Virus record (IMG/VR): IMGVR_UViG_3300042197_004429 | Location: 32,001-96,000 of that record | Source: a virus | Length of the DNA stretch: 64,000 nt | Direction: 5' to 3' (one strand) | Shown: one piece after another, positions 1 to 64,000 of the stretch | Numbering within the stretch: the stretch's first letter is position 1 | Layout of the letters: each line of letters starts with the position of its first letter | The notes under the pieces: generated by a model | Told to the model about the DNA's origin: nothing | What the model saw: only the letters and a program-made list of their open reading frames with translations | Databases searched by the model: none | Translations under genes and position numbers: made by a program

Positions 1-1
1 A

Positions 2-340
2 GACACCTTCCAGAAGAAGATAGTTGGTTTTTGTTATCCATTTGGCCACCGATCCGACCATATTGATAATATTGTTTTTGAACAAAATTTTATTTACACT
101 AGAACAACACGAATTATTGATAAATTTAATCCAAAAAGAATAGAAAGCGAATCTTGTTTTGATGACCAAAATAAATTTTGGCAAACTTATTATAATAAAA
201 ATAAATATTTTGTTTTTCATGGTCACTCCCAAAGGATTGTTGATCAATTAAATTTAAGAGAAAATCTTAAAAAATTAGTCGAAGATAAAAATATTTTTGT
301 TACACATGATAAAATTATTCAACTTAGAAACACAATTTGA
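2..340 (+). CDS. Partial (5'-truncated) polysaccharide deacetylase-like protein (NodB-homology C-terminal part)
   Basis: Open frame from the window edge to TGA at 338-340; contains FCYPFG and FVFHGHS, resembling the F.YP.G and L.H motifs of CE4 deacetylases. Confidence 0.5.
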   Translation, partial: DTFQKKIVGFCYPFGHRSDHIDNIVFEQNFIYTRTTRIIDKFNPKRIESESCFDDQNKFWQTYYNKNKYFVFHGHSQRIVDQLNLRENLKKLVEDKNIFVTHDKIIQLRNTI

Positions 341-344
341 TAAT

Positions 345-415
345 GCGGGTGTGGTGTAGTAGCAACACGAAAGTTTTCCAAACTTTAGATTTCGGAGCGT
401 AACCGAATACCCGCT
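345..415 (+). tRNA. tRNA-Gly(TCC), atypical D/T loops, no encoded CCA
   Basis: Acceptor GCGGGTG/TACCCGC, D stem GTGT/ACAC, anticodon stem AAAGT/ACTTT with loop TTTCCAA, T stem TTCGG/CCGAA with loop AGCGTAA. Confidence 0.85.
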
Positions 416-433
416 CTTTGGAGTAAATTAATA

Positions 434-1264
434 TTGATTAAAATCAATAAATTTGTTTATTGTGTTACCAATGGAGGTTTAAACGATGTTTTAAATCAAA
501 TAATTTTGTGTTATGAATATTGCAAAAAACACAAAAGGCTATTAGTTGTCAATTGTAGCCACTCAAAAGTAAAAGAAGATATTGATAATTTTTTTGAATT
601 TAAAAAAAACAAATTTATTTACAAAAAAGATTTAGATACATTCTTTAAAATTTCCGAAAAATTAACCAAATTTCCCGATTATAAAATTGATGAAAAATTA
701 AAAAAAGAAATTTTTTTTGATATAAAAAGAAAATATAATGAAGATATTTTAATATTTTCTTTTTCTTCTTTTAAAAGACATTACTTCACTCATTCCAATG
801 ATTTTTTTAAAAATTTTGAATTAAAAGAAGAAATCTTGGATGAATTAAAAAGTAGACTTCTAAAACTTCCAAAAGATTATATATCGGTACATATAAGAGA
901 CACAGACCTGTCCTCTGATGTTTTTTCTTTTTTAAACAATAATATAAATAATTTTATTGATAAAAACATATTCCTATCATCAGATAATTTTGACACTATA
1001 GAATTTTTTAAAAATAGTGTAAAAGCAAAAATTTTTACATTTTCAAACATTCCCAAATTAGACAAACAAAAATCCAAGATGGGTCTTCATAGATTAAATT
1101 CTTTAAATAAGAGACAAATCATAATAGATAGCATTTTGGATTTAATAATTTTATCTTTGGGAAAACAATTATATTGTTCGTGTCACCATTCGGGTTTTTC
1201 AAGAAATGCTTCCGTTATGATGAAGGATGGCGATCTTGTTTTTAAATTTAATAACCTAAAATAG
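434..1264 (+). CDS. NodZ/O-fucosyltransferase-like glycosyltransferase (GT-B)
   Basis: GGLNDVL N-terminal motif, YISVHIRDTD, IFLSSD, SGFS; paralogous to 50787-51737. Confidence 0.6.
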   Translation: MIKINKFVYCVTNGGLNDVLNQIILCYEYCKKHKRLLVVNCSHSKVKEDIDNFFEFKKNKFIYKKDLDTFFKISEKLTKFPDYKIDEKLKKEIFFDIKRKYNEDILIFSFSSFKRHYFTHSNDFFKNFELKEEILDELKSRLLKLPKDYISVHIRDTDLSSDVFSFLNNNINNFIDKNIFLSSDNFDTIEFFKNSVKAKIFTFSNIPKLDKQKSKMGLHRLNSLNKRQIIIDSILDLIILSLGKQLYCSCHHSGFSRNASVMMKDGDLVFKFNNLK

Positions 1265-1883
1265 ACAAAACATCAGCGGGTAGAATTTTATTAATATGAT
1301 TTAAATTATTTTTTGTCATATACTTTTCCCAAGTATAAGAAAAATCAGGATTTGTAAAATTGATTTTTTTTGATCCTAATTTTTTCATAATCTTCAATAA
1401 AATTTTATTATTTAAATTCATGTGTTGACTTATTTTTTTGCTTAAATTTTCAATGGAATCGGTTGTCCAGAAATTTTCTAATTTTACAAATAACGTACTT
1501 CTCTTTATTTTTATATCCTCATAAATTGCTAAAATTGTTTTTTTTCCTACGTTGCTTGCTTCATAATTTATTTGTTCTTCTAATGATTTTAAACTTGTTA
1601 TGTTTTCAAAATAACTTTTTTTGTTTTTAGATTTTTTGTGTAACCAATCCTCTTTGCCAGATAAATGATACCTTGCTCCTGACATTATTATTTCATAAGG
1701 ATGACGAATAATAGATAAACTTTTTCTTTGTTTTAAATCTTCTTGTTTCAAAGAATGAAAATTATTTGTGAATTGAATATCACAATTAGTCTCCTCGCAG
1801 TATTTTTCAAAAATGTTTTTAATTAAACAAGTCCCAGTTTTGTGATAACTTCCAACAATTGGACATTTTTCAATTTTAATCAT
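1248..1883 (-). CDS. Sulfotransferase-like protein
   Basis: YHKTGT (5'-PSB-like) and IIRHPYEIIMS (3'-PB-like) motifs. Confidence 0.55.
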   Translation of the reverse strand: MIKIEKCPIVGSYHKTGTCLIKNIFEKYCEETNCDIQFTNNFHSLKQEDLKQRKSLSIIRHPYEIIMSGARYHLSGKEDWLHKKSKNKKSYFENITSLKSLEEQINYEASNVGKKTILAIYEDIKIKRSTLFVKLENFWTTDSIENLSKKISQHMNLNNKILLKIMKKLGSKKINFTNPDFSYTWEKYMTKNNLNHINKILPADVLSILGY

Positions 1884-1886
1884 AGT

Positions 1887-2291
1887 TTAATAGTAATGCG
1901 ACAAGTTCATAAAGTTTGTTATGTGACCTGTTGGTCTTATTCCTTCATTGTTATCATAAAGACCGGTATTGTGACCCGTTGGTCGTATGCCTTTTTGTTT
2001 TTCCCCAATTATATTAAAGTTTTTTGTTTGTGGTTGTTTTGAAAAACTTTTTAAGGTTTGTTTTTGATTTAAAATTTCTTTGATTTGTTTTTGTTGTTGC
2101 TTTAGAGGCAAAACTTGATTGTGGTATATTGGGGGCGACATCGGATCTTGTAAACCACCCAATGCCATATAAGGACTCACGACAGGTCTTCGGTAAACAT
2201 CAGAGAACGGTGGATTTGCTGGTTGTTGTGCAAAAGTTTTTGTTTCAAATATTAAAAAAAATAATAAAATTATTTTGGGTATTTTTTTCAT
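1887..2291 (-). CDS. Secreted hypothetical protein with duplicated GIRPTGH motif
   Basis: N-terminal signal peptide (MKKIPKIILLFFLIFETKTFA); RPVVSPYM...RPTGH...FMNLSHYY. Confidence 0.65.
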   Translation of the reverse strand: MKKIPKIILLFFLIFETKTFAQQPANPPFSDVYRRPVVSPYMALGGLQDPMSPPIYHNQVLPLKQQQKQIKEILNQKQTLKSFSKQPQTKNFNIIGEKQKGIRPTGHNTGLYDNNEGIRPTGHITNFMNLSHYY

Positions 2292-2302
2292 GCGTCAATC
2301 CT

Positions 2303-2330
2303 TTGACTTAAATTTAAATTTATTTATACT
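2303..2330 (+). promoter_or_regulatory. Putative sigma70-type promoter
   Basis: TTGACT-16 nt-TATACT, followed by AGAGG SD and ATG at 2352. Confidence 0.5.
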
Positions 2331-2351
2331 TATTAAAACAAAGAGGTCTTT

Positions 2352-2561
2352 ATGTGGTGCTTAGAAACAATTGTTGAATTAAATCAAAAAGCCATGGAGG
2401 CTTATATAGAAGGCCGTCATTTAGCCGAAGCGTATAAAGACGTAGGCATAAATTCCGATATTCAAAATTCAAATTATATTTTTGATCAAAATGAATTAGA
2501 TGAAATTGCTTTAAATTTGAGGGAAAATGATGTACAAATTACTTCAAGCCGATGGATTTGA
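2352..2561 (+). CDS. Hypothetical protein
   Basis: ORF with SD after promoter. Confidence 0.6.
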   Translation: MWCLETIVELNQKAMEAYIEGRHLAEAYKDVGINSDIQNSNYIFDQNELDEIALNLRENDVQITSSRWI

Positions 2562-2799
2562 AGATGCTCTTCTCGGAATTGGCACCAAAAAAGGCTCAGA
2601 AGATTCTTTGGTATACGATTACGAACGATGTGTTGAAATTTTGATTGATCGTGAAGGAATGTCCCACGAAGAGGCAATTGAGTGGATGGAGTTTAATGTG
2701 GTAGACGCATACGTTGGACCAACTACCCCGATATTCGTACACACAGACCCAGAATACACAATTCAGTATATTCGGTCCCAAAACGACGACATTGCCTAG
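2527..2799 (+). CDS. Conserved phage hypothetical protein
   Basis: ADGFEDALLG...VYDYERCVEIL...EAIEWMEFNVVDAYVGPTTPIF pattern familiar from phage genomes. Confidence 0.7.
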   Translation: MMYKLLQADGFEDALLGIGTKKGSEDSLVYDYERCVEILIDREGMSHEEAIEWMEFNVVDAYVGPTTPIFVHTDPEYTIQYIRSQNDDIA

Positions 2800-2867
2800 C
2801 GGCGACGGCAACAGTTTGCAAAACTGTCGAGGAAACTCCATCGTGGGTTCGAGTCCCACTGTCGTCT
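2785..2867 (+). tRNA. tRNA-Cys(GCA) with long variable arm, no encoded CCA
   Basis: Acceptor GACGACA/TGTCGTC, U73, D stem GCC/GGC, anticodon stem ACAGT/ACTGT with loop TTGCAAA, extra arm GAG-GAAA-CTC, T arm GTGGG-TTCGAGT-CCCAC. Confidence 0.85.
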
Positions 2868-2920
2868 TTTTTGCAACAAAATTACATATATAATTTTAAC
2901 ATTTAACAAATAGAATTTAT

Positions 2921-3190
2921 ATGAAAACTTTTCAGCAATTTTTAGAAATGCAAACACCCGTTGTTGGCGGCAGTCAACCAATACCGAGCCCTTTATCTTC
3001 GTATGATTCAACGGGTGCAAGATACACACCCGATCAAATGCCAGAAAAATACCAACAGTATAAAGAAGACATCAGAAGAGTTTGGGATTTTATACAAGCC
3101 CAATCGGTTTCTTTGAACAAGCCAGAACTTCAAAAAATATTTCACGAATTCATTAATTCTTTGAAGTCAGCCGGATTCACTGGTGCTTAA
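2921..3190 (+). CDS. Putative internal head protein (CTS-like N-terminus)
   Basis: Starts MKTFQQFLE, like T4 internal-protein CTS MKTYQEFIAE. Confidence 0.6.
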   Translation: MKTFQQFLEMQTPVVGGSQPIPSPLSSYDSTGARYTPDQMPEKYQQYKEDIRRVWDFIQAQSVSLNKPELQKIFHEFINSLKSAGFTGA

Positions 3191-3476
3191 TTTTTTGCAA
3201 AAAAAAATTTTGAATTTGTTGACTAGATTGCCCGCTTGGTTTAAAATACAAATTCAACCCAGAGAAAAAAGTATGAACAATTTGCAAAAATTGAGAAATC
3301 AACTTGCCGAGCATGGTTATGAATGCACCATTGAAGAAACAAAAGGTTTATTTAAAATAGCAAAAAGGCTTAAATCAATGGCCAGAATGCCGAACGAAGA
3401 ACTGGCTATTATTTTGGATTTAGAAAATCCTCAACAACGACATATTTTCAATACAATTCAAACGATGAGAAGGTGA
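3183..3476 (+). CDS. Hypothetical protein (start uncertain)
   Basis: ORF in co-oriented run. Confidence 0.5.
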   Translation: MLNFLQKKILNLLTRLPAWFKIQIQPREKSMNNLQKLRNQLAEHGYECTIEETKGLFKIAKRLKSMARMPNEELAIILDLENPQQRHIFNTIQTMRR

Positions 3477-3480
3477 TTTT

Positions 3481-4122
3481 GTGATCAAAAAATGGAAATT
3501 TTTTATTCTAATCGCTATTTTTTTATTTGTTTTTGCCTTTTCAAGTTTTAATATTTTTTTGGAAAAACACACTTTTAATGTTACTCAACAAAACGAATAT
3601 GTTTTAGATTGTGAGTTTGAAAAAGTTAAAAAAATTTTAGTAAGAACCGATGTTCTTGAAGAAATTATATCTTATGAGCAAGGCCGTTTATTGGATAAGA
3701 AATGGAATAAGTTAGTATTCTCATCTAATCGCCCTTTGATAGACGGCATAGACATAGATGCTCGTTGCGAGTTTTTAGTTTTAAAAAACGACCATTATTT
3801 GGGTGATTTAAAATTAAGATTTAAACAAGACACACATATCGATAAGTCCAAAATAGTCTCCCGCACAGAATTGATGGAACCTGTTGGGTTTATGAAAAAA
3901 CTACAGACCGAGATGCTTGTTTCAAAAAAAGAAAAACAAACTCAATTTTTTGTAAAGAATTCTATACAGTACGAAAGAACCGTGCCCAAAAGAATGGTAA
4001 AAGAAATTTATAACAATATTGAAAACTCTCTTAAAATTATGTTGGATAATAATCAAAAAGTAATCACAGATCTTGTTTCAAAATATTCCAACAAATCTTT
4101 TATAATATCGGCTGAAAAATGA
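3481..4122 (+). CDS. Membrane-anchored hypothetical protein
   Basis: Hydrophobic N-terminal segment; 213 aa. Confidence 0.65.
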   Translation: MIKKWKFFILIAIFLFVFAFSSFNIFLEKHTFNVTQQNEYVLDCEFEKVKKILVRTDVLEEIISYEQGRLLDKKWNKLVFSSNRPLIDGIDIDARCEFLVLKNDHYLGDLKLRFKQDTHIDKSKIVSRTELMEPVGFMKKLQTEMLVSKKEKQTQFFVKNSIQYERTVPKRMVKEIYNNIENSLKIMLDNNQKVITDLVSKYSNKSFIISAEK

Positions 4123-4718
4123 ACGGTGAAGAAGTTAATTTATTGATGACTCCAGAGTCTCGTGCTTCTTTGGATGAAAGTAAATCTAAAGATGAATTAT
4201 TGTTAAAGCTTCATGTTTTTGATGTTGCTTTTCATAATTTCGAAGCACTACAAGTAGCTTCGGGAGATATAATCGAAGGAGACAATTTTTCCTTTGTTCC
4301 TTTTCCTTGTGGTGCTTTTGCCGATTTATTGATTGAATCTTTTTTTATTTTAGGGCAAGATCGTTCTAAAAAATTTTTAGATGTTGGTTGTGGAATTGGC
4401 ACAAAAGTAGTTTTGGCTTGTTCTTTTTTTGATGCTTATGGAATTGATTATGATCAAAAGTATGTGGATAAGGCTCATCAAATAGGAATAAATCGTGTTG
4501 GATTTTGTGACGCCTTGAAATTTGATAAATATGAAAATTATGATTTAATATATTATTATAGACCAATATTTAACCCTGAAATTTATTATAATTTTGAGTA
4601 TTTAGTTCACAAAAGCATGAAGAAAGGAAGTTTGGTTGCTCCAATGTTTACAAATTATCCTTGGGATAAACAAGAAGACATTGAGAGATTAACTAAATTT
4701 TTGTATAGAAAAAAATGA
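4119..4718 (+). CDS. Class I SAM-dependent methyltransferase
   Basis: FLDVGCGIGTK motif I, YGIDYD, YDLIYYYRP. Confidence 0.8.
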   Translation: MNGEEVNLLMTPESRASLDESKSKDELLLKLHVFDVAFHNFEALQVASGDIIEGDNFSFVPFPCGAFADLLIESFFILGQDRSKKFLDVGCGIGTKVVLACSFFDAYGIDYDQKYVDKAHQIGINRVGFCDALKFDKYENYDLIYYYRPIFNPEIYYNFEYLVHKSMKKGSLVAPMFTNYPWDKQEDIERLTKFLYRKK

Positions 4719-5101
4719 TTAAGCAAGTAATTGTTATGCGATGCAAGTACCCTGACGGCAAGGGCGGCACAACTGGCCTAAGAAAAGGCAAAATGATTGC
4801 CCAAGCATGTCATGCTTCTATGTCTTTTATCACAAGAAGATTAGACAAAAATGAACCAATCACGCAAGTTCAAAAAGATTGGCTTGATAATAGTTTTACT
4901 AAGATATGTGTTGGCGTAGATACGGAACAAGAATTATTAGACGTTGCCGAAAAAGCGAAAAAAATGAATGTTGAATGCCATGTTATAACCGATAATGGAA
5001 AGACTGAGTTCGGTGGAGTTCCAACGAAAACCTGCTTGGCACTAGGACCAGACGCATCTGAAAAGATAGATGAGGTAACTGGCGATTTGAAACTATTATA
5101 A
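4715..5101 (+). CDS. pth2: Peptidyl-tRNA hydrolase, Pth2 family
   Basis: KQVIVMR, KGKMIAQACHAS, KICVGV, ITDNGKTEF, TCLALGP, IDEVTGDLKLL. Confidence 0.92.
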   Translation: MIKQVIVMRCKYPDGKGGTTGLRKGKMIAQACHASMSFITRRLDKNEPITQVQKDWLDNSFTKICVGVDTEQELLDVAEKAKKMNVECHVITDNGKTEFGGVPTKTCLALGPDASEKIDEVTGDLKLL

Positions 5102-5104
5102 TTC

Positions 5105-7336
5105 ATGTCCTCTAAGAATAAAAATTGGTTAAATTTTGCCAGTCAGTCTATGGCAAAATTGCTAAATGAAGATTTTGATCCTTCTATCTTTTTGGATCAC
5201 TTTAGGAAATGTTCTAAAAATTTAAAAATAGAGTTGGAAAGTTTGTTTGTGCAGGCAATTTTGCTCAAGCCCGACAAACCTTGGCCTTATTTTTTTTTGG
5301 CAGAAATAGCCGATAGTGTAGATGATAAATTATATCTTTATCGTGAATCGCTAAAGGTTAACAAGACAGACTATGCCAAAAAAATGATAGAAGGTCTGTC
5401 TGACTTAAATTTTGTCAATCTGCCAAATAAAATTACAAGTTATGAAAAATTTCCTTTATGTAAAAATGTTTTATATTTTTCTCCAGAGGCACCAGATTTT
5501 GATTGCAGTAGCGGCGGTAATAGACTTTATGAAATTTTAAAAATACTCGCAGATTCTAATTTTAACGTTTATTTTTTGTGCAATAATTCAAAAAACATTA
5601 AACATTTAAATTGTTTAAAAGATTTAAAAATTAATTGTTTTGAAGCAGATTTTTCTAAAAGAATTTTTATTCAAGATTATATCAAACAGTTCGATGAGGA
5701 GGATTTAAATTTTGAAGTTGCTATTTTTTCTTGGTACGATTCGGCTCATCAATACTTTGATTTTGTAAAAGAACAATACCCGGAAATAAAAACAATAATA
5801 GACACGGTTGATGTCCATTGGAAAAGAGAATTTAGAGGATTTGAAAAAGGAATTTTTGAACAAAAACAGGTTATTGAAAGAAAAAATATTGAAATTGAAG
5901 TTTATTCCAAGGCAGATGTTTTATTTGCTGTTACTCAAGAAGATGCTTTAGAATTGAAAAAAGAATTGGGAGAAGACGCCAATGTTAAAATATTATCTAA
6001 TATTCACAAATTAAAAAATAATGAAAAACTTGGGGAAGACATTGTTTTTATAGGTAATTATAATCACACTCCCAATGTTGATGCAGTAATTGATTGTATT
6101 GATATATTCCAACAATTCTCCAATACGGATTTTTATAAAAAACTCTCCAATAAACCCAAACTAAGAATAGCTGGTCCAAACTTAGAATTTAGCATTTTAG
6201 AAAAAGCACAAAATATTGAAAATGTTGTAGTTGAAGGACACGTTCATAATTTAAATGATTTTTATAAAAACACAAAGGTTCTAATGGCTCCTATAAATTG
6301 GGGAGCAGGAATCAAAGGAAAAATTTGTGACTCCTGCATTAGAGGAGTCCCGGTCATCACAACGGATATCGGCAACGAAGGAATAAATTTAGTAAACAAT
6401 GAAAGCGGTTTTATTGCTAATACTAAAGATGAGTTTTTAGAAAGATTAAAAAATGTTTATTCAATGCCTTTAGATCAATTAGAAACAATAGCAAAAAATG
6501 GACAAAATTTGATTGATTCTTTAGTTTCTCCAAATAAAGCCAAAAATATTCTTATTTCTAATTTAATTCCAAAAAATATAGTAATAAGCATTGTTATGTT
6601 TAACAAATTAGATATAATTAAAAATTGCTTAAATTCAATACTAAAAAACACACAATATTCAAATTATACAATAGCTCTAACCGACAACACCCTCAACCCA
6701 GACGTAGAGAATTACGTTTTAGAAGTTCAAAAATTACATAAAGAAAAAATATTATATTTCAAAAATCAATCAAATGAGTATTTTGTAGAATCTAATAACA
6801 AAATACTCAATCACCCAGATTTTGTTTCATCGGACATAGTTTTAGTAAATGATGACATAGAAATTACAAGCGAATGCTGGCTATCGTACCTATACTCCGC
6901 CGCCTACTCAGAATACGATGTTTGTGCCGTGGGAGGCAAGATTCTACATCCTGATAATAAAGTTGCTGAGTGTGGATCTGAGTTAAACAACGAAGGTTTA
7001 GGTGGTCACCACGGTTATGGATTGGACCCAAATATAGATTTTTTAAACAAACGCAGGCATGTGGGGTACTGCTCTGGTTGTTTATTGTATATGAGAAGAG
7101 ATGCCCTAGATCTATTTGGAGTTTTTGATAAAGATTTTGCTCCTATGTATTTTGAAGATAGCGAATGGCAATACCGGTGTCATGTTGGAGGATACAAGAC
7201 AATTTATGAACCAAGGTGTGTGGCAATCCATCATGAAGAAAAACAAGAAAATAAACCCATGAAGAAACACCAAAAGACCAACAGGATTAAATTTTTGGAA
7301 AAATATAAAGATATAGATATAGAAAAATATAATTAA
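5105..7336 (+). CDS. Fused GT4 + GT2 glycosyltransferase
   Basis: GT4 part FIGNYNHTPNVDA/GIKGKI/PVITT; GT2 part VLVNDD, SGCLLYMRR, FAPMYFEDSEW. Confidence 0.85.
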   Translation: MSSKNKNWLNFASQSMAKLLNEDFDPSIFLDHFRKCSKNLKIELESLFVQAILLKPDKPWPYFFLAEIADSVDDKLYLYRESLKVNKTDYAKKMIEGLSDLNFVNLPNKITSYEKFPLCKNVLYFSPEAPDFDCSSGGNRLYEILKILADSNFNVYFLCNNSKNIKHLNCLKDLKINCFEADFSKRIFIQDYIKQFDEEDLNFEVAIFSWYDSAHQYFDFVKEQYPEIKTIIDTVDVHWKREFRGFEKGIFEQKQVIERKNIEIEVYSKADVLFAVTQEDALELKKELGEDANVKILSNIHKLKNNEKLGEDIVFIGNYNHTPNVDAVIDCIDIFQQFSNTDFYKKLSNKPKLRIAGPNLEFSILEKAQNIENVVVEGHVHNLNDFYKNTKVLMAPINWGAGIKGKICDSCIRGVPVITTDIGNEGINLVNNESGFIANTKDEFLERLKNVYSMPLDQLETIAKNGQNLIDSLVSPNKAKNILISNLIPKNIVISIVMFNKLDIIKNCLNSILKNTQYSNYTIALTDNTLNPDVENYVLEVQKLHKEKILYFKNQSNEYFVESNNKILNHPDFVSSDIVLVNDDIEITSECWLSYLYSAAYSEYDVCAVGGKILHPDNKVAECGSELNNEGLGGHHGYGLDPNIDFLNKRRHVGYCSGCLLYMRRDALDLFGVFDKDFAPMYFEDSEWQYRCHVGGYKTIYEPRCVAIHHEEKQENKPMKKHQKTNRIKFLEKYKDIDIEKYN

Positions 7337-7337
7337 T

Positions 7338-8618
7338 ATGAAATCTTGTATACTAACGACATTTTATAATCCAACAAAATCAAAGAATAAAATAAAAAAT
7401 TTTTATTCTTTTTATGATTCTTTAAAAAAACAAAAACTTAATGACTTACTTTATGTTTGTGAAATTTCCCATGATGCACAATTTGAAATAAATGGTATTG
7501 ATAACTATCACCAAATAACTAATTCGGATTTTTTGTGGCATAAAGAATCAGCCATCAATTATCTTTTAACTAAAGTAAAAAATGATTTTGATGGTGTGAT
7601 ACTAGCCGATTGCGATATAAAAATAGATAATAACAATTGGTACGATAAAACAAATTTTTTTTTAAATGATTATGTTTGTTTGCAACCTTTTGAAAAAATA
7701 AATTACCTAAATTGGGATAATTCATTTGTGGAGTACACAGATAAATCCTTTTTTAATTTTTTAAGTTCGAGTTATTTCGTTGATCGTGGTAATCCTGGTG
7801 CTTTAATAGCGTATAGAAGGGACTATTTGGATTCTATCGGTGGTTTGTTTTCTAAATGTTTGATTGGGGGCGGAGACACTATCAACATAATTCCATTTTG
7901 TTATGATAAATTTTTTCAATTTAAATTTCTTGATAGAGTTTGCAAAGATATTAGATGTGAAATATTCGATTATTTTGATAAATGTTTATTAGCTATTAAA
8001 AAATTGAATAAAAAAAATTATATTTTTTTAGAAAACATTAACATTTTTCATATGTTTCATGGATTAATTAAACAAAGAAATTATGAAGAAAGATATAAAA
8101 TAATAAATGATTTAAATTTTAATGATTATTTTTTAATAAATAATCAAGGATTTTTTAACATAATTAAAAATTCAAAAAATTTAAATAATCAAATTTTAAA
8201 TTTTTACAAATCTAGAGATGATGACTTTTTTATTGAAAATAATACCCCGGTTATTGTTTCAACTTTAAACAAATTAAAAAAAGAACAAGAAGGATCCTGG
8301 CTGTGTGGTTGTGATAATTTTTATTTGTCTAATATTAAAAAAATAAAAATTAGTTTAAATAAATGTCATTTAAACTTAAATTATTTTGAAGTTTATTTAA
8401 ATAATCAAAAATTTCCTTTTGATTTTAAAAATCAAAAGGAAATAGAATTAGAATTTGAAGATCCCAAAACCATACAAATAAAATCTGATGGGTATGTTCC
8501 ATTTACAATAAAAGAAAGTGAAGATATAAGAAATCTTTCCTTTCTTATAAAAGATATAAAAATACAAACCAAGAACGACAACAGATACATAGATTATCCA
8601 TTAGAAGAAATTTTTTAA
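7338..8618 (+). CDS. GT-A fold glycosyltransferase-like protein
   Basis: WHKESAIN, ILADCD (DxD), IGGGD, HMFHG. Confidence 0.6.
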   Translation: MKSCILTTFYNPTKSKNKIKNFYSFYDSLKKQKLNDLLYVCEISHDAQFEINGIDNYHQITNSDFLWHKESAINYLLTKVKNDFDGVILADCDIKIDNNNWYDKTNFFLNDYVCLQPFEKINYLNWDNSFVEYTDKSFFNFLSSSYFVDRGNPGALIAYRRDYLDSIGGLFSKCLIGGGDTINIIPFCYDKFFQFKFLDRVCKDIRCEIFDYFDKCLLAIKKLNKKNYIFLENINIFHMFHGLIKQRNYEERYKIINDLNFNDYFLINNQGFFNIIKNSKNLNNQILNFYKSRDDDFFIENNTPVIVSTLNKLKKEQEGSWLCGCDNFYLSNIKKIKISLNKCHLNLNYFEVYLNNQKFPFDFKNQKEIELEFEDPKTIQIKSDGYVPFTIKESEDIRNLSFLIKDIKIQTKNDNRYIDYPLEEIF

Positions 8619-8620
8619 AA

Positions 8621-9928
8621 ATGATTGGCAAATTAATATACGAAGCTGAGAAATTCTTAGACTCAACAGAAACTGGACCTGAGTTGGTTGAAAAATACGC
8701 TCGTACTATATGCACGGACTTGTTGTTTTTAAACGAACAATTAGTTTTACCTATTATTGAAAAAATGAAGCAAAACACTGTAGATTTTGCTAAAAAATAT
8801 AGCGGAATTTATAGAAATTTTAATGGCGATAAAATTTATACAAGAAATGAATTACAATTTAAAAAAAATTGGTTAATAGCAAAATACAATAATCAAGTTG
8901 AAAATTTCCAAACTAGCGGTAGCACAACGGGTCAAAGTTTTTCTTATTATGTTTGGAAAAATTATATTGATTTTATAGAAGATAAAAATCAATATGGAAT
9001 GATTTTAGATGAATATGATATTGATAGATCAACAAATACTAAGTTGAATATTTTGATTTTAAGCAGTCTTCCTTATAATCCTAAATTTGAAGGTTTTTAT
9101 CTTCAAGACGATCAAGGTTACCCTTATGCCATGCACTCACACAAATCTTTGAAATCTAATAGATTTTTTGTAAACTTTGATAGTTACACAAGCAAACCGA
9201 TTGATTGGCATAATAATTTATTTAAATTGATAGAATCTTTTAATTTTGATGTTATTTTAACAAATTCAGCAGTTCTCCATACTTTGGTTTATTATTGTAA
9301 AAAATTAAATTTCAACAAAAAATTATGCAGACTGATCAGCCATACGGGACAATTTTTAATAAGTGAAGATAAAAGTTTTTTGTTAGAAAACAAATATTTA
9401 GATTACTTTTGTGATCACATGAGGTGTTGGGATGGTGGGGCAACTTTCTTTGCTTGCAAATATGGAACTTATCATTTGATGGATAATCTTAGTTTTGTAG
9501 AAGAAGTTGATAATAAAATGACCTCGACAGATTATTTTTCATTACCTAGTCCTTTTATTAATTATTGGAATGGGGATTTGTGTTCTGTTGAAAAAAAATA
9601 CGATAGGTGCGAGTGCGGCAGACTGTTTAGAAAATTTAATATGATTGACAATAGACCATTTAATATCAAGGGACCAGATAAACTAAACGATATCAAAAAT
9701 AAAATTATAAATTTAGATTTTTCAAGCGATATTGATCAAATTGTTTTTGATGGTAAGAATGTCTTGGTTTATATCAAAAATAATTTAGATGATAGTCAAA
9801 TTAATCAATTAAAAAATATTCTAATCAATTTTAATATCGTTATACACAACAATTATTCGGTCAACAGCCCCCATCCAACCAATATAGCCAACCACCTCGA
9901 ACCTCCCCATCACAACCGCAACCCTTAG
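8621..9928 (+). CDS. CapK/phenylacetate-CoA ligase-like adenylate-forming enzyme
   Basis: FQTSGSTTG A3 loop, TDYFSLPSPFINYWNGDL, CECGR. Confidence 0.7.
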   Translation: MIGKLIYEAEKFLDSTETGPELVEKYARTICTDLLFLNEQLVLPIIEKMKQNTVDFAKKYSGIYRNFNGDKIYTRNELQFKKNWLIAKYNNQVENFQTSGSTTGQSFSYYVWKNYIDFIEDKNQYGMILDEYDIDRSTNTKLNILILSSLPYNPKFEGFYLQDDQGYPYAMHSHKSLKSNRFFVNFDSYTSKPIDWHNNLFKLIESFNFDVILTNSAVLHTLVYYCKKLNFNKKLCRLISHTGQFLISEDKSFLLENKYLDYFCDHMRCWDGGATFFACKYGTYHLMDNLSFVEEVDNKMTSTDYFSLPSPFINYWNGDLCSVEKKYDRCECGRLFRKFNMIDNRPFNIKGPDKLNDIKNKIINLDFSSDIDQIVFDGKNVLVYIKNNLDDSQINQLKNILINFNIVIHNNYSVNSPHPTNIANHLEPPHHNRNP

Positions 9929-10136
9929 TCTCCTCTAAATTTCCACCCCCGCAAGCACCGTGATCTAAATTAACTTGTCCATTCACACAAGGCGCTGTTC
10001 CGCATAAAAAATACTCGGGACTTCCCCCTATTAGCTGACCGTCGTTACGCACGTGCGACGCACACGCCCAAACACGAACTCGATACATTATCCTCACGGT
10101 ACAGTCTTCTTTTCTTAAAGTACTAAAAACAACCAT
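9861..10136 (-). CDS. Small Cys/Gly-rich protein
   Basis: GAGG SD, stop/start overlap with upstream AAA gene, 8 Cys, GC-rich. Confidence 0.5.
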   Translation of the reverse strand: MVVFSTLRKEDCTVRIMYRVRVWACASHVRNDGQLIGGSPEYFLCGTAPCVNGQVNLDHGACGGGNLEETKGCGCDGEVRGGWLYWLDGGC

Positions 10137-11197
10137 TATGCCTCTTTATTTAATAATAATTTAGATTTATTTAAATCTTTTCCATTATCATAGTATTCTT
10201 TTAATCGAAATATTTGATCTAAATTATAGCCATTTGTTTCTTTGATCCAATCCTCGGGCAATATTTTTTTTCTTATTTCAATGCTGGGATTGTCAAAATG
10301 TCTTGTGAATTTAAAACGACTTGGTCGATTTTTAAGTGCATCATCTACTTTGTTTATGTCATTCACCGTCATGATAAAAACAACATTTTCATATGTGTTG
10401 TACACACCATCTAACCCGTTTAGTATAATATCAAATGTAAACTTTATTTGTTTGTTTTCTCCTCCTCCAAGTATACATTTTCGTCCATCAAAATAATTAT
10501 CAAAATCTTCAAATAAAACTATGCATTTTTTTGGAATTTGCGAAAACAATAAAAGTAGATCGTGATTTGTCCAATCAGGATTTAGTGTGAATATCATGAT
10601 CGGCAACCGGTATGTGGTTGCAAGATACTTTACCAAAGAAGTTTTACCGTTTCCTGGAGTTCCATATAAAAGTGCCGATGTTTTTTTTCTATCCCCAGCA
10701 ACGACCTCTATAACCTCTTTTTCAAAATCTTTCCAGAGGAACTCGTCTACTATTGGCGGTGGCGGTGTTTCTTTTAAAGATCCTATTTTGTCAACGCCGT
10801 ATGGCATCATCAACTCAACTGGGACACCAAAGTTGGTTAATTGTAGTTGTTTTAGATTTTCTTTTAGGAATTTTTTAATATTTTTATATTGCCATCGTAG
10901 GCAATATATCGTTGTTATATAATCCTTGCTACTGAAACCAGCCTGCATCAATCGTTCGTTGTGGTATATGTAAAACCAAGGAATTCCTCGAAAAAAACAA
11001 AAAGAAGAGTATTCGATTGGGTGCCGCTCCTCAGAAACAAATTCTTCGCTTAAAACAATTTGTCTTTGGTTTTTAAATAAATCAAATAAAGTCTTGAATG
11101 TGTTTTCTTCAATTCTTATTTCTATCAATATTAAATATTTAAAAACAGCCCAAGCCCCAAACCCCGATGCAATTATTGCTATAATGTTTGATAACAT
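10136..11197 (-). CDS. AAA+ ATPase, BCS1-like, with N-terminal TM
   Basis: Walker A GTPGNGKT, Walker B VLFEDFD, ILNGLDGV, DDALKNRPSRF. Confidence 0.85.
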   Translation of the reverse strand: MLSNIIAIIASGFGAWAVFKYLILIEIRIEENTFKTLFDLFKNQRQIVLSEEFVSEERHPIEYSSFCFFRGIPWFYIYHNERLMQAGFSSKDYITTIYCLRWQYKNIKKFLKENLKQLQLTNFGVPVELMMPYGVDKIGSLKETPPPPIVDEFLWKDFEKEVIEVVAGDRKKTSALLYGTPGNGKTSLVKYLATTYRLPIMIFTLNPDWTNHDLLLLFSQIPKKCIVLFEDFDNYFDGRKCILGGGENKQIKFTFDIILNGLDGVYNTYENVVFIMTVNDINKVDDALKNRPSRFKFTRHFDNPSIEIRKKILPEDWIKETNGYNLDQIFRLKEYYDNGKDLNKSKLLLNKEA

Positions 11198-11232
11198 TAT
11201 ATTATGTTAGCAAAATTTTAATTTTTTGTAAA

Positions 11233-11898
11233 CTACTTCCAACTTATTGGCTTACTACTTTTTTTACGTTTTGTTCCTTTTTTATTGCAAGCAGAAAGAG
11301 TTGGTCTACATGCCGGATAACTTCTTTCGGCTCCTTTGCCCGCCGTTTTTCTGCCACAGGGAACCAAATGACCTTTGCGGCTTTTCTTACAATCGACCCA
11401 GCCCTTTCCATTATTTCTATCAAACCACCCTTTGAGTCCACGTTCTTTTTCTAAATCGAATGTTCCTTCTTTATAAGAATTTTTTTTAAAATCTTCGGGC
11501 AAGGTGTGACCCAAAGCGACAGATTTTATTCTTGCGGCAAACAAAGATGGACTAACGCCTTCGGGTATTCTTTTGCCTATTGAATTTAATGCTTCTAAAA
11601 TTTCTTGCGAAGACATATTTGCCGCATCGATTCCCTTATACAAAAGAGCCATCGCTGTGCTTATTGCATCGCTGTATTGCTGTGGGCTTGCTAGGGTTTC
11701 ATCAATTTGAAATCCCTCTTCTTGCATGTGTTTTTTCTTTTTTTTCTTCGATTTGCCCCAATTTTTAGCACCAACTTTGCGGCATTTCACCAATGCCCCC
11801 GAACCGTAGGCACTAGGCCAGACCCGATACCTGCTTTTTACCTTGTGGTAACAAGCATCTTTTGCTTCATCTAATTGTAGCCACTCCTTAAATTTCAT
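11233..11898 (-). CDS. Conserved large-phage basic protein (DUF5872-like), CTS-like N-terminus
   Basis: Start reassigned to MKFKEWLQLDE (ATGA overlap with upstream ORF); KDACYHKVKSRYRVWPSAYGSGALVKCRKVGAKNWG; WFD...WVDC...PCGR...YPACRP. Confidence 0.7.
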   Translation of the reverse strand: MKFKEWLQLDEAKDACYHKVKSRYRVWPSAYGSGALVKCRKVGAKNWGKSKKKKKKHMQEEGFQIDETLASPQQYSDAISTAMALLYKGIDAANMSSQEILEALNSIGKRIPEGVSPSLFAARIKSVALGHTLPEDFKKNSYKEGTFDLEKERGLKGWFDRNNGKGWVDCKKSRKGHLVPCGRKTAGKGAERSYPACRPTLSACNKKGTKRKKSSKPISWK

Positions 11899-12113
11899 CC
11901 GAACATCCAATGCCAAAACATTAGCGTAAAAATTATTGTTCCTATAACCATGAGTGCTGACCCGCCAAAAAACCAAATTGCTAAAAAACTCAAAGCGATC
12001 ACAGTAAAAGGTTTTTGTTCTTTTGCTTTGCGAGTTAGATAAAAGTATCTTCCCAAGCAACCTAAGCCTAACAAACTTACCGCAATAGCGGTGATTAATA
12101 AATAGTTTTCCAT
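11895..12113 (-). CDS. Small two-TM membrane protein
   Basis: Two hydrophobic segments. Confidence 0.65.
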   Translation of the reverse strand: MENYLLITAIAVSLLGLGCLGRYFYLTRKAKEQKPFTVIALSFLAIWFFGGSALMVIGTIIFTLMFWHWMFG

Positions 12114-12120
12114 AAATCCT

Positions 12121-12384
12121 CTAGTGTTTTGTTACCTTAACCACCAAGTCTCCCGTTCCTTTGATTATTCGATGCCATTCATTTGCTTTTATGTGTATTT
12201 GTCCCTTTATTTCTTCGGGCAACTGATTGTCTCTTTGAAACAACCAGTTCGTTTTTGATAAAGGAACAACGGTTCTATCTTCTTTGTCTTTGTGCCATTT
12301 TAATTCGTGAGACTCAGTTTCCTCAGAAAATGTTCTTACAAATTCTTTTTTTGATATTTTTTTTTCTTGAAATGGCATTTTCAT
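12121..12384 (-). CDS. Conserved phage protein, cupin-like
   Basis: ELKWHKDKEDR...NWLFQRDNQLP...WHRIIKG. Confidence 0.7.
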   Translation of the reverse strand: MKMPFQEKKISKKEFVRTFSEETESHELKWHKDKEDRTVVPLSKTNWLFQRDNQLPEEIKGQIHIKANEWHRIIKGTGDLVVKVTKH

Positions 12385-12403
12385 ATTAATATATATATTG
12401 ATT

Positions 12404-12528
12404 GGTTCATTTTCGCTGCCTTTTAATTTGTAAATCGAAGAAGAATGGTGTCAGAATTTAAGAGGTTGCGTAAGTCAATGACTATTTGGTTTTCACCATT
12501 TCTCAAATACGAGATAACGAAATGAGCC
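12404..12528. other. Long imperfect intergenic stem-loop
   Basis: GGTTCATTTTCG pairs with CGAAATGAGCC; AATGGTG pairs with CACCATT. Confidence 0.45.
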
Positions 12529-12540
12529 GTATATACAATT

Positions 12541-13026
12541 ATGCAAACTTTTGAAGAATGGCTAATTACTAATCACCCAGAGTCGCTAGACGAAAACTGG
12601 CGTCAAACTATGGGTGCTTTAGCACTTGCTGGAGCATCTTTTTTGCCCGGAGCAAATGCCCAAGCGGCACCACCAACTGCCCCTAGAGTTGCGGCAACAC
12701 AGTCAGTGTCTCAAAATCAACAAGCAAGATTAGACGCCACGAAAAGAGTCTCCAGCGTTCATAGGTTTAAAAAGAATTGGGGTTCTAAATTTGGTCCACA
12801 ACAAGACCAAAAACTATTCGACACCATCATGAGACTACAAACAGAAAAAGATCACGATGACGTTTTAGCCAAAATAACCAAAGACCAACAAGATTTGATG
12901 CGTGGCACGGCACACCCAGATCCAAGTGTTCAACAATCAGAGGTAAGACAGATTTACAATTCTTTCGATTATCAATACATGGATTATATCAAAGCACTCA
13001 CAACAGCAAGTAAAAATAATCTTTGA
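12541..13026 (+). CDS. Putative internal head protein with CTS-like leader and internal signal-peptide-like segment
   Basis: MQTFEEWL...SLDE then NWRQTMGALALAGASFLPGANAQA. Confidence 0.65.
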   Translation: MQTFEEWLITNHPESLDENWRQTMGALALAGASFLPGANAQAAPPTAPRVAATQSVSQNQQARLDATKRVSSVHRFKKNWGSKFGPQQDQKLFDTIMRLQTEKDHDDVLAKITKDQQDLMRGTAHPDPSVQQSEVRQIYNSFDYQYMDYIKALTTASKNNL

Positions 13027-13028
13027 AT

Positions 13029-13670
13029 TTACCAAGGGCGACTACTCTTAAGACCTAAAGATTTGGCATATCTCGCCACGTTGCACGACCAGTATCCTGG
13101 TGTGGTGCGATCTTTCTTTTCGTGACACTTGTGTCTTGCTCTAAAACTCTTCGCACGAGCGGGGCTATCATTTTTAATACTCAGTCCTGATGCTTTTGAA
13201 TCTCCAAATCGAACCATTTTAATTCTGCCACTAGGTGTTTTTACATAAACTTTAAACTTCTTTGGTCCACCGGGAGTTCTCATTGGTTTATTTAAAGGTG
13301 GGTTCTTCTTTTTGGGCTTTTTGGATTCATTTATATTTCTTGATTTGTCTAAAAATGGAGCATCTAAATAGATTGTTTTCCCATTATGTTCCATCGCCTC
13401 CCCAATGTCTGTTTCCAACAGATCTGCGTCTTGATCGTTGACTTCTATTAAATTTTTATTATAAAGTTCTCTAGTTTCATTGATTAGATCAAAATATGCT
13501 TTGCTATAAATTCGAAATACGTTTTCGCACAATGACAAATTGTTGTCTAAGTGATATTTTAAACCCTCGCTGACCTCCACATCGGCAACTAATCTCATTG
13601 GTGAAATTATTTTTTGTTCTTTTAATTTTACGAAGTTTGCAAAAGAATAATCTTTATTTGAATTTGTCAT
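13029..13670 (-). CDS. Conserved large-phage protein (DUF6321-like)
   Basis: LNKPMRTPGGPKKFKVYVK...VRFGD...KSFRARHKC...TTPGYWSC. Confidence 0.75.
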   Translation of the reverse strand: MTNSNKDYSFANFVKLKEQKIISPMRLVADVEVSEGLKYHLDNNLSLCENVFRIYSKAYFDLINETRELYNKNLIEVNDQDADLLETDIGEAMEHNGKTIYLDAPFLDKSRNINESKKPKKKNPPLNKPMRTPGGPKKFKVYVKTPSGRIKMVRFGDSKASGLSIKNDSPARAKSFRARHKCHEKKDRTTPGYWSCNVARYAKSLGLKSSRPW

Positions 13671-13745
13671 GGTTATCCCAAATTTGTTTGGTTGTTGTTT
13701 TTTAACCTAAAAAAAGTTAAAATAGTTTTTGTTATTAATTTATTT

Positions 13746-14660
13746 ATGCTGGCAAAAATGAAAATACTTGTGACGGGAAGTTCGGGGTTGGTTGGAAGTG
13801 CATTTAAAAAAATTCGAAATGATTATGATTATGATTTCGTCTTTTTTTCTAGAAAAAATTGCGATCTTCTTCAATTTGATGATTCTTTAGAAAAAATTTC
13901 ACAACAGAAACCCGATTGCGTTATACATTTGGCGGCGGACGTTGGTGGTTTGTATAAAAATATTCAAAATAACGTTTCTATATTTGAAAACAATATTCTA
14001 ATGAATACAAATATAGTTCGTATATGTTATATTCTTAAATTAAAATTTATAGGATGTTTGTCAACGTGCGTTTTCCCAGACAGTGTTGATTACCCCATAA
14101 TGGAAGATTTTTTATTTGATGGTCCTCCTCATCATTCTAATTATGGCTATTCTTATGCCAAAAGAATGCTAGAAGTTCATTGCAGGTCTTACAGAGAGAG
14201 TTATGGTTGTGATTTTCGTTGTTTTATACCAACAAACATGTATGGCCCAAATGATAATTTTAATTTAGAACAAGCCCATGTCATACCGTCTCTCATTCAT
14301 CGTTGTTTTGTTGCCAAAAAAAATAATCAAAAATTTGTTGTTTTTGGAACGGGCAAACCATTAAGGCAATTTATGCATGCTGAGGATTTTGCTAGAATTG
14401 TGCTAAATGAGTTTAACAATGATAATAAAAATCCTAGAATAGTTTGTCCAAAAACAGAGAATAGCATTGGAGAAATTGCTTATTTGGTGGCCAATAATTT
14501 TGATTATAAAGATCAAATTATTTTTGATTCTACTAAATCGGATGGACAATTTAAAAAAACGGCTTTTTGTGATATAAATTATAATTTTAAAAAAATAGAA
14601 GACGGAATAAAAGAAACAGTGGATTGGTTTAATAAAAATTACCTAAATGCTCGAAAATAA
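13746..14660 (+). CDS. fcl: GDP-L-fucose synthase
   Basis: VTGSSGLVG, HLAADVGG, CLSTCVFP, YSYAKR, PTNMYGPNDNF, HVIPSLI, GTGKPLRQF, SDGQFKK. Confidence 0.92.
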   Translation: MLAKMKILVTGSSGLVGSAFKKIRNDYDYDFVFFSRKNCDLLQFDDSLEKISQQKPDCVIHLAADVGGLYKNIQNNVSIFENNILMNTNIVRICYILKLKFIGCLSTCVFPDSVDYPIMEDFLFDGPPHHSNYGYSYAKRMLEVHCRSYRESYGCDFRCFIPTNMYGPNDNFNLEQAHVIPSLIHRCFVAKKNNQKFVVFGTGKPLRQFMHAEDFARIVLNEFNNDNKNPRIVCPKTENSIGEIAYLVANNFDYKDQIIFDSTKSDGQFKKTAFCDINYNFKKIEDGIKETVDWFNKNYLNARK

Positions 14661-14663
14661 AAT

Positions 14664-15191
14664 ATGAAAAAAATATTGATTAAAGAAATCAAAGATGCCT
14701 TCATTTTGGAAATAGAAAAACACGAAGATCATCGTGGGTTCTTCCAAGAAACTTTCTCTGTGTACAAATACATCACAGAATGTTGGCGACCAGCACAAAT
14801 AAACATAAGTTGTTCCAAAAAGCACGTTGTAAGAGGACTACACGTTGCTCCTTTTAGTAAACTTTGCACTTGTATTCGTGGAAAATTATTTGATGTTGTT
14901 GCAGATTGCAGAAAAAATTCTGATACTTTTGGTAATTGGTTTGGCATTTGGTTAGAAGAAAATTCAAATAAACAAGTTTATGTGCCAGCCGGATGCGCTC
15001 ATGGTTTTTACTCAGCACAAGATGACACAATCTTGTTATATCAACAAGATTTTCCATATACTCCAAGTATTGAAAAACAAATAAACTGGAAAGATTCTTT
15101 TTTTTCGATTCAATGGCCACACGCAGAAGAATACATCCTGTCTGAAAAAGACGCTAACGCTAGGAATTTTGATGATTTTGAGAAAAATTAA
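14664..15191 (+). CDS. rfbC: dTDP-4-dehydrorhamnose 3,5-epimerase
   Basis: DHRGFFQE, VRGLH, KLCTCIRGKLFDVVADCR, VYVPAGCAHGF. Confidence 0.92.
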   Translation: MKKILIKEIKDAFILEIEKHEDHRGFFQETFSVYKYITECWRPAQINISCSKKHVVRGLHVAPFSKLCTCIRGKLFDVVADCRKNSDTFGNWFGIWLEENSNKQVYVPAGCAHGFYSAQDDTILLYQQDFPYTPSIEKQINWKDSFFSIQWPHAEEYILSEKDANARNFDDFEKN

Positions 15192-15633
15192 CCAATCAGA
15201 TCTGCATCAAATCAATTTGCTTGCAGATAGTGTGTATCCGGAGAACTATTTTGAGTCTTCTGAATCTTTTGGTTCTAAAATTGAAGGTTTCCCAGAAGGT
15301 TGTTTGGTTGCCGAAATTGAAAAACAAATAGTTGGATACGTGATTAGTTTTCCTTCGGTCATTAATTTTGTTGAGCCTTTAAATAAATTTTATAAACCAC
15401 AAAATAATTCAAATTGTCATTATATTCATGATCTTTGTGTGAATCCCGAATTTAGAAAAAAAGGTTTTGCCAATAGTTTTTTAAATATTTTATTCAAAAA
15501 ATTTCCAATCGATTTTGCACTTGTTGCCGTTATGGGTTCAAGTAATTTTTGGGAAAAATTCGGATTTGTTGTTGTTCAAGAAATCGACTACTATAACACT
15601 ACCTCACACTATATGGTTAGAAAATATGAGTAA
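15169..15633 (+). CDS. GNAT-family N-acetyltransferase
   Basis: YIHDLCVNPEFRKKGFA, FWEKFGF. Confidence 0.85.
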   Translation: MMILRKINQSDLHQINLLADSVYPENYFESSESFGSKIEGFPEGCLVAEIEKQIVGYVISFPSVINFVEPLNKFYKPQNNSNCHYIHDLCVNPEFRKKGFANSFLNILFKKFPIDFALVAVMGSSNFWEKFGFVVVQEIDYYNTTSHYMVRKYE

Positions 15634-15994
15634 AAACAATCAATGTTGTATATGCGGGCAATACATGGATTTAATCGTTCTTAGCCACAAAAACAAACCT
15701 TTTGTGGATGGAAATTGTTACCCAAAAATTTGTTTTGGTTGTTTTCAAGTTCCAAAACAATTTATAGATTCTTATGATGAAAACGGGTTGCTTGCTTCTC
15801 AGGAGGGTCCATTTTATAGTTATAAAGTTTTGCATTCTCCTCAAGAACTTGTTGATATAGGGTCTGCTGACAATTTGAAACAAGCAAAAATTTGCGTTCG
15901 TGCGGTAAAAGAATCAATCAAAAAATCTGATTTGAGCAAACTTAAAAAAACACAATTAAAAAAACCACAACCCGATTTTGAATTAAATGATTGA
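15626..15994 (+). CDS. Zn-finger-like hypothetical protein
   Basis: CCICG...CFGC; ATG at 15626. Confidence 0.65.
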   Translation: MSKNNQCCICGQYMDLIVLSHKNKPFVDGNCYPKICFGCFQVPKQFIDSYDENGLLASQEGPFYSYKVLHSPQELVDIGSADNLKQAKICVRAVKESIKKSDLSKLKKTQLKKPQPDFELND

Positions 15995-16019
15995 CAAAAA
16001 AATTTTTAAATATTAAAAT
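15991..16019 (+). promoter_or_regulatory. sigma70-type early promoter
   Basis: TTGACA-17 nt-TAAAAT at the head of the 16-32.5 kb + strand gene run. Confidence 0.7.
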
Positions 16020-16025
16020 TTCTAT

Positions 16026-16196
16026 ATGATAGAAACAGTTTTTATTGTAATTTGTTTGTTTCTTCTTTTTTTTGTATTTTTAATTAGTTTACTTTTTTGG
16101 GCGTTTCTATTTTTTGAATCATTAAAAAATTTTTGCGAAGCACATGAAGATAGAAAAAATAAAAAAAATAAAATTCACGGACGAAATAATTTGTGA
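16026..16196 (+). CDS. Small TM protein (not in ORF track)
   Basis: 56 aa, long hydrophobic N-terminus, directly after promoter. Confidence 0.5.
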   Translation: MIETVFIVICLFLLFFVFLISLLFWAFLFFESLKNFCEAHEDRKNKKNKIHGRNNL

Positions 16197-16401
16197 TATT
16201 TGTGGTTCATCTTGTAAAGATGCAAATGTTGGAAATGAATATGCTTCTTTAGTTGCACACTGGGGTTATGCCTCTAGAAAAGATGAATCAAAATACGAAA
16301 TAGATTTTTGTGAAAATTGCTTTGATGAACTTGTAAAGCATTTGAAAAAAATTAGAATCGTCAAGCCATCACCAGACCCCTTAGAGCCAAAATTAAAATG
16401 A
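16144..16401 (+). CDS. Zn-binding hypothetical protein
   Basis: CDICG...CENC. Confidence 0.7.
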   Translation: MKIEKIKKIKFTDEIICDICGSSCKDANVGNEYASLVAHWGYASRKDESKYEIDFCENCFDELVKHLKKIRIVKPSPDPLEPKLK

Positions 16402-16679
16402 TGTTGAATAAAAGTACGTTTGAGACGGAAGACTCTTTTTTTGATCTTTTTTACAACCCCAATATTTCCAACCATTGTTTTTTGTTAAAAATACAAACTG
16501 ATTGGAACGATACTTCTTATGTGAATATAAGTTTAAACAAAAAAGAGTTTCATGGTTTGTCAAATTTTTTTAATAAATTTCTTGACTCTAATAAGAAACA
16601 AATTAAAACTATAAAAAGAGATCCATCTAGAAGTGTAAAACAAATTTCTTTAAGGAGAAAAAATGAAAAAAACTCGTGA
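16398..16679 (+). CDS. Hypothetical protein
   Basis: Coupled ORF. Confidence 0.6.
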   Translation: MMLNKSTFETEDSFFDLFYNPNISNHCFLLKIQTDWNDTSYVNISLNKKEFHGLSNFFNKFLDSNKKQIKTIKRDPSRSVKQISLRRKNEKNS

Positions 16680-17283
16680 ACAAATCATTGAATCAATGTG
16701 TTCAACCTGGAGACATGACTACCATATCGTCAGATCTCCCGAAAATAAGTTTTCTGGTATGACAATTCAAGAACGTGAGTTTTTGTACAGTCAAATGGCT
16801 CAAGTTTTTGATAACGTAATTGCCAAAATTTTACTTGAATTAGAAGCAAAAAATCAAAATTTAGAGGAATATATCTTGAAATCATCAATAAACCAAAACT
16901 ACATCAAGCAAACAAAAACAGATACTTTCGATAAAAATTTTTACGAAGATTTATCAAAAAAGATTAGTCATAAAATAAAAGATGCCAATCAAAATTTTGC
17001 ACAAGTCAAAAATTCAATTAAGTGTGTTGAAAATGTTTTAGAATTTAAAAACAATAATAAAAAATATGATAATATTAAAGAAGAAATAGATTTAAAAAAT
17101 TTAAAAGTCGGTTCAAGGTTTTTGTATAAAACCCACCAGTATCTTAAAGATTTGAAAGAAGACGTTGTTGAAGAGTGGTCGCCTTCTAAAAATTACATAA
17201 AATTAAAAATTGCCGGTTGGGTTGATTTTGAACAATTTTCGAAGTATAATATTTTAGAAGTTTTGGAAAACTTAGAGAAATAA
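16663..17283 (+). CDS. Hypothetical protein with TREQII.SMC.T.RHDY domain
   Basis: AGGAG SD; domain shared with 25788-26420. Confidence 0.7.
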   Translation: MKKTREQIIESMCSTWRHDYHIVRSPENKFSGMTIQEREFLYSQMAQVFDNVIAKILLELEAKNQNLEEYILKSSINQNYIKQTKTDTFDKNFYEDLSKKISHKIKDANQNFAQVKNSIKCVENVLEFKNNNKKYDNIKEEIDLKNLKVGSRFLYKTHQYLKDLKEDVVEEWSPSKNYIKLKIAGWVDFEQFSKYNILEVLENLEK

Positions 17284-17284
17284 A

Positions 17285-18034
17285 ATGTTTTATCGAAATC
17301 GCACTCATCATTGGTCATGCAGCAAATTTGCTGATTGGGTTCGTGGTGAATCTAAACCATTTGCATTAACTTTGGAAGAATGGGACGATTGGCGAGATGA
17401 ACAAAAATCTAAACGACCAATTCGTTTTTATATTGCAGAAACTTTGTTGACAAAAATTCAAGATGTAATTCTGTTTCCTCAGGATGTTTTTCGCAATGTT
17501 CGTTGTTATTTTCGCAATCGATTTCGAGATAAAACTCATTTCTTGAACACTGGTTTGAAGCCAGGAAATTATTATGATTTAGATCACAGAATTCTCCACG
17601 GTTTGTTTAATGAATTAACTAATTTTGTAGAATCCGATTTGGCGTGGATGAATCAGTTGTCTAAGAAACAAAAGCGTCTTCGTGAAAGATCGCCAAAAGA
17701 TGGAATTGAGTATTTGGAGTGGGCTTGTAATTTAACTTTTAATGAAGAAGATTATGGAATTAATAAAGATGATGAGTCGTATGGCAAGCCAACACCTCAA
17801 GCTGAATCTTCTAAAGAGATTTTAGAACTTTATAAATGGTGGAAAAATTACCCGAACCGCCCAGACCCTATGGACGCAAGTGGTTGGAGTGATGTTTGTG
17901 AAATCAAAAACCCCGATCCAGAATTGAAGCAACAATCTTTTCAAAGACTTAATCAAATTGAAGAACAACAAGATCAAGAAGAAACAGACATGTTGATACG
18001 TTTGATAAAAGTTAGGAAACATCTATGGACATGA
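17285..18034 (+). CDS. Conserved phage hypothetical protein
   Basis: 249 aa Trp-rich ORF. Confidence 0.7.
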   Translation: MFYRNRTHHWSCSKFADWVRGESKPFALTLEEWDDWRDEQKSKRPIRFYIAETLLTKIQDVILFPQDVFRNVRCYFRNRFRDKTHFLNTGLKPGNYYDLDHRILHGLFNELTNFVESDLAWMNQLSKKQKRLRERSPKDGIEYLEWACNLTFNEEDYGINKDDESYGKPTPQAESSKEILELYKWWKNYPNRPDPMDASGWSDVCEIKNPDPELKQQSFQRLNQIEEQQDQEETDMLIRLIKVRKHLWT

Positions 18035-18035
18035 A

Positions 18036-18386
18036 TTGGATAAGGGCTATAATTTCTATAGCCCTAGAGTGTTCAGTGTTTTTAATGTTGGCTTATTTAA
18101 TTTTTTACTTTTTCAAATTATGATCGATTTTTTTGGATATGACGTTGCAAATTCACCCGTTGATTTTTTTTCAAAATTACACTCTTGGCAAAACGAAGAA
18201 AAACCCGACGAACAAACAATAAACACAGCAGAGAGTTTTTTAAAACTGTGTGAAACTCAACCACATTCGATGATAGTTTTTGAGAGAATTATTGTTTTTG
18301 AGTGGTTGTATGACACAAGGTGGACTCAAGCCGAAATATCGGGAAAATTGATCACAACACTTACTTGCAAAAAATCATGTCAATAA
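18036..18386 (+). CDS. Hypothetical protein
   Basis: Coupled ORF. Confidence 0.55.
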   Translation: MDKGYNFYSPRVFSVFNVGLFNFLLFQIMIDFFGYDVANSPVDFFSKLHSWQNEEKPDEQTINTAESFLKLCETQPHSMIVFERIIVFEWLYDTRWTQAEISGKLITTLTCKKSCQ

Positions 18387-18658
18387 TTTTTAATAATTCA
18401 AAAATCAACCCTGGAACCGTGGTTGTTTTTGATGAAAAGTGTGTCAACCTATTTGTTTGGAAAAAAATGTCGGAAGAAGACCGAATCAAAAATTATGGAT
18501 TTTTAGGATATCGATCCGACAAAATTAAACGATTTGTTTTTCTTTGTGAAATTAAAAATGCCCCAGGACATTGTGTGTTAATTGATCTTGAAACACAACA
18601 AATATTAACGATGGTTCATACTAATTTGTTGAGAGAAGTTACAATTGAAGAGTTTTGA
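18377..18658 (+). CDS. Hypothetical protein
   Basis: EIKNAPGHCVLIDL...MVHT..LREVT.EE pattern. Confidence 0.65.
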   Translation: MSIIFNNSKINPGTVVVFDEKCVNLFVWKKMSEEDRIKNYGFLGYRSDKIKRFVFLCEIKNAPGHCVLIDLETQQILTMVHTNLLREVTIEEF

Positions 18659-19260
18659 TGTTAAAAATTAAAAAACAAAAACACAACTCTGTACTCATCA
18701 GTGCAGACTCTCAAGAAGAGTTAGCAGATTCTTTTATGAGATTTCAAGAATTTTATGAAAACCCCCACTGGGCTGATAAAATATTCACAGTAGGACAGGT
18801 GAAAAAATGGTACTCGGAAAAATACGGTGCTGATACATATCGATTTGATTGGCATGGATTTAATTTTCCAAGTTGCGTTTTAAAGCCGTTTAAAGAAGGT
18901 CTTTTTGATCCGCTGACTGAGAACGAACATAAAATATTAAATTTTTTAAAGTATAGAAATGATGATTTTTATGTGATTGGATCTAACACCGACGATGTTT
19001 TAAAACACGAACTTAATCACGCCCTGTATTACACAAACAAAAAATACAGGGAAGAAACAAATAACTTGATTGATTCTAATAAAAAGCAATTAAAAAATGT
19101 TTTTTCTCACATACTAAAATTAGGTTATCATAAAAAAGTTTTGTATGATGAAACACAAGCCTATTGTTTAGATGATGGTTATTTTGAAAAACACAAAATC
19201 AATTTGTCTCCAAATTTTGTTTCAAAGTTAAAAATATTAAACGAGAAATTTTCAAAATGA
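18655..19260 (+). CDS. HExxH-motif hypothetical protein
   Basis: KHELNHALYY...DETQAY. Confidence 0.65.
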   Translation: MMLKIKKQKHNSVLISADSQEELADSFMRFQEFYENPHWADKIFTVGQVKKWYSEKYGADTYRFDWHGFNFPSCVLKPFKEGLFDPLTENEHKILNFLKYRNDDFYVIGSNTDDVLKHELNHALYYTNKKYREETNNLIDSNKKQLKNVFSHILKLGYHKKVLYDETQAYCLDDGYFEKHKINLSPNFVSKLKILNEKFSK

Positions 19261-19336
19261 AATTTATTTTAGTTTTGTTGCCCTCTATCCTAATGATTCG
19301 AATGTTGTTAGATCATTACCTTCAAGAAAGATAATT

Positions 19337-19846
19337 ATGGAAAAACTATTTTACACAATAAAAAATTATTTAAACTCAGACGGTTCCTTGCTTTGCAAAG
19401 AGGTTATATCAAAATTAAACCAATTTCATATTGACATAACTTTTGATTTTTCTAATGTTGATGATATTGATGAAAATTGGGCCAAAGATGTTTTTGCTCC
19501 TTTAAGCGTCTATTTAAAGCCTAATCTTTTTCATCGCATTGATTTTATTAATTGTGATCTTAAAATTTTGGATAAAATTAAACAAATAAAAAAACAATAC
19601 TCAGGCGAAGATAGTGCGATAAAGATTCTAAGTGAGTGGTGTTCTAATAGTATTTTTCGTCCTTATGTTCATCATGATGTTGACTTTGATGCTTTAAAAA
19701 TTTATCTTAAAGATGAACCGGACTATGTTGATCGTGTCACAGACAACATAGAAGTAAGACGAAGTTTTGAAACAAACGAAATCACAGGTGTTCACGTTCT
19801 AAACTTTGGGAGAATTTCAAGTGACAACCAAGAATATTTTTCTTGA
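19337..19846 (+). CDS. Hypothetical protein, possible N-terminal STAS-like domain
   Basis: ITFDFSNVDDIDENWAKDVF resembles STAS/DUF4325 pattern (weak). Confidence 0.55.
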   Translation: MEKLFYTIKNYLNSDGSLLCKEVISKLNQFHIDITFDFSNVDDIDENWAKDVFAPLSVYLKPNLFHRIDFINCDLKILDKIKQIKKQYSGEDSAIKILSEWCSNSIFRPYVHHDVDFDALKIYLKDEPDYVDRVTDNIEVRRSFETNEITGVHVLNFGRISSDNQEYFS

Positions 19847-20081
19847 TATTGCTTCAAAAATTGATTTTGATGAAAAAGCCAAATCTTTGATTAATCTTTG
19901 GGAAGACGAACCTAAATCAATTCAAATTTTAGAAGTTTTAGACAAAAGCATATATTTTTCTTGGACAGGATCTCTTGGGATCCAATGTCTTCAAACTGCA
20001 TACGAATGTGCTTTGAAAAGGGAAGGCGTTTCTCATGATTACAATGCTAATCTTGCACTTTGGAGAGAACAACTAACATGA
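19806..20081 (+). CDS. Hypothetical protein
   Basis: Coupled ORF. Confidence 0.55.
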   Translation: MGEFQVTTKNIFLDIASKIDFDEKAKSLINLWEDEPKSIQILEVLDKSIYFSWTGSLGIQCLQTAYECALKREGVSHDYNANLALWREQLT

Positions 20082-20296
20082 GCTGGACTGATCAAAGACC
20101 GAAAGAAACGGGGTTTTACTGGTGCCGCCAACATGGACACACTCGTATGGTTGAGGTTTGGAAATATTCTCCAAAATATGACAAAGGCAACCTCTTTACA
20201 AATGAGGATGGTTGTTCTACAATTAATGATGAATTGTATTTAAATTCGTATTGGTACGGCCCAATTCAACCTCCCGATTTCGCAAACGAAACATGA
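20078..20296 (+). CDS. Hypothetical protein
   Basis: MSWTDQRPKETGFYW...YWYGPIQPP pattern. Confidence 0.65.
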   Translation: MSWTDQRPKETGFYWCRQHGHTRMVEVWKYSPKYDKGNLFTNEDGCSTINDELYLNSYWYGPIQPPDFANET

Positions 20297-20949
20297 AAGA
20301 TTTTTTTTACAAACCTTTAAAGATCGAAGATAAAGAAGACAATATTTTTTTTTGGTCCGATATGCATTTAGGTCATCGCTGTCAAAGCTGGACAGAACCT
20401 TTGTATGTTAAAAGAGGTTTTAAAACTTTAGAAGAACATGATGTTTCACTTGTGAAAAGGTGGAATGAGCGTGTTTCTCACAATTCTATTGTTTTTAATT
20501 TAGGCGACATGTTATTTGGTAACGATGGTTATCAAAGATTATTGAATTATTTTGAAATGCTAAATTTTAAAACTATGTATCTTTTGTTTGGCAACCACAC
20601 AGCGGGAACAAAACAAGTTTTTGAAAGTTTACAAGACACAAATTGTTATCAAGTAAATTCTGAGAAACAAGTTGTTTTTTGTCCAAATTACATCGAGGCT
20701 TTTGTAAATGGGGTTCCTTGTGCTTTGAGCCATTATGCAATTGCGTCATTTAATGGACAAAGCAAGGGTGGCTTTATGATTCATGGTCACTCTCACGGAA
20801 ATTTATACCAGTCAGAGTTGGGCAAAATTTTATACCAAGCAAGAATTATTGATGTGGGTGTAGAAAATTGTTCAACTCCAATTTCTTTTAGAGAAATTAA
20901 ACAAAAGTTCAGAAACCAACCTGTGAGTTTTGATCATCATGGATCTTGA
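20293..20949 (+). CDS. Calcineurin-like metallophosphoesterase
   Basis: SDMHLGH, LGD, GNH, IHGHSH, DVGVE. Confidence 0.9.
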   Translation: MKDFFYKPLKIEDKEDNIFFWSDMHLGHRCQSWTEPLYVKRGFKTLEEHDVSLVKRWNERVSHNSIVFNLGDMLFGNDGYQRLLNYFEMLNFKTMYLLFGNHTAGTKQVFESLQDTNCYQVNSEKQVVFCPNYIEAFVNGVPCALSHYAIASFNGQSKGGFMIHGHSHGNLYQSELGKILYQARIIDVGVENCSTPISFREIKQKFRNQPVSFDHHGS

Positions 20950-21697
20950 TTTGATAAGCAAATTATTCACTAGCTCTTTTTTAGCAACACTTGTTTCAAT
21001 TGTTTGTTGTTTGTTTGTTTTTTTAATTTTACTTGCGGTTGTTAATTGTTTTAGGTTGAATTACGGACGAGATGCTTATTGGGTCTTTTCTTGGTGTTTT
21101 TTTGTTTTAATTTTAAGTTGGTTTTTTAGTTTTGGTTTTTTTATGTCTTTAAAAAAAGAAACAAAAAGTGAAACAAAGGTGAAATTCCACAGTATTTTGT
21201 TTACTTCTACAGAGGTAAAAGGCAACTCTATTTTCACGCACATGGGAGGAAGACAGGAATTATTTGATGTAGAAAGAGTGGAACTAATGTGTATCGGCGG
21301 GGATTTGGACAATCCTAAATCCACATGGCAATTAAACGCTTGCGTATCTGATATTTGGTTTGTATCCTACAGTTTAAAGGGTCGGGTTGATGTTTGTTTA
21401 AATGCAGGACAACTAATCAACTATAATGACTGCCCCCCTTTAGAATGTGTATATTGGCAGGAACGCAAGGACTTGAGTTCCTCCGACAAAGCCGAGAACT
21501 ACTTCTGGCAGGAGTTCCACTCCGCAGACATTGCCTTCAAGAATAAAAAGCCTGTTTCGGTTTTGTACAGGCACATGCGGTTCAAGGATGGAGAGTGGAT
21601 CACTGTTGCGTCTTATAGTGCAAAATTTAGCGATACTCCATTGTTGGACAAGTATGACGGTTATCCGCCACAACCACTTGAGCAATCCGATGAATAA
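20930..21697 (+). CDS. Membrane protein, hypothetical
   Basis: Two N-terminal TM segments; GC-richer 3' half. Confidence 0.6.
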   Translation: MIIMDLDLISKLFTSSFLATLVSIVCCLFVFLILLAVVNCFRLNYGRDAYWVFSWCFFVLILSWFFSFGFFMSLKKETKSETKVKFHSILFTSTEVKGNSIFTHMGGRQELFDVERVELMCIGGDLDNPKSTWQLNACVSDIWFVSYSLKGRVDVCLNAGQLINYNDCPPLECVYWQERKDLSSSDKAENYFWQEFHSADIAFKNKKPVSVLYRHMRFKDGEWITVASYSAKFSDTPLLDKYDGYPPQPLEQSDE

Positions 21698-21884
21698 CAT
21701 CTACAAAACCTGCTTTGGCGGACCTTTCCATGGCAAAACTTTTGCTCCTCATCCCGGCGAAACAACTCTCAGAATTGCAGTCTGGTCTGAAGGAAAATAT
21801 GCGGGGGACAGTTTGTATCGGGTTGAGGAAGATCATTTAAATTACATAGGTTTTGACAAAACAAACAATTGGCCGAAAAAATAA
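21690..21884 (+). CDS. Hypothetical protein
   Basis: CFGGPFHG pattern. Confidence 0.55.
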   Translation: MNNIYKTCFGGPFHGKTFAPHPGETTLRIAVWSEGKYAGDSLYRVEEDHLNYIGFDKTNNWPKK

Positions 21885-22195
21885 TGAAAGAGTCAACTTT
21901 GCGAACATTTTGGTTTTTGTCTTGGATTGTCCAATTTGCCTTGATTTCGCTCGTTATTTTGGAATTGATTGATTCCAAACCGCCGTTCAAGGAAACCACT
22001 CCCGAGCCGCCCGTACTTAAACTTTCGGACTATCCAAAAACTGAAGAGCATTGTAAAATATGCCCCCAATGCCGGGCTAGATGGGATTTGATTGAAAAGA
22101 ATCAGATCACATGGGACAGCCCAGTTTGTTGCAACGAAGGGTTTGAAATTGGAATGCAAGAATTTAGGGAAAGACTTGGAAAAGAAAGAAATTAA
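21884..22195 (+). CDS. Membrane-anchored Cys-containing protein
   Basis: TM then CKICPQC...CC. Confidence 0.6.
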   Translation: MKESTLRTFWFLSWIVQFALISLVILELIDSKPPFKETTPEPPVLKLSDYPKTEEHCKICPQCRARWDLIEKNQITWDSPVCCNEGFEIGMQEFRERLGKERN

Positions 22196-22209
22196 ATAGG
22201 AGAAATAAA

Positions 22210-22585
22210 ATGTTTAAAAGAGGATTTGTTTTAGAATTATTCGGATTTATTCTTTTGTTTTTTTTTGTCGGTGATTATACTATTATTATTCGGGATAAAA
22301 TTTCATACCATTTTATCCAAAAACCACACGGGCAAAATAGAATATAAATTTCAGGATACCCTAGAATTTTGTGACAAAGACACAGACGAAATTGTTAAAA
22401 AATTAGATAATGTAGAATTTAGAGTGTTGGGGAAAGATACTTACATGTATGTGGTTAAAATGACAGTAGGACCATCACCAGAAGTTTTAATTATGAATCA
22501 ATTTCCTCCAAATACTTATTTAACATTTAGACAAACCACAGTTGAGGAAACGGAAAAGAAGGAAAAGAAAAAACATGTGGAATAA
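22210..22585 (+). pseudogene. Membrane protein split by a frameshift in a T9 run (or sequencing error)
   Basis: AGGAGA SD + ATG 22210; deleting one T from 22258-22266 joins it to the 22265-22585 frame and gives one continuous TM helix. Confidence 0.5.
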
Positions 22586-22916
22586 AAACATGAAAGAAAT
22601 GCCGATGGATACAAGGCTTTTACTTCTTTCCAAGCCGAAAACGAAAGAAAAGCGCAGATTTGTCGCCATTGCTGCTTTGGAAGAGTGGGGCGGCAAGAAA
22701 ATACTGATGTACCCCACTGGATACCCGGAGTTAATGCGACTCTGGGGGTGCAAGAAGGGAGACATTTCCGAATTCGAGGCTTGGATGTATTTTGATGAGA
22801 ACCCACTGGAATCCCGCACAGTCTCCAAGCCCGGTGCTGTTCTTGAGGTAAAGGCGGTTCCTATTCCGCCAAAAATTCAATCCAAGATGGCAGAAGCTAT
22901 AAGAGGAGAAAAATGA
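22575..22916 (+). CDS. Hypothetical protein
   Basis: GC-richer ORF in run. Confidence 0.55.
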   Translation: MWNKNMKEMPMDTRLLLLSKPKTKEKRRFVAIAALEEWGGKKILMYPTGYPELMRLWGCKKGDISEFEAWMYFDENPLESRTVSKPGAVLEVKAVPIPPKIQSKMAEAIRGEK

Positions 22917-23182
22917 AATACAAACTAAAGAACATCCTAAACGGTGCAGTTTGGGCCGAAGATCATGTTGAGATTGAAATTTCGCCTGAAGAAGCCAATG
23001 ATCTTCGACAAGCTTTAAAAACTATTCAAAAACACAAAGAAGTTGCGATTAAAGCGTACAAATCACATAATGGATATAGTCCTGAACGTGATCATAAAGA
23101 TCCTACTCACTGGTGTGAGTTTGACTATTGTGTAAAAAATGATAAGATCATTGTTATCATAAGAAATGGCATGGCTGGCTAA
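22913..23182 (+). CDS. Hypothetical protein
   Basis: AGGAG SD. Confidence 0.65.
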   Translation: MKYKLKNILNGAVWAEDHVEIEISPEEANDLRQALKTIQKHKEVAIKAYKSHNGYSPERDHKDPTHWCEFDYCVKNDKIIVIIRNGMAG

Positions 23183-23207
23183 TGATTGAAAAAGGAACTA
23201 AATTAAT
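23017..23207 (+). repeat. Direct repeat copy 1 (~190 bp)
   Basis: Near-identical to 23459-23648. Confidence 0.9.
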
Positions 23208-23532
23208 GGGAGAAAGAATGATGGAAAGAAGAAAATTCGTAAAGTCACTGTTGCCTCTGGCGGCGCTGAAAATCAACATCGGCGACTTTGCCACATGCCA
23301 GAAGGGCGAGCTCGGTCTCATACTCTGGGAACACTCCGCCAAAGACAAGAGAACCAACAGGCCGTACATCCTATATCACGGAATCAACTTGAGTCACGAC
23401 AAGTTCGGCCTCAACTGGCAGAGCCGATATCCCACGAAGGTCAACAAGAACTATGTCAAAAAACTGTTCAAAAACACAAAGAAGTTGCGATTAAAGCATA
23501 CAAATCACATAATGGATATAGTCCTGAAGTGA
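23182..23532 (+). CDS. Chimeric hypothetical protein (GC-rich insert between repeats)
   Basis: N-terminus MIEKGTKL mirrors MVEKGSKL of 23623; C-terminus reads into repeat copy 2. Confidence 0.5.
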   Translation: MIEKGTKLMGERMMERRKFVKSLLPLAALKINIGDFATCQKGELGLILWEHSAKDKRTNRPYILYHGINLSHDKFGLNWQSRYPTKVNKNYVKKLFKNTKKLRLKHTNHIMDIVLK

Positions 23533-23648
23533 TCATAAAGATCCTAGTCACTGGTGTGAGTTTGACTATTGTGTAAAAAATGATAAGATCATTGTTATCA
23601 TCAGAAATGGCATGGCTGGCTAATGGTTGAAAAAGGATCAAAACTAAA
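23459..23648 (+). repeat. Direct repeat copy 2 (~190 bp)
   Basis: Copy of 23017-23207 with a few substitutions and a 1-nt deletion (GAACGTGAT to GAAGTGAT). Confidence 0.9.
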
Positions 23649-23883
23649 AGCCAAATGTCCTGATTGTGACACTGGGTGCGAAAAATGTTCTGAGGGTTAC
23701 ACCGAGGTAACTTTTGGAACAGAGGATAGTGTTTTGTATTCTTTGATCTGCAAAGATTGTGGAACTAGTGTTGGTGGCGGTTTTTTGGATTCAAAAACAA
23801 TAAAAATTATAGATATTATCAATAAGGGTGCCATGTGTCCTTTTTGTGAAGGAAAAAACATTGAAAGAATTATTGAGGAGTAA
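23623..23883 (+). CDS. Zn-ribbon protein
   Basis: CPDC, CEKC, CKDC, CPFC. Confidence 0.7.
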   Translation: MVEKGSKLKAKCPDCDTGCEKCSEGYTEVTFGTEDSVLYSLICKDCGTSVGGGFLDSKTIKIIDIINKGAMCPFCEGKNIERIIEE

Positions 23884-23886
23884 AAC

Positions 23887-24366
23887 ATGATAATCAAACC
23901 ACCAAGTAATATTGCCCTAAGAGATAATGAAAACACGGTTTTCTTGGCGGGCAGCATCGAAATGGGGTCTGCTATTGACTGGCAGTCTGATCTTGGGGAA
24001 TATTTCTCTAAGAAAGGTTATGTGGTATTTAATCCAAGACGAGATGATTGGGATAGCACATGGGAACAAAAATTTGAAAATCCTCAATTCTACCAACAAG
24101 TAAATTGGGAGTTAAATGCCCTAGATCAATCTTTTCACATAATAATGTATTTTGATCCTAAAACTAAAAGTCCAATTAGTCTTTTAGAGTTGGGATTGTA
24201 TGCCCACACTAGTAAACTATGGGTGATATGCCCAGAAGGTTTTTGGCGAAAAGGCAACGTGGACATTGTTTGCAACAGGTATAGAATTCCACTATTTACT
24301 AGTATTGAGGATTTTAAAAAGAAATGGGATACCTTTCCGAGTCTTGAGGAGCAGGGATTATTATGA
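23887..24366 (+). CDS. Nucleoside 2-deoxyribosyltransferase-like protein
   Basis: VFLAGSIE, FNPRR, QVNWELNALD, SPISLLELGL. Confidence 0.85.
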   Translation: MIIKPPSNIALRDNENTVFLAGSIEMGSAIDWQSDLGEYFSKKGYVVFNPRRDDWDSTWEQKFENPQFYQQVNWELNALDQSFHIIMYFDPKTKSPISLLELGLYAHTSKLWVICPEGFWRKGNVDIVCNRYRIPLFTSIEDFKKKWDTFPSLEEQGLL

Positions 24367-24560
24367 ACACTGACAACGCACAAAAAGACGGTTGGTGGAA
24401 TTGGACCATTAAAAAAGTTAGCACCACATGGAAGGACATTAGCAATTGTCTTCACGACAATTGTCCTTCTTGCGGCGGTACAGGAATAAGGAAAGATGGT
24501 TTGGGACCGTGCATTCACATGATGAGTTGTTCTTGTCCAAAATGTAGCCCCAGAATGTAG
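24363..24560 (+). CDS. Small Zn-finger protein
   Basis: CLHDNCPSCGGTG...CIH...CSCPKC. Confidence 0.7.
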   Translation: MNTDNAQKDGWWNWTIKKVSTTWKDISNCLHDNCPSCGGTGIRKDGLGPCIHMMSCSCPKCSPRM

Positions 24561-24592
24561 CCCCAGAATGCGCTAAAGGTTGTTTTTGTATT

Positions 24593-24808
24593 ATGCAAAA
24601 AGGCTGGACCTACAGAGTCGTTAAAAAAGGTGAACAATACGGTTTTTGGCTAGTTTTTGTTGACGAAAACGGCGATATTGTAAAAATAGACGAAAAACCT
24701 GAATCTGTCTATGCTTCAAGCATGGAAGGTTTAGAAGAAAAGTTTGACCTTATCAAAGATGCTTGGGAAAATCCCGTGATTGATTACAATACCGGAGAAG
24801 AGTTGTGA
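24593..24808 (+). CDS. Conserved phage hypothetical protein
   Basis: WTYRVVK...P......LEE...L...A...PV pattern. Confidence 0.65.
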   Translation: MQKGWTYRVVKKGEQYGFWLVFVDENGDIVKIDEKPESVYASSMEGLEEKFDLIKDAWENPVIDYNTGEEL

Positions 24809-25104
24809 AAACTGTTGAATATTGCATTTGCGATGGTTGCAACAAACCAATAACTGATGAATTTGATGGATTAATTATACATGGTGGAATATACACCGCA
24901 GATCCTAAAGAAATGGGCGGACTAGTCGGGAATTATTTTGAGCCAGATACAAATGGAATGGTTGAATATAACAAAATTGCTAAAACAGTTTTGTGCATGA
25001 GTTGTTTTGATAAAACAATTTCAAAAGATAGATTTGTTTCTACTAATTACGCAGCGGATACTTTGCGAAAACTTGATGAATGGGAGCGTTGGGAAAGTCA
25101 ATGA
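24805..25104 (+). CDS. Zn-binding hypothetical protein
   Basis: CDGC...CMSC. Confidence 0.65.
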   Translation: MKTVEYCICDGCNKPITDEFDGLIIHGGIYTADPKEMGGLVGNYFEPDTNGMVEYNKIAKTVLCMSCFDKTISKDRFVSTNYAADTLRKLDEWERWESQ

Positions 25105-25340
25105 AACAAGAAGTTTTTGAAAAATGGATAAACGAGATTGATTGGGCCCATGGAGCCGGTCTCTCATCTAGATTAGAGAGACGCAAGGAAACCGTTTTGG
25201 GAAAAATTAAAAAAGCAAAAACAGACGAGGAAATTCTAGAAATATGTTGTGGAATTTTTCGTTGTGGATACGAAAAACATTTTCAAGACAAATTAAGGAA
25301 AATCAAAAATGGATCAAATTCGCAAATTACCAGCGGTTGA
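25101..25340 (+). CDS. Hypothetical protein
   Basis: Coupled ORF. Confidence 0.55.
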   Translation: MKQEVFEKWINEIDWAHGAGLSSRLERRKETVLGKIKKAKTDEEILEICCGIFRCGYEKHFQDKLRKIKNGSNSQITSG

Positions 25341-25791
25341 AGGTGGTCGAGTCGAAACCGGACCTGTTCAATTTGGAGATGATTGGCCGGGAATTTTTAT
25401 AAGGGGAGACAATGCGTTTGGTTACGCCATGGAATTGCAGAATGCTATGGCACAGATGCCAGAGTGCCTAGAAAAGATGCAAGTGAAGTGGCTTTGTGAA
25501 CTTCTGGCCGGGGCAGTTTTCAAACCCATCAAGCCACCAGAAAAGATCAAGGTTCCTACAATCGATGGCGAGGCCGAAGTGGAAGCCATGAGATTCACCG
25601 AAGAAAACAAGGATCAGGTCTACAACTGGGCGAGGTCAATTCAAAAGAATGTCTACCACGATTTCTCCGAAGACAACAAGCCCATATTGAGGATAACAAC
25701 AATTTTTGACGGGGAGATTATCTGCCGTCTTGGTGATTACTTGGTCAAAACAGACGATGAGCATACGTTAAATGTGGTGAAGGTAAATTGA
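25309..25791 (+). CDS. Two-domain phage hypothetical protein
   Basis: RVETGPVQFGDDWPGIFIRGDNA; VEAMRFT...GDYLVK. Confidence 0.65.
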   Translation: MDQIRKLPAVEGGRVETGPVQFGDDWPGIFIRGDNAFGYAMELQNAMAQMPECLEKMQVKWLCELLAGAVFKPIKPPEKIKVPTIDGEAEVEAMRFTEENKDQVYNWARSIQKNVYHDFSEDNKPILRITTIFDGEIICRLGDYLVKTDDEHTLNVVKVN

Positions 25792-26420
25792 ACATGAGTA
25801 AAGAAACAATTAGAGTATCTTTTACTTTTGATGCCGAAGGCGAACTTGATGAAGAACTTGAATTTCTTCATGCAAAAGCAAAGCATTCAAGAATTAAAAA
25901 ATTGGTTGAGGATCACATAAGAGAAAAAATAAAAGATCCTATGAATAACCCAGACTTTTTAAAGGATATGAAAGTCAATTTTTCTATTCCTAATTCAAGA
26001 ACAAGAGAGCAAATTATAACCAGTATGTGTTTTACTTATCGCCATGATTATGGGATTGTGAAAAATTCTCCTAGCATTAGCGGAATGACTGAGGAGGAAA
26101 GAAAATCCTTGTGGAAGCGAATGGCTCAAATATTTGATAGTGACATTGCTCCATATGTTGATTTGAAATGTTTTGGAGAACAACCTGCACAAGAAGAAGT
26201 TAATATCAAAGAAGAATTGTCTCGCTTAGATCGCAACAACTGGGATGATGTTTGTAAACTTGTGGATAAAATAGTATATGATATAATGCAAACATCAAAA
26301 ATGGCACCTTATTCATATATTGGCGATCAGGATGCTCTTGAAGGATTGATAAAAGACTATATGATAGACTTAATCAATCCAGATCTCTTAGATTTTGATT
26401 CAAAAAATAAAATTAATTAA
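25788..26420 (+). CDS. Hypothetical protein with internal TREQII.SMC.T.RHDY domain
   Basis: Domain shared with 16663-17283. Confidence 0.65.
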   Translation: MNMSKETIRVSFTFDAEGELDEELEFLHAKAKHSRIKKLVEDHIREKIKDPMNNPDFLKDMKVNFSIPNSRTREQIITSMCFTYRHDYGIVKNSPSISGMTEEERKSLWKRMAQIFDSDIAPYVDLKCFGEQPAQEEVNIKEELSRLDRNNWDDVCKLVDKIVYDIMQTSKMAPYSYIGDQDALEGLIKDYMIDLINPDLLDFDSKNKIN

Positions 26421-26428
26421 GGTTATTA

Positions 26429-26656
26429 ATGGAATCTCTTGCTTTGTTGGCAGCACTGATAATAATTTCTTTTTGGACTGTTGCGGGATTGTCTTTACTT
26501 TTTGCTTTTTTTAGACTAAGAATATTAAGTTTGATATTTGGTTGTCTTTCTCTCGCTGCGGGAGTTTGGTTAATTTTTATTTTGCCTCACGCTCCGCTTT
26601 TGGGTATAATTAATATTGCTTGTGGGTTGATAGGATTGCGAACTAAGAACAAATAA
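26429..26656 (+). CDS. Small multi-TM protein
   Basis: Almost entirely hydrophobic. Confidence 0.65.
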   Translation: MESLALLAALIIISFWTVAGLSLLFAFFRLRILSLIFGCLSLAAGVWLIFILPHAPLLGIINIACGLIGLRTKNK

Positions 26657-26660
26657 CAAA

Positions 26661-27422
26661 ATGATAACCGACTACCACGTTGAAGTTGAAAAAGTTCCCA
26701 GTAAGCCGGGTTGCTGGGACGTTTTGAATGTTAAAATACTCAAGAGTAACCAACAAATAGGTGAATACCAAAGAAACTATCCAAGTTTATACAAAACTTT
26801 CTATCCTTTTGAACAAGATGGAAAAGAATATGCCTTATATTCTAAGGATTATACAGGTACTCGGGTGATGACTTTGCCCGATTGTGTAGACATTTGCGGT
26901 GAAGAGCGTGATGCTTATGGTTTTTGCCCAACTGAGTATTATGTTCCCCCTCAATTTAAAGGAAAATATGGATTTGTGGCTGGTTGTGTGTGGGGTGACG
27001 ATAGTGGTGGTGATAAACTTCAATTTCTTGATCTTGGCCAAATAACCAAAGGAATACTTAAGCGTGAAGACAAGTTTGGATATGTCGAATTAACAGAGGC
27101 TAATTTAAAAGATTGCATTGAAATTTATGATTATGATGATGAAGAAAAAGAACCAACTTGGATTGCTATAAAAGAATTTAAAAGATGCGCTCTACAAGAT
27201 ACAAAAGAAAACATATCCTGGAACCGTCTGCTTGAAGAATTGCCAATTGGTGAAGGGATGCTTAAATTGATGAAGCATCTTGAAAAGTATTGTAAAAAAT
27301 GCGGACTTTACTTAAAAAAGAGAACTTATTTTACTCAAAAAGTTAATGAAGATGGCTCAAAAGAAATGATTGAAAAAGAATTTGAAAATGACGAACTTGC
27401 TTGTAGGTGCAATAATGAATAA
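26661..27422 (+). CDS. Hypothetical protein
   Basis: 253 aa; GFVAGCVWGDD. Confidence 0.7.
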   Translation: MITDYHVEVEKVPSKPGCWDVLNVKILKSNQQIGEYQRNYPSLYKTFYPFEQDGKEYALYSKDYTGTRVMTLPDCVDICGEERDAYGFCPTEYYVPPQFKGKYGFVAGCVWGDDSGGDKLQFLDLGQITKGILKREDKFGYVELTEANLKDCIEIYDYDDEEKEPTWIAIKEFKRCALQDTKENISWNRLLEELPIGEGMLKLMKHLEKYCKKCGLYLKKRTYFTQKVNEDGSKEMIEKEFENDELACRCNNE

Positions 27423-27669
27423 TGAATTAATTGAATTGACAAAAGAAATTATAGATTCGGCCAACCGTTATTATGAAGTTGAGAATCCAGACCGAGAAAC
27501 ACCAGTGATACTAGAAAATATAGTTCTTAACGCCTCCAGAATGCTCAAAATATTAACAAACAAAAAACACGGATGCGAAAACTGCACCTGTCCCACTCTA
27601 GATGGCTACAAAATAACAGGATCAAGTTGTCCAGTTCATGGGCTTCCGATATGTGATTCTTCTTTTTAG
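27415..27669 (+). CDS. Small Cys-rich protein; 3' end altered by element insertion
   Basis: CENCTCP...CPVHG; last codons come from the inserted element under the proposed boundary. Confidence 0.6.
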   Translation: MNNELIELTKEIIDSANRYYEVENPDRETPVILENIVLNASRMLKILTNKKHGCENCTCPTLDGYKITGSSCPVHGLPICDSSF

Positions 27670-27762
27670 TTGATAAACTTTCTTTAGATTGTAGAATAAT
27701 GATAGACTGCAATTTTATCTCCACCACTAGAAAACCCAGTCTTCTTTAGGGGTAAATAAAAT

Positions 27763-29916
27763 ATGAATTATAGAAGATTAAGAAGAACAAAAGATAGAGC
27801 AAGACTTTATTTGGATTTTGATGGTAAATGTGCTGAGTGTGGAGTTGATCTTCAAAAATGGCATGCCGACCATAAAATACCATTTAAGTTGACACGATGT
27901 ACAGAGTATGTTAATATGCAACCATTATGTCCTCCTTGTAATCTTAAGAAAGGCTCGAAAGTGTTAAGTCTTAAAAATAGAAGTTATTATGAATCATTAA
28001 ATCTTGGTTTGCATGTCGATATTGTTCCTTTCCGCATTGGGCAGAGAGGTGCATTTAATTGCATTGTCGAAAAGGTTATGGATAACTCTCAAACCATAAG
28101 CATTGTTCTTCCTACTCGTTATGGAAAGAGTGATGTGATGAGAGCAACAGCAATTGAGCTAATCGAAAGAGGAATCGCAGATTCTGCAATTCTTGCGGCT
28201 CCATGTCGATTTTTGCGGGATCAATTGTGTCGTAAGAAAAAAATTGACGAAATGGTTAATCGGTATACAATTGTAACAAGAAGTCGTCCCATTGCTTATG
28301 ACATAATGGAAAACTTTAGGCTGCCAATCTTTCAGAACGAAGAATATTTTGTTGCTCTCTGCACTCAAATGTTGGCGAATAAAGCAGATGAGATTTGTGG
28401 TTATATTCGATTACGAGTAAAAAAATCTGGGAAACCAGTTTTAGTTTATATTGATGAATCCCACACTTCTTCAGAAAAAAATGTATGGGGTGCTGTGGTG
28501 CCAAAAATTGTCGAAGCTGGTGGCATTGTCACTCTTTCCACAGCGACTCCGTATCGTGATAATGGACAAAAAATTCCCGGCTTCAAATGTGTTGTCGAAC
28601 CAAAACGTGAGCGATTACGTTATGTTCCAAGACAACATGAGGATCCAAGTAAATATTATCTTGATATTTACAAGGATTTAGAAGGAGAAATTAAATTGGA
28701 AGCCGATTATGAATATACATTTAAATCAGCTTGGGCAGAGGGAGATGTTCTTTGTAAAGTTGGTCTTCGTGAGTTTGATGTCATAGTGAAGATTCCTGAT
28801 GGAAATTCTAGTGATCCAGACAAAATGAAGGAATTAAAAATTTCTGAAATGACTCCAACTGAATGTAGTAAATATTTTAGCCGTGTGACTAGGGACACTA
28901 AAGTAATCAAACAAGGAGTCTTTGAACTTGTAAAAAGATTGAGAGAGTATCGGCTGTACGAGCCTCAGACGCAGGCAATCATTTTCTGTGGGAATGATAT
29001 TGACGAAGAAGATGATGGACACGCTAAGCAGATTGCCGCTGAAATAGGTTTTCAAGATACCTCTTTCAAGGTTATTATTGCTACATCTAAGCAAGATTCG
29101 GCTGATGAATTAATTAAGGATTTTGGGGACGGGAAAGGCGATATCCTGATTGTTAAACAGATGGCAAGTTTAGGGATGGATATTCCTCCAATTAAGATTG
29201 GTCTTGATCTATCCTCCGTCCGTACACTTGCTGCTTTTGTGCAAAGAATGATGAGAACTGCCACTATGTGGGGTAAAAATCAGACTGCTCATTTGATAAT
29301 GCCCTCTGATGTCAATGGGCAAGCATTATGGAAGGGATTTATTGAAGAAAATGGTGGAGCAATGACAAGTCATGAAACGACTAAACTTGACACCATAGAA
29401 AAGGATAAGCAAGATCGAGATCCAAGCAAGAAAACATTTGAAGTAGTAAGAACAGAAGATGCGATATTATCCGATTCATGTGGAGATGGAACATCTAGTA
29501 GCTCTGAGTATGATGACTTTGCCCTACCATTGATTCTTGCACTTCCGAAAATTCAAGCGGTTTATAGCGACCATGAACTGGTTAGTTATGGTAAAAAAAT
29601 TGGAAAAGATGCTCTTGGTCGTCTAACTCCTATCGCTAAGGTTCCTACACGAGATATTACCGAGCAGAGAATTCTACTGAAAAACAGGATAGAGAATCTT
29701 CGTAAAGAAATAGCATCTCAAAAATTTCACTATCGTAGCGACACAGAAAGTTGGAGAGCAGAGATGAGGAGTTGTCTTAATAAGGCTAAAAGAAAGTTTG
29801 GAATTGCATTGCAAACAAAGTTAGATAAAATTACCAAAATCGAAACGCTAAACCAAATTGTTGGATTTCTTGAGGAAGAAAAGAATAATGCAACAAAAGT
29901 AGTTGTGCAGGAGTAG
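27763..29916 (+). CDS. HNH endonuclease-SF2 (ResIII-like) helicase fusion
   Basis: CAEC...HADHKIP...NMQPLCPPCNLKKG; LPTRYGKS, YIDESH, STATPYR, GMDIP, QRMMR. Confidence 0.85.
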   Translation: MNYRRLRRTKDRARLYLDFDGKCAECGVDLQKWHADHKIPFKLTRCTEYVNMQPLCPPCNLKKGSKVLSLKNRSYYESLNLGLHVDIVPFRIGQRGAFNCIVEKVMDNSQTISIVLPTRYGKSDVMRATAIELIERGIADSAILAAPCRFLRDQLCRKKKIDEMVNRYTIVTRSRPIAYDIMENFRLPIFQNEEYFVALCTQMLANKADEICGYIRLRVKKSGKPVLVYIDESHTSSEKNVWGAVVPKIVEAGGIVTLSTATPYRDNGQKIPGFKCVVEPKRERLRYVPRQHEDPSKYYLDIYKDLEGEIKLEADYEYTFKSAWAEGDVLCKVGLREFDVIVKIPDGNSSDPDKMKELKISEMTPTECSKYFSRVTRDTKVIKQGVFELVKRLREYRLYEPQTQAIIFCGNDIDEEDDGHAKQIAAEIGFQDTSFKVIIATSKQDSADELIKDFGDGKGDILIVKQMASLGMDIPPIKIGLDLSSVRTLAAFVQRMMRTATMWGKNQTAHLIMPSDVNGQALWKGFIEENGGAMTSHETTKLDTIEKDKQDRDPSKKTFEVVRTEDAILSDSCGDGTSSSSEYDDFALPLILALPKIQAVYSDHELVSYGKKIGKDALGRLTPIAKVPTRDITEQRILLKNRIENLRKEIASQKFHYRSDTESWRAEMRSCLNKAKRKFGIALQTKLDKITKIETLNQIVGFLEEEKNNATKVVVQE

Positions 29917-29917
29917 T

Positions 29918-30186
29918 TTGTTAGTTCAACGAGTTTATAAGACTGAAATCAGTCCAAATAACAAGCAGCGGACTCTCTTGATGAAAAATGCAGGAACGGC
30001 CCGCTTTGCTTACAATTGGACATTGAACCTCAAGAAAACTGCATTCGATAACAAAATCAAAATCCCTAATGCAATCGAGCTATTGACAGGAATTTAAATG
30101 CCTCTTACAATCTTGAGTCGTATAAAAACCATCAGTTTGACGGGAATAAACGCTCACGGAGAAGTAAGATCTGGTCTTGCGAGTAG
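29918..30186 (+). pseudogene. tnpB: Internally deleted tnpB (N-terminal helical region joined out of frame to C-terminal IDRNLNASYNL)
   Basis: AGGAG SD; YKTEISPNNKQRTLLMKNAGTARFAYNW matches the intact TnpB N-terminus; the next frame gives the DRDxNAAxN-type terminal motif. Confidence 0.85.
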
Positions 30187-30302
30187 CAAGATTAAATTGA
30201 CTTCGTAGAAATGAGAATAAAATATGAGATTATCAAATGGTAGCGATTTTGTCTCTACCTAGATTTCCATATATTTTTAGGAACGGTTGGGTAACCCACA
30301 GG
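30128..30302 (+). ncRNA. Putative TnpB omegaRNA (scaffold to 30286, guide ~30287-30302)
   Basis: CCATCA/TGACGG hairpin, CTCA..GAAGT / ACTTC..TGAG nested stem, TCTTGC/GCAAGA and GGTAG/CTACC hairpins; same layout as the 39074-39222 omegaRNA. Confidence 0.65.
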
Positions 30303-30309
30303 TTTTAAA

Positions 30310-30810
30310 ATGGAACGTAGATCAAAAGATGTTTTGGGAATGGTCAACTTTCCCATTGATTCTCAAGAATACTCAAGCACCAATGAAGGCGGAATGTTTG
30401 TTCAACTTTGGTGTTTTGAAGATGATAAGTTCTCTGATGAATCTGTTTATTATGGTTCCACATACAGCACGATGAGCGAAAGCCTCATTGGCACAGATAC
30501 AGAAGTGAACACAGATAATTTTCATGAAATTGAACAAGGCAAAAATTTTATGGATTGGGTACAAAGTTTTGCTCTTGAGGAACAATTGTTTCCTAATATT
30601 AAAAAAGAAGTTGACCATCAATATTTGTCAAAAGAACTCATTGCTTGTGTTACTTTAGGCTGCACAGGTTGGAGCGGCGCTAATAAAGACCATGATTATT
30701 GGCGATGTAAATACGAAGACCTTAATGAGGGTGGTAAATCAATTTATAATTCACTAAAATCAGCTTATCCCAAAGCGAAACTTGTTTTGGTGACTTGGCT
30801 TGACACTTAA
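30310..30810 (+). CDS. Hypothetical protein
   Basis: 166 aa ORF. Confidence 0.65.
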   Translation: MERRSKDVLGMVNFPIDSQEYSSTNEGGMFVQLWCFEDDKFSDESVYYGSTYSTMSESLIGTDTEVNTDNFHEIEQGKNFMDWVQSFALEEQLFPNIKKEVDHQYLSKELIACVTLGCTGWSGANKDHDYWRCKYEDLNEGGKSIYNSLKSAYPKAKLVLVTWLDT

Positions 30811-30824
30811 ATCAGGAGATTTTT

Positions 30825-31517
30825 ATGGGAATGTTTGATTATGTAAAAGTAGAAGATCAAATTGATTTACCAAAACCCGAGTGTTTTGAATCTTTTGATA
30901 AAAATATTAAAGATTTTGAATTTCAAACTAAATCTTTAGAAAATTGTATGAATACTTATTTCTTGTCAAATGACAAACATCTTTACAAAGATGATTTTTA
31001 TGATGAGCAAGATGTTCGAAAACAAAGAAGACAATTAATAGATTTTCACGGAATAATTAAATTTGGAGCGTACCACCCAACAGACTTGGTTGACTATTCA
31101 GTCGAGTATGAAGCAAAATTTACAAATGGAATCTTAGAAGATATCAAACTGGTAGATTGTAAAGTTTATAATCATGAGTCTAGAAAATTAAAAAATGACG
31201 AAATCAAACAACAGCAGGATAGAAAAAGACAAAAATTTTCTTATAAATTAAGAAACTTAATTAGAAAATCTTTGTCTTTTTTTGGAATTCAAAACAATCT
31301 TGTTTTTACAACTCCAGAAGTTGTTTTCTTTGTTAATTCCGACACACCAGAACTAGTAAATTTTAAAAGAACCAAATATGGTTTATATATCGACAACATC
31401 GGAACGGGATTTTACTTTAGGAAAACAGACTATCTTTTTGAAGTTTGTTTTAAAATTTTAGGATTTGGTTTCAAATATAATTGGTACAAACCTGTTAGTT
31501 TTGAGGAATCAAAATGA
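30825..31517 (+). CDS. Conserved phage hypothetical protein
   Basis: AGGAG SD; MGMFDY...FQTKSL. Confidence 0.7.
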   Translation: MGMFDYVKVEDQIDLPKPECFESFDKNIKDFEFQTKSLENCMNTYFLSNDKHLYKDDFYDEQDVRKQRRQLIDFHGIIKFGAYHPTDLVDYSVEYEAKFTNGILEDIKLVDCKVYNHESRKLKNDEIKQQQDRKRQKFSYKLRNLIRKSLSFFGIQNNLVFTTPEVVFFVNSDTPELVNFKRTKYGLYIDNIGTGFYFRKTDYLFEVCFKILGFGFKYNWYKPVSFEESK

Positions 31518-31774
31518 AAGATTTTTTTCTAATACTATCTTATTATTTGGTTATTTTGTTATGTCTGGCTATCCTTGTTTACCCATTTGTTCTTGTGGCT
31601 ATGGCTGATCGCAAAAACCCAGCAGATTATCAAGAAGTTACGAGTAATTATCATTTGCCTCCAGAACTCAAAGGATGTAAAATTTTTGTGTTAGGTGGGC
31701 AATGGTCGGCCACAAATCCCTTGTGGGTTATCGTTCCTCCTCAAGGATTAGAACGACCTTTGATCATTGATTGA
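31514..31774 (+). CDS. Membrane-anchored hypothetical protein
   Basis: N-terminal TM. Confidence 0.6.
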   Translation: MKDFFLILSYYLVILLCLAILVYPFVLVAMADRKNPADYQEVTSNYHLPPELKGCKIFVLGGQWSATNPLWVIVPPQGLERPLIID

Positions 31775-31786
31775 AGAAAGCTAATT

Positions 31787-32515
31787 TTGATGAAGATACT
31801 CGCTGAAATCATAGCCGGAAGTCACCTGTATGGATTATCCACACCAGAATCGGATGTGGATAAGCGTGGTGTTTTTCTAAACACAGAGCCTGGAAAAATT
31901 TTAGGCTTAAATAGATTTGAAGTCTTAAAAAAATCAAACGAAGACACTGTTTATTTTGAGTTAGTTCATTATCTTCATGGTTTAAAAAAAACTAATACTC
32001 AAATGGTGGAGATGATATTTGCCGAAGAGTCAGATTTTGTTTTTTTATCAGATGAATTTAAACAAATACGAGAACAAAAATATAATTTAATTGATAGTGA
32101 ATATCTTTACAAAAGTTTGTTAGGATATATTCAAAATGAAAAAAAACTAGCAAACGGAGAAAGAACTGGAAATTTGGGCAGTAAAAGAAAAAACACATTA
32201 GATGCTTTTGGTTATAGTCCTAAGAATTTTTCTCACCTTTTTAGGTTGTCTTTTTGTGGTCAAACTTTTTTTGAAACTGGCGTCTACCCAGTTAACCTGA
32301 ATCGATTTGATAAACAGTTCAGAGATCTTGTTTTCTCCATAAAAACAGAGCCTGAAAAATACAATAAAGAATATTTGAATATGTTATGCGAAAAATCATT
32401 GCAAAAATTAACAATATCGTTCAACAACAGAAAAGATAACTTTAAATTTGACGTTTCTTTGGCTAATGAGTTTTGCAGAAAATTTTACCTTCCTTTTTTG
32501 GAAACAAGCTATTGA
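31787..32515 (+). CDS. Pol-beta superfamily nucleotidyltransferase (RlaP/Nuc-transf-like)
   Basis: IAGSHLYGLSTPESDVDKRGVF, HLFRL. Confidence 0.85.
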   Translation: MMKILAEIIAGSHLYGLSTPESDVDKRGVFLNTEPGKILGLNRFEVLKKSNEDTVYFELVHYLHGLKKTNTQMVEMIFAEESDFVFLSDEFKQIREQKYNLIDSEYLYKSLLGYIQNEKKLANGERTGNLGSKRKNTLDAFGYSPKNFSHLFRLSFCGQTFFETGVYPVNLNRFDKQFRDLVFSIKTEPEKYNKEYLNMLCEKSLQKLTISFNNRKDNFKFDVSLANEFCRKFYLPFLETSY

Positions 32516-32542
32516 CAAAAAAAATAAAATAATTAATATATA
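32512..32542 (+). promoter_or_regulatory. Putative sigma70-type promoter for ncRNA
   Basis: TTGACA followed by AT-rich TAATAT/TATATA at 16-19 nt spacing. Confidence 0.5.
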
Positions 32543-32550
32543 GTCTTATT

Positions 32551-32699
32551 GCCAGTAGGGGTTGGTTGTTGTGTCACCCCTTGCTGGTTGTTAGATGTTG
32601 TCAACTTACCGGCAAAGTTGACCGCTGTTCAGCCGGTTAACAGCGTTACGTCCCCCACCGGGTAGAGAACCTCGTCCCTTCTCCCCGGTGGGGTTTTTT
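32551..32699 (+). ncRNA. Unclassified structured ncRNA candidate
   Basis: GC-rich intergenic island: 5' hairpin, three-way junction with complementary loops, terminal hairpin + T6. Confidence 0.7.
32653..32699 (+). terminator. Intrinsic terminator
   Basis: CCCCACCGGG/CCCGGTGGGG stem followed by TTTTTT. Confidence 0.8.
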
Positions 32700-32713
32700 G
32701 TTATAATATTTTT

Positions 32714-33667
32714 ATGAGTTGGCAAGAAAAAATACAATTATTGCGATTAGGTGATTATGAAAAAGGTTGGCCTGATCACGAAGACGTTGTGGTCGGAACT
32801 GGTAGTAACGTCTTTTGTTCCTCCCCAGATTACGGCAAGCCGGTTTGGTGTGGTCAAAAAGAGGATATTGTTCTATTGATAGATGCTCTTTTTGGTGATG
32901 GTGACACCATTCAATTTTTTAGATTTGTTGAAGAGGCTAGAAAAAGAGTTAAAAAAATAATTTTACATTGTAATCAAGAGTTTGATAATTTATTTAGCGA
33001 ATTTGAGGTCTCAGATAAACAAAAACATCCATTAAATTTTGATAAAGTTATTCATATGATGGCTTTGCCAAAAGTTTTAAAAATTAAAAAAAATGAAATA
33101 AAAGGTTTTCCATATTTAACGCCAAACGACGCCGCTTCTCCAAACCCAGCAATTCAAGTTTTGCCCTTGTTAAAATTTCCAAAAGTTGGAGTTTGTTGGT
33201 GTGGCAATCCATTTAATGCTCTTGATTACAAAAGATCAGTACCTGTTAATTTGCTTGAAATTTTGAATGTTTGTGACAATTTCAAATTTTTTAGTTTGTG
33301 TAGAATTTTTGGTCCCCCAAAAAATTATTTTGATTATCGAAATGCAATGACAGATTGGAACCAAACAGCACACTTGGTTAAAAATATGGATTTGGTGATT
33401 ACTGTAGATACATCGGTGGCCCACCTAGCAGGATCTATGGGCGTGAAGACTTGGCTTTTGTTGGACCCTGAGGTTGGTGAATGGAGATGGGGAGATGATC
33501 AAAAAACAATTTGGTACGATAGCGTACAAGTATTTAGAAAGAAAAACGACTGGCGAACATTGCTTTCTGAGTTGAGCGAGATCTTAAAAGTATTTTTAGA
33601 GGATCATCAAAAAAATAAAAAAGAATGCATTTGTAAACCGTCAGCTATTCTTGAGTCTTTTATTTAG
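32714..33667 (+). CDS. GT9/heptosyltransferase-like glycosyltransferase (TPR-GT catalytic domain without TPRs)
   Basis: FGDGDTIQFFRF, VGVCWCGNP, DLVITVDTSVAHLAGSMG, WRWG, WYDSVQVFR. Confidence 0.8.
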   Translation: MSWQEKIQLLRLGDYEKGWPDHEDVVVGTGSNVFCSSPDYGKPVWCGQKEDIVLLIDALFGDGDTIQFFRFVEEARKRVKKIILHCNQEFDNLFSEFEVSDKQKHPLNFDKVIHMMALPKVLKIKKNEIKGFPYLTPNDAASPNPAIQVLPLLKFPKVGVCWCGNPFNALDYKRSVPVNLLEILNVCDNFKFFSLCRIFGPPKNYFDYRNAMTDWNQTAHLVKNMDLVITVDTSVAHLAGSMGVKTWLLLDPEVGEWRWGDDQKTIWYDSVQVFRKKNDWRTLLSELSEILKVFLEDHQKNKKECICKPSAILESFI

Positions 33668-34011
33668 TTTTTTTTCAAAACTTTGTTTTTGATTTCGGCT
33701 TCTTCAACTCTTGAACTTTTTAAAAGCCATTCTAGAAGATTGTTTTTTTCTCTTCTTGTGAAGAGTGTAATTTCATATTGATTATTTGTTTTATCGACTT
33801 GACGTATTTCTTTGAGTCGGCAGTCCACAGGCACAATTTGCCTTAAAGCAAAAAAAGGATCTTCGTTATCTTTTAAACTTACAACAACTTTGATTTCTTG
33901 TTGGGCAAATTCGTTATATCCTATTGTTCCTAGTGTAACCAATAAAGCGAGACACGCAATTCCTGCTAGTATTTTGTCTAACACAATATTTAACTTTATT
34001 TTTTCTATCAT
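33664..34011 (-). CDS. Membrane-anchored hypothetical protein
   Basis: TM segment; AGGTAG SD; GATAAATA upstream. Confidence 0.65.
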   Translation of the reverse strand: MIEKIKLNIVLDKILAGIACLALLVTLGTIGYNEFAQQEIKVVVSLKDNEDPFFALRQIVPVDCRLKEIRQVDKTNNQYEITLFTRREKNNLLEWLLKSSRVEEAEIKNKVLKKN

Positions 34012-34054
34012 AATCTACCTTTTAATTATTTATCACCAATTTCATAAATATTGT

Positions 34055-34513
34055 ATGTCTTCTTTCAAAGAATTTAATAATTTTATTGATTCTATAATAA
34101 ATGAGTTTGATAACAATCAAACTCAACCAGTTCAATTGCAGCCGCAGCAACAAAATATCGAGGTTGAAGAAAAACTCTGGTCGGCTAAAAAAGCGGACAT
34201 TTTGAGATTTTGGAAAACACTTAAACCCGACATGCCCATAGTAATAAAACCCATGACAGAAAAGCCAGACGGTGTTGAACGATCAAGTTACGGAGAAGAT
34301 GGAATAAGAATCTCAGGATCTTATGAGTTCATAGTTTCTGTGCTTGGTAAAATAAAACAAATTTTGACTTATGAAAACCCAAACACAAGACTGAGACTTA
34401 TTTTTAGGGCTGTTGATCGTAGTAAATTATTAGTACCTAATAAAAGATCATACGTATTTTATATTAATTTAGAAAATAGATCTAAAAAAAGAAAAAGAAA
34501 AAATATAATCTAA
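34055..34513 (+). CDS. Hypothetical protein, CTS-like N-terminus
   Basis: MSSFKEFNNFIDSIINE; CATAAATA 5 nt upstream. Confidence 0.65.
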   Translation: MSSFKEFNNFIDSIINEFDNNQTQPVQLQPQQQNIEVEEKLWSAKKADILRFWKTLKPDMPIVIKPMTEKPDGVERSSYGEDGIRISGSYEFIVSVLGKIKQILTYENPNTRLRLIFRAVDRSKLLVPNKRSYVFYINLENRSKKRKRKNII

Positions 34514-34528
34514 AAACTAATATATTCT

Positions 34529-34732
34529 ATGCGTATAGAAGACATTAAAAAATTAAACGACGATTTGGTTGATTTTGAAAAAGATATTAACAAAGTCACC
34601 GTCAATATTGTCGTTAAAGATGGACAAAAGCCCTCAGATCTTTTGCAGAAAATAAAAAAAATGGGCTACGCAGCTTTTCTTAGAGCGGATGCTTTTGGAA
34701 TAGAAATTGTGATCACTGATTCTTTGAAGTGA
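34529..34732 (+). CDS. Hypothetical protein
   Basis: 67 aa ORF. Confidence 0.55.
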   Translation: MRIEDIKKLNDDLVDFEKDINKVTVNIVVKDGQKPSDLLQKIKKMGYAAFLRADAFGIEIVITDSLK

Positions 34733-34851
34733 TTTTTGAATCGATACACGATTGAATAATCTCTGCGATTATTTATTATAAATATGTTGTGTAAAAACAT
34801 ACAAGATTTATCTTCGTATAAAATTTTCATAGCTTCCCCAGGATGGGGATT

Positions 34852-35556
34852 TCATGGATGGTTTTGCATGATGCAAAGAGGCAAGGATGCCTCAATTTTT
34901 TTTGCAATAACTAAAATATAACTTCTATTTGCTTTTAATTGATAATTTTTATTTTCTTTTTTAATATTAATTTTTTCTAGATAATCTTCAATATATTTTT
35001 TATTAGAAAATTTTTGTTTGTAATTTTCTTCCTTTATTTCTACTTTAAATTTTGAAAAATATTCAAATATTTCTTGTTTAGAAAAAAATATTTTTTCTCT
35101 AGTTTTTAAATCTAATAAATTATTTAAATCACTTTTTTCTTGAATCCTTAATATCGCTAATCCGCCTTTTTTTAACCTATTGATGAAGATATCAGATAGG
35201 TGGCTTAGATTAACGTAATCTTTTCTTATGGCACAATCACTCACTATCACATCAAATGATTTGTTTATCTTTTTCCAAGAAACTGGGTCGCCAAAATCTC
35301 CAGAAACAAAATTAATTGAAGAATTTAACTCAGAAGATTTTTCAATTAAATTTTTGCATAAATCTATTCCATAAACTTTTTTAAATAAAGGTTCGATATA
35401 TTTTGTTAACCGACCACCGGCACACCCTAAGTCAATCGCAATTGAGTCTTTGTTTTGATGTTTGTAAATTTCTTGCCGAAGTATATTTGGAACTTTACTT
35501 TTTTTTAGCCAATATTGTTCGTTAGGACTCAGGCCATTGGTGGTCGATTTTTCCAT
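34852..35556 (-). CDS. Class I SAM-dependent methyltransferase
   Basis: AIDLGCAGG, VYGIDL, FDVIVSD, LKKGG. Confidence 0.8.
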   Translation of the reverse strand: MEKSTTNGLSPNEQYWLKKSKVPNILRQEIYKHQNKDSIAIDLGCAGGRLTKYIEPLFKKVYGIDLCKNLIEKSSELNSSINFVSGDFGDPVSWKKINKSFDVIVSDCAIRKDYVNLSHLSDIFINRLKKGGLAILRIQEKSDLNNLLDLKTREKIFFSKQEIFEYFSKFKVEIKEENYKQKFSNKKYIEDYLEKINIKKENKNYQLKANRSYILVIAKKIEASLPLCIMQNHP

Positions 35557-37733
35557 TTGAAAAAACTATCTGAGTAATGATCTGCTGTGCGTCTGGCAAT
35601 TTCTTTGCCAATCTCTGGTCCTGGTTTTGTTAGACCTAAATCTCTTTGTATTTCTTGACCACTTAAAATTGGTGGTTCGTAATCGCCAAGATGAGACAAA
35701 TGATCTGAATCTACTTCGTGTCCTATCATTGGGTGAAAGCCACGTATTAACTCTTTTCTGAAATCGGGGTTTTTCTTTGAAAAAGATGTAGCATGTTGGC
35801 TTATATTTTGTGGTGTGGGATTTTGTAGTATAGACCAAGTTTGCATTAAAAAAGCAACTTCGTCAACTATGTCATTTGGCCAATTTAATTTATTTAGTTT
35901 ATTTCTAACTTCTTGAGGCGTACCGGATTTTCTCAAGAGTGTCGCAAGAGTTAGGATAACTTTCTTTTTGTTATGGTTTTTTTCAATTTTATCTTGTTCT
36001 TTTGCTTCTAAGCCAGAAACATTCGGCAGACTTGGAAGATTTGCTAGGTGATCAACCGCTTCCATGTCTAAAACCAATCCAGGAAACATATAAGGCAATG
36101 CTCCTATAGATTCAAATCCATGTAAAATAACCTTTGGATCTCTTGCCTTCAACAACGCTGCCACAAACTCTGCTTGTATTCTCTCGGGGGAAACCCCTTC
36201 AAGAGTGCTAAATTTTTTCATGGCTTCAAAAGTTTCTGGGTCAACGATGTCTTTTAAATTTTCTTTGTTGAATATTCCATGAAATCTAACCCCTCTTAAA
36301 ACTCTAAGTCGGTCTTCGCCAAAACGATCTTCTGCACTCCCGACCGGCCTGATCTTTTTTTGTTTAATGTCTTTAAGTCCTTGCCCTTTGCCGTAATCAA
36401 TTATTGTTCCTTGTCCCCCAAATTCATTTGGCATCTCATAGTATAAAGCATTTATGGTAAAGTCTCTGCGACGATAATCATTCTTTGCATCAGATGGTTT
36501 TACTGTGTCTGGTCTTCTGTTGTCGGAGTAGCCTGATTCTTCACGAAATGTTGCTATCTCATATTCTATTTTGTCTATAACTGCTGAGATTACTCCAAAA
36601 GATTCGCCTTTTGCAATAGGTTCTATGCCCATGTTGATTAGCACTTGTTTAACTTCGTCAGAGGTTGCATTTGTGGCAAAATCTACGTCTTTAATTTTAA
36701 ATGGCACATCATGAAATTGACTCATAAGATAATCACGAACTGTTCCGCCAACTATATAAATTGTGAATCCTGCGCTCTTAAAATTATCGGATATCAATTG
36801 AGCGCCTTTTTGAAATTTTCCAAGAGGAATGTTTGCCTCCATCGTGGAAGGTTTATCCTCCTCAGATTCGAAAAATACTTTGAATTTCATCCGTGATTCG
36901 CCCAGAAGTTGTGTGATCTCTGTGTCGGTTAAATTTGGAAATCGCCCTCGTAAAGCCGACCGGATTATTTCATTGGGTTTTCCTTTTTCACGCATACTAG
37001 AAACAAAACCAACTGGATCGCTAGACATTGGCTTACTTGCACGAGAGGCTATTTTGTCAAGATCTTGTTTATACATAGATGCCGTTGCATCTATGCCCTC
37101 CAAACCTCTCGCTGCTGCTGATGTGTTACCTTGAGCAAATTGCTTGGCTTTCTGCCAAGGAATTCCACTTTCTCCTCCACGACCCATGCGGTCCATTAAC
37201 AAAAATACCAATAGTAATTTAATTTTACGGTCAGGTTTGTATTTTCCTTGATCATCTAGTATTTCTTTTTTTAAAGATTTATTTTGAAAACCCTCTTTGT
37301 CTTTGAGACTCATATGATACTTGATAACCCACCACAGATCGTCCTTATCAGATTGGTTGGATTGGCTATACATTTGATGCCATATTGGTCCCAATCTTTG
37401 CATGGCTTTTTCAAAGTTTTCTGGATCTTCATGACCATGGGCACTCAACTTCACAGGGTCTAATGTGTCTCCCTTGCCTATGTCGTGCAATAAACCAGCA
37501 AGACGCAATATGTTCATATCCTCTGAAGCGAAACTTAAATCTAGATTGGAAAGTGGACCACTTGGGTCATTTTTTTGTTTTTCTTGTAAAATTTTTATTG
37601 CTGGTTCTAGAGACGAACGCACCATCATGGTGTGACGATCCACGCCCCCCTCAGGATGATGCTTGGGGTTTTGAGGCACTTTTAATTGTTGTCTAAGTGA
37701 AGACTCAGATAGCCATTCATTAAAACATTTCAT
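35529..37733 (-). CDS. cca: HD domain + class II CCA-adding enzyme/tRNA nucleotidyltransferase fusion (HD N-terminal)
   Basis: HD: PQNPKHHPEG..HT...LLHDIGK; NTase: VGGTVRD, DVDFAT, RRDFTINAL, FGEDRLRVLRGVRF, VSPERI. Confidence 0.9.
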   Translation of the reverse strand: MKCFNEWLSESSLRQQLKVPQNPKHHPEGGVDRHTMMVRSSLEPAIKILQEKQKNDPSGPLSNLDLSFASEDMNILRLAGLLHDIGKGDTLDPVKLSAHGHEDPENFEKAMQRLGPIWHQMYSQSNQSDKDDLWWVIKYHMSLKDKEGFQNKSLKKEILDDQGKYKPDRKIKLLLVFLLMDRMGRGGESGIPWQKAKQFAQGNTSAAARGLEGIDATASMYKQDLDKIASRASKPMSSDPVGFVSSMREKGKPNEIIRSALRGRFPNLTDTEITQLLGESRMKFKVFFESEEDKPSTMEANIPLGKFQKGAQLISDNFKSAGFTIYIVGGTVRDYLMSQFHDVPFKIKDVDFATNATSDEVKQVLINMGIEPIAKGESFGVISAVIDKIEYEIATFREESGYSDNRRPDTVKPSDAKNDYRRRDFTINALYYEMPNEFGGQGTIIDYGKGQGLKDIKQKKIRPVGSAEDRFGEDRLRVLRGVRFHGIFNKENLKDIVDPETFEAMKKFSTLEGVSPERIQAEFVAALLKARDPKVILHGFESIGALPYMFPGLVLDMEAVDHLANLPSLPNVSGLEAKEQDKIEKNHNKKKVILTLATLLRKSGTPQEVRNKLNKLNWPNDIVDEVAFLMQTWSILQNPTPQNISQHATSFSKKNPDFRKELIRGFHPMIGHEVDSDHLSHLGDYEPPILSGQEIQRDLGLTKPGPEIGKEIARRTADHYSDSFFKWKNRPPMA

Positions 37734-37800
37734 ATTATTATTTAGTTTTTTGTTTTAAAATTAAAGACTGCTAATATCCATACATATTTTTGATTTTAAA

Positions 37801-38097
37801 TTGGAGAACTATATGGCTATAAAAGTTAAAAATGACAATTTAGTCTCTACGTATGACCTAAGATTGCCTCACCCCGATATTGTTGACATGATGAATGATC
37901 CTCATGTTTTAATTGAGGGTGGTAATGTTGCCAACAATCAAGTTTTTGAAATAGTTGTTCGAAAATCTAACGGCACCGAGGTTTCCTTCAACAAAACAAT
38001 AGACCCAACAGACACTTTGATTATAAGGTACAAAAAGGTTACAATAACTGAGGTTGCTAATAATTTGGGTGATGTTGATGTTTTGCCCGTTACTTGA
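37801..38097 (+). CDS. Hypothetical protein
   Basis: GGAG SD before ATG. Confidence 0.6.
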   Translation: MENYMAIKVKNDNLVSTYDLRLPHPDIVDMMNDPHVLIEGGNVANNQVFEIVVRKSNGTEVSFNKTIDPTDTLIIRYKKVTITEVANNLGDVDVLPVT

Positions 38098-38100
38098 GAT

Positions 38101-38295
38101 ATGTTATTTTTAGATATGTTACTTTTAGTATTTTCGGTATGTTTATTTGTGTATTTTATTGAGTGTTATGTGTTTTTAACACAAAATAATTCTCATAATG
38201 TTTTAAACAATATTAATCATTATATCGCAAATGATTATCCATTAAAAAATAAAGAATCGAATAAAAACATAAATTGGAAAAAAGAGGGCTTTTAA
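38101..38295 (+). CDS. Small TM protein
   Basis: TM N-terminus; ends INWKKEGF. Confidence 0.6.
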   Translation: MLFLDMLLLVFSVCLFVYFIECYVFLTQNNSHNVLNNINHYIANDYPLKNKESNKNINWKKEGF

Positions 38296-38921
38296 TGACT
38301 TTAACATTACAACAAAGAAAATGTTTAGTATTGAACAAAAATTGGAGACCGATTTCTGCAATCGGACTTGATGATGCTATTTGTAAATTATTTTGTGAGT
38401 ACTCTGATGGTACTCCCAAGGCGACAATAATAGAACCTAAGACTTATCAAACTTTCACTTGGGCAGATTGGAGTCGATTAGAGCCTATTGAAAACGAAGA
38501 CAGAATTTATACTAGTTCATATAGTTTTAAAATTCCAGAAATTATATTGTTGAGTCGATATGAAAAATTACCAAAGCCAAAAGTTCATTTTTCCAGAAGA
38601 AATTTATATAAAAGAGACGCCAATCAATGTCAATATTGCGGTTGTAAACCAGGAACAGAGGAACTAACAATAGAACACGTTGTTCCTAGATCTCATGGTG
38701 GTGAAACAACTTGGGAAAATTGCGTTATCGCCTGTGTCTCCTGCAATAGACGAAAAGCAGACAGAACACCAGATCAAGCAGGAATGAAACTTTTAAAGCA
38801 TCCAAAAAAACCAGAGGGACACTCGTTTAGATTTAGCGATTGTAAGCCTGTAAAGTCCTGGCAAGCCTTTCTGGGTCAGGCTTATTGGCTTGTTGAATTA
38901 GAAAATAAAAATATTGATTAG
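38295..38921 (+). CDS. HNH endonuclease
   Basis: CLVLN, FSRRNLYKRD..CQYCG, LTIEHVVPRSHGG..WENCVIACVSCN..K. Confidence 0.9.
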   Translation: MTLTLQQRKCLVLNKNWRPISAIGLDDAICKLFCEYSDGTPKATIIEPKTYQTFTWADWSRLEPIENEDRIYTSSYSFKIPEIILLSRYEKLPKPKVHFSRRNLYKRDANQCQYCGCKPGTEELTIEHVVPRSHGGETTWENCVIACVSCNRRKADRTPDQAGMKLLKHPKKPEGHSFRFSDCKPVKSWQAFLGQAYWLVELENKNID

Positions 38922-38930
38922 GAGAAAATT

Positions 38931-39077
38931 ATGAGTGCTTGGCTTATTCTTGTAACTGGCTTGATTTACGCTTATGTTGCTTTAGAGCAATTATACAAAG
39001 GAAATACTGGTATGTTTATAGCATATAGTGGATATAGTTTTTCAAATATCGGTTTGTATATGCTGGCTTCCAAGTGA
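38931..39077 (+). CDS. Small membrane protein (not in ORF track)
   Basis: AGGAG SD; MSAWLILVTGLIYAYVA...GYSFSNIGLYMLASK. Confidence 0.7.
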   Translation: MSAWLILVTGLIYAYVALEQLYKGNTGMFIAYSGYSFSNIGLYMLASK

Positions 39078-39222
39078 ATTACTTGTTGTCCGGTACTCAA
39101 AACTTACAAAAATCTACAAGTAGGTTTTTTGTTTGATTCTGGTTTCTACGACGATCACCTGTTGATTTCTCAACATGAACCTTATCATCTACACCAGCGT
39201 TAATTCCCGTGTACCTCACGGT
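39074..39222 (-). ncRNA. TnpB omegaRNA (scaffold 39222-39090, guide ~39089-39074)
   Basis: CCGTG/CACGG hairpin, CTGGT/ACCAG enclosing GTTGA-GAAA-TCAAC; overlaps the tnpB 3' end. Confidence 0.7.
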
Positions 39223-40302
39223 ATATAATTCTAAATTTTTTGCTGCGTTAAAATCACGGTCAATTTCTAATCCGCAATTGTAGCAAGAATAAGTTCTATC
39301 CGCAAGGGTCAAGTCCTCTTTCTTGTTTCCACAATAAGAACATAACTTTGAACTTGCATAAAACCTATCAGCAACAATTAATTCCTTGCCGTACCAAGAA
39401 CATTTATATTCTAATTGTCTTCTGAATTCATAGAATCCAATATTTGCAATTGATTTGGCTAAATTGTGATTCTTTAACATTCCGTTTACATTCAAATCTT
39501 CAATAACAATTTTATTGTTTGATTTGGTTTTCACCAAACAAGATGTTGTTTTATGAAGAATATCTTTTCTGTGGTTGCTAATATTAAAATGAACCTTTGC
39601 TATCTTTTCTTTCGTTTTTTTTCTTGAATTGCTATCTTTTTGTTGACGAGATAATTTTCGTTGTAATCTCTTTAACTGTTTTTCTTTGTTTTTTAGTTTT
39701 TTTGATGATTCAAATATTTCACCATCACTTGTGATTGCAAGGTGTTTAATTCCTAAATCAACGCCAACAACTTTATTTTCATATTGTTTTTGTTCTGTCT
39801 CTACTTCGTATCGTATTGAGACGAACCATCTGTTTGCTCTTAAAGATATAGTTGCTGATTTAGGCTTGCCTTCTGGGATATAATCATGTTCTTTTAAGTT
39901 TACCCAACCAATTTTTGGCAACTTAATCTTATTGTTTTTCAAAATTATTGGAGCGTCAAGTGTGAATGAATCTTTTTGTCCTTTTTTCTTGAATTTAGGA
40001 AAAGCATTTTGTTTTTTGAAAAACTTCTTATACGCAGTCTCAAGGTTTCTGAGTGAGTTTTGTGGACACCACTTGCTTATTTCTTTAATCCACTTGAATT
40101 CATCGTTCTTTTTAGCGACCAAAATCTTGTGTAATGTAATTGCCGAGGGCTTAATTTTCTTTTCTAATTTATAATCTTCTTGCAACAGAGCCAACGCCCA
40201 GTTATAAACAAATCTTGCAGTTCCAGCATATTGTTTGAATAGTGTTTTTTGTTTATTGTTAGGTTTTAGTTCTATTTTGAAGGATTTATAAATCATTTGC
40301 AA
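39097..40302 (-). CDS. tnpB: TnpB RNA-guided endonuclease
   Basis: VGVDLGIK (RuvC-I), IVIEDLNV (RuvC-II), CSYCG/CYNCG zinc finger, DRDFNAAKN (RuvC-III). Confidence 0.95.
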   Translation of the reverse strand: MQMIYKSFKIELKPNNKQKTLFKQYAGTARFVYNWALALLQEDYKLEKKIKPSAITLHKILVAKKNDEFKWIKEISKWCPQNSLRNLETAYKKFFKKQNAFPKFKKKGQKDSFTLDAPIILKNNKIKLPKIGWVNLKEHDYIPEGKPKSATISLRANRWFVSIRYEVETEQKQYENKVVGVDLGIKHLAITSDGEIFESSKKLKNKEKQLKRLQRKLSRQQKDSNSRKKTKEKIAKVHFNISNHRKDILHKTTSCLVKTKSNNKIVIEDLNVNGMLKNHNLAKSIANIGFYEFRRQLEYKCSWYGKELIVADRFYASSKLCSYCGNKKEDLTLADRTYSCYNCGLEIDRDFNAAKNLELYTVRYTGINAGVDDKVHVEKSTGDRRRNQNQTKNLLVDFCKF

Positions 40303-40916
40303 GTTTCCTTCTTTTTACGATTTTTAGCAGCCCTTCTACTGTATATTTTTGCAGAGAAAGATGCCATTAAAGAAAGAATATCTTCTACTAATTCTTGTTC
40401 ATAAGACTTACCCAAAACCTCTTCTGTCCATATTACATTGACTCCATGCGATTCAAAAAATTTAACAAGATAATCAAACATGAATCTTGTTAATCTATCT
40501 TTGTGTTCAATCAAAACTATATCAATTTGCTTGTTGATGGCTAAGTCCATCATCTTATGAAGTTTTGGTCTTTTATCATTCATGCCCGAAGCAACCTCAG
40601 ATATTATTGAAACTATCACTAGTTTTCTTTTAACTGCCTCTGATGAAAGTCTACTTACTTGTCTATCTAAGTCTCCGTGTTGTTTTTGTTCTCCTGTTGA
40701 TACACGGGCATATATTGCACAACGGTTTTTGACTGTATTTATATCTATAGGACAATCATCACCCGCCAAGGCGTTAATGTCTTCTTGTCTATATCTCCTG
40801 TGTCCCCCGGCAGTGTAGATTGCTTTTATTTTTCCTTGCTTTTCCCATTTTCTCAAAGAATTTTGAGAAGAATGAAGTTGTTCGGCAGCCTTTTTAATTG
40901 GTATAAGTTTGCTCAT
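40293..40916 (-). CDS. tnpA: IS607 TnpA serine recombinase
   Basis: N-terminal MerR-like HTH (TAGGHRRY), YARVST, SGMNDKRPKL, EHKDRLTRF, EDILSLMASFSAKIYSRR. Confidence 0.95.
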   Translation of the reverse strand: MSKLIPIKKAAEQLHSSQNSLRKWEKQGKIKAIYTAGGHRRYRQEDINALAGDDCPIDINTVKNRCAIYARVSTGEQKQHGDLDRQVSRLSSEAVKRKLVIVSIISEVASGMNDKRPKLHKMMDLAINKQIDIVLIEHKDRLTRFMFDYLVKFFESHGVNVIWTEEVLGKSYEQELVEDILSLMASFSAKIYSRRAAKNRKKKETCK

Positions 40917-41068
40917 TCCAACAACTCCTTTTGTTGAAACAATCTAAACCATTGATCGTAAATCTCTTGAAATTCTTCTATAGATGGAATTTCCTCAAGT
41001 TCAAAAGGAATAGGGTGTATTACCCCGTCTTCTGTTTCAAATTCTGTTTTTGTAATTTTGACGATCAT
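40913..41068 (-). CDS. Small acidic accessory ORF inside IS607 (not in ORF track)
   Basis: 51 aa MIVKITKTEFETEDG...QKELLE; ATGA overlap with tnpA. Confidence 0.65.
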   Translation of the reverse strand: MIVKITKTEFETEDGVIHPIPFELEEIPSIEEFQEIYDQWFRLFQQKELLE

Positions 41069-41112
41069 TTTTGGTTTTCTCAAATGAATCCTACCTTTCT
41101 ATATAGTAGTTC

Positions 41113-41140
41113 ATTATAAAAAAATTATAAAATTTGTCAA
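41113..41140 (-). promoter_or_regulatory. sigma70 promoter in IS607 left end
   Basis: TTGACA-16 nt-TATAAT. Confidence 0.75.
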
Positions 41141-41168
41141 ACAATTGTAAATTTTTGTAGAATTTACT

Positions 41169-43007
41169 CTATCTGTTTCCATCCCAGTAATCCAATAATC
41201 CCAAAACATCTTGCCAATCCACTGATTCTTTTGGATAATCGCCTGGATTGCCAAACAAAGGACGATCTTCTTCTCGTCTTTTTTGTGCTGCCTTGAGTCT
41301 GGCCATTTGAGTGCTTAACTTGCTTCCGTACATGCTTCCGGCTGGCGTTCCATCATCGCTTCTGTCTACTTCAGCCAATTCGTCTTTGGTTTTGACATAG
41401 ACTCTTGTTTTTGGATCTGTGATATCGGCACCTTTTTCAACTTTGAAAAAGTTAAACGGTCTTTGGTATGCTTGAACCATCTCTGGTCCATCTTCTCTGC
41501 CGATACCAGAAGAGGTGCTTCTGTTGGGATTTCCCAACTCAAAACTGCTTCTTTTTCTTGTTGGGTTTCTTAAAGGTTGCTGACCACGAGGTCTGCCGCC
41601 CATTGGTTGCTCTTCTGCTTTTTTGCGTGTTCTTGAAACTTTTATCATATAAGAAACCGCAGCCAAATCAGATTCATCTACTAGTTTTCTTTCAAGGCCA
41701 CCCCTTAGTCCACCGTCTACTAAACTTGTTAGTTTTTCTGCCAGTGCTTCGATTGTTCCTTTAAATCCTTGAACTCTTTCTAGTTGTTTTTCAAACTTCA
41801 AGGCACGAACAATCACAGGAATCATGTCAGGGTTGGATTCTGAAGGTGCAGCAAGAGCTTGTCTGTAAGTGATGTTGTACTCTGGTTCTTCGCCTTCTCT
41901 TGATATTCTCAACAAACTAAGAACATATCTGAATACTTTTTGAAAGTCCACAGCGGCCATAACAAGTTCTTGAACTTTGCTTGTTCTTTCTTTTGCTGCT
42001 TCGCCTCTTGATCCTTCTAGGGACACTTCAAACTCCCCAGTTTTGATTGCTTCTTTCGGACCATCCGCACTATTGTATGTTTGCAAGTCTACTTCTTTGT
42101 TGTTGACAAAGTATAATGTTTTAACTGGCGGCATCACATAAGGCATGTTTAATTCTTCTATGGCAAGACGAGTGTAAAAACTGTACGCTGTGCCTCTTAA
42201 AGCTCCATTATAAAATTCTAAATTCTCAGCTACTCTGCTGAATTCACTTTGAGAAAGTGGTTTGCTTCTAGATTTGGCAATTGCCACGTTGGGATCTGGG
42301 CCTTTTGGTGTGTTTTGTGCGATTGCGTCTTTGTCCAATTCAACTGGGTTGGCAGTATCGCTTCCTTGATCTTCTTCACCTTCGGCTGGAAGTGCATCCT
42401 CTATTGCTTCTTCTACGCTTGAATAAACACTTCTTGGATCAGTTTTTCTTGCTTTGTCATTTAAGTAAGAGAAGAGATCTGTTTCCACGCCTTTTTCTTT
42501 GTCGTTTGTTTCTTCCCCTGTATTTGGATCAACCAATACTTTTTCCGCTTGCAACATGATGGCAATTTTTTTTACACTTTTTGTTTTTTTTCTTGCGTTT
42601 AAAACTAAATTCGTAAAGCGGTCCCAGGCTTGTTGATATTTTTTTAAGTTCTCTGTGCGTTGAAGTTCCGCTATGGCTGCTGCTTTTTTCTCTTGTTGCT
42701 TCGCCAGTTCTTTTTCACTACGTTGGTCAACCTGTGATTGAACCAAAGGATCCACTTCTCTTGAAGGTTTTGATGGCTCCTTCATCTGCTCCAGTTCTTC
42801 TGGCGTGTAGTCCACCCATTTTCCATTCACAACTCTGCCTGAATTATGACTGCGAATTGTTCCAGATTCTGGATGAGGATTTTCTTTTGAATATTGAGGC
42901 TTTGGCTCAACTGCTGGCTCAACTGTTGCGTTTGGTTCTACGCCTGCGTCTTTAACAGTTGATTTTTTTGCTTCTAACAATCCCAACATTTCAAAAAAAG
43001 ATAACAT
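41169..43007 (-). CDS. Large hypothetical protein, CTS-like N-terminus; last codons supplied by IS607
   Basis: GAGGAG SD; MLSFFEMLGLLE; 612 aa. Confidence 0.75.
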   Translation of the reverse strand: MLSFFEMLGLLEAKKSTVKDAGVEPNATVEPAVEPKPQYSKENPHPESGTIRSHNSGRVVNGKWVDYTPEELEQMKEPSKPSREVDPLVQSQVDQRSEKELAKQQEKKAAAIAELQRTENLKKYQQAWDRFTNLVLNARKKTKSVKKIAIMLQAEKVLVDPNTGEETNDKEKGVETDLFSYLNDKARKTDPRSVYSSVEEAIEDALPAEGEEDQGSDTANPVELDKDAIAQNTPKGPDPNVAIAKSRSKPLSQSEFSRVAENLEFYNGALRGTAYSFYTRLAIEELNMPYVMPPVKTLYFVNNKEVDLQTYNSADGPKEAIKTGEFEVSLEGSRGEAAKERTSKVQELVMAAVDFQKVFRYVLSLLRISREGEEPEYNITYRQALAAPSESNPDMIPVIVRALKFEKQLERVQGFKGTIEALAEKLTSLVDGGLRGGLERKLVDESDLAAVSYMIKVSRTRKKAEEQPMGGRPRGQQPLRNPTRKRSSFELGNPNRSTSSGIGREDGPEMVQAYQRPFNFFKVEKGADITDPKTRVYVKTKDELAEVDRSDDGTPAGSMYGSKLSTQMARLKAAQKRREEDRPLFGNPGDYPKESVDWQDVLGLLDYWDGNR

Positions 43008-43055
43008 TTCTCATCTCCTCAAATATTTTAATATTTTAAGTTATATATAATCCAA

Positions 43056-43439
43056 ATGAAAAGTTTTAATGAATATAAATCAGGAAATAACCTGGGTTCT
43101 TTTTTTGGAAAATCATTCGCTGTAAGACAAAATGCTCATATTTTGCACCTATCTTCCAAAAGTTACGCTGAACATAAGGCTTTAGGCTCATTTTATGAAC
43201 AACTAACAGATCTTATGGATCAACTGATTGAAACATATCAAGGTCAATATGGCTTGGTTGAAGTTGATGTATCTACTTCAAAAGAAAAGAATGCAATTTC
43301 TCTTTTGAATGATTTTGCTGAAGAAGCAATGAATTCTCGTGATTTGTTTGATAAAAAAGACACTCATTTACATAATATTTTAGATGAAATATTGAGTTTA
43401 ACTTACCAAACTCTTTATAAATTAAAATTTCTCAAATAA
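43056..43439 (+). CDS. Ferritin/Dps-like four-helix protein (DUF5856-like), CTS-like N-terminus
   Basis: MKSFNEY; AHILHL.SKSYAEHKALGSFYE...D.LIETYQGQYG...NILDEI..L...TLYKLKFL. Confidence 0.75.
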   Translation: MKSFNEYKSGNNLGSFFGKSFAVRQNAHILHLSSKSYAEHKALGSFYEQLTDLMDQLIETYQGQYGLVEVDVSTSKEKNAISLLNDFAEEAMNSRDLFDKKDTHLHNILDEILSLTYQTLYKLKFLK

Positions 43440-44373
43440 TATGTAGGCCATTTATTAATTTCATTAATTCATAATGGCCTTTTTCATTTTTTATCCACTC
43501 CAAATAGTCTGCATTTTCAAGCAGACTAAATCTTTTATTTTCAAAATAGTTCAGATTTTTTTCACCGAAAATATTAATTAGGTCGTGTTGGTTTAGTATT
43601 TTTGTAATTTTTTCATAAAATTCTTTAATCATTAAACACAACAAGCCCCTTGAATGATTTTCTTCACAAGTCGGGCTGGGCACATAAGATCCATTTCCGT
43701 GAAAAACTTTTACTTTATTAATTTTTGATTGACAAAGATTTCGACTTGTGGCGTGTTCTTCAACACAAATGAAATTAAAAAGATCCGGGTGTTTGTTTTT
43801 CATGTAGCCCAAAACCATCTCATCCCAAACTTCATACCAATCGTCATATCCAATATATTTCTTCATAGACTGTCTGGTTTCATTGGAGTGTATGGCTTCT
43901 ATTGTGTATTTTTTAAATAAATCAAAGAATTGTTTGTATTTTTCTTCATTTGGATTGAAATAAAAATAGCCTGTGTTCCAGCCGTCGTAGCAAAAACGGT
44001 TTGTTGGCTTTTCTAAAGGAAGTGGATTATTAAAGAAAAAAACGTCAGAGTCCACGTAAATTACATCGCCAATATATTTGTTGCTTTCGCACCAATTGTG
44101 AACATCAAAAATTCTTGATAAATGTTTGTATCCTTTTACCAAACTTGAGTATTGCTCAAGAAAAAACTCAGTTTTAATTACTTGAAAATTTAATTTTTCT
44201 TGTAGATGACTCCAATGATGTGGTCTATGCGGACTGCAATCTAAAACTACAATATCAACATCCGAAACACTTCGTAGTGTTGCTATAGAAGGAACCACAC
44301 TGGTTCTTAAATTCTTATAAGGATCGGGTTCGTGATCAAGTGACCAACAATGGTAAATCGCTGTTGTTTTCAA
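43432..44373 (-). CDS. GT-A glycosyltransferase-like protein
   Basis: IYVDSDVFF, WNTGYFYF, DE. Confidence 0.65.
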   Translation of the reverse strand: MKTTAIYHCWSLDHEPDPYKNLRTSVVPSIATLRSVSDVDIVVLDCSPHRPHHWSHLQEKLNFQVIKTEFFLEQYSSLVKGYKHLSRIFDVHNWCESNKYIGDVIYVDSDVFFFNNPLPLEKPTNRFCYDGWNTGYFYFNPNEEKYKQFFDLFKKYTIEAIHSNETRQSMKKYIGYDDWYEVWDEMVLGYMKNKHPDLFNFICVEEHATSRNLCQSKINKVKVFHGNGSYVPSPTCEENHSRGLLCLMIKEFYEKITKILNQHDLINIFGEKNLNYFENKRFSLLENADYLEWIKNEKGHYELMKLINGLHII

Positions 44374-44374
44374 A

Positions 44375-45157
44375 CTACATCAACTTTCTATTATTTTCTA
44401 TTTCTTCTTTAAACCAATCAGGGTATTCAGCATTCCATTTTTTGCAATATCTAATTCCATTATTTATAAATAATCTTTTTTGATTTGTTTTTCCATAGGT
44501 TTGTGATGGGTGCCAAAGATGTAATTCCGTCTCAGGTCTAAAGGTCGATTTAACACCTATTTCATTCATTTTGTTTGTCATATCGCTGTCTGCCCAGCCA
44601 TATCCAATATAACCTTCATCCATCAGATCTGCTTCAAAGAAATCATCACGCCAAAAGGCCGTGTTACCCGACCACATGTTTCTTAATCCAATATGGTTTT
44701 CTTCACTTCGGTATTCGTCTTTATATTCAAAAGATTCATTTGTTATTTCTTCGTCATTTGCAGTTTTGGTTAATTTTTTCATACACTTACAAGTGATGCA
44801 AGTTTTTGGTTTTATTTCTTTTTCTATATTTTTGAAATAATCTTTGGGAAGAATTCTGTCGCTCTCCAGAACCACAACCTTGTTTAAAGAACAATTTCTT
44901 ACTCCTACGTTTATCATCTTGGCAAGAATCATTTCATTTTCTTCCATGTTGAAATGTTTTTTGATTTTAAATCTATCCGATAGTTTACAAAGTTCCTTTG
45001 TTTGATCGTCCGCCAAAAACTCTATAGAATCCTGACAAACAGTGACCAACTCAGAATTTAAAACAACATCACGCTGGTTTATCAACAAAAATCTCAATGT
45101 TTGTAAGAGATTTTCAAATCTTGCTGTGTGGAACGGTATTATAAAAGAAATGTTCAT
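44375..45157 (-). CDS. GT2/GT7-like glycosyltransferase
   Basis: ISFIIP, INVGV, MDEGYIGYGWADSD, HLWH. Confidence 0.8.
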   Translation of the reverse strand: MNISFIIPFHTARFENLLQTLRFLLINQRDVVLNSELVTVCQDSIEFLADDQTKELCKLSDRFKIKKHFNMEENEMILAKMINVGVRNCSLNKVVVLESDRILPKDYFKNIEKEIKPKTCITCKCMKKLTKTANDEEITNESFEYKDEYRSEENHIGLRNMWSGNTAFWRDDFFEADLMDEGYIGYGWADSDMTNKMNEIGVKSTFRPETELHLWHPSQTYGKTNQKRLFINNGIRYCKKWNAEYPDWFKEEIENNRKLM

Positions 45158-45159
45158 AT

Positions 45160-45167
45160 TATAAATA
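45160..45167 (+). promoter_or_regulatory. T4-type late promoter
   Basis: TATAAATA ahead of the 45193-49288 operon. Confidence 0.5.
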
Positions 45168-45192
45168 TGTACTTTAAAATAATTAAAATTTT

Positions 45193-45537
45193 ATGTTAAA
45201 TTCACAAGATATATTAAGAACACAATTTATTAATAAAGATTTTGAAATAACTTATATTACACAAGAAAGAATGTTTAATTGGAAAAAAATTTGGAATAAA
45301 ACTTTTTTTTCTATAGATGGTGTTCAATTATTGGAAAAAATATCACAAAATAAAATTTTTAGTTTCTATTGCACAGACACAGATCCTGTTTTGTTGTGGG
45401 TTGGTTTGACATTACGATTTGGCCCTCAAACCTCAGAAAATAAATGTTTTTTTATAAAAAAAAATAATTTTTTAGATTTTGTAGATGAAATTAAATTTGG
45501 TAAAAAAAAATTGATTTGGCTACAGGAAGGTTTTTGA
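45193..45537 (+). CDS. Hypothetical protein
   Basis: 114 aa; ends WLQEGF. Confidence 0.6.
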   Translation: MLNSQDILRTQFINKDFEITYITQERMFNWKKIWNKTFFSIDGVQLLEKISQNKIFSFYCTDTDPVLLWVGLTLRFGPQTSENKCFFIKKNNFLDFVDEIKFGKKKLIWLQEGF

Positions 45538-45542
45538 CATTT

Positions 45543-46181
45543 ATGAAAATTGCAATAATGCAACCTTACTTTTTTCCTTATATAGGTTATTTTGAATTAA
45601 TCAAACACGTCGATATTTTTGTTTTTTTAAATGATGTTCAATTTACAAAAAGAGGATGGATTAACAGAAATAGAATAAGGTCTTCGCATAAAGAAAATGA
45701 AAATATAGTCATACCGGTAAAGAGCCACAGACAAAAAACTAATATTAGCGAAATAACACCCGCTTCCTCAGATTGGAATGATCACATATACAAGAAAATA
45801 ATTTGCACTTACGGAATTAAGAATAAAATATTTTTAAATTATTTTTTATCCCTTTCGGGCCACGCAAAATTAAAAGATATTCTTTGTGATTCAATAATTT
45901 GGACATCACAATACTTGGGTTTGGATGTAAATTTTAAACACTCAGAAAATATATCAAAACAGTCAGGTTTTAAAAAACTGATTGAAATTTGCAAGTATTT
46001 CAATTGCGATCATTATGTCAATGCTTGTGGTGGAATCAATCTTTACAATAGAGAGGATTTTGAAAAAGAAGGAATATTTTTAGAATTTTTAGATCCTACT
46101 AAATTTAGCAATAAACTTTCTATAATAGATTTGATATTAACACAAGAAGAAGAAACTAAATTATGGCTCAAAAAGTCCTAA
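45543..46181 (+). CDS. WbqC-family protein
   Basis: IAIMQPYFFPYIGYF, LNDVQF...WINRNRI, YVNACGG..LY, LSIID. Confidence 0.9.
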   Translation: MKIAIMQPYFFPYIGYFELIKHVDIFVFLNDVQFTKRGWINRNRIRSSHKENENIVIPVKSHRQKTNISEITPASSDWNDHIYKKIICTYGIKNKIFLNYFLSLSGHAKLKDILCDSIIWTSQYLGLDVNFKHSENISKQSGFKKLIEICKYFNCDHYVNACGGINLYNREDFEKEGIFLEFLDPTKFSNKLSIIDLILTQEEETKLWLKKS

Positions 46182-46801
46182 TATTCGGCACAGAGGACAC
46201 ATCCTCACTAGCCAGTTTTTATTTAAAAAATGATTCCCAGTACGAGCCTGTGGCTTTTTGTGTTGATGGCGATTTTTTAAAAGAAGCTAATTTTGAAGGT
46301 CTTCCTGTTGTTCCTTTTGAGGAAGTAGACGAACAATTTTCAAATAATGAATTTAAATTTTTTGCTTCAATATATGACAATCAATTTAGGTCAAAAAAAA
46401 GCAATGAAATCAAACAAAGGGGATATGAATTGATATCGTATGTCAGCAGCAGATCTTCTGTGTTTTCTCCCGTAGGCGAAAATTGTTTTATTATGGAAGA
46501 CAACACAATTCAGCCTTTTGTTAAGGTTGGCAACAACATTATTATGTGGTCTGGGAATCACATAGGACACCACTCTGTAATTGAGGATAATAATTTTTTA
46601 TCCTCGCACGTTGTTGTGTGCGGTCATTGTCACATTAAACCTTTTTGTTGGATAGGCGTTAATTCCTCAATTAGAGATCATATTGTTTTGGAGGAGGGTA
46701 CATTCGTTGCGATGTCATCTATGGTTACAAAAAACACAAAGCCCTACAAAAAGTATACGGGAGTTCCAGCCAAAGAGTATGGCGATAATCTTAACCGGTA
46801 A
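46163..46801 (+). CDS. Sugar O/N-acetyltransferase (hexapeptide, NeuD/PglD-like)
   Basis: LIFG, left-handed beta-helix repeats, HIGHHS, GVPAK. Confidence 0.85.
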   Translation: MAQKVLIFGTEDTSSLASFYLKNDSQYEPVAFCVDGDFLKEANFEGLPVVPFEEVDEQFSNNEFKFFASIYDNQFRSKKSNEIKQRGYELISYVSSRSSVFSPVGENCFIMEDNTIQPFVKVGNNIIMWSGNHIGHHSVIEDNNFLSSHVVVCGHCHIKPFCWIGVNSSIRDHIVLEEGTFVAMSSMVTKNTKPYKKYTGVPAKEYGDNLNR

Positions 46802-47183
46802 GGGTTTAAATTCTTTATTTGTTGCAAAAACAATTTCAAATAATTTAGATATTCCTATTAAATTTATTGAAGATGATCCAAAAATAGATCAATATGATGA
46901 ATTTTTTTTTGTTGTTTCCAATAGAGGCGATGAAGAGTTACCGGAGTGCTTTGAAAATTTTTTAAATAATTTGATTACTTTAAATAAAAAGTATTACATT
47001 TGTGAAATAGGAAATTATTTTGGTTTTGAATATGAATTTTTTGGTAGTAGAAAAATAGTTGATTTTATTTTAAAAAGATTAGGTTGGGAAGAAGTCTCAT
47101 CCTTGTCAGTCGATTCCATGCCAGCAATTGATGAAGAAAGATTGATTGATTGGATCGATCAAATCAAAAAGGATTCTCTATGA
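46779..47183 (+). CDS. Flavodoxin-like protein
   Basis: FVVSNRGDEELP, CEIGNY..FFG, short alpha/beta fold. Confidence 0.55.
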   Translation: MAIILTGKGLNSLFVAKTISNNLDIPIKFIEDDPKIDQYDEFFFVVSNRGDEELPECFENFLNNLITLNKKYYICEIGNYFGFEYEFFGSRKIVDFILKRLGWEEVSSLSVDSMPAIDEERLIDWIDQIKKDSL

Positions 47184-47881
47184 AATTAATTACAGAACTG
47201 GATTGTGATAATAGAATAGGCAAAAAAATAAAAAAAAATTTGCATGATTATAAAGTTGTTATCGTTCGAAATTCGCCAACCACCAACACGTTTTGGATCG
47301 AACAAGCCTCTGAAATTGGAAAATTAGTTCCCATGAAGGAGGATATAAAAACAGGAAACAAAACGGGAGAATTTTGGACCGATATTAAATATGATGCTAA
47401 ACTATCACATACTTTTTCTCACTCTAACACACGCCAGCCTTTGCACACAGATGGTTCTTATGAGTCACTTGCTCCTAATATTACTTTTTTCTTTTGTCTA
47501 AAGCCCGCTAAAGTAGGAGGATCTACTACTTGTTTAGATTTAGATCTTTTAAAAAAATGTTTAAAAATAGAAAAGCCGGAATTGCTCGAAAGATTAAAAA
47601 CAACTGAGATTCTTTTTTCTAAAGGAAACGATTTTAAAACAAGCAAAATTATAAATGAAAATAAATGTAATTGGAATTATTTTAGAGCAGCCAAAAGCGA
47701 TTTAACGGAGGAGTTTCACATTTATTTAGAGCAAAGAATAATACAAATGGGTGTTTTAACTAATATTAATCTTAAAAAAGGCGATGCTGTTTTTTTTAAT
47801 GATGAGTTAATTCTTCATGGAAGAAATGCTTTTATAGGTGATCGTTGGTTGAAAAAAGGAGGATTGATATGGAGTGGTTAA
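47180..47881 (+). CDS. TauD/clavaminate synthase-like Fe(II)/2OG dioxygenase
   Basis: PLHTDGS (HxD), GGST, LHGRNAF. Confidence 0.85.
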   Translation: MKLITELDCDNRIGKKIKKNLHDYKVVIVRNSPTTNTFWIEQASEIGKLVPMKEDIKTGNKTGEFWTDIKYDAKLSHTFSHSNTRQPLHTDGSYESLAPNITFFFCLKPAKVGGSTTCLDLDLLKKCLKIEKPELLERLKTTEILFSKGNDFKTSKIINENKCNWNYFRAAKSDLTEEFHIYLEQRIIQMGVLTNINLKKGDAVFFNDELILHGRNAFIGDRWLKKGGLIWSG

Positions 47882-48669
47882 AAGGGCCAGACCTAAGTTT
47901 CTTTAATCCGGATAATCCTTTTGAAAATGACATACGCCACCTCCCAAATAAACACGAAATAGTTACAAAATTTGTTGATCTAGATTATTTAAAAACGGTT
48001 AACTTAAGAAAATGCCGATTAAGTTACCTCCCTGTTTTTAAAAGTAAACAAATTGAGTCTCTAGATTTAAGCTGCAATAATTTAAGTGTTTTCCCAGAGT
48101 GGATATTGGATTTAAAAAATTTAAAGTATTTAAATTTGGGTTCAAATTTTTTTGAACATTTGCCAAATTTAGAAAATTTGCCTTTAGAGACTTTAAAATT
48201 ACACAAAAACAAGTTCTCTTATTTACAAATTCCTAAAACTATAAAGTGTTTAAATCTTTACCTAAACAATTTCTTAGATATACCTGACATAACCCATTTA
48301 AAAGATTTGGAGTTTTTTTCATTTGGTGTGACTAAAATTACAAGACTACCGGACTGGATTTGTGATTTTAAAAATCTAAAGTGGTTGTCTTTAGTTGTGA
48401 ATGATATAGAATACCTTCCTGAAAATTTTTGTAATTTACAAAATTTAATTGGTTTAAGACTTGCAAAAAATAAATTAAAAAAATTACCAAATAATATTGG
48501 TCTTTGTAAAAGTTTAAAAGAAATCACTCTTTACTCTAATTGTATTAGTTGTCTCCCAGATTCTTTTTATCAATTAGATTTAGAAAAACTCAATTTATCC
48601 AAAAATTATTTAATTGATAAAAATAAAATAATAAATAAATTTTCGAATATAAATTTTTTTTCCTGTTAG
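47869..48669 (+). CDS. Leucine-rich repeat protein
   Basis: Repeated LxxLxLxxNxLxxLP units. Confidence 0.9.
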   Translation: MEWLKGPDLSFFNPDNPFENDIRHLPNKHEIVTKFVDLDYLKTVNLRKCRLSYLPVFKSKQIESLDLSCNNLSVFPEWILDLKNLKYLNLGSNFFEHLPNLENLPLETLKLHKNKFSYLQIPKTIKCLNLYLNNFLDIPDITHLKDLEFFSFGVTKITRLPDWICDFKNLKWLSLVVNDIEYLPENFCNLQNLIGLRLAKNKLKKLPNNIGLCKSLKEITLYSNCISCLPDSFYQLDLEKLNLSKNYLIDKNKIINKFSNINFFSC

Positions 48670-48676
48670 GGATCTT

Positions 48677-49288
48677 ATGTCGATAGCTTATAAAGTGGTT
48701 CGTGATTTTGAAGAAGCCATGGCAGAATACGTCGGCAGTAGATATGCTGTTGCGGTGGATAGCTGCACCAACGCTTTGTTTTTATGTTGTTACTACTTAA
48801 AAGTTCAACAAGTTACCATTCCATCTAGAACTTATATCTCGGTGCCCTGTTCTATTATTCATGCAGGAGGCTCAGTTGTTTTTGAAGACATTAAATGGAT
48901 TGGAAGTTATCAATTAAAACCATATCCGATTTACGATAGCGCTTGCAAACTATCAAGGGGAATGTACGAATCGGGAACTTTTCAATGTGTGTCTTTTAGT
49001 CCAAATAAAATTTTGAATATAGGCAAAGGTGGCATGATATTCACCGATGATGAAATTGCGAGAAATTGGTTTAAACTTGCTAGGTATGAAGGTAGGGAGG
49101 AAGTATCATTGATGCAACAAGATATTTTTGAAGTTATTGGTTGGAATATGTATATGACACCAGAGCAAGGGGCAAGAGGTTTAATTTTGTCAACATTTTT
49201 GAAAGACGAAAATATAAAGAATCCAAACTACCCCGATTTGTCTTTGAGATTTAGGCCAAAACAAAAATCAACCCACAACCTCAGCTAA
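48677..49288 (+). CDS. DegT/DnrJ/EryC1/StrS aminotransferase-like protein (short)
   Basis: FEEAMAEY...AVAVDSCTNAL, YDSAC, SFSPNKIL..GKGGMI, GWNMYM. Confidence 0.85.
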   Translation: MSIAYKVVRDFEEAMAEYVGSRYAVAVDSCTNALFLCCYYLKVQQVTIPSRTYISVPCSIIHAGGSVVFEDIKWIGSYQLKPYPIYDSACKLSRGMYESGTFQCVSFSPNKILNIGKGGMIFTDDEIARNWFKLARYEGREEVSLMQQDIFEVIGWNMYMTPEQGARGLILSTFLKDENIKNPNYPDLSLRFRPKQKSTHNLS

Positions 49289-50146
49289 ACCTATGCCTGT
49301 TTTTCCGAATCCGTTTCCATTATAGAACAAATATTTCCCGCACATAGCGGTATAGCACACCATCTCGGAGTCCCAACCATGTGGCGATTTTTCTAAGCCT
49401 TGCAAACATTCATTCATAATATTCCATTTTTTCCCACAAGCAGACTCGGCATAACCTAGACAGTAACTTTTTTTCGGATTTTTTCTGTAGTCTTTAGCAC
49501 TTCTATAAGAGAAAATCATTTTATATTTGTCTTCTTGTTGCCAAACCATCGGCCACCCTATTGCTCCCATTTCTTTTGAATAATTTATACACGGCTCAGA
49601 AAATCTCTTCCAATAAAAACCATCCAAAGACTCTGCGTATCTTATCAAGTAGACGGGGTCTCTTCTTTTTATCCAACCCGTACAAGAACAATACCACATT
49701 TTAAAAATTTTACAATTATTGTCATAAACGACACACGGACTGGTGCAGAAATAAGGTTCATCAAAACATCTGTCCATCACAGGTGATTCTTTCTTTATCC
49801 ACCCGTTCTCACCACACTCCGCAACTCCTATTGACAATTGGTAGGGCGGCGATGTTTTTTTGTTCCAGCCGATTAAATACATGAGTTTTTTTTCATTGCA
49901 ACTAACAATGCACCTTGCGGCGTGGCCATCTTGATCAAAAGACCCAGACTTTCCAAGATCAAACAATGGCCCTGAGATATTTTTTTTTATAATTTTTGGA
50001 TTTTTTTGACATAACTCAATCTTGTATATTTTAGATTTGTTATGCTTAACTTTAGAAAAATAAAGAATAATTTCTTTTTTATTTATATCAACAGTTGGGT
50101 AACGTGCTTGCCCTCTATAAACTAAACCTATTTTTTTATAATTCAT
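49268..50146 (-). CDS. Five-bladed beta-propeller glycosidase-like protein
   Basis: FDQDG, YAESLDGFYW, YAES..G..W, LFYNGNGFGKTGIGLA. Confidence 0.7.
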   Translation of the reverse strand: MNYKKIGLVYRGQARYPTVDINKKEIILYFSKVKHNKSKIYKIELCQKNPKIIKKNISGPLFDLGKSGSFDQDGHAARCIVSCNEKKLMYLIGWNKKTSPPYQLSIGVAECGENGWIKKESPVMDRCFDEPYFCTSPCVVYDNNCKIFKMWYCSCTGWIKRRDPVYLIRYAESLDGFYWKRFSEPCINYSKEMGAIGWPMVWQQEDKYKMIFSYRSAKDYRKNPKKSYCLGYAESACGKKWNIMNECLQGLEKSPHGWDSEMVCYTAMCGKYLFYNGNGFGKTGIGLAEVVG

Positions 50147-50178
50147 AAAGTTATAATAGAAATATATAATATAAATTT

Positions 50179-50790
50179 ATGCTTTTTTTAGATGAAAAAC
50201 GCTGTTTTGGTGATTTTATTTTTTTACACATACCAAAAACCGGTGGTACTAGTATAGAGAGATCTCTAGGTATTCATGGATGTAATTGTCATTGGCACAC
50301 GAAATCGGGAAATTTTCTATTCGGTGAAAAGATTGACATAATAAAAACAAAGATAAAAAATTGGGAAAAAAAAATTAAATTTTGCTTTGTTAGAAACCCT
50401 TGGGATAGACTTGTTTCTACTTTTTTTTATTTAAAAAATTTAAAAAATTTAAAACACCAGCCACTGAGTAGCCACAAAACAGTCTATTTGTCAAAAGTTA
50501 CTACTTTTGAAGATTGGATTATTAAACACGAAAATAAAGAACAAGGATTAGAAAATTTAAATGGCTTTTGGTTGTCGCCTCAAACAAACTGGGTGGGCGA
50601 AAATTTTTTTGATTTTATAGGTAGGTTTGAAAATTTAGAAATAGATTTTAAAAAATTATTTGATAAAAATTTGCCACATTTAAATAAAACTTTTCACGAA
50701 AATTACAAAAAATATTACACACTTAGAACTCAAGAAATTGTAGAAAAGTGGTATTTTGAGGATATCAAAAAATTTAATTATAAATTTTAA
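50179..50790 (+). CDS. Sulfotransferase family 2 protein
   Basis: FLHIPKTGGTS, FVRNPWDRLVS, DFIGRFENL. Confidence 0.9.
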   Translation: MLFLDEKRCFGDFIFLHIPKTGGTSIERSLGIHGCNCHWHTKSGNFLFGEKIDIIKTKIKNWEKKIKFCFVRNPWDRLVSTFFYLKNLKNLKHQPLSSHKTVYLSKVTTFEDWIIKHENKEQGLENLNGFWLSPQTNWVGENFFDFIGRFENLEIDFKKLFDKNLPHLNKTFHENYKKYYTLRTQEIVEKWYFEDIKKFNYKF

Positions 50791-51737
50791 AGAAACAAAA
50801 TTTTTTGATAATAAAAATTTTTTGATATTTCTTTAAAATTTGCATCAACAAAATCTTCTATTAATGATATTTTTTTTCCTATTTTTTTATTGAACGACCT
50901 TCTTGTTAATTGATCGCACCATATTTGAAAAGCTAATCTAGAAAAACCCCCGACAGAAGGAATTATATCTAATCCTCTCGCCAAAACAAACAAGTCAATC
51001 ACCGCATTTTCTAAAATTTTAGGATTTTCATTTCCCTCGGAGTGAAGATTTTTCTTGTTTAATTGAAAAATTATTTCCTCATTAAATAAGAAACTTTTAT
51101 TTGTTTTTTTTAGTAGCAAATCTAAAATACGAGCGTCATCCGTAGAAACATATATTGGAATTTTTGATTGATTTATTTGTATTGAAACTTTTTCAATGTA
51201 TTCATTTACATTACTAAATCCGTATTTCTTATAGTCATCAGATCTGTCGGTCCCTCTTATGTGTACCGACATGTAATCTTGATTGAGTTTATTTTTTTTT
51301 ATGTAATTTTTTAATTTAATTTTAAATTTTTCTTTTAATTCTAAATTTTTTAATGCAAGAAAAGATCCAAAGTTGGTTTCATAACAACAATTAAAAACAT
51401 CCTCCGGAATTATTTTTTTGTTTAAGTATTTTTTTATACAAACGCAATTATTAGCCCTACAGTGATCGCAAAAAAAACAATAATTATTTCCATTTATTTT
51501 TTTTTTATATTGATCTTGAAAATATTGTGAATTTTCAAAATTTAATTTTTTTTCACCATAAGCAAATGGAATATCAAAATTAAATTTAAAAATATTAAAA
51601 AAATTAGAAGATTTATAGTATTCGGTTTCAAAATGTATTAAATTAAAATTATTTTTTTTGCAGTAAATATAGGTTCTATAAAACCCTCGGAGAATATCCG
51701 CAAGTCCCCCGGTGGCATATAGATAGGCTTTTTGCAT
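50787..51737 (-). CDS. NodZ/O-fucosyltransferase-like glycosyltransferase
   Basis: GGLADIL, YMSVHIRGTD, IYVSTD, GGFSRLA. Confidence 0.6.
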   Translation of the reverse strand: MQKAYLYATGGLADILRGFYRTYIYCKKNNFNLIHFETEYYKSSNFFNIFKFNFDIPFAYGEKKLNFENSQYFQDQYKKKINGNNYCFFCDHCRANNCVCIKKYLNKKIIPEDVFNCCYETNFGSFLALKNLELKEKFKIKLKNYIKKNKLNQDYMSVHIRGTDRSDDYKKYGFSNVNEYIEKVSIQINQSKIPIYVSTDDARILDLLLKKTNKSFLFNEEIIFQLNKKNLHSEGNENPKILENAVIDLFVLARGLDIIPSVGGFSRLAFQIWCDQLTRRSFNKKIGKKISLIEDFVDANFKEISKNFYYQKILFL

Positions 51738-51746
51738 ATATAATAT

Positions 51747-52451
51747 ATGCAAAATTTATCTCAAATTTCAAGCAAATATTTTACCGGTGATTCTAAGGGT
51801 GGTGATAAATGCATAAGACACAATTATTGTGATAAATATGATTTGCACTTTTTAAAATATCGATATAAAAAATTAAACCTACTTGAAATAGGAGTAATGC
51901 AAGGGCGATCATTGGTCGCATGGCGAGACTATTTCCCAAATGCAAATATATTGGGAATAGACATTAAACATTATTGTAAACAATATGAAGATGATAGAAT
52001 AAAAATAGAAATTGGAGATCAAAAAGACAAATCTTTTCTTGCTAAAGTAGAAAAAAAACATGGTCCATTTGAAGTCATAATAGATGATGGAAGCCATTTT
52101 TGGATGGATGTTGTGACTTCTTTTAAGTTTTTGTTTCCATTGTTAAAAGAAGGCGGGATCTATGTTATAGAAGACCTTCACACTTCTTATTGTGAACAAT
52201 GTTCAAAAGATTGTGAAATCTCACCGATAGAATATTTAAAAAAAAGCATAGACAAAATTAATATGTTTGGGAAATACACACCCCATAACGTCGGTATGTT
52301 CGCTAGAGCCGCAGATAAACAAAAGTCTGTTTTGGATTCAGGCTTATCCAAAACAGACTGTGATTATGATATTTATTCTATGAGTTTTTATCCAAGCATA
52401 TGTTTTATAGAAAAAGAAAATTATGAAAAACATAAAAGAAAAATTTATTGA
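51747..52451 (+). CDS. Sugar O-methyltransferase-like (class I SAM)
   Basis: LLEIGV, GIDI, GDQ, IIDDGSH, LKEGGIYVIEDL. Confidence 0.85.
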   Translation: MQNLSQISSKYFTGDSKGGDKCIRHNYCDKYDLHFLKYRYKKLNLLEIGVMQGRSLVAWRDYFPNANILGIDIKHYCKQYEDDRIKIEIGDQKDKSFLAKVEKKHGPFEVIIDDGSHFWMDVVTSFKFLFPLLKEGGIYVIEDLHTSYCEQCSKDCEISPIEYLKKSIDKINMFGKYTPHNVGMFARAADKQKSVLDSGLSKTDCDYDIYSMSFYPSICFIEKENYEKHKRKIY

Positions 52452-53214
52452 AGAGGGTTTTGTTTTAGTTAAAAATTTTTTTACCAAAAAAGAAATTTAT
52501 ATAGTCAAAAATGATATTGATGAAATTTTTGAAACATACAATAAAAATTGTAGTGATTTTTCAATTATGGAATTGTTCGAAAAAGATTTTGATGGATTTC
52601 ATGGATGCGCCAAGGCATCTCAAAACTTGATCTCATTAATCAGAATGTCAACTTGTGATAAACTCATAAAATTACTTAAAAAAATAGGAATTAATTTTCC
52701 ATCCATCAACACTAGACCACTAGTTTCATTTAGCTCACAGAGAACCGCAAAAAGAGAAACAAACTGGAAAGTTCCCGCTCATCAAGATTGGCCCTCTGTT
52801 CAAGGTAGTCTTAATGGTGTGACTTGTTGGATTCCACTTATAAATATCAACAAAGATTTGGGTTATCTCGAAATAGCAAAAGGAAGCCACAAAAGAGGTT
52901 ATATTGAACACAATTTAGAACATGTTCCATTGTTGGATAATAAAAAAATAAAAAATGAAATTTTTACACCGATTAAGATGGATTTGGGAGATATTTTATT
53001 ATTCAATTTTTTTACCATACACCGCTCTGGTTTGAATAAAACAAAGGATAAGATAAGGATTACCACTCATTTTAGATATAACGACTTAAAAGAAGAGACT
53101 TTTATAAAAAGAAAAATGCCCCACCATAGGGTTGATACTTTCAAAAGTGAAATTTTATTTCCTAATTTTCCAAGTGAAAAAGAAATGAAATTGTTCTTAA
53201 AAAAACAAATATGA
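52423..53214 (+). CDS. PhyH-family Fe(II)/2OG dioxygenase
   Basis: PAHQDW, CWIPL, KGSHK, GDILLF...HRS, R. Confidence 0.9.
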   Translation: MKNIKEKFIEEGFVLVKNFFTKKEIYIVKNDIDEIFETYNKNCSDFSIMELFEKDFDGFHGCAKASQNLISLIRMSTCDKLIKLLKKIGINFPSINTRPLVSFSSQRTAKRETNWKVPAHQDWPSVQGSLNGVTCWIPLININKDLGYLEIAKGSHKRGYIEHNLEHVPLLDNKKIKNEIFTPIKMDLGDILLFNFFTIHRSGLNKTKDKIRITTHFRYNDLKEETFIKRKMPHHRVDTFKSEILFPNFPSEKEMKLFLKKQI

Positions 53215-54119
53215 ATTTTTATTGTTATCATTCCGATTCTTTAATTAAAAAAATTAAATTAAAGACTAATAATGTAACCTTACATAAAGAATTTAGTCAT
53301 CCTTGTAATGATTTTTTAAGAGAAGTGTTTAAAAACTCAAGCATTGTTAAAAAAGATTCTTATTTTTTTGTGCCTGTGGTTATAAGAGCTAAAAAACAAG
53401 CCTCAATTGGAGAAATAGATGCTTGTTTTTCTCATTTAATTAAAAATTTAGAATATTTTCAAGACTATAGAAGTAAACACATTTTTTTTTGGGTGGGAGA
53501 CAGTTTCCTGTTTTCTAGTTTGTCAAATTGCGAAAATTTTTTTATGCAATCTTGTCATAACAAGTACTGTTGTAAGCCCCTGCACTATATTTCTCCAATT
53601 TGTAAATATTTAGCAAATTCAAAAAATATAGAGTTAACTGATATAGATGTTTCTTTTCAAGGAAATTTAAAAACTCATAGGTGCAGAGAAAAATTCAAAG
53701 ATATAAATTTAAAATTCAAGACAAAAATTGTATTTAGTCCACCAAATCAACCTCAAAATTACCCCAAATATCTCATAGATTCTTATATTGATTCTATAGA
53801 AAATAGTAAATTTGTATTGTGTCCGAGAGGGCAAGGCTTGAACTCCATTAGATTTTTTGAAGCAGTTGCAGCAGGGAGGATTCCTATTTTAATATCCGAT
53901 AATGTTAAATTACCATTGAGCGATATGATTGATTGGTCTAGTGTGATAATTCAATTAAGTGAAGATTTTGAATGCGAAGATTTAAATTTTAAAATTAAAC
54001 ATTTTATAGATAAAAATAATTTACTTGATGTTTCTAACAAATTAAAAAAAATTTGGAATAATTATTTTTTAGATTTTAAAAATTTTTTTATATTAAATCT
54101 TTTTAAGATTTTTAATTAA
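53211..54119 (+). CDS. Exostosin-family (GT47) glycosyltransferase
   Basis: SKFVLCPRG.G.NSIRFFEAV..G.IPILISD..KLP. Confidence 0.85.
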   Translation: MNFYCYHSDSLIKKIKLKTNNVTLHKEFSHPCNDFLREVFKNSSIVKKDSYFFVPVVIRAKKQASIGEIDACFSHLIKNLEYFQDYRSKHIFFWVGDSFLFSSLSNCENFFMQSCHNKYCCKPLHYISPICKYLANSKNIELTDIDVSFQGNLKTHRCREKFKDINLKFKTKIVFSPPNQPQNYPKYLIDSYIDSIENSKFVLCPRGQGLNSIRFFEAVAAGRIPILISDNVKLPLSDMIDWSSVIIQLSEDFECEDLNFKIKHFIDKNNLLDVSNKLKKIWNNYFLDFKNFFILNLFKIFN

Positions 54120-54123
54120 ATTT

Positions 54124-54858
54124 TTACCAATTAATTTCCTTATTTAAAATTAATTTTAAATCTTTTATAGTATTAGAATAATAATTCTTTAGAACTTCTT
54201 TGTCGGTGTCTTTAATTTTTTTATTACTTATATTTTGATATAATTCTTCCAAGTTATAATCGCTAACCGCACCCGGCATCCATTTTCTATTAAAAAATTT
54301 TGATTTGTGTTTTTTTATATTTATGAATTGATAAATTTCATTAATGAAATGATTTGAATTTTTTAATAAATCATCAAACAATAATATTTTAAAATTTTTA
54401 TCTACTTCATAGTATTTTAAAAAATTTTTTAAATGTATTTCGTATAGTCCACAGGTTCTAATGTTATTCCAGTCCTCGCTCCAGCTTTCTAAAAAATTTT
54501 TTTTACAATTTCCAATATATGTTCCAAATTTCCAATGCGAATAAGCTCTATCTATGGGGTTTCTCAAACACACAATCAAATTAGAATTTGGTAAAACATC
54601 TTTTATTCTTTTTGCGCAATTCCAATAAAAATAATCTGGGGTTGTGTCTATGATTATTTTCTTATTAGTTACAAATTGATTTTTGTACCAACTTTTTCCT
54701 TTATAGTAGTTTTTGTTAAAAAAATAAATTTCTTTTTTTGGATTGACATACACCTCTGGGTGGTCACTTAATTGCTTCCAAATCCAACTAGTTCCCGATT
54801 TTCTAACTCCTATTATTAAATGAGTTGGATAATTTTCTTTTAAATTGTAAAATAGCAT
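54124..54858 (-). CDS. Sulfotransferase family 1 domain protein
   Basis: IIGVRKSGTS, KEIYFF, TPDY, LRNPIDRAYSHW. Confidence 0.9.
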   Translation of the reverse strand: MLFYNLKENYPTHLIIGVRKSGTSWIWKQLSDHPEVYVNPKKEIYFFNKNYYKGKSWYKNQFVTNKKIIIDTTPDYFYWNCAKRIKDVLPNSNLIVCLRNPIDRAYSHWKFGTYIGNCKKNFLESWSEDWNNIRTCGLYEIHLKNFLKYYEVDKNFKILLFDDLLKNSNHFINEIYQFINIKKHKSKFFNRKWMPGAVSDYNLEELYQNISNKKIKDTDKEVLKNYYSNTIKDLKLILNKEINW

Positions 54859-54865
54859 TATTTTT

Positions 54866-56410
54866 TTATAATTTAATATTGTTCTTGATTATTTCGTTTC
54901 CGAAAACAATAGCGTCTAACCCATTCATTTCTAGACACTGTTTTTTTGAAGAAACTATTGGCTTGCCCATGACATTAAATGAAGTGTTCAACAAAACAGG
55001 AACCCCACTCAGATCTTTGTATTCTTTAATCAATTGATAAAAGCAAGGGTTGTCTGACTCCTCCACCGTTTGAACCCTACAGGTTTTATCTATATGTGTT
55101 ATGGATGGTATTTTTTTTTCATCTAAAACTTTGCAAGCATATAGCATATATTTGCTTTGATTTATATCAAAGTAAGAACTTGAATCCTCCTGCAACACAG
55201 ATCCCGCAAATGGTCTCCATGGCTCTCTCATTTTGACTTTTTTATTTATTTCATCTTTGTTTAATTTGTTTATTGGAGACATAAGGATAGACCTATTTCC
55301 AAGCGCTCTTGGTCCTAATTCTCCTGAACCCTGAATCCAACCTATAATTTTATTTTCATTTAACATTTTTGCCATTAATTTTATAGTCTTATCTGTTGGA
55401 ATCTGTTCAATATTATCATCTTGCCAATATGGAAAACCAATGCGATTGAACTGGTTTTCTCCAAAGTATAATCTTAAAAACTCTAAGCAACCCAAAGGTA
55501 TTCCTCCGTCATAGCAATGTGGTATAGGGAACAAATTAGGGAATTCTTTTTTAATTTTTTGGTTGAATACGGTATTTTGAACACAGCCGCCGGAATAACT
55601 TATAATAGAATTTTTTTCTAAGTAAGAAAATGTGTTTTTTAAAATATAATTTAGCCAAAAATTATGCCACTCTGAATAAGTTTTATAAAATTCTTTTTTG
55701 ATCATCTCATGACATCTACACATCTCTGGCAACATGTATTTATAATTTTTTATATATTTGTTTATACGATTTGAATTTATGTCTAGTTCAAGAAGTTTGG
55801 GCAAACCGAATTCTTTTATTTGATCCTCTGAGTATGCTTGCAAACCCATTATTTTACCTGCGAAATCAATCCCTACGGCTCCTGTTTCTTTTGTTTCTTT
55901 TGCAGAAGCTCCGAACCCCATAAGACCAGCAATCGCCCGAAATTCTAAACCTACAGAAGAGCCAAATTCTTCATAAACAACCTCTGGATTTGTTTTTAGA
56001 TTCCTTATTACTGTTGTTGATTTTTCATTGTCGCCTTTTCCATCTATGCATACTCCATAATTTGTATTTGTTGTTGACACCACCGGCCAACAACTTAAGA
56101 TGTGGGCAAAGTGATGGTCAATATTAAAACTTCTTATACCCAAGCCCAATTTTTCAAGTTGCCCTTTGCAAAATAATTCTTTTTTCGAACACTTACCAAG
56201 CCCCGTTCTCCCCCCATCTGAATATGCTATACATTTAATGTCTTTTAATTTTATTCCCCAATCCTCTAAAGCTTTGTAAACAAAATTAAAATTTCCTTTT
56301 TGATGTTTAACTCCGTGAAGTCTCTCGAATTTTCTATATTTTATGTTGCCATCCACCGAAACGGCAACACTGGCGTCGTGTCCTAGATAAAAAGATACAA
56401 ATATTGACAT
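54866..56410 (-). CDS. Carbamoyltransferase, NodU/CmcH family
   Basis: GHDAS, DHHFAH, IDGKGD, GKIMGL, GGCVQN, ELGPRALGNRSIL, REPWRPFA, LLNTSFN. Confidence 0.92.
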   Translation of the reverse strand: MSIFVSFYLGHDASVAVSVDGNIKYRKFERLHGVKHQKGNFNFVYKALEDWGIKLKDIKCIAYSDGGRTGLGKCSKKELFCKGQLEKLGLGIRSFNIDHHFAHILSCWPVVSTTNTNYGVCIDGKGDNEKSTTVIRNLKTNPEVVYEEFGSSVGLEFRAIAGLMGFGASAKETKETGAVGIDFAGKIMGLQAYSEDQIKEFGLPKLLELDINSNRINKYIKNYKYMLPEMCRCHEMIKKEFYKTYSEWHNFWLNYILKNTFSYLEKNSIISYSGGCVQNTVFNQKIKKEFPNLFPIPHCYDGGIPLGCLEFLRLYFGENQFNRIGFPYWQDDNIEQIPTDKTIKLMAKMLNENKIIGWIQGSGELGPRALGNRSILMSPINKLNKDEINKKVKMREPWRPFAGSVLQEDSSSYFDINQSKYMLYACKVLDEKKIPSITHIDKTCRVQTVEESDNPCFYQLIKEYKDLSGVPVLLNTSFNVMGKPIVSSKKQCLEMNGLDAIVFGNEIIKNNIKL

Positions 56411-56416
56411 GTTAAT

Positions 56417-57070
56417 TTATAAAAAAAATTTTTGATTGTGCAAGGGTAAGTTTCTAATTTTTGAATTAGAATAAGAACATTTTTTCTCTTTTTGTTTTTG
56501 ATTTCTCCAATCAACATGTATTACATTAATGTAATTGGTTAGATTTTTTACATTTATATCACTCTCGACAGCAGCAGTCCTAAATCTACTTTCGCAATGC
56601 CAGTATCCTAGTTTAAAATCGCAATAAAATTCTTGAAGATTTTCTTTATATGCCCAAGCATCTTGAGAACACCTGGAATTAATTTTTTTTCCAGAGTTGT
56701 AAGATACTTCGCTTTCGATTATTTCGCCTTTTTTTGTTAAATCTTTTCTTGATAAAATTACTAAAGTGTTTTTCCAGTCAATTTTGAGTAAACAAACAAT
56801 AGTTTCATCAAAATACACATCTGAATTAGCTAAAATTTTTACACCTTTGGTTTTTTTTGAAAAATCAAACCAGTCTTTGTACGAAATTCTTTTATTGACT
56901 TCTACAAATTCAATTTTTTCTTTATCAAACAGGGGAGTGTCGCAATTTTTTTCAAAAAATAATACTATTTTGTTTACAAATTTATTTTTTAAATTTTTAT
57001 TCAAACAGTACAGGTTGTAACATTCTACTTCCGGCGTGCATTTAAATATTTGTTGGTAAAGAGTTATCAT
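56417..57070 (-). CDS. Glycosyltransferase-like hypothetical protein
   Basis: ILANSDVYFD, SQDAW, LGYWHCE. Confidence 0.55.
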   Translation of the reverse strand: MITLYQQIFKCTPEVECYNLYCLNKNLKNKFVNKIVLFFEKNCDTPLFDKEKIEFVEVNKRISYKDWFDFSKKTKGVKILANSDVYFDETIVCLLKIDWKNTLVILSRKDLTKKGEIIESEVSYNSGKKINSRCSQDAWAYKENLQEFYCDFKLGYWHCESRFRTAAVESDINVKNLTNYINVIHVDWRNQKQKEKKCSYSNSKIRNLPLHNQKFFL

Positions 57071-57073
57071 TTA

Positions 57074-57931
57074 TTATAGAAAATATTTTATTTTATTAAA
57101 ACTATAGATTTTATCCAAACAATACTTAATATTATAATTTTCACAATTATAATATTTTTTGTATAAATTTTTAATATTTTTTTCATTATAGTAATGAAAA
57201 ATTTTTATTTTTTTCGTATCTATGACACCCCCACCTGCAAAGACCTCTTCGATACTACTTGAAAAATTATATTCGTAATTCAAATTTTTAATCGGTATTC
57301 CAGACTCCAAAACAGACAGGCAAAGACATATCTGAGCTTTAAATTTATTTTTTAAATTATTTAAAGAATAAACATATTTTTTTATATAAGGTGCTAATTT
57401 ATGCATTAATTTTTTATTTAAAACTATAAAACCATTATTAAAATAACATGGCGGGCAATAGTCATTGTTTTTTATTTGTTTTTTGAATGATTTCAATTCA
57501 ATTTTTAGATTAAATTTTTTTAAAATAGTGTCCCAACTTAGTTGTTCTTTTTTAAAAGGACTTTCATGTGCTAAAACTCCGTAAATCCCCAACTCAGACC
57601 TAGCTTTTTTGATTATTTCTTTTAAAGAATCTAATACTAGGATGTCTGCATCCAGTAATACACAAACGGTCGATTTTGATTCTAAAAAATATCTTATTGC
57701 TCCGCTCCATTTTGGTTTTAAACCATCTTTATTTTCATAATAAACAACATTTGAGTTTTTTATTATGAAATTGTTTTTTATTTTTTGGTCTTTTGGCAAC
57801 ATTATTGTAAAATAATAATCATCAAGATCGCTAAAAAATTCTATTGATTTCATTAATGCAAAAACATTTTCTTCCATGTGTTCTTCTATTTTTAGGAAAA
57901 AATGAGCATCATTTTTTAAAGTTTTCATCAT
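57074..57931 (-). CDS. GT8-like glycosyltransferase
   Basis: LLDADILV, YFNNGFIVL, QICL, YNF, IFHY. Confidence 0.7.
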   Translation of the reverse strand: MMKTLKNDAHFFLKIEEHMEENVFALMKSIEFFSDLDDYYFTIMLPKDQKIKNNFIIKNSNVVYYENKDGLKPKWSGAIRYFLESKSTVCVLLDADILVLDSLKEIIKKARSELGIYGVLAHESPFKKEQLSWDTILKKFNLKIELKSFKKQIKNNDYCPPCYFNNGFIVLNKKLMHKLAPYIKKYVYSLNNLKNKFKAQICLCLSVLESGIPIKNLNYEYNFSSSIEEVFAGGGVIDTKKIKIFHYYNEKNIKNLYKKYYNCENYNIKYCLDKIYSFNKIKYFL

Positions 57932-57942
57932 TTTAGTAAAAG

Positions 57943-57950
57943 TATTTATA
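57943..57950 (-). promoter_or_regulatory. T4-type late promoter
   Basis: TATAAATA 11 nt upstream of the 57931 start. Confidence 0.55.
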
Positions 57951-58028
57951 ATTAAAAATAAAAAACAAGAGTCAATTATCCGTAAAATTTTGGAATAAAT
58001 TAAAAAAGATGCATTATATTAATGATAT

Positions 58029-58790
58029 GTGGAAAATATCCCGAGAAGCCATGGTGTAACATTGAATTTAAAATATATTGTTACCGGCACTGGTCGTTGC
58101 GGCACAGTTTTTTTGGCTCGTTTTTTAACGAGTGTGGGGGTTCCCTGCGGTCACGAATCAATTTTTGGCCCAGAAGGCTTAGAGTTAGCCAAATACAGAT
58201 CATCTGGTTTGTCCACACCTTGCTTAAGCTACTGTTCAAAAAATATTTTGAAAGGTGGCAAGTGGGAACCTCTTCCGGATTGGATCACAGAAATAGAAAA
58301 AATACAGGCTGATTCTAGTTACTTGGCTGCTCCTTTTCTTCAGGAAAGTTGTTTAGAAAATTGTAAGAAAATTCATTTAGTTAGAGATCCAATTAAGGTA
58401 ATTCATTCTTTTTGTAATCATATTGAATATTTCAAATCTGATGAGCCTAAAGATAAATTTGAAAAATTTATTTACGAGAATGTACCAGAGTTGCAAACAA
58501 AAATGCCCCAATATGATCGTGCTTGTTTGTTTTATGTTCTTTGGAACAATATGATAGAAAAAAATAACATCGATTTGTTTTACAGAGTAGAAGATCCAGT
58601 TAACGTTTTGTTTGATTTTTTAGATTTAGAAAAAAAAGAACACTTCTCGGATAACACCATAAACACTCATAAAAAATGGTCAAAAGAAAATTTTGATGTT
58701 CATTTGATAGAAAGCAAGGAAATAAAAAGTGAATTTGTAAAAATTGGCAGACGATACGGATACAAAATGGTGTCTGCGTTCATGGTTTAG
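58029..58790 (+). CDS. Sulfotransferase-like protein
   Basis: IVTGTGRCGT, GHE, HLVRDP.KVI.S. Confidence 0.7.
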   Translation: MENIPRSHGVTLNLKYIVTGTGRCGTVFLARFLTSVGVPCGHESIFGPEGLELAKYRSSGLSTPCLSYCSKNILKGGKWEPLPDWITEIEKIQADSSYLAAPFLQESCLENCKKIHLVRDPIKVIHSFCNHIEYFKSDEPKDKFEKFIYENVPELQTKMPQYDRACLFYVLWNNMIEKNNIDLFYRVEDPVNVLFDFLDLEKKEHFSDNTINTHKKWSKENFDVHLIESKEIKSEFVKIGRRYGYKMVSAFMV

Positions 58791-59803
58791 TATATTTGCT
58801 TGTTTGCACTATCAGATGGCATTTCCAGAACATAGTCTATAAAATCAATTTCCATATAACTTTGTAAAACGTCTACATTTTGCCACACACGACACAATCT
58901 ATCTAAAATAGATTGATAATTTACAAAAAAGTCCTCCACACTGGTTTTGCTAACAAATTCATTTTTTACAAAAAGACCAGATTCTTTAAACCAGTGTCTG
59001 TATGTTTCAAGTGGATTTACAACTTTGATATTGGGTTCACTTTGTAGTCCCAAGCATCTCATTAATTCAATATCGTCTAAAATTAAATGAATAAACGCTT
59101 TGTTCTTGCTGGTGTAAAGATGCGACCCATGCCTGCTTGACCAAGGATGATTCCTGACATAAATTCTTCCTTCGCCGGAAAGTAATCCTGATGCTTGCCT
59201 CAAGGCTTCTATTGGGTCAATTAAAGAGATATGATCCAATACATCATGCATTAAAATAATATCAAATGGAGCATTACATTTTACTAAATCAAAGTTGCCC
59301 GCAAAGTGATTCGGATCGAATTGGTATTTACTTGCATCAACATCATACCCGATAGCCAAAGAACATTCACGAGTTAAAGCGGCTGGAATTGTGTGGCCTT
59401 CTCCACATCCAAAATCTAAAAATCTTTTGTTTTTCATTCTTTCGCCAATTAGCAAATCCATGATGCTATCGGCTCTTTTTTGTTTATCTTCATTTGTAAC
59501 ACAAAGAAGATGCGGCTCTACGGCGTAAGGCCACTCCTCGGTTTCTAAAAGTTTCCTTATTTCTTCCAGAGATTTTTCGTATTCGCTTGCTTGTGGTAAG
59601 CCATATTTTTTGAGGTTATTTGAAAGTTCCGCCATATCTCTTCGAATTTTGGCGTTTTCAAATAATAATTGTTTTTCTTGACTTTCTCGGAGTGCATTTA
59701 TTGATTCTTTGACTTCTTTTAAAACACCCATGAAACTTTCTAATTTTCTCAAATGAGCGTCTATTTCATACGCAATTCCGTCAATTCTTTTCATATCTAA
59801 CAT
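58787..59803 (-). CDS. Class I SAM methyltransferase with N-terminal coiled coil
   Basis: FLDFGCGEG, FDIILMHDVLDH; paralog of 60665-61705. Confidence 0.85.
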   Translation of the reverse strand: MLDMKRIDGIAYEIDAHLRKLESFMGVLKEVKESINALRESQEKQLLFENAKIRRDMAELSNNLKKYGLPQASEYEKSLEEIRKLLETEEWPYAVEPHLLCVTNEDKQKRADSIMDLLIGERMKNKRFLDFGCGEGHTIPAALTRECSLAIGYDVDASKYQFDPNHFAGNFDLVKCNAPFDIILMHDVLDHISLIDPIEALRQASGLLSGEGRIYVRNHPWSSRHGSHLYTSKNKAFIHLILDDIELMRCLGLQSEPNIKVVNPLETYRHWFKESGLFVKNEFVSKTSVEDFFVNYQSILDRLCRVWQNVDVLQSYMEIDFIDYVLEMPSDSANKQIY

Positions 59804-59850
59804 AACAATTATTCCAGATAAAAACTATAATAGAATAAAGGAGTAAAAAG

Positions 59851-60651
59851 ATGGCCAAACCGTTATTCCGCTGGACTTGCGGCAGTTGTTTGCAGCAAGG
59901 ATTGGATATTCTTGCTGAATCTATTAATCGAACAACAAAAAGTTTAGGTATACATAATTTTGATTGGGTTATATGTTACAACAACCTTTATAGAGACGAT
60001 CTTGCTTTTTTGCAAAAAGCAATAGGTGATAAGCCTATTCAACTAATAGCTCAAAATTGGTCAACTTGTCCGGTTGACGATAATTGCCAGAATCCTCGTC
60101 GCAAAGACGGTAGTTTTGAATGGAATGGCAATCGTTGTGGCGGAACCATGTGGAAGGTTTGTCCTCCGAGATTGCGAATGGAGACGCATGAAATTGTCAT
60201 GGACAACGATATAATTTTACTTAAAAAATTTCATCAAATTGATGATTTTTTAAATCAAACAAAAAAATGTCTAGTTTTAGAAGAACCCATTAGATTTTAT
60301 GGAAGATACGATTGTTTATTTGGAGACGCAACGACTTTTTTGAATTCAGGATTTATGGGTTTTCCACCAGGATACGATTATGGAGCCGAGTTGTTTAAAG
60401 TTTGGACAAAATATTCAAAATACATGAACCTAACACAGGCTGACGAGCAAGGTCTATTGATGTTCACCCTGGACCAGCAGCCCAATATTCGCATTAAAAA
60501 AGAACAAATGGTTGAAGTTTTAAATCGTGATTTCAAAGCCATCATAACAGGCCACGAAGAAGGAATACACTTTACTCAAGCAAATCGAATACCCAATCAC
60601 TTTGCCTGGAAAATGTATCAAGAAGTTATTGGAAATCACACTATAATCTAA
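59851..60651 (+). CDS. GT-A glycosyltransferase-like protein
   Basis: IVMDNDII, LNSGFMG, DEQG. Confidence 0.65.
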   Translation: MAKPLFRWTCGSCLQQGLDILAESINRTTKSLGIHNFDWVICYNNLYRDDLAFLQKAIGDKPIQLIAQNWSTCPVDDNCQNPRRKDGSFEWNGNRCGGTMWKVCPPRLRMETHEIVMDNDIILLKKFHQIDDFLNQTKKCLVLEEPIRFYGRYDCLFGDATTFLNSGFMGFPPGYDYGAELFKVWTKYSKYMNLTQADEQGLLMFTLDQQPNIRIKKEQMVEVLNRDFKAIITGHEEGIHFTQANRIPNHFAWKMYQEVIGNHTII

Positions 60652-60664
60652 TAGGATTAAAAAA

Positions 60665-61705
60665 ATGAATGAAGTAGAAGTTCGCAGATATTTAAACGTG
60701 ATTAAGCGTGCTGTTTCGTTGATAGAAGGCATGCTAGATAACGATGACGGTGGGTTGCTTGAATCCCTAATGCCACAGAATATACAGGAAGTGGTGGCAA
60801 CAGCAGCGGCACAGGCTGTTGCTCAGGTCGTTGCGAACAAACCGATTGTCCAACAATCAACAAATCAAGTTGAGCAACCAGTTCAGGCGCAGCAGGAGCC
60901 AAAGCCTGTTAATGAAGCGGCAAAACTGGCACGCAAGAAACATATTGGCGATTTGATGGCGATTGATTGTTGGCCAGAGTCTGTTCCTCAATTCTTGGTT
61001 GCCAAAGATGCCTCTTTTGAAGATCAAGTGAATCGGGCAAATGCCGTTTTGGATATGCTTTTAGACAGACACGTGACGGGGTTGAATTTTCTAGACTTTG
61101 GTTGTGGCGAAGGGTGGATAGCCCAGCAAATATTGAAACGTGGTGCGATTGAGTCGATTGGCTATGATATCAAGCAATATGATTCTTGGTCTAATTTAAA
61201 AGACGTTAAGTTTACGACAAATTTTAACGACCTAAAGCCTAATTATTTCGATGTGATATTTTTATATGATGTTCTAGATCATTGTGAAGACCCTGTTTTT
61301 TTAATGAGTCAGGTGCAAAATTTAATTAAACCCAGTGGTGTTGTTTATGTTAGGTGTCACCCTTGGACAAGCAAACATGCAACTCATTTATACAAACAAG
61401 GTTTAAACAAAGCATATGTTCATCTTTTTATGTCATATGACGAATTAAAAGAATTAATTCAGCAAGATCCAAATTTTACACGCATGGAAAAAAACCCCGT
61501 CGAGGCTTACCACTGGTGGTTTAACAACTTCGACATCAAGAAAGAAAGAGAAGTAAAAGAGCCAGTGAATGGTTTTTTTCACGTTCCTGCTTTTAAAGAA
61601 TTGTTGGCAAATGAGCAACAAATTCCAATGAAAGATATCGACAACTTCTTGAGACTGATGGAGATACAGTTTGTTGATTTTTGTTTAGTTCCTAAAAAAT
61701 CATGA
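60665..61705 (+). CDS. Class I SAM methyltransferase with N-terminal extension
   Basis: FLDFGCGEG, FDVIFLYDVLDH, LIKPSG. Confidence 0.85.
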   Translation: MNEVEVRRYLNVIKRAVSLIEGMLDNDDGGLLESLMPQNIQEVVATAAAQAVAQVVANKPIVQQSTNQVEQPVQAQQEPKPVNEAAKLARKKHIGDLMAIDCWPESVPQFLVAKDASFEDQVNRANAVLDMLLDRHVTGLNFLDFGCGEGWIAQQILKRGAIESIGYDIKQYDSWSNLKDVKFTTNFNDLKPNYFDVIFLYDVLDHCEDPVFLMSQVQNLIKPSGVVYVRCHPWTSKHATHLYKQGLNKAYVHLFMSYDELKELIQQDPNFTRMEKNPVEAYHWWFNNFDIKKEREVKEPVNGFFHVPAFKELLANEQQIPMKDIDNFLRLMEIQFVDFCLVPKKS

Positions 61706-62514
61706 AAAAAAAATTAACTTTTGTTTTGATGACTTGCGGCGAACTTGCGGAGAAAAAATGTGTAGAGGCCATCAAACCCCACCTTCATGAAGTCGAATTT
61801 TTTGAAGTTAGAAATGTTTTTCCTCAAATAAAAGCTTTAAATCAAATGATAAAGAAAGTCAGAACCGACTTTTTTATTCCTTTAGATGCTGATATTGTGC
61901 TTGATAAAGATGCTTATCCAAGAATTAAAAACGCAATCAACAAAAATGAACATGATCCAAAGTGGCATTCGATTCTTTTTCCCTTGTATGACACACTCAC
62001 AGAGAAAAGGATATTGGCATTAAAGATTTTGAGAACCAAAGTAATGAAACAAAATCTTTTTAAACAAAGCGCCACACCCGATGTTGAGCATTATCAAAGA
62101 CTGACTGGTTTAGGCTATTCTTGTATTCACGATTATCTCAATCAAAGAACTATTGGAAAACATATTGTGGCTGGTAAACATTTTTGTTACCATAAATTTA
62201 GAGATGTTTATCAAACTTATAGAAATTATAATTTTGAGTGGGATAGTGGGGTTTTTATGGGGGGAAACGATCTAAGAAGTCACGCCAAAGCACATTATGA
62301 TTTTTTTATGAAAAAATGGACAAAAACGGGCAATAAAGATTATTTACATTGCATCGCAGGCATGATGGATGGCATACTTTCCCCTGTAGAAAACAAATCA
62401 AAAACTTTAAAATCAAAAAAATATAATATTAAAACAAAGTGGGCAATTCATGCTTTTTTAGATTGGTATATGGCACCAATGTCCACATCCAAATCAGGCA
62501 GCATGTTGTTTTAG
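61702..62514 (+). CDS. GT2-like glycosyltransferase
   Basis: KALNQ, FIPLDADIVL. Confidence 0.65.
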   Translation: MKKKLTFVLMTCGELAEKKCVEAIKPHLHEVEFFEVRNVFPQIKALNQMIKKVRTDFFIPLDADIVLDKDAYPRIKNAINKNEHDPKWHSILFPLYDTLTEKRILALKILRTKVMKQNLFKQSATPDVEHYQRLTGLGYSCIHDYLNQRTIGKHIVAGKHFCYHKFRDVYQTYRNYNFEWDSGVFMGGNDLRSHAKAHYDFFMKKWTKTGNKDYLHCIAGMMDGILSPVENKSKTLKSKKYNIKTKWAIHAFLDWYMAPMSTSKSGSMLF

Positions 62515-63173
62515 GATTGATAAGGCATCGAAGCAAAATTAGGAACATTTGAGTTAGACAACGCAGTGGAGACAACATTCCTGGCCACGTTGTCCACACC
62601 GCCGGTTAGTTGACTTTGTTTTTCAAATTTTCTTTCCAACTCCACCGATTGTTTTTTAGCTTCTTCCATTAGTTGTTTCAATTTTTTTGTGTCCAGATCG
62701 TAATACGAACCTGTAGGATCTGGATTGCGTTTTATTACATTTATGCTTGGTGACATAGCCATTGTTAGTTGTACAAATTTTATTGAAGGATATCTTCCGA
62801 TGATATCTTTTTGTGGCAACTTGCTTAAAACTCCAGTTTTTTCATCGTATTCAATTCCTCGCATATACCGCTCAGAGGTTGCGTCATTCATGGGATTGTT
62901 TTTTCTGGCTTCGTAAGCTGAAAATGCATTCTCGGCCAATGCTGCCAACTTATCTAAAAGATCTTTTCTTTCTTCTAATTGTTTTTTTTCAGGCGTTGTT
63001 TCTTTTTGAAATTGCTGTAGTTGGCTTAGTGATTTAAAACCACCTACAGGAACTTTTGTGGGATCATATTTGTCGTGCATATCAGGAAACTGAAAATGAC
63101 CACTATAATACATTTCATTTTTTAGAAATGCTTTATTTTCATTAGAATAAAAAAATTCACGAAATTTTCTCAT
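62511..63173 (-). CDS. Hypothetical protein, CTS-like N-terminus
   Basis: MRKFREFFYSNE; CTATATA just upstream. Confidence 0.65.
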   Translation of the reverse strand: MRKFREFFYSNENKAFLKNEMYYSGHFQFPDMHDKYDPTKVPVGGFKSLSQLQQFQKETTPEKKQLEERKDLLDKLAALAENAFSAYEARKNNPMNDATSERYMRGIEYDEKTGVLSKLPQKDIIGRYPSIKFVQLTMAMSPSINVIKRNPDPTGSYYDLDTKKLKQLMEEAKKQSVELERKFEKQSQLTGGVDNVARNVVSTALSNSNVPNFASMPYQS

Positions 63174-63212
63174 GTAATATATAGGCAGACTTCATCAGAT
63201 TAGAGGCAAAAA

Positions 63213-64000
63213 TTGATAAGCATTTTTATAATGTATTCGACCGACAGATTTCAAGCATTAGAATATACCATTTCTTGCTTGGAGCAAATGCCTTTATACT
63301 CGAAGTGCCAAAAAACATTAATTGTTGATGGGAAAATTGATCAAATTCCAAATGATTGGGAAAGCATACAGGTTCCTAGGATAAATGATGATTTTTGTTG
63401 GGGAAGAATGTGGGACGCTGGCGTTTGCTCTGCGAAATATGAAAAAATACTCTATCTAGATTCTGATCGCCTTCTTTCTAAGTCTTTTTTGAAATTGATT
63501 GAAGAATATGTAGTCGATAATGTTTTTGCGTTTACTTCTAAACATTTTATGATGAAAAATAAAATTTCTGTAGGTGAATGCAAAAAAGCCCTTCTAGAAG
63601 ACGACCTACAACAAATGTTTGTAAAAAATCCTGATATTTCTTCTTTTTTACAATACGAAACACGCCACGAACAACCCTTTCACGGTCCTGGAAAAAATGT
63701 TATGTCGGGAAGCACTGCTTTTACTAGGGACACCTATTTAAAACTTGGTGGTGTTGATCAATGGTATTGTGGTCACGGTGCATTTGCCGATAGTGATTTC
63801 CATATGCAAGCCGCTTGTACTGGTTGTAGTTTTTTGGATTTAGGCACACCAGAACTTCATTTTCCGCATGAAAAATTAGATAATCAAAATACCAGCCTAA
63901 CAGACAAGCAGATTTGGAAATTGAGTTTGGATAACTTTATTTATTATTGCATTAAATGGAAATTACCTATAGCCCTGGCTGAGAGTTTTGCCGTGAGATG
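63213..64000 (+). CDS. Partial GT2/GT7-like glycosyltransferase (runs off the window)
   Basis: LISIFIMYS..., YLDSD, LGGVDQWYCGHGAFADSDF. Confidence 0.7.
   Translation, partial: MISIFIMYSTDRFQALEYTISCLEQMPLYSKCQKTLIVDGKIDQIPNDWESIQVPRINDDFCWGRMWDAGVCSAKYEKILYLDSDRLLSKSFLKLIEEYVVDNVFAFTSKHFMMKNKISVGECKKALLEDDLQQMFVKNPDISSFLQYETRHEQPFHGPGKNVMSGSTAFTRDTYLKLGGVDQWYCGHGAFADSDFHMQAACTGCSFLDLGTPELHFPHEKLDNQNTSLTDKQIWKLSLDNFIYYCIKWKLPIALAESFAVR

Follow-up and report, generated by a model that had tools for sequence, protein, structure and literature searches.

The window analysed here, a 64,000-nucleotide stretch of DNA from a large uncultured phage, contains a gene for an HNH + SF2 helicase that stands directly upstream of an IS607-derived remnant. 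This arrangement is best explained as a mobile phage accessory helicase gene and a decayed IS607 right end that were brought in together as one block, a reading to which we give a probability of about 0.72. The adjacency of helicase and IS607 DNA is a one-off, as the empty sites of sister phages and the lack of recurrent linkage elsewhere indicate, and looks accidental rather than like a new RNA-guided machine. The features concerned are:

27388-27669, plus strand: upstream 93-aa phage gene, uninterrupted, C-terminus ...CPVHGLPICDSSF followed by the stop
27670-27697, plus strand: backbone promoter-like site TTGATA-16-TAGAAT (10/12 consensus matches), which now faces the helicase gene
27719-30303, plus strand: inserted block of ~2.58 kb
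27763-29916, plus strand: intact gene for an HNH + SF2 (RadD/HsdR-like) helicase, 717 aa
29918-30097, plus strand: N-terminal piece of the tnpB remnant, 59 aa starting at TTG 29918 and comprising just the HTH_OrfB_IS605 domain, with an AGGAG of its own
30070-30208, plus strand: C-terminal pieces of the tnpB remnant in two other frames, IDRNLNASYNLE and then TGINAHGEV... to a stop
30083-30111, plus strand: promoter-like TTGACA-17-TACAAT on the tnpB deletion junction (11/12, top site of the region; a consensus match only)
30118-30286, plus strand: IS607 right end and omegaRNA-like scaffold, ending ...AGGAACGG
30287-30303, plus strand: flank in guide position (TTGGGTAACCCACAGGT)
30310-30810, plus strand: downstream 166-aa phage gene, from comparison with sister phages
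39091-41181, minus strand: intact IS607, the reference for the remnant (tnpA 40293-40916, tnpB 39097-40302), 9 kb from the block

The limits of the block are set by empty sites in two sister phage contigs from independent samples (L005 from SRR31802126 and L026 from SRR31724199), which are collinear with the window and 91-94% identical to it. A BLASTN comparison of both contigs with the genome, together with alignments, revealed that homology breaks off at 27718 and picks up again at 30304. The right edge could lie anywhere from 30297 to 30303, and within the empty site (...CAATTTTAT/TTTATAGG/TTTCAT ATG) the insert takes the place of 3-8 nt. In the sister phages, the upstream gene natively ends ...LPICDSPF before its stop and the backbone then continues through the same promoter-like TTTAGATTGTAGAAT stretch as in the window; the equivalent site there reads TTGACA...TAGAAT, just 5' of the 166-aa gene, which starts 63 nt past the upstream stop. 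Thus, by sequence comparison, the 2.6-kb insert (~27719-30297/30303) is intergenic and not inside a gene. The preliminary description had instead joined CATGG (27640) to 30287, restoring the upstream gene as ...CPVHG-WVTHRF, and had predicted an empty site at that junction. The C-termini of homologues contradict this: P0121 (93 aa, 85% identical to the upstream product) ends ...HELPICDSPF and P0122 ends ...HGLPKCD. Both sister contigs are also colinear with the window through 27718, and the real empty sites break at 27718/30304 instead. The GG at 27639-27640, taken as the left core, consequently lies inside uninterrupted backbone, and the similar words reported near the two ends dissolve likewise, AACTTTCTTTAGATTGTAG being part of the backbone promoter-like region and present in the empty sites. 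The site as a whole is a clean example of a hot spot for phage accessory genes whose empty sites are defined exactly.

The helicase gene is an intact open reading frame whose product contains the Pfam domains HNH (residues 23-65), ResIII (91-264) and Helicase_C (392-500), all above cut-offs. The HNH CCCC/H-N-N motif and SF2 motifs I, II, III and VI are in place, and all family-invariant columns of a 30-sequence alignment are kept (G121, K122, D231, E232, T260, T262, Q494, R498, C56, C59 and N60). An AlphaFold model of the protein (pLDDT 85) has RadD and HsdR as its top PDB folds, and no RNA-binding module was seen in what the model suggests is an ordinary SF2 fold. Solved-structure relatives found by sequence are not close (best E 4.6e-6), and PADLOC matches to Cas3 are marginal (E 7e-4, over 54 residues around Walker A). 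HsdR of type I restriction, RadD-like repair helicases, Cas3 (HD + SF2) and ZRANB3 (SNF2 + HNH) likewise have a nuclease domain fused to a two-RecA-lobe SF2 motor. The phage helicase differs from them in the N-terminal position of its HNH domain, and no link with a guide RNA or with methyltransferase/specificity subunits was seen.

A total of 197 homologues of the helicase were found; some members of the family are without HNH, or have the HNH split off. Relatives with 67-71% identity occur in otherwise unrelated phages at other loci, and L006, the closest homologue with DNA, has the helicase gene alone in common with this genome. Most often, the adjacent gene encodes a conserved ~215-aa protein, as in 12 of the 15 IMG/VR loci, and some loci also have DnaB or RecU close by. 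Neither TnpA nor a full TnpB was detected by tblastn beside the homologues in 18 loci with DNA, and precomputed Pfam listings of four further contigs contained no tnpB or TnpA near the relatives; tnpB or an IS607 right end was therefore a neighbour in none of these 22 other contexts. The sole tblastn match among the 18 loci was one 58-aa MerR-type HTH protein, which precedes the helicase in L006 and is 45% identical to the IS607 TnpA N-terminus (E 4e-9). The helicase is best read as a free-standing accessory gene belonging to a widespread phage helicase family. This large, uncharacterised HNH-SF2 family and its conserved partner are worth study for their own sake.

At the 3' end of the helicase gene, AGGAG occupies 29909-29913, the stop codon 29914-29916 and the TTG start of tnpB 29918. 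In the alignment with homologues, the helicase sequence remains native up to the last ~3 residues before its stop, and the junction with IS DNA therefore lies within ~10 nt of that codon. The short reading frame that follows gives a match to HTH_OrfB_IS605 (E 3e-13); against the intact TnpB of the window, it aligns with residues 3-57 at 47% identity. An out-of-frame jump leads to IDRNLNASYNLE, which tblastn aligns with intact TnpB residues 343-360, and a second frameshift leads to TGINAHGEV. Across the three frames, only reference residues ~3-57 and ~343-370 were matched by tblastn, three-frame translation and DNA alignment with the intact copy; ~285 aa between the two pieces are deleted, including the RuvC-I/II core. 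The remnant thus lacks the full set of WED/REC, RuvC-I/II/III triad and zinc ribbon of a full-length TnpB, and scores 24.6 bits with NCBIfam guided_TnpB (cut-off 100). A tblastn search of 27300-30500 with the intact TnpA gave no match, the HNH-helicase being in the tnpA position.

Over its last ~200 nt, the remnant shows homology to the 3' end of tnpB and the right end in the intact IS607, and CGG closes both in the same alignment column (terminal GG at 30285-30286). For the intact type, four different insertion sites at ~99% identity define where the right end stops; the right end of the remnant is homologous to L023 as well. Judged by sequence, an IS607 origin is supported for the right ~370 nt (~29917-30286), which consist of a core-deleted tnpB and a homologous right end with scaffold. 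The position of the scaffold, which overlaps the tnpB 3' end and reaches the terminus, and its homology are consistent with the omegaRNA/reRNA layout. A consensus fold common to the scaffold and the intact copy comprises 35 pairs, nine of them compensatory, from only two independent sequences; the single-sequence fold has a z of -2.4. Relative to the intact copy, the remnant scaffold has a 22-nt insertion, and no Rfam family was matched by either scaffold. RNA initiated at the promoter-like site at 30083-30111 would begin near 30118, span the scaffold and run into the 166-aa gene. The shared fold with its compensatory changes and this near-consensus site suggest that the scaffold may not be simple debris. 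A search of IMG/VR with a 20-mer of the remnant right end returned nothing useful.

Within these parts, the preliminary description is largely borne out. The 717-aa helicase gene, the AGGAG and TTG at its stop, the tnpB N-terminus (~55-57 aa) followed out of frame by IDRNLNASYNL with loss of the RuvC core, and the IS607-type right end ending in CGG at 30286 were all recovered. Its intact omegaRNA is a candidate: position, homology and common fold agree with it, and the Rfam search provides no match.

The intact copy scores 173.5 bits with NCBIfam transpos_IS607 (cut-off 110) and 340.7 bits with guided_TnpB. We infer its left end from a subterminal inverted match, TCTACAAAAAT, located ~20 nt from each tip. 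IS607 elements have a GG dinucleotide at both termini and in the target and produce no target duplication (Chen et al., 2018; PMC6188088), and their guide RNA is the right-end omegaRNA/reRNA (Ren et al., 2024; PMC11061315). Features common to IS607 and the remnant are a tnpB start (HTH_OrfB_IS605), the 'IDRxxNA' tail of RuvC-III, a terminal GG and a scaffold that overlaps the 3' end of tnpB. Unlike IS607, the block is devoid of tnpA and of a left end, and its left junction (CAATTTTAT/CTCCACC) shows no GG; its tnpB is core-deleted and frameshifted, and it is present in a single copy. The left edge of the block has only AT-rich 6-mers in common with its own right end, and the subterminal repeat is absent. 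Of a complete mobile IS607, the homologous right end is thus present, and TnpA, GG at both termini and a related left end are missing. The IS remnant is a fossil and not a transposable unit.

TnpB elements reduced to a guide-RNA scaffold by gene loss or decay, namely stand-alone omegaRNAs and PATE-like minis of IS200/IS605, have reportedly been described by Meers and colleagues. The remnant resembles these in having shed the nuclease gene but retained scaffold and right end, and in that an intact TnpB of the same family occurs elsewhere in the genome. It differs from them in being joined to an unrelated helicase gene and in forming the leader of the next phage gene; further, since it has no left end, it is not a mini-transposon. 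It is one more phage case in which decay has left a TnpB element with its guide-RNA scaffold, in this instance under a strong promoter-like site.

Searches for a source of the block covered several collections. The genome contains the block and its right end once only, and further copies were found neither in IMG/VR nor in the JGI metagenomes searched; likewise, no donor with the same block and no near-identical parent IS was found in IMG/VR, those metagenomes or the protein library searched. When the library of 1.8 billion proteins was searched for a parent of the remnant, the best full-length match was 62% over 50 residues and came from a tnpB-only element unrelated at the DNA level; bacterial genomes searched for close TnpB relatives gave 41% at best. 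A DNA search of phage GenBank records, single-protein searches of IMG/VR and a search of JGI metagenomes with a 23-mer of the backbone promoter returned nothing useful.

As no donor or near-identical parent IS was found, we infer the order of events. An IS607-family element probably once lay directly 3' of the helicase gene and has since lost its left end and tnpA, so that the tnpB start, RuvC-III tail, guide-RNA scaffold and CGG terminus would be what survives of it. Helicase gene and IS remnant would then have entered the phage lineage together by recombination, giving a composite indel of two unrelated parts at a variable intergenic spot. Recombination, rather than IS607 transposition into the site, is suggested by the lack of an IS607 left end and by the 11-17 nt that lie past the IS right end inside the block and are not in the empty sites. 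This flank, unique in the genome and with an 18-mer absent from IMG/VR, appears to have arrived with the block; alternatively, the backbone may have diverged since at the insertion spot. In its present place, the helicase gene would be transcribed from the backbone promoter, which in the sister phages would serve the 166-aa gene. The IS remnant may persist for the promoter-like site on its deletion junction, as such a strong site could drive the displaced 166-aa gene. The helicase itself most likely has a part in DNA replication, recombination or degradation, alone or together with DNA-metabolism proteins of host and phage, and would play it without a guide RNA.

Among other explanations, the preliminary description had raised an IS607 unit carrying the helicase as cargo. 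Here, the helicase would have replaced tnpA in a non-autonomous derivative that a TnpA such as the one at 40293-40916 still mobilizes in trans, or did so until recently. The helicase does occupy the tnpA position against the tnpB start, the right end is complete to its terminal CGG and a TnpA-bearing IS607 is at hand in the same genome. However, the edge at 27719, only 43 nt before the helicase ATG, has neither GG nor the subterminal repeat of the intact copy. The foreign flank past the right end lies within the block, and the single-copy state of block and right end in the collections searched also counts against mobility as a unit. Cross-mobilization by the intact copy is doubtful, since the TnpB N-termini are only 47% identical, and the cargo explanation is accordingly improbable. 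An orphan guide RNA acting in trans is marginally less so, though still unlikely. RNA of 30118-30286 from its own promoter would be loaded by the intact TnpB and, as a second guide (TTGGGTAACCCACAGG...), serve the phage in homing or competition, with the helicase as a bystander. The homologous scaffold with nine compensatory pairs, the near-consensus promoter-like site and a deletion that ends just 5' of the scaffold are what this leads one to expect. The divergence of the two elements, in the TnpB N-terminus and through the 22-nt scaffold insertion, speaks against it, as does a guide-position sequence that is unmatched elsewhere in the genome and, as an 18-mer, in IMG/VR, and that is absent from the sister empty sites. 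In addition, the transcript would run on into the 166-aa gene, so the promoter-like site may exist simply for that gene.

The farthest-reaching proposal, also from the preliminary description, was a nascent Cas3-like helicase-nuclease in which the helicase, perhaps with the 59-aa TnpB HTH stub, is retained together with an omegaRNA that guides it. If true, the phage would own an IS607-derived RNA-guided motor-nuclease analogous to Cas3. Only adjacency and the intact state of helicase and scaffold favour it. The 22 other contexts of the family have no tnpB or omegaRNA neighbour, the family has a different conserved partner of its own and the modelled SF2 folds appear ordinary, with no RNA-binding module seen. 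Moreover, the TnpB parts that hold an omegaRNA (WED, REC and RuvC) are deleted, and what remains of tnpB is frameshifted twice. Such a system is thus very improbable, and it is just as hard to credit that helicase and scaffold cooperate at all, whether with or without the HTH stub or the intact TnpB 9 kb away. An IS607-born 'Cas3-like' helicase would have been important, and a tempting false lead is hereby removed.

Three further possibilities were considered and dropped. A 16-mer, CAACAAAAGTAGTTGT (29891-29906), agrees at 15 of 16 positions with the RBS region of tnpA in the intact copy; it was rejected as a left-end relic since the homologue alignment shows that it encodes native helicase C-terminus. 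A 12-nt direct repeat, AATAAAATATGA, at 27755 and 30216 is AT-rich and about as frequent as chance would provide. Joining GG 29910-29911 to 30287 would give a possible helicase end ...VVVQVG, which has no statistical weight. Several observations run counter to the preferred reading of an accessory gene and a decayed right end brought in as one block: the shared scaffold fold with its near-consensus promoter-like site, the failure of the searches above to find a donor or a near-identical parent IS, and two more. The MerR-type HTH of L006 is a second, weak, IS607-flavoured neighbour of the helicase. Further, the helicase stop adjoins the tnpB RBS and start in exactly the manner of tnpA in the intact IS607, a notable coincidence for a random deletion end-point.

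The window spans bases 32001-96000 of a 177-kb IMG/VR virus record estimated to be 74% complete. Within 27300-30900, a block comprising an HNH-SF2 helicase gene and the remains of an IS607 right end separates two phage genes, while a complete IS607 elsewhere in the window serves as the reference for the remnant.

Features of the inserted block, its neighbours and the intact IS607 copy
27388-27669, + strand: 93-aa gene, upstream of the block
about 27719-30297/30303, + strand: inserted block, from the empty sites of L005 and L026
27763-29916, + strand: 717-aa ORF, the HNH-helicase gene
TTG 29918 or 29903 to 30097, + strand: 59-64-aa ORF, N-terminal piece of tnpB
between the 59-64-aa ORF and the 166-aa gene, + strand: no long ORF over about 200 nt
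30310-30810, + strand: 166-aa gene, downstream of the block
39097-40302, - strand: intact tnpB (guided_TnpB, 340.7 bits)
40293-40916, - strand: intact tnpA (NCBIfam transpos_IS607, 173.5 bits; cut-off 110)

We favour, at a probability of about 0.7, a composite indel in which a mobile phage HNH-SF2 helicase gene and a decayed IS607 right end were imported as one block into a variable intergenic spot. Two sister phage contigs from different samples, L005 (Logan SRR31802126, 134 kb) and L026 (SRR31724199), are collinear with the window phage (91-94% identical) but without the block, the 166-aa gene following the 93-aa gene after 63 nt. BLASTN homology to both ends at 27718 and resumes at 30304, and the empty-site alignments read ...GACTGCAATTTTAT/TTTATAGG/TTTCAT-ATG; from an 'A.AGGTTT' match, the right edge may lie as early as 30298. 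The insert therefore occupies about 27719-30297/30303, is intergenic and replaces 3-8 nt. These empty sites refute the junction of 27640 with 30287 predicted in the preliminary description. The upstream gene which that junction was said to restore (...CPVHG-WVTHRF) is contradicted by the homologues P0121 (...SSCPIHELPICDSPF) and P0122 (...CPIHGLPKCD), both of which agree with the ending in the window (...CPVHGLPICDSSF). The word AACTTTCTTTAGATTGTAG, taken as part of the left end, belongs to the backbone, within a promoter-like TTGAYA-16-TAGAAT site that is also present in the empty sites and faces the 166-aa gene in the sister phages and the helicase gene in the window. In a more distant relative (L004:6273-6530, ENA ERZ4214608, compared with window 27669-30825), the 166-aa gene is absent at the same spot, and a short stretch apparently encoding a small hydrophobic ORF precedes a homologue of the 230-aa gene. 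This comparison suggests a variable hot spot.

The 717-aa protein contains Pfam HNH (23-65), ResIII (91-264) and Helicase_C (392-500) domains, each above the curated cut-off, as expected from its initial annotation as an HNH + SF2 helicase, and keeps all invariant columns of a 30-member family alignment. Its AlphaFold model (pLDDT 85) has the SF2 proteins RadD and HsdR as top PDB matches; sequence searches of the PDB returned only remote SF2 and HNH matches. Since the C-terminus can be aligned with homologues up to about 3 residues from the stop, the helicase/IS junction can be placed no more than about 10 nt from the stop codon. A segment at 29891-29906, matching the ribosome-binding region ahead of tnpA in the intact copy at 15/16 positions, was considered as a left-end relic and rejected, as it is native helicase coding sequence.

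The short ORF that follows is the N-terminal HTH_OrfB_IS605 domain of TnpB (Pfam, E 3e-13), with 47% identity to residues 3-57 of the intact-copy TnpB. Beyond this piece the match resumes in another frame at residues 343-360 (IDRNLNASYNLE), and a second frameshift leads into TGINAHGEV...; about 285 residues, among them WED/REC parts and RuvC-I/II, are missing. In its last 200 nt or so, the remnant can be aligned to the 3' end of the intact tnpB and the right end of that element, with the CGG termini in the same column and a 22-nt insertion in the remnant. These alignments uphold the proposals of a tnpB that retains its N-terminus but has lost its RuvC core and of a scaffold with an IS607-type end at 30286. 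The terminus of this IS607 type is secure, because copies about 99% identical end ...GAGTACCGG beside four different flanks (the window and the IMG/VR and JGI contigs L035, L036 and L037, the last equal to L023), and the element is evidently an active one among the phages of this community. A 51-aa ORF (41068-40913, - strand) occupies the left part of the window copy (39091-41181, - strand), behind a TTGACA...TATAAT-like site, and ends in a stop overlapping the tnpA ATG. In the 2.7-kb JGI contig L035, an unrelated GC-rich stretch of 121 nt (L035:1-121) is joined to the tnpA interior; a chimeric assembly or a truncated insertion could account for this.

IS607 elements carry GG at each terminus as well as in the target, together with subterminal repeats (PMC6188088), and in the intact copy the two ends are related by a subterminal match, TCTACAAAAAT, lying some 20 nt in from either tip. 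The block fails three defining features on its left: no GG is present at the junction (CAATTTTAT/CTCCACC), only 43 nt precede the helicase ATG, and no repeat of the TCTACAAAAAT type was found on that side. Thus an IS607 with helicase cargo, mobilized in trans, appears quite unlikely despite the recognizable right end. No second copy of the remnant occurs in the genome, and neither its right-end 20-mer nor its guide-position 18-mer was found in IMG/VR. The block also runs 11-17 nt past the IS terminus (TTGGGTAACCC...); because these nucleotides are missing from the empty sites, the helicase gene and the IS end, still attached to part of its former flank, were probably brought in jointly from another source, the alternative being backbone divergence at the right edge. 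Under the composite-indel reading, it is a notable coincidence that the helicase stop falls directly against the tnpB start; conjecturally, aberrant TnpA recombination between a left terminus and an internal GG could have produced it.

A consensus fold of remnant and intact copy has 35 pairs, 9 with compensatory changes, from just two independent sequences; the remnant scaffold alone folds with z = -2.4, and no Rfam model matched either scaffold. The region's best promoter-like site, a near-consensus sigma-70-like TTGACA-17-TACAAT (11/12; 30083-30111), coincides exactly with the point of deletion in tnpB and is partly made of codons for the conserved TnpB 'IDR' motif. At the corresponding position the intact copy has a weaker version, TTGACC-17-AAAAAT, from which omegaRNA may naturally be transcribed in this IS607 lineage. 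RNA from the putative remnant promoter would start near 30118 and, as no + strand terminator precedes the 166-aa gene, would form the leader of its mRNA. The insertion separated that gene from the putative backbone promoter, for which the remnant site may be a replacement; such a role would explain why about 200 nt of the remnant were retained. Use of the orphan scaffold in trans by the intact TnpB is unlikely.

An RNA-guided helicase-nuclease is highly improbable. The helicase family is large (197 matches at E <= 1e-3 among 8,000 candidates scored), and the suggested recurrent linkage to tnpB did not materialize: tblastn found no full TnpA/TnpB in 18 loci with DNA (L006, L008-L022, L033, L034), nor did precomputed Pfam listings of four further contigs. 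A conserved protein of about 215 aa, without a Pfam family, is instead encoded directly 3' of the helicase homologue in 12 of 15 IMG/VR loci (L009-L013, L015-L021), often overlapping it (e.g. L010:6127-6798), and DnaB or RecU is nearby in some. The pair is an uncharacterized two-gene module, whose second member was not found in the present genome. The closest helicase relatives (67-70% protein identity) sit at other loci, and L006, the one among them with DNA, which shares only the helicase gene with the present phage (71% nucleotide identity), indicates that the gene moves horizontally between unrelated phages. At L006:4112-7142, the genes ahead of the homologue (67% identical) encode a DUF3223 protein of 224 aa and a MerR-type HTH protein of 58 aa; the latter has 45% identity to the N-terminus of IS607 TnpA (E 4e-9) but is perhaps no more than a generic HTH_17 regulator. 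Immediately upstream, on the opposite strand, is a gene for a GIY-YIG/NUMOD3 homing endonuclease.

Follow-up and report, generated by a model that had tools for sequence, protein, structure and literature searches.

The window analysed here, a stretch of 64,000 nt, covers bases 32001-96000 of the IMG/VR virus record IMGVR_UViG_3300042197_004429, which is 177 kb long and ~74% complete (CheckV). Its G+C content is ~25-38%, and the public runs containing DNA of the region were mostly freshwater metagenomes, with no RNA runs listed among them. On the plus strand of the window, a promoter-to-terminator unit of ~150 nt lies at 32546-32699, with a G+C content of 54% compared to ~33% in its surroundings. 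An earlier note had described this unit as a GC-rich island between a TTGACA promoter and a terminator, comprising a 5' hairpin and a helix (P1) enclosing two abutting hairpins with exactly complementary loops, directly after a Pol-beta nucleotidyltransferase gene. All of these elements were found, the hairpins and P1 also in the minimum free energy (MFE) fold, and the locus is laid out as follows:

31787-32515: gene for an RlaP-family nucleotidyltransferase of the Pol-beta superfamily (PF10127, E = 1e-8; phrog_388, E = 8e-27), directly upstream of the RNA
32512-32539, plus strand: sigma-70-type promoter, with TTGACA at 32512-17, a 16-nt spacer and TAATAT at 32534-39 (10/12 consensus positions)
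32551-32588, plus strand: 5' hairpin of ~11 bp (G32551-U32588) with the U/G-rich loop GUUGUUGUGUC, from the MFE fold
32594-98 (GAUGU) and 32648-52 (ACGUC), plus strand: P1, closing the three-way junction 32594-32652
32600-07/32615-22, plus strand: P2, 8 bp, with the loop ACCGGCA at 32608-14
32608-32613, plus strand: kissing segment of loop L2, ACCGGC, the exact reverse complement of 32632-37
32623-29/32639-45, plus strand: P3, 7 bp, with the loop CAGCCGGUU at 32630-38
32632-32637, plus strand: kissing segment of loop L3, GCCGGU, the exact reverse complement of 32608-13
32653-32699, plus strand: P4 hairpin (32653-93) and a tract of six U (32694-99), abutting the 3' strand of P1
32699-32716 region, plus strand: extended -10 promoter TGnTATAAT (TG 32699-700, TATAAT 32702-07), overlapping the end of the U tract
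32714-33667, same strand as the RNA: GT9-like gene, 317 aa, downstream of the RNA

Genes for an HNH-helicase, an FtsJ-like methyltransferase and an HD-plus-CCA-adding enzyme also lie near the RNA in the window. The GT9-like protein is predicted to have a glycosyltransferase fold (pLDDT 92.9), with the protein heptosyltransferase TibC and the LPS heptosyltransferases WaaC/WaaF as the best structural matches and no obvious link to the RNA; searching PDB sequences with the GT9-like profile returned no match.

Transcription of the unit is predicted to start at ~32546-48. The MFE fold of the RNA contained every helix listed (-63.7 kcal/mol, z = -4.3), and 0/200 shuffled sequences folded as well. 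The junction is nearly free of unpaired nucleotides, with 1 nt between P1 and P2 (J1/2), 0 nt between P2 and P3 (J2/3), which therefore abut, and 2 nt between P3 and P1 (J3/1). P4 has an outer stem of 10 bp (CCCCACCGGG/CCCGGUGGGG) followed by a UA bulge, an inner stem (GAGAA/UUCUC) and the loop CCUCGUCCC, and as a 15-bp bulged GC-rich hairpin with six U it has the features of an intrinsic (Rho-independent) terminator. A simple terminator scanner missed P4, whose loop and bulge are beyond the limits of that scanner. A 38-aa open reading frame overlapping the RNA was not considered credible, as each of the six frames of the 113-nt core is interrupted by stop codons. The GT9-like gene starts with an ATG at 32714, 7 nt after TGnTATAAT and without a Shine-Dalgarno sequence, an arrangement which is kept in two relatives (L002 and L029, below), suggesting from sequence that the GT9-like mRNA is probably leaderless and separately initiated at this site.

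Searching the whole window against Rfam 15 at the gathering score returned two tRNAs and nothing else, and a search of 32400-32800 with E up to 10 gave noise alone (mir-2010, PrrF and similar). DNA patterns based on the loops and hairpins recovered a single IMG/VR relative, L002, and further relatives were therefore reached through homologues of the downstream GT9-like protein, whose contigs were fetched and searched with covariance models, R1 built from three near-identical copies and R2 rebuilt from six. Together the two models identified nine copies (E-values of 1e-25 to 9e-5), representing eight distinct sequences and ~7 lineages, all on large-phage contigs:

Window, 32590-32702, 177-kb IMG/VR record
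L002, 2877-2989, IMG/VR, 458 kb
L029, 2217-2329, JGI, 501 kb
L116, 2551-2673, Logan assembly
L322, 2400-2521, ENA, 95 kb
L031 (and partial L032), 2340-2450, Logan assembly
L034, 800-912, IMG/VR, 239 kb, GC-rich
L249/L250, 953-1064, JGI
L247, 1333-1442, Logan assembly

Genomes that could be searched whole held one copy each, and the RNA gene, ~150 nt in the window, measured ~115-230 nt in the relatives. The promoter in L002 is identical to that of the window, and TTGACA was found 56-168 nt 5' of the core in 7/9 copies. Four weak matches (L070, L201, L213 and L280, E 0.05-0.5) were not taken as members.

Searches by other routes added little. The loop pattern matched 26 stretches in IMG/VR, of which one was real, the relative L002, and the P1-P4 pattern matched 72 stretches there, none of them below E = 0.05 with model R2. 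The P4 pattern retrieved the known members alone from IMG/VR and, from GTDB genomes, one unrelated GGGTAGAG repeat array; this array, in a Thermoanaerobaculia MAG (L246:5280-5450), consists of tandem ~30-nt units with GGGTAGAG and CTCCCCGG, and is a chance match to the pattern. A three-element pattern run on metagenome contigs gave GC-rich chance matches, with 0 new members among the matches listed. No RNA copy was detected at 78 distant GT9-like loci in IMG/VR, nor within 1.5-3 kb of the GT9-like gene in five other lineages. An RlaP protein search of IMG/VR found no relatives, and neither the 2.5-kb region nor the RNA by itself matched any INPHARED phage record.

The nine-row alignment (eight distinct sequences) was then assessed for compensatory change. 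Across the four helices, standard pairs occupied 96.3% of cells in this alignment, which was fitted by the same model whose structure it tests and covers ~7 lineages. Both sides had changed in 24/35 pairs, and 0/500 column shuffles reached any of five measures; when the partners were slid by 1-3 columns, pairing fell to 40-48%. The changes on both sides were spread over P1 (4/5 pairs), P2 (7/8) and P3 (5/7). In P4 the stem sequence is kept (CCCCAYCGG/CCGRUGGGG), with the pair at columns 101/140 varying between C-G, U-G, U-A and G-C. Each of the four helices contains G-U pairs, showing that the structure belongs to the plus-strand transcript and not to the DNA. The earlier note had named a lack of covariation among homologues as refuting, and the homologues show strong compensatory variation; with this variation, the absence of any Rfam match and the viral origin of the record, its description of an unclassified phage RNA held, for which it had suggested an Alu-like ribosome mimic, a pRNA-like RNA or a protein decoy as possible kinds. 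We regard it as almost certain that this is a real, conserved structured RNA.

Conservation was concentrated in the 3' ~110 nt, with a variable 5' part. The RNA cores of the window and L002 were 98.2% identical, compared with 76% and 82.5% for the flanking coding sequences, and the core of L029 was identical to that of the window. The junction strands stay short in every copy (J1/2 1-2 nt, J2/3 0-1 nt, J3/1 0-5 nt) while their sequences vary, and a U tract follows P4 in all copies except L034. The 5' hairpin that had been described for the window proved to be restricted to its clade, which includes L002 and L029, and to lie outside the conserved core. Within this clade its stem covaries, with L029 having A-U at three pairs where the window has C-G, and its U/G-rich loop GUUGUUGUGUC is kept. 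The differences from L002 and L029 preserve pairing, as do the variants 32556 T>C, 32576 A>G and 32579 C>U in freshwater contigs; among the differences listed for these contigs, those inside the RNA fall in the 5' hairpin alone. In L247 and L322 the hairpin is absent and P1 is preceded by a leader of just ~15-30 nt; the lineages share no 5' motif.

In all eight distinct sequences L2 and L3 are Watson-Crick complementary over 5-6 nt, in loops of 5-15 nt. The 6-nt loop complementarity would arise by chance with p ~0.002-0.007 (shuffled or random loops), and the chance probability of the loop match per sequence is ~0.0003-0.07. Seven of the eight sequences have CCGGC in L2 and GCCGG in L3. The eighth, L247, has CGGCG/CGCCG, a shift by which one pair is lost and a new G-C pair gained at the opposite end, with both partners changed each time; this shifted, compensated pairing indicates that it is the complementarity which is conserved, and not a CCGG motif. 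A functional role for the loop-loop pairing is probable. The lengths of P2 and P3 track each other (8/7, 8/7, 7/7, 10/7, 10/10 and 9/7 bp).

Given the position of the RNA between two protein genes in the window, we compared its neighbors across the copies. The nucleotidyltransferase gene, to which a link had been implied, is indeed adjacent in the window, but the link is not supported: RlaP lies upstream in 5/9 copies, its place being taken elsewhere by a histidine phosphatase (His_Phos_1), an SPFH protein, small ORFs or an unknown protein. The GT9-like gene is downstream on the same strand in 9/9 copies, 14-600 nt from the RNA, and no other protein gene is a constant neighbor. It is adjacent to the RNA in six copies, in which 14-60 nt separate the terminator from the start codon. 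In L322 and L249/L250 the GT9-like gene is separated from the RNA by a convergent gene for a small membrane protein. In L034, where the GT9-like gene follows a NADAR gene, the RNA has no U tract and fills an intergenic gap of the operon, ending 11 nt before a Shine-Dalgarno sequence.

Several features of these neighborhoods were noted in passing. A small gene matching PF04120 (Iron_permease) recurs on the opposite strand immediately upstream of the GT9-like gene (L322:2516-2944(-), L249:1059-1244(-), and in L030, L248 and L324). Its stop codon abuts the RNA terminator wherever the RNA is present, and the terminator may act in both directions there. A NADAR-domain gene overlaps the GT9-like start by ~10 nt (L034:924-2340, L248:1013-2430, L324:2471-3900), so that translation of the two genes is apparently coupled. 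Upstream of this pair there is often a gene for a histidine phosphatase, and together the three may represent a module of huge phages related to ADP-sugars. Gene calling divides the GT9-like gene of the 501-kb JGI contig into three overlapping pieces of 68, 198 and 76 aa (L029:2341-3293), a split which is due to frameshifts or assembly errors. In L116 the public call (L116:2501-3646, 381 aa, P0007) begins ~190 nt too early and crosses the RNA; the gene really starts at L116:2691, where codons for M-N-W follow a GAGGGA ribosome-binding site.

We propose that the locus encodes a structural RNA which is locked by its loops, acts in trans and binds a protein, and give this statement as a whole a probability of about 0.45. 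Host sigma-70 RNA polymerase would transcribe the gene from its near-consensus promoter, and the intrinsic terminator would end the transcript. The working part would be the 3' 110 nt, a near-perfect three-way junction whose loops would pair over 5-6 G+C-rich bp, followed by the GC-rich hairpin P4. As P1 abuts P4 and P2 abuts P3, two coaxial stacks are likely, P4 on P1 and P2 on P3. The kiss would either lock P2 against P3 in one molecule or join molecules head to tail, and the rigid, loop-locked scaffold would bind or titrate a phage or host protein. The comparison shows the helices and their conservation, the complementary loops, the strand and, in some lineages, independence of the neighboring genes; that the RNA is transcribed, acts in trans and has a protein partner is inferred.

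That the RNA is a stand-alone product rather than a cis-regulatory one is, as a separate part of this proposal, likely. In L322 and L249/L250 a convergent gene follows the terminator, so there the RNA is not a leader, and in the window the GT9-like gene has a TGnTATAAT promoter of its own. In L029 the RNA core is unchanged even though gene calling splits the GT9-like gene in three. No conserved anti-terminator pairing was found, and the junction is too tight to accommodate a ligand pocket, each of which also argues for a stand-alone RNA. Counted against it are the fixed position 5' of the GT9-like gene on the same strand, which could reflect a role in cis, and L034, where the RNA lies without a U tract inside an operon. 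On balance we read the RNA as neither a riboswitch nor an ordinary base-pairing sRNA.

Whether the kiss forms within one molecule or between molecules can be argued both ways, from geometries known in other RNAs and kissing complexes. A full 6-bp intramolecular kiss may be sterically strained with 0-1 nt between P2 and P3, and the same short J2/3 in all copies, together with loops that keep 5-6 nt of complementarity, would suit a self-assembling RNA. P2 and P3 would then form a coaxial rod of ~15 bp with L2 and L3 at its ends, and head-to-tail intermolecular kisses would give dimers, rings or fibres, on the principle of the phi29 pRNA or of designed kissing-loop nanorings. The topology, P1 plus two arms with mutually complementary loops, is pRNA-like, and in L249 both loops are 6 nt long and fully complementary. 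Fully complementary 6-nt loops go with head-to-head coaxial stems in the kissing complexes TAR/TAR* and RNAI/RNAII. Against this, the P2 and P3 lengths covary, as expected of side-by-side arms, and a summed arm length of 14-20 bp would alter the helical phase of any ring; the Rfam pRNA model gives no match, and we know of no pRNA need in huge phages, which package via terminases. Self-assembly, the main rival to our proposal, is considered unlikely, as is an RNA-only assembly of closed rings or fibres in these terminase-packaging huge phages, possibly serving as a scaffold or a multivalent protein trap. A leader acting in cis, as a riboswitch, a protein-dependent attenuator or an RNA thermometer, and controlling the GT9-like gene or NADAR plus GT9-like through P4, appears distinctly unlikely. 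It would fit the same-strand position upstream of the GT9-like gene in 9/9 copies though the upstream neighbors vary, the terminator lying 14-60 nt before the start codon in six of them and the filled intergenic space of L034, but not the convergent gene that intervenes in L322 and L249/L250, nor the five lineages whose GT9-like gene has no RNA copy within 1.5-3 kb. Downstream genes also have promoter-like sites of their own, and the junction is almost without unpaired nucleotides for a ligand pocket. No conserved anti-terminator was seen: an alternative pairing of P4 (ACCGG/CCGGU) with the loops was dropped, since in L322 and L034 its ACCGG no longer resembles L2. The repeated CGUCCC at the P1 3' end and in the P4 loop was likewise dropped as a switch, because it is absent from L031, L249 and L247.

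A base-pairing sRNA would have its seed in the variable 5' part, for example the GUUGUUGUGUC loop, with the 3' module as a stability or chaperone scaffold plus terminator. The division into a variable 5' part and a conserved 3' part agrees with such a design, as does the U/G-rich loop kept in the window clade while its stem covaries. We nevertheless consider it improbable, as no 5' motif is common across the lineages, the leaders of L247 and L322 are just ~15-30 nt, and matches to the seed complement within the window were near chance (9 versus 3.9 expected, one of them the RNA itself); a covarying junction with a conserved kiss also exceeds what a scaffold needs. Least probable by far is a Y RNA or a tRNA-like cofactor of the RNA-repair genes of the phage (Ro60, RlaP and the CCA-adding enzyme). 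The genome does encode a TROVE/Ro60-like protein, and the RlaP and CCA-adding enzyme genes lie near the RNA. A terminal stem built from both ends of the molecule is characteristic of Y RNAs and is missing from this fold, and the Ro60 gene is 41 kb away, with its own adjacent tRNA-like RNA gene; a bacterial (YrlA-like) Y RNA was rejected on these grounds. Adjacency to RlaP is not conserved, and neither ARAGORN nor Rfam makes a tRNA-like call for the RNA. A TnpB omega-RNA remnant was rejected by reasoning, as the RNA has its own promoter and terminator, carries no 3' guide and is syntenic across diverged phages.

The Ro60 locus is of interest in its own right. A TROVE/Ro60-like ORF of 531 aa (PF05731) lies at G000:C1 ~21866-23650, ~10 kb before the window start (L326:1327-3130), and is directly followed by a promoter (TTGACA, 17-nt spacer, TACAAT) and an 88-nt tRNA-like gene, which scored 44 bits with the Rfam tRNA model and was called tRNA-Ala(tgc) by ARAGORN. 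Its sequence suggests an over-long anticodon arm, and more structured sequence and a T run come after it. We regard this tRNA-like gene beside a phage Ro60 as a candidate Y RNA of the YrlA-like type. The IMG/VR record yielded no RtcB.

Huge phages carry many tRNA and RNA-repair genes, with few described non-coding RNAs. The RNA of the window can now be registered as a new RNA family, and its small size makes it accessible to direct biophysical study. Known RNAs with related shapes give some measure of how it differs. The purine riboswitch (RF00167) has the same general layout, with a P1 enclosing two hairpins of ~7-8 bp whose ~7-9 nt loops pair with each other, and a terminator hairpin directly 3' of P1. 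Its junction strands, however, are ~7, 8 and 3 nt long and hold the ligand-contacting bases, whereas those of the phage RNA measure 1-2, 0-1 and 0-5 nt, so that the conserved purine-riboswitch and hammerhead junction sequences are absent, as the earlier note had it. Its loops form two Watson-Crick pairs where those of the phage RNA offer 5-6. With no RF00167 match, no anti-terminator found and two lineages in which the RNA is not upstream of a gene, we rejected membership of this family despite the shared P1/P2/P3 loop-loop layout. Hammerhead and other Rfam self-cleaving ribozymes were rejected also, as there was no match and the junction is nearly fully paired.

In the 5' part of the SRP Alu domain (helices 2, 3 and 4), too, a closing helix encloses two hairpins joined by tertiary G-C pairs of their loops (L2/L1.2), followed by a further helix. 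There, helices 3 and 4 are separated by a U-turn in place of the 0-1 nt found here, and 2-3 loop pairs form where 5-6 are possible in the phage RNA, which has no helix 5 or S domain; without an Rfam SRP match or a U-turn linker, it was not assigned to this group. The X and Y domains of the enterovirus 3'UTR resemble it in having adjacent hairpins in one RNA with a conserved ~6-bp 'K' kiss, but they belong to the genome of a eukaryotic RNA virus, have no closing P1 and have unequal stems of 8 and 12 bp.

The phi29 pRNA (RF00044) is also a phage RNA of ~120-170 nt with a strong early-type promoter and a three-way junction in which two arms carry mutually complementary loops. Its loops pair over 4 nt and between molecules only, a long helix joins its 5' and 3' ends where the phage RNA studied here has a short P1 and the extra P4, and it comes from protein-primed phages of ~20 kb as opposed to records of 177-501 kb. 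With no RF00044 match and no small-genome context, membership was rejected, the complementary-loop three-way junction being shared. The combination of a near-perfect three-way junction with a conserved G+C-rich loop-loop pairing is an unusual signature, and we conclude that this is a genuinely new structured small-RNA family of huge phages, matching no known family. If the kiss is intramolecular, its fold would be a new minimal 'tuning-fork'; if it is intermolecular, the RNA would be a second natural assembly on the pRNA principle, in an unrelated phage group.
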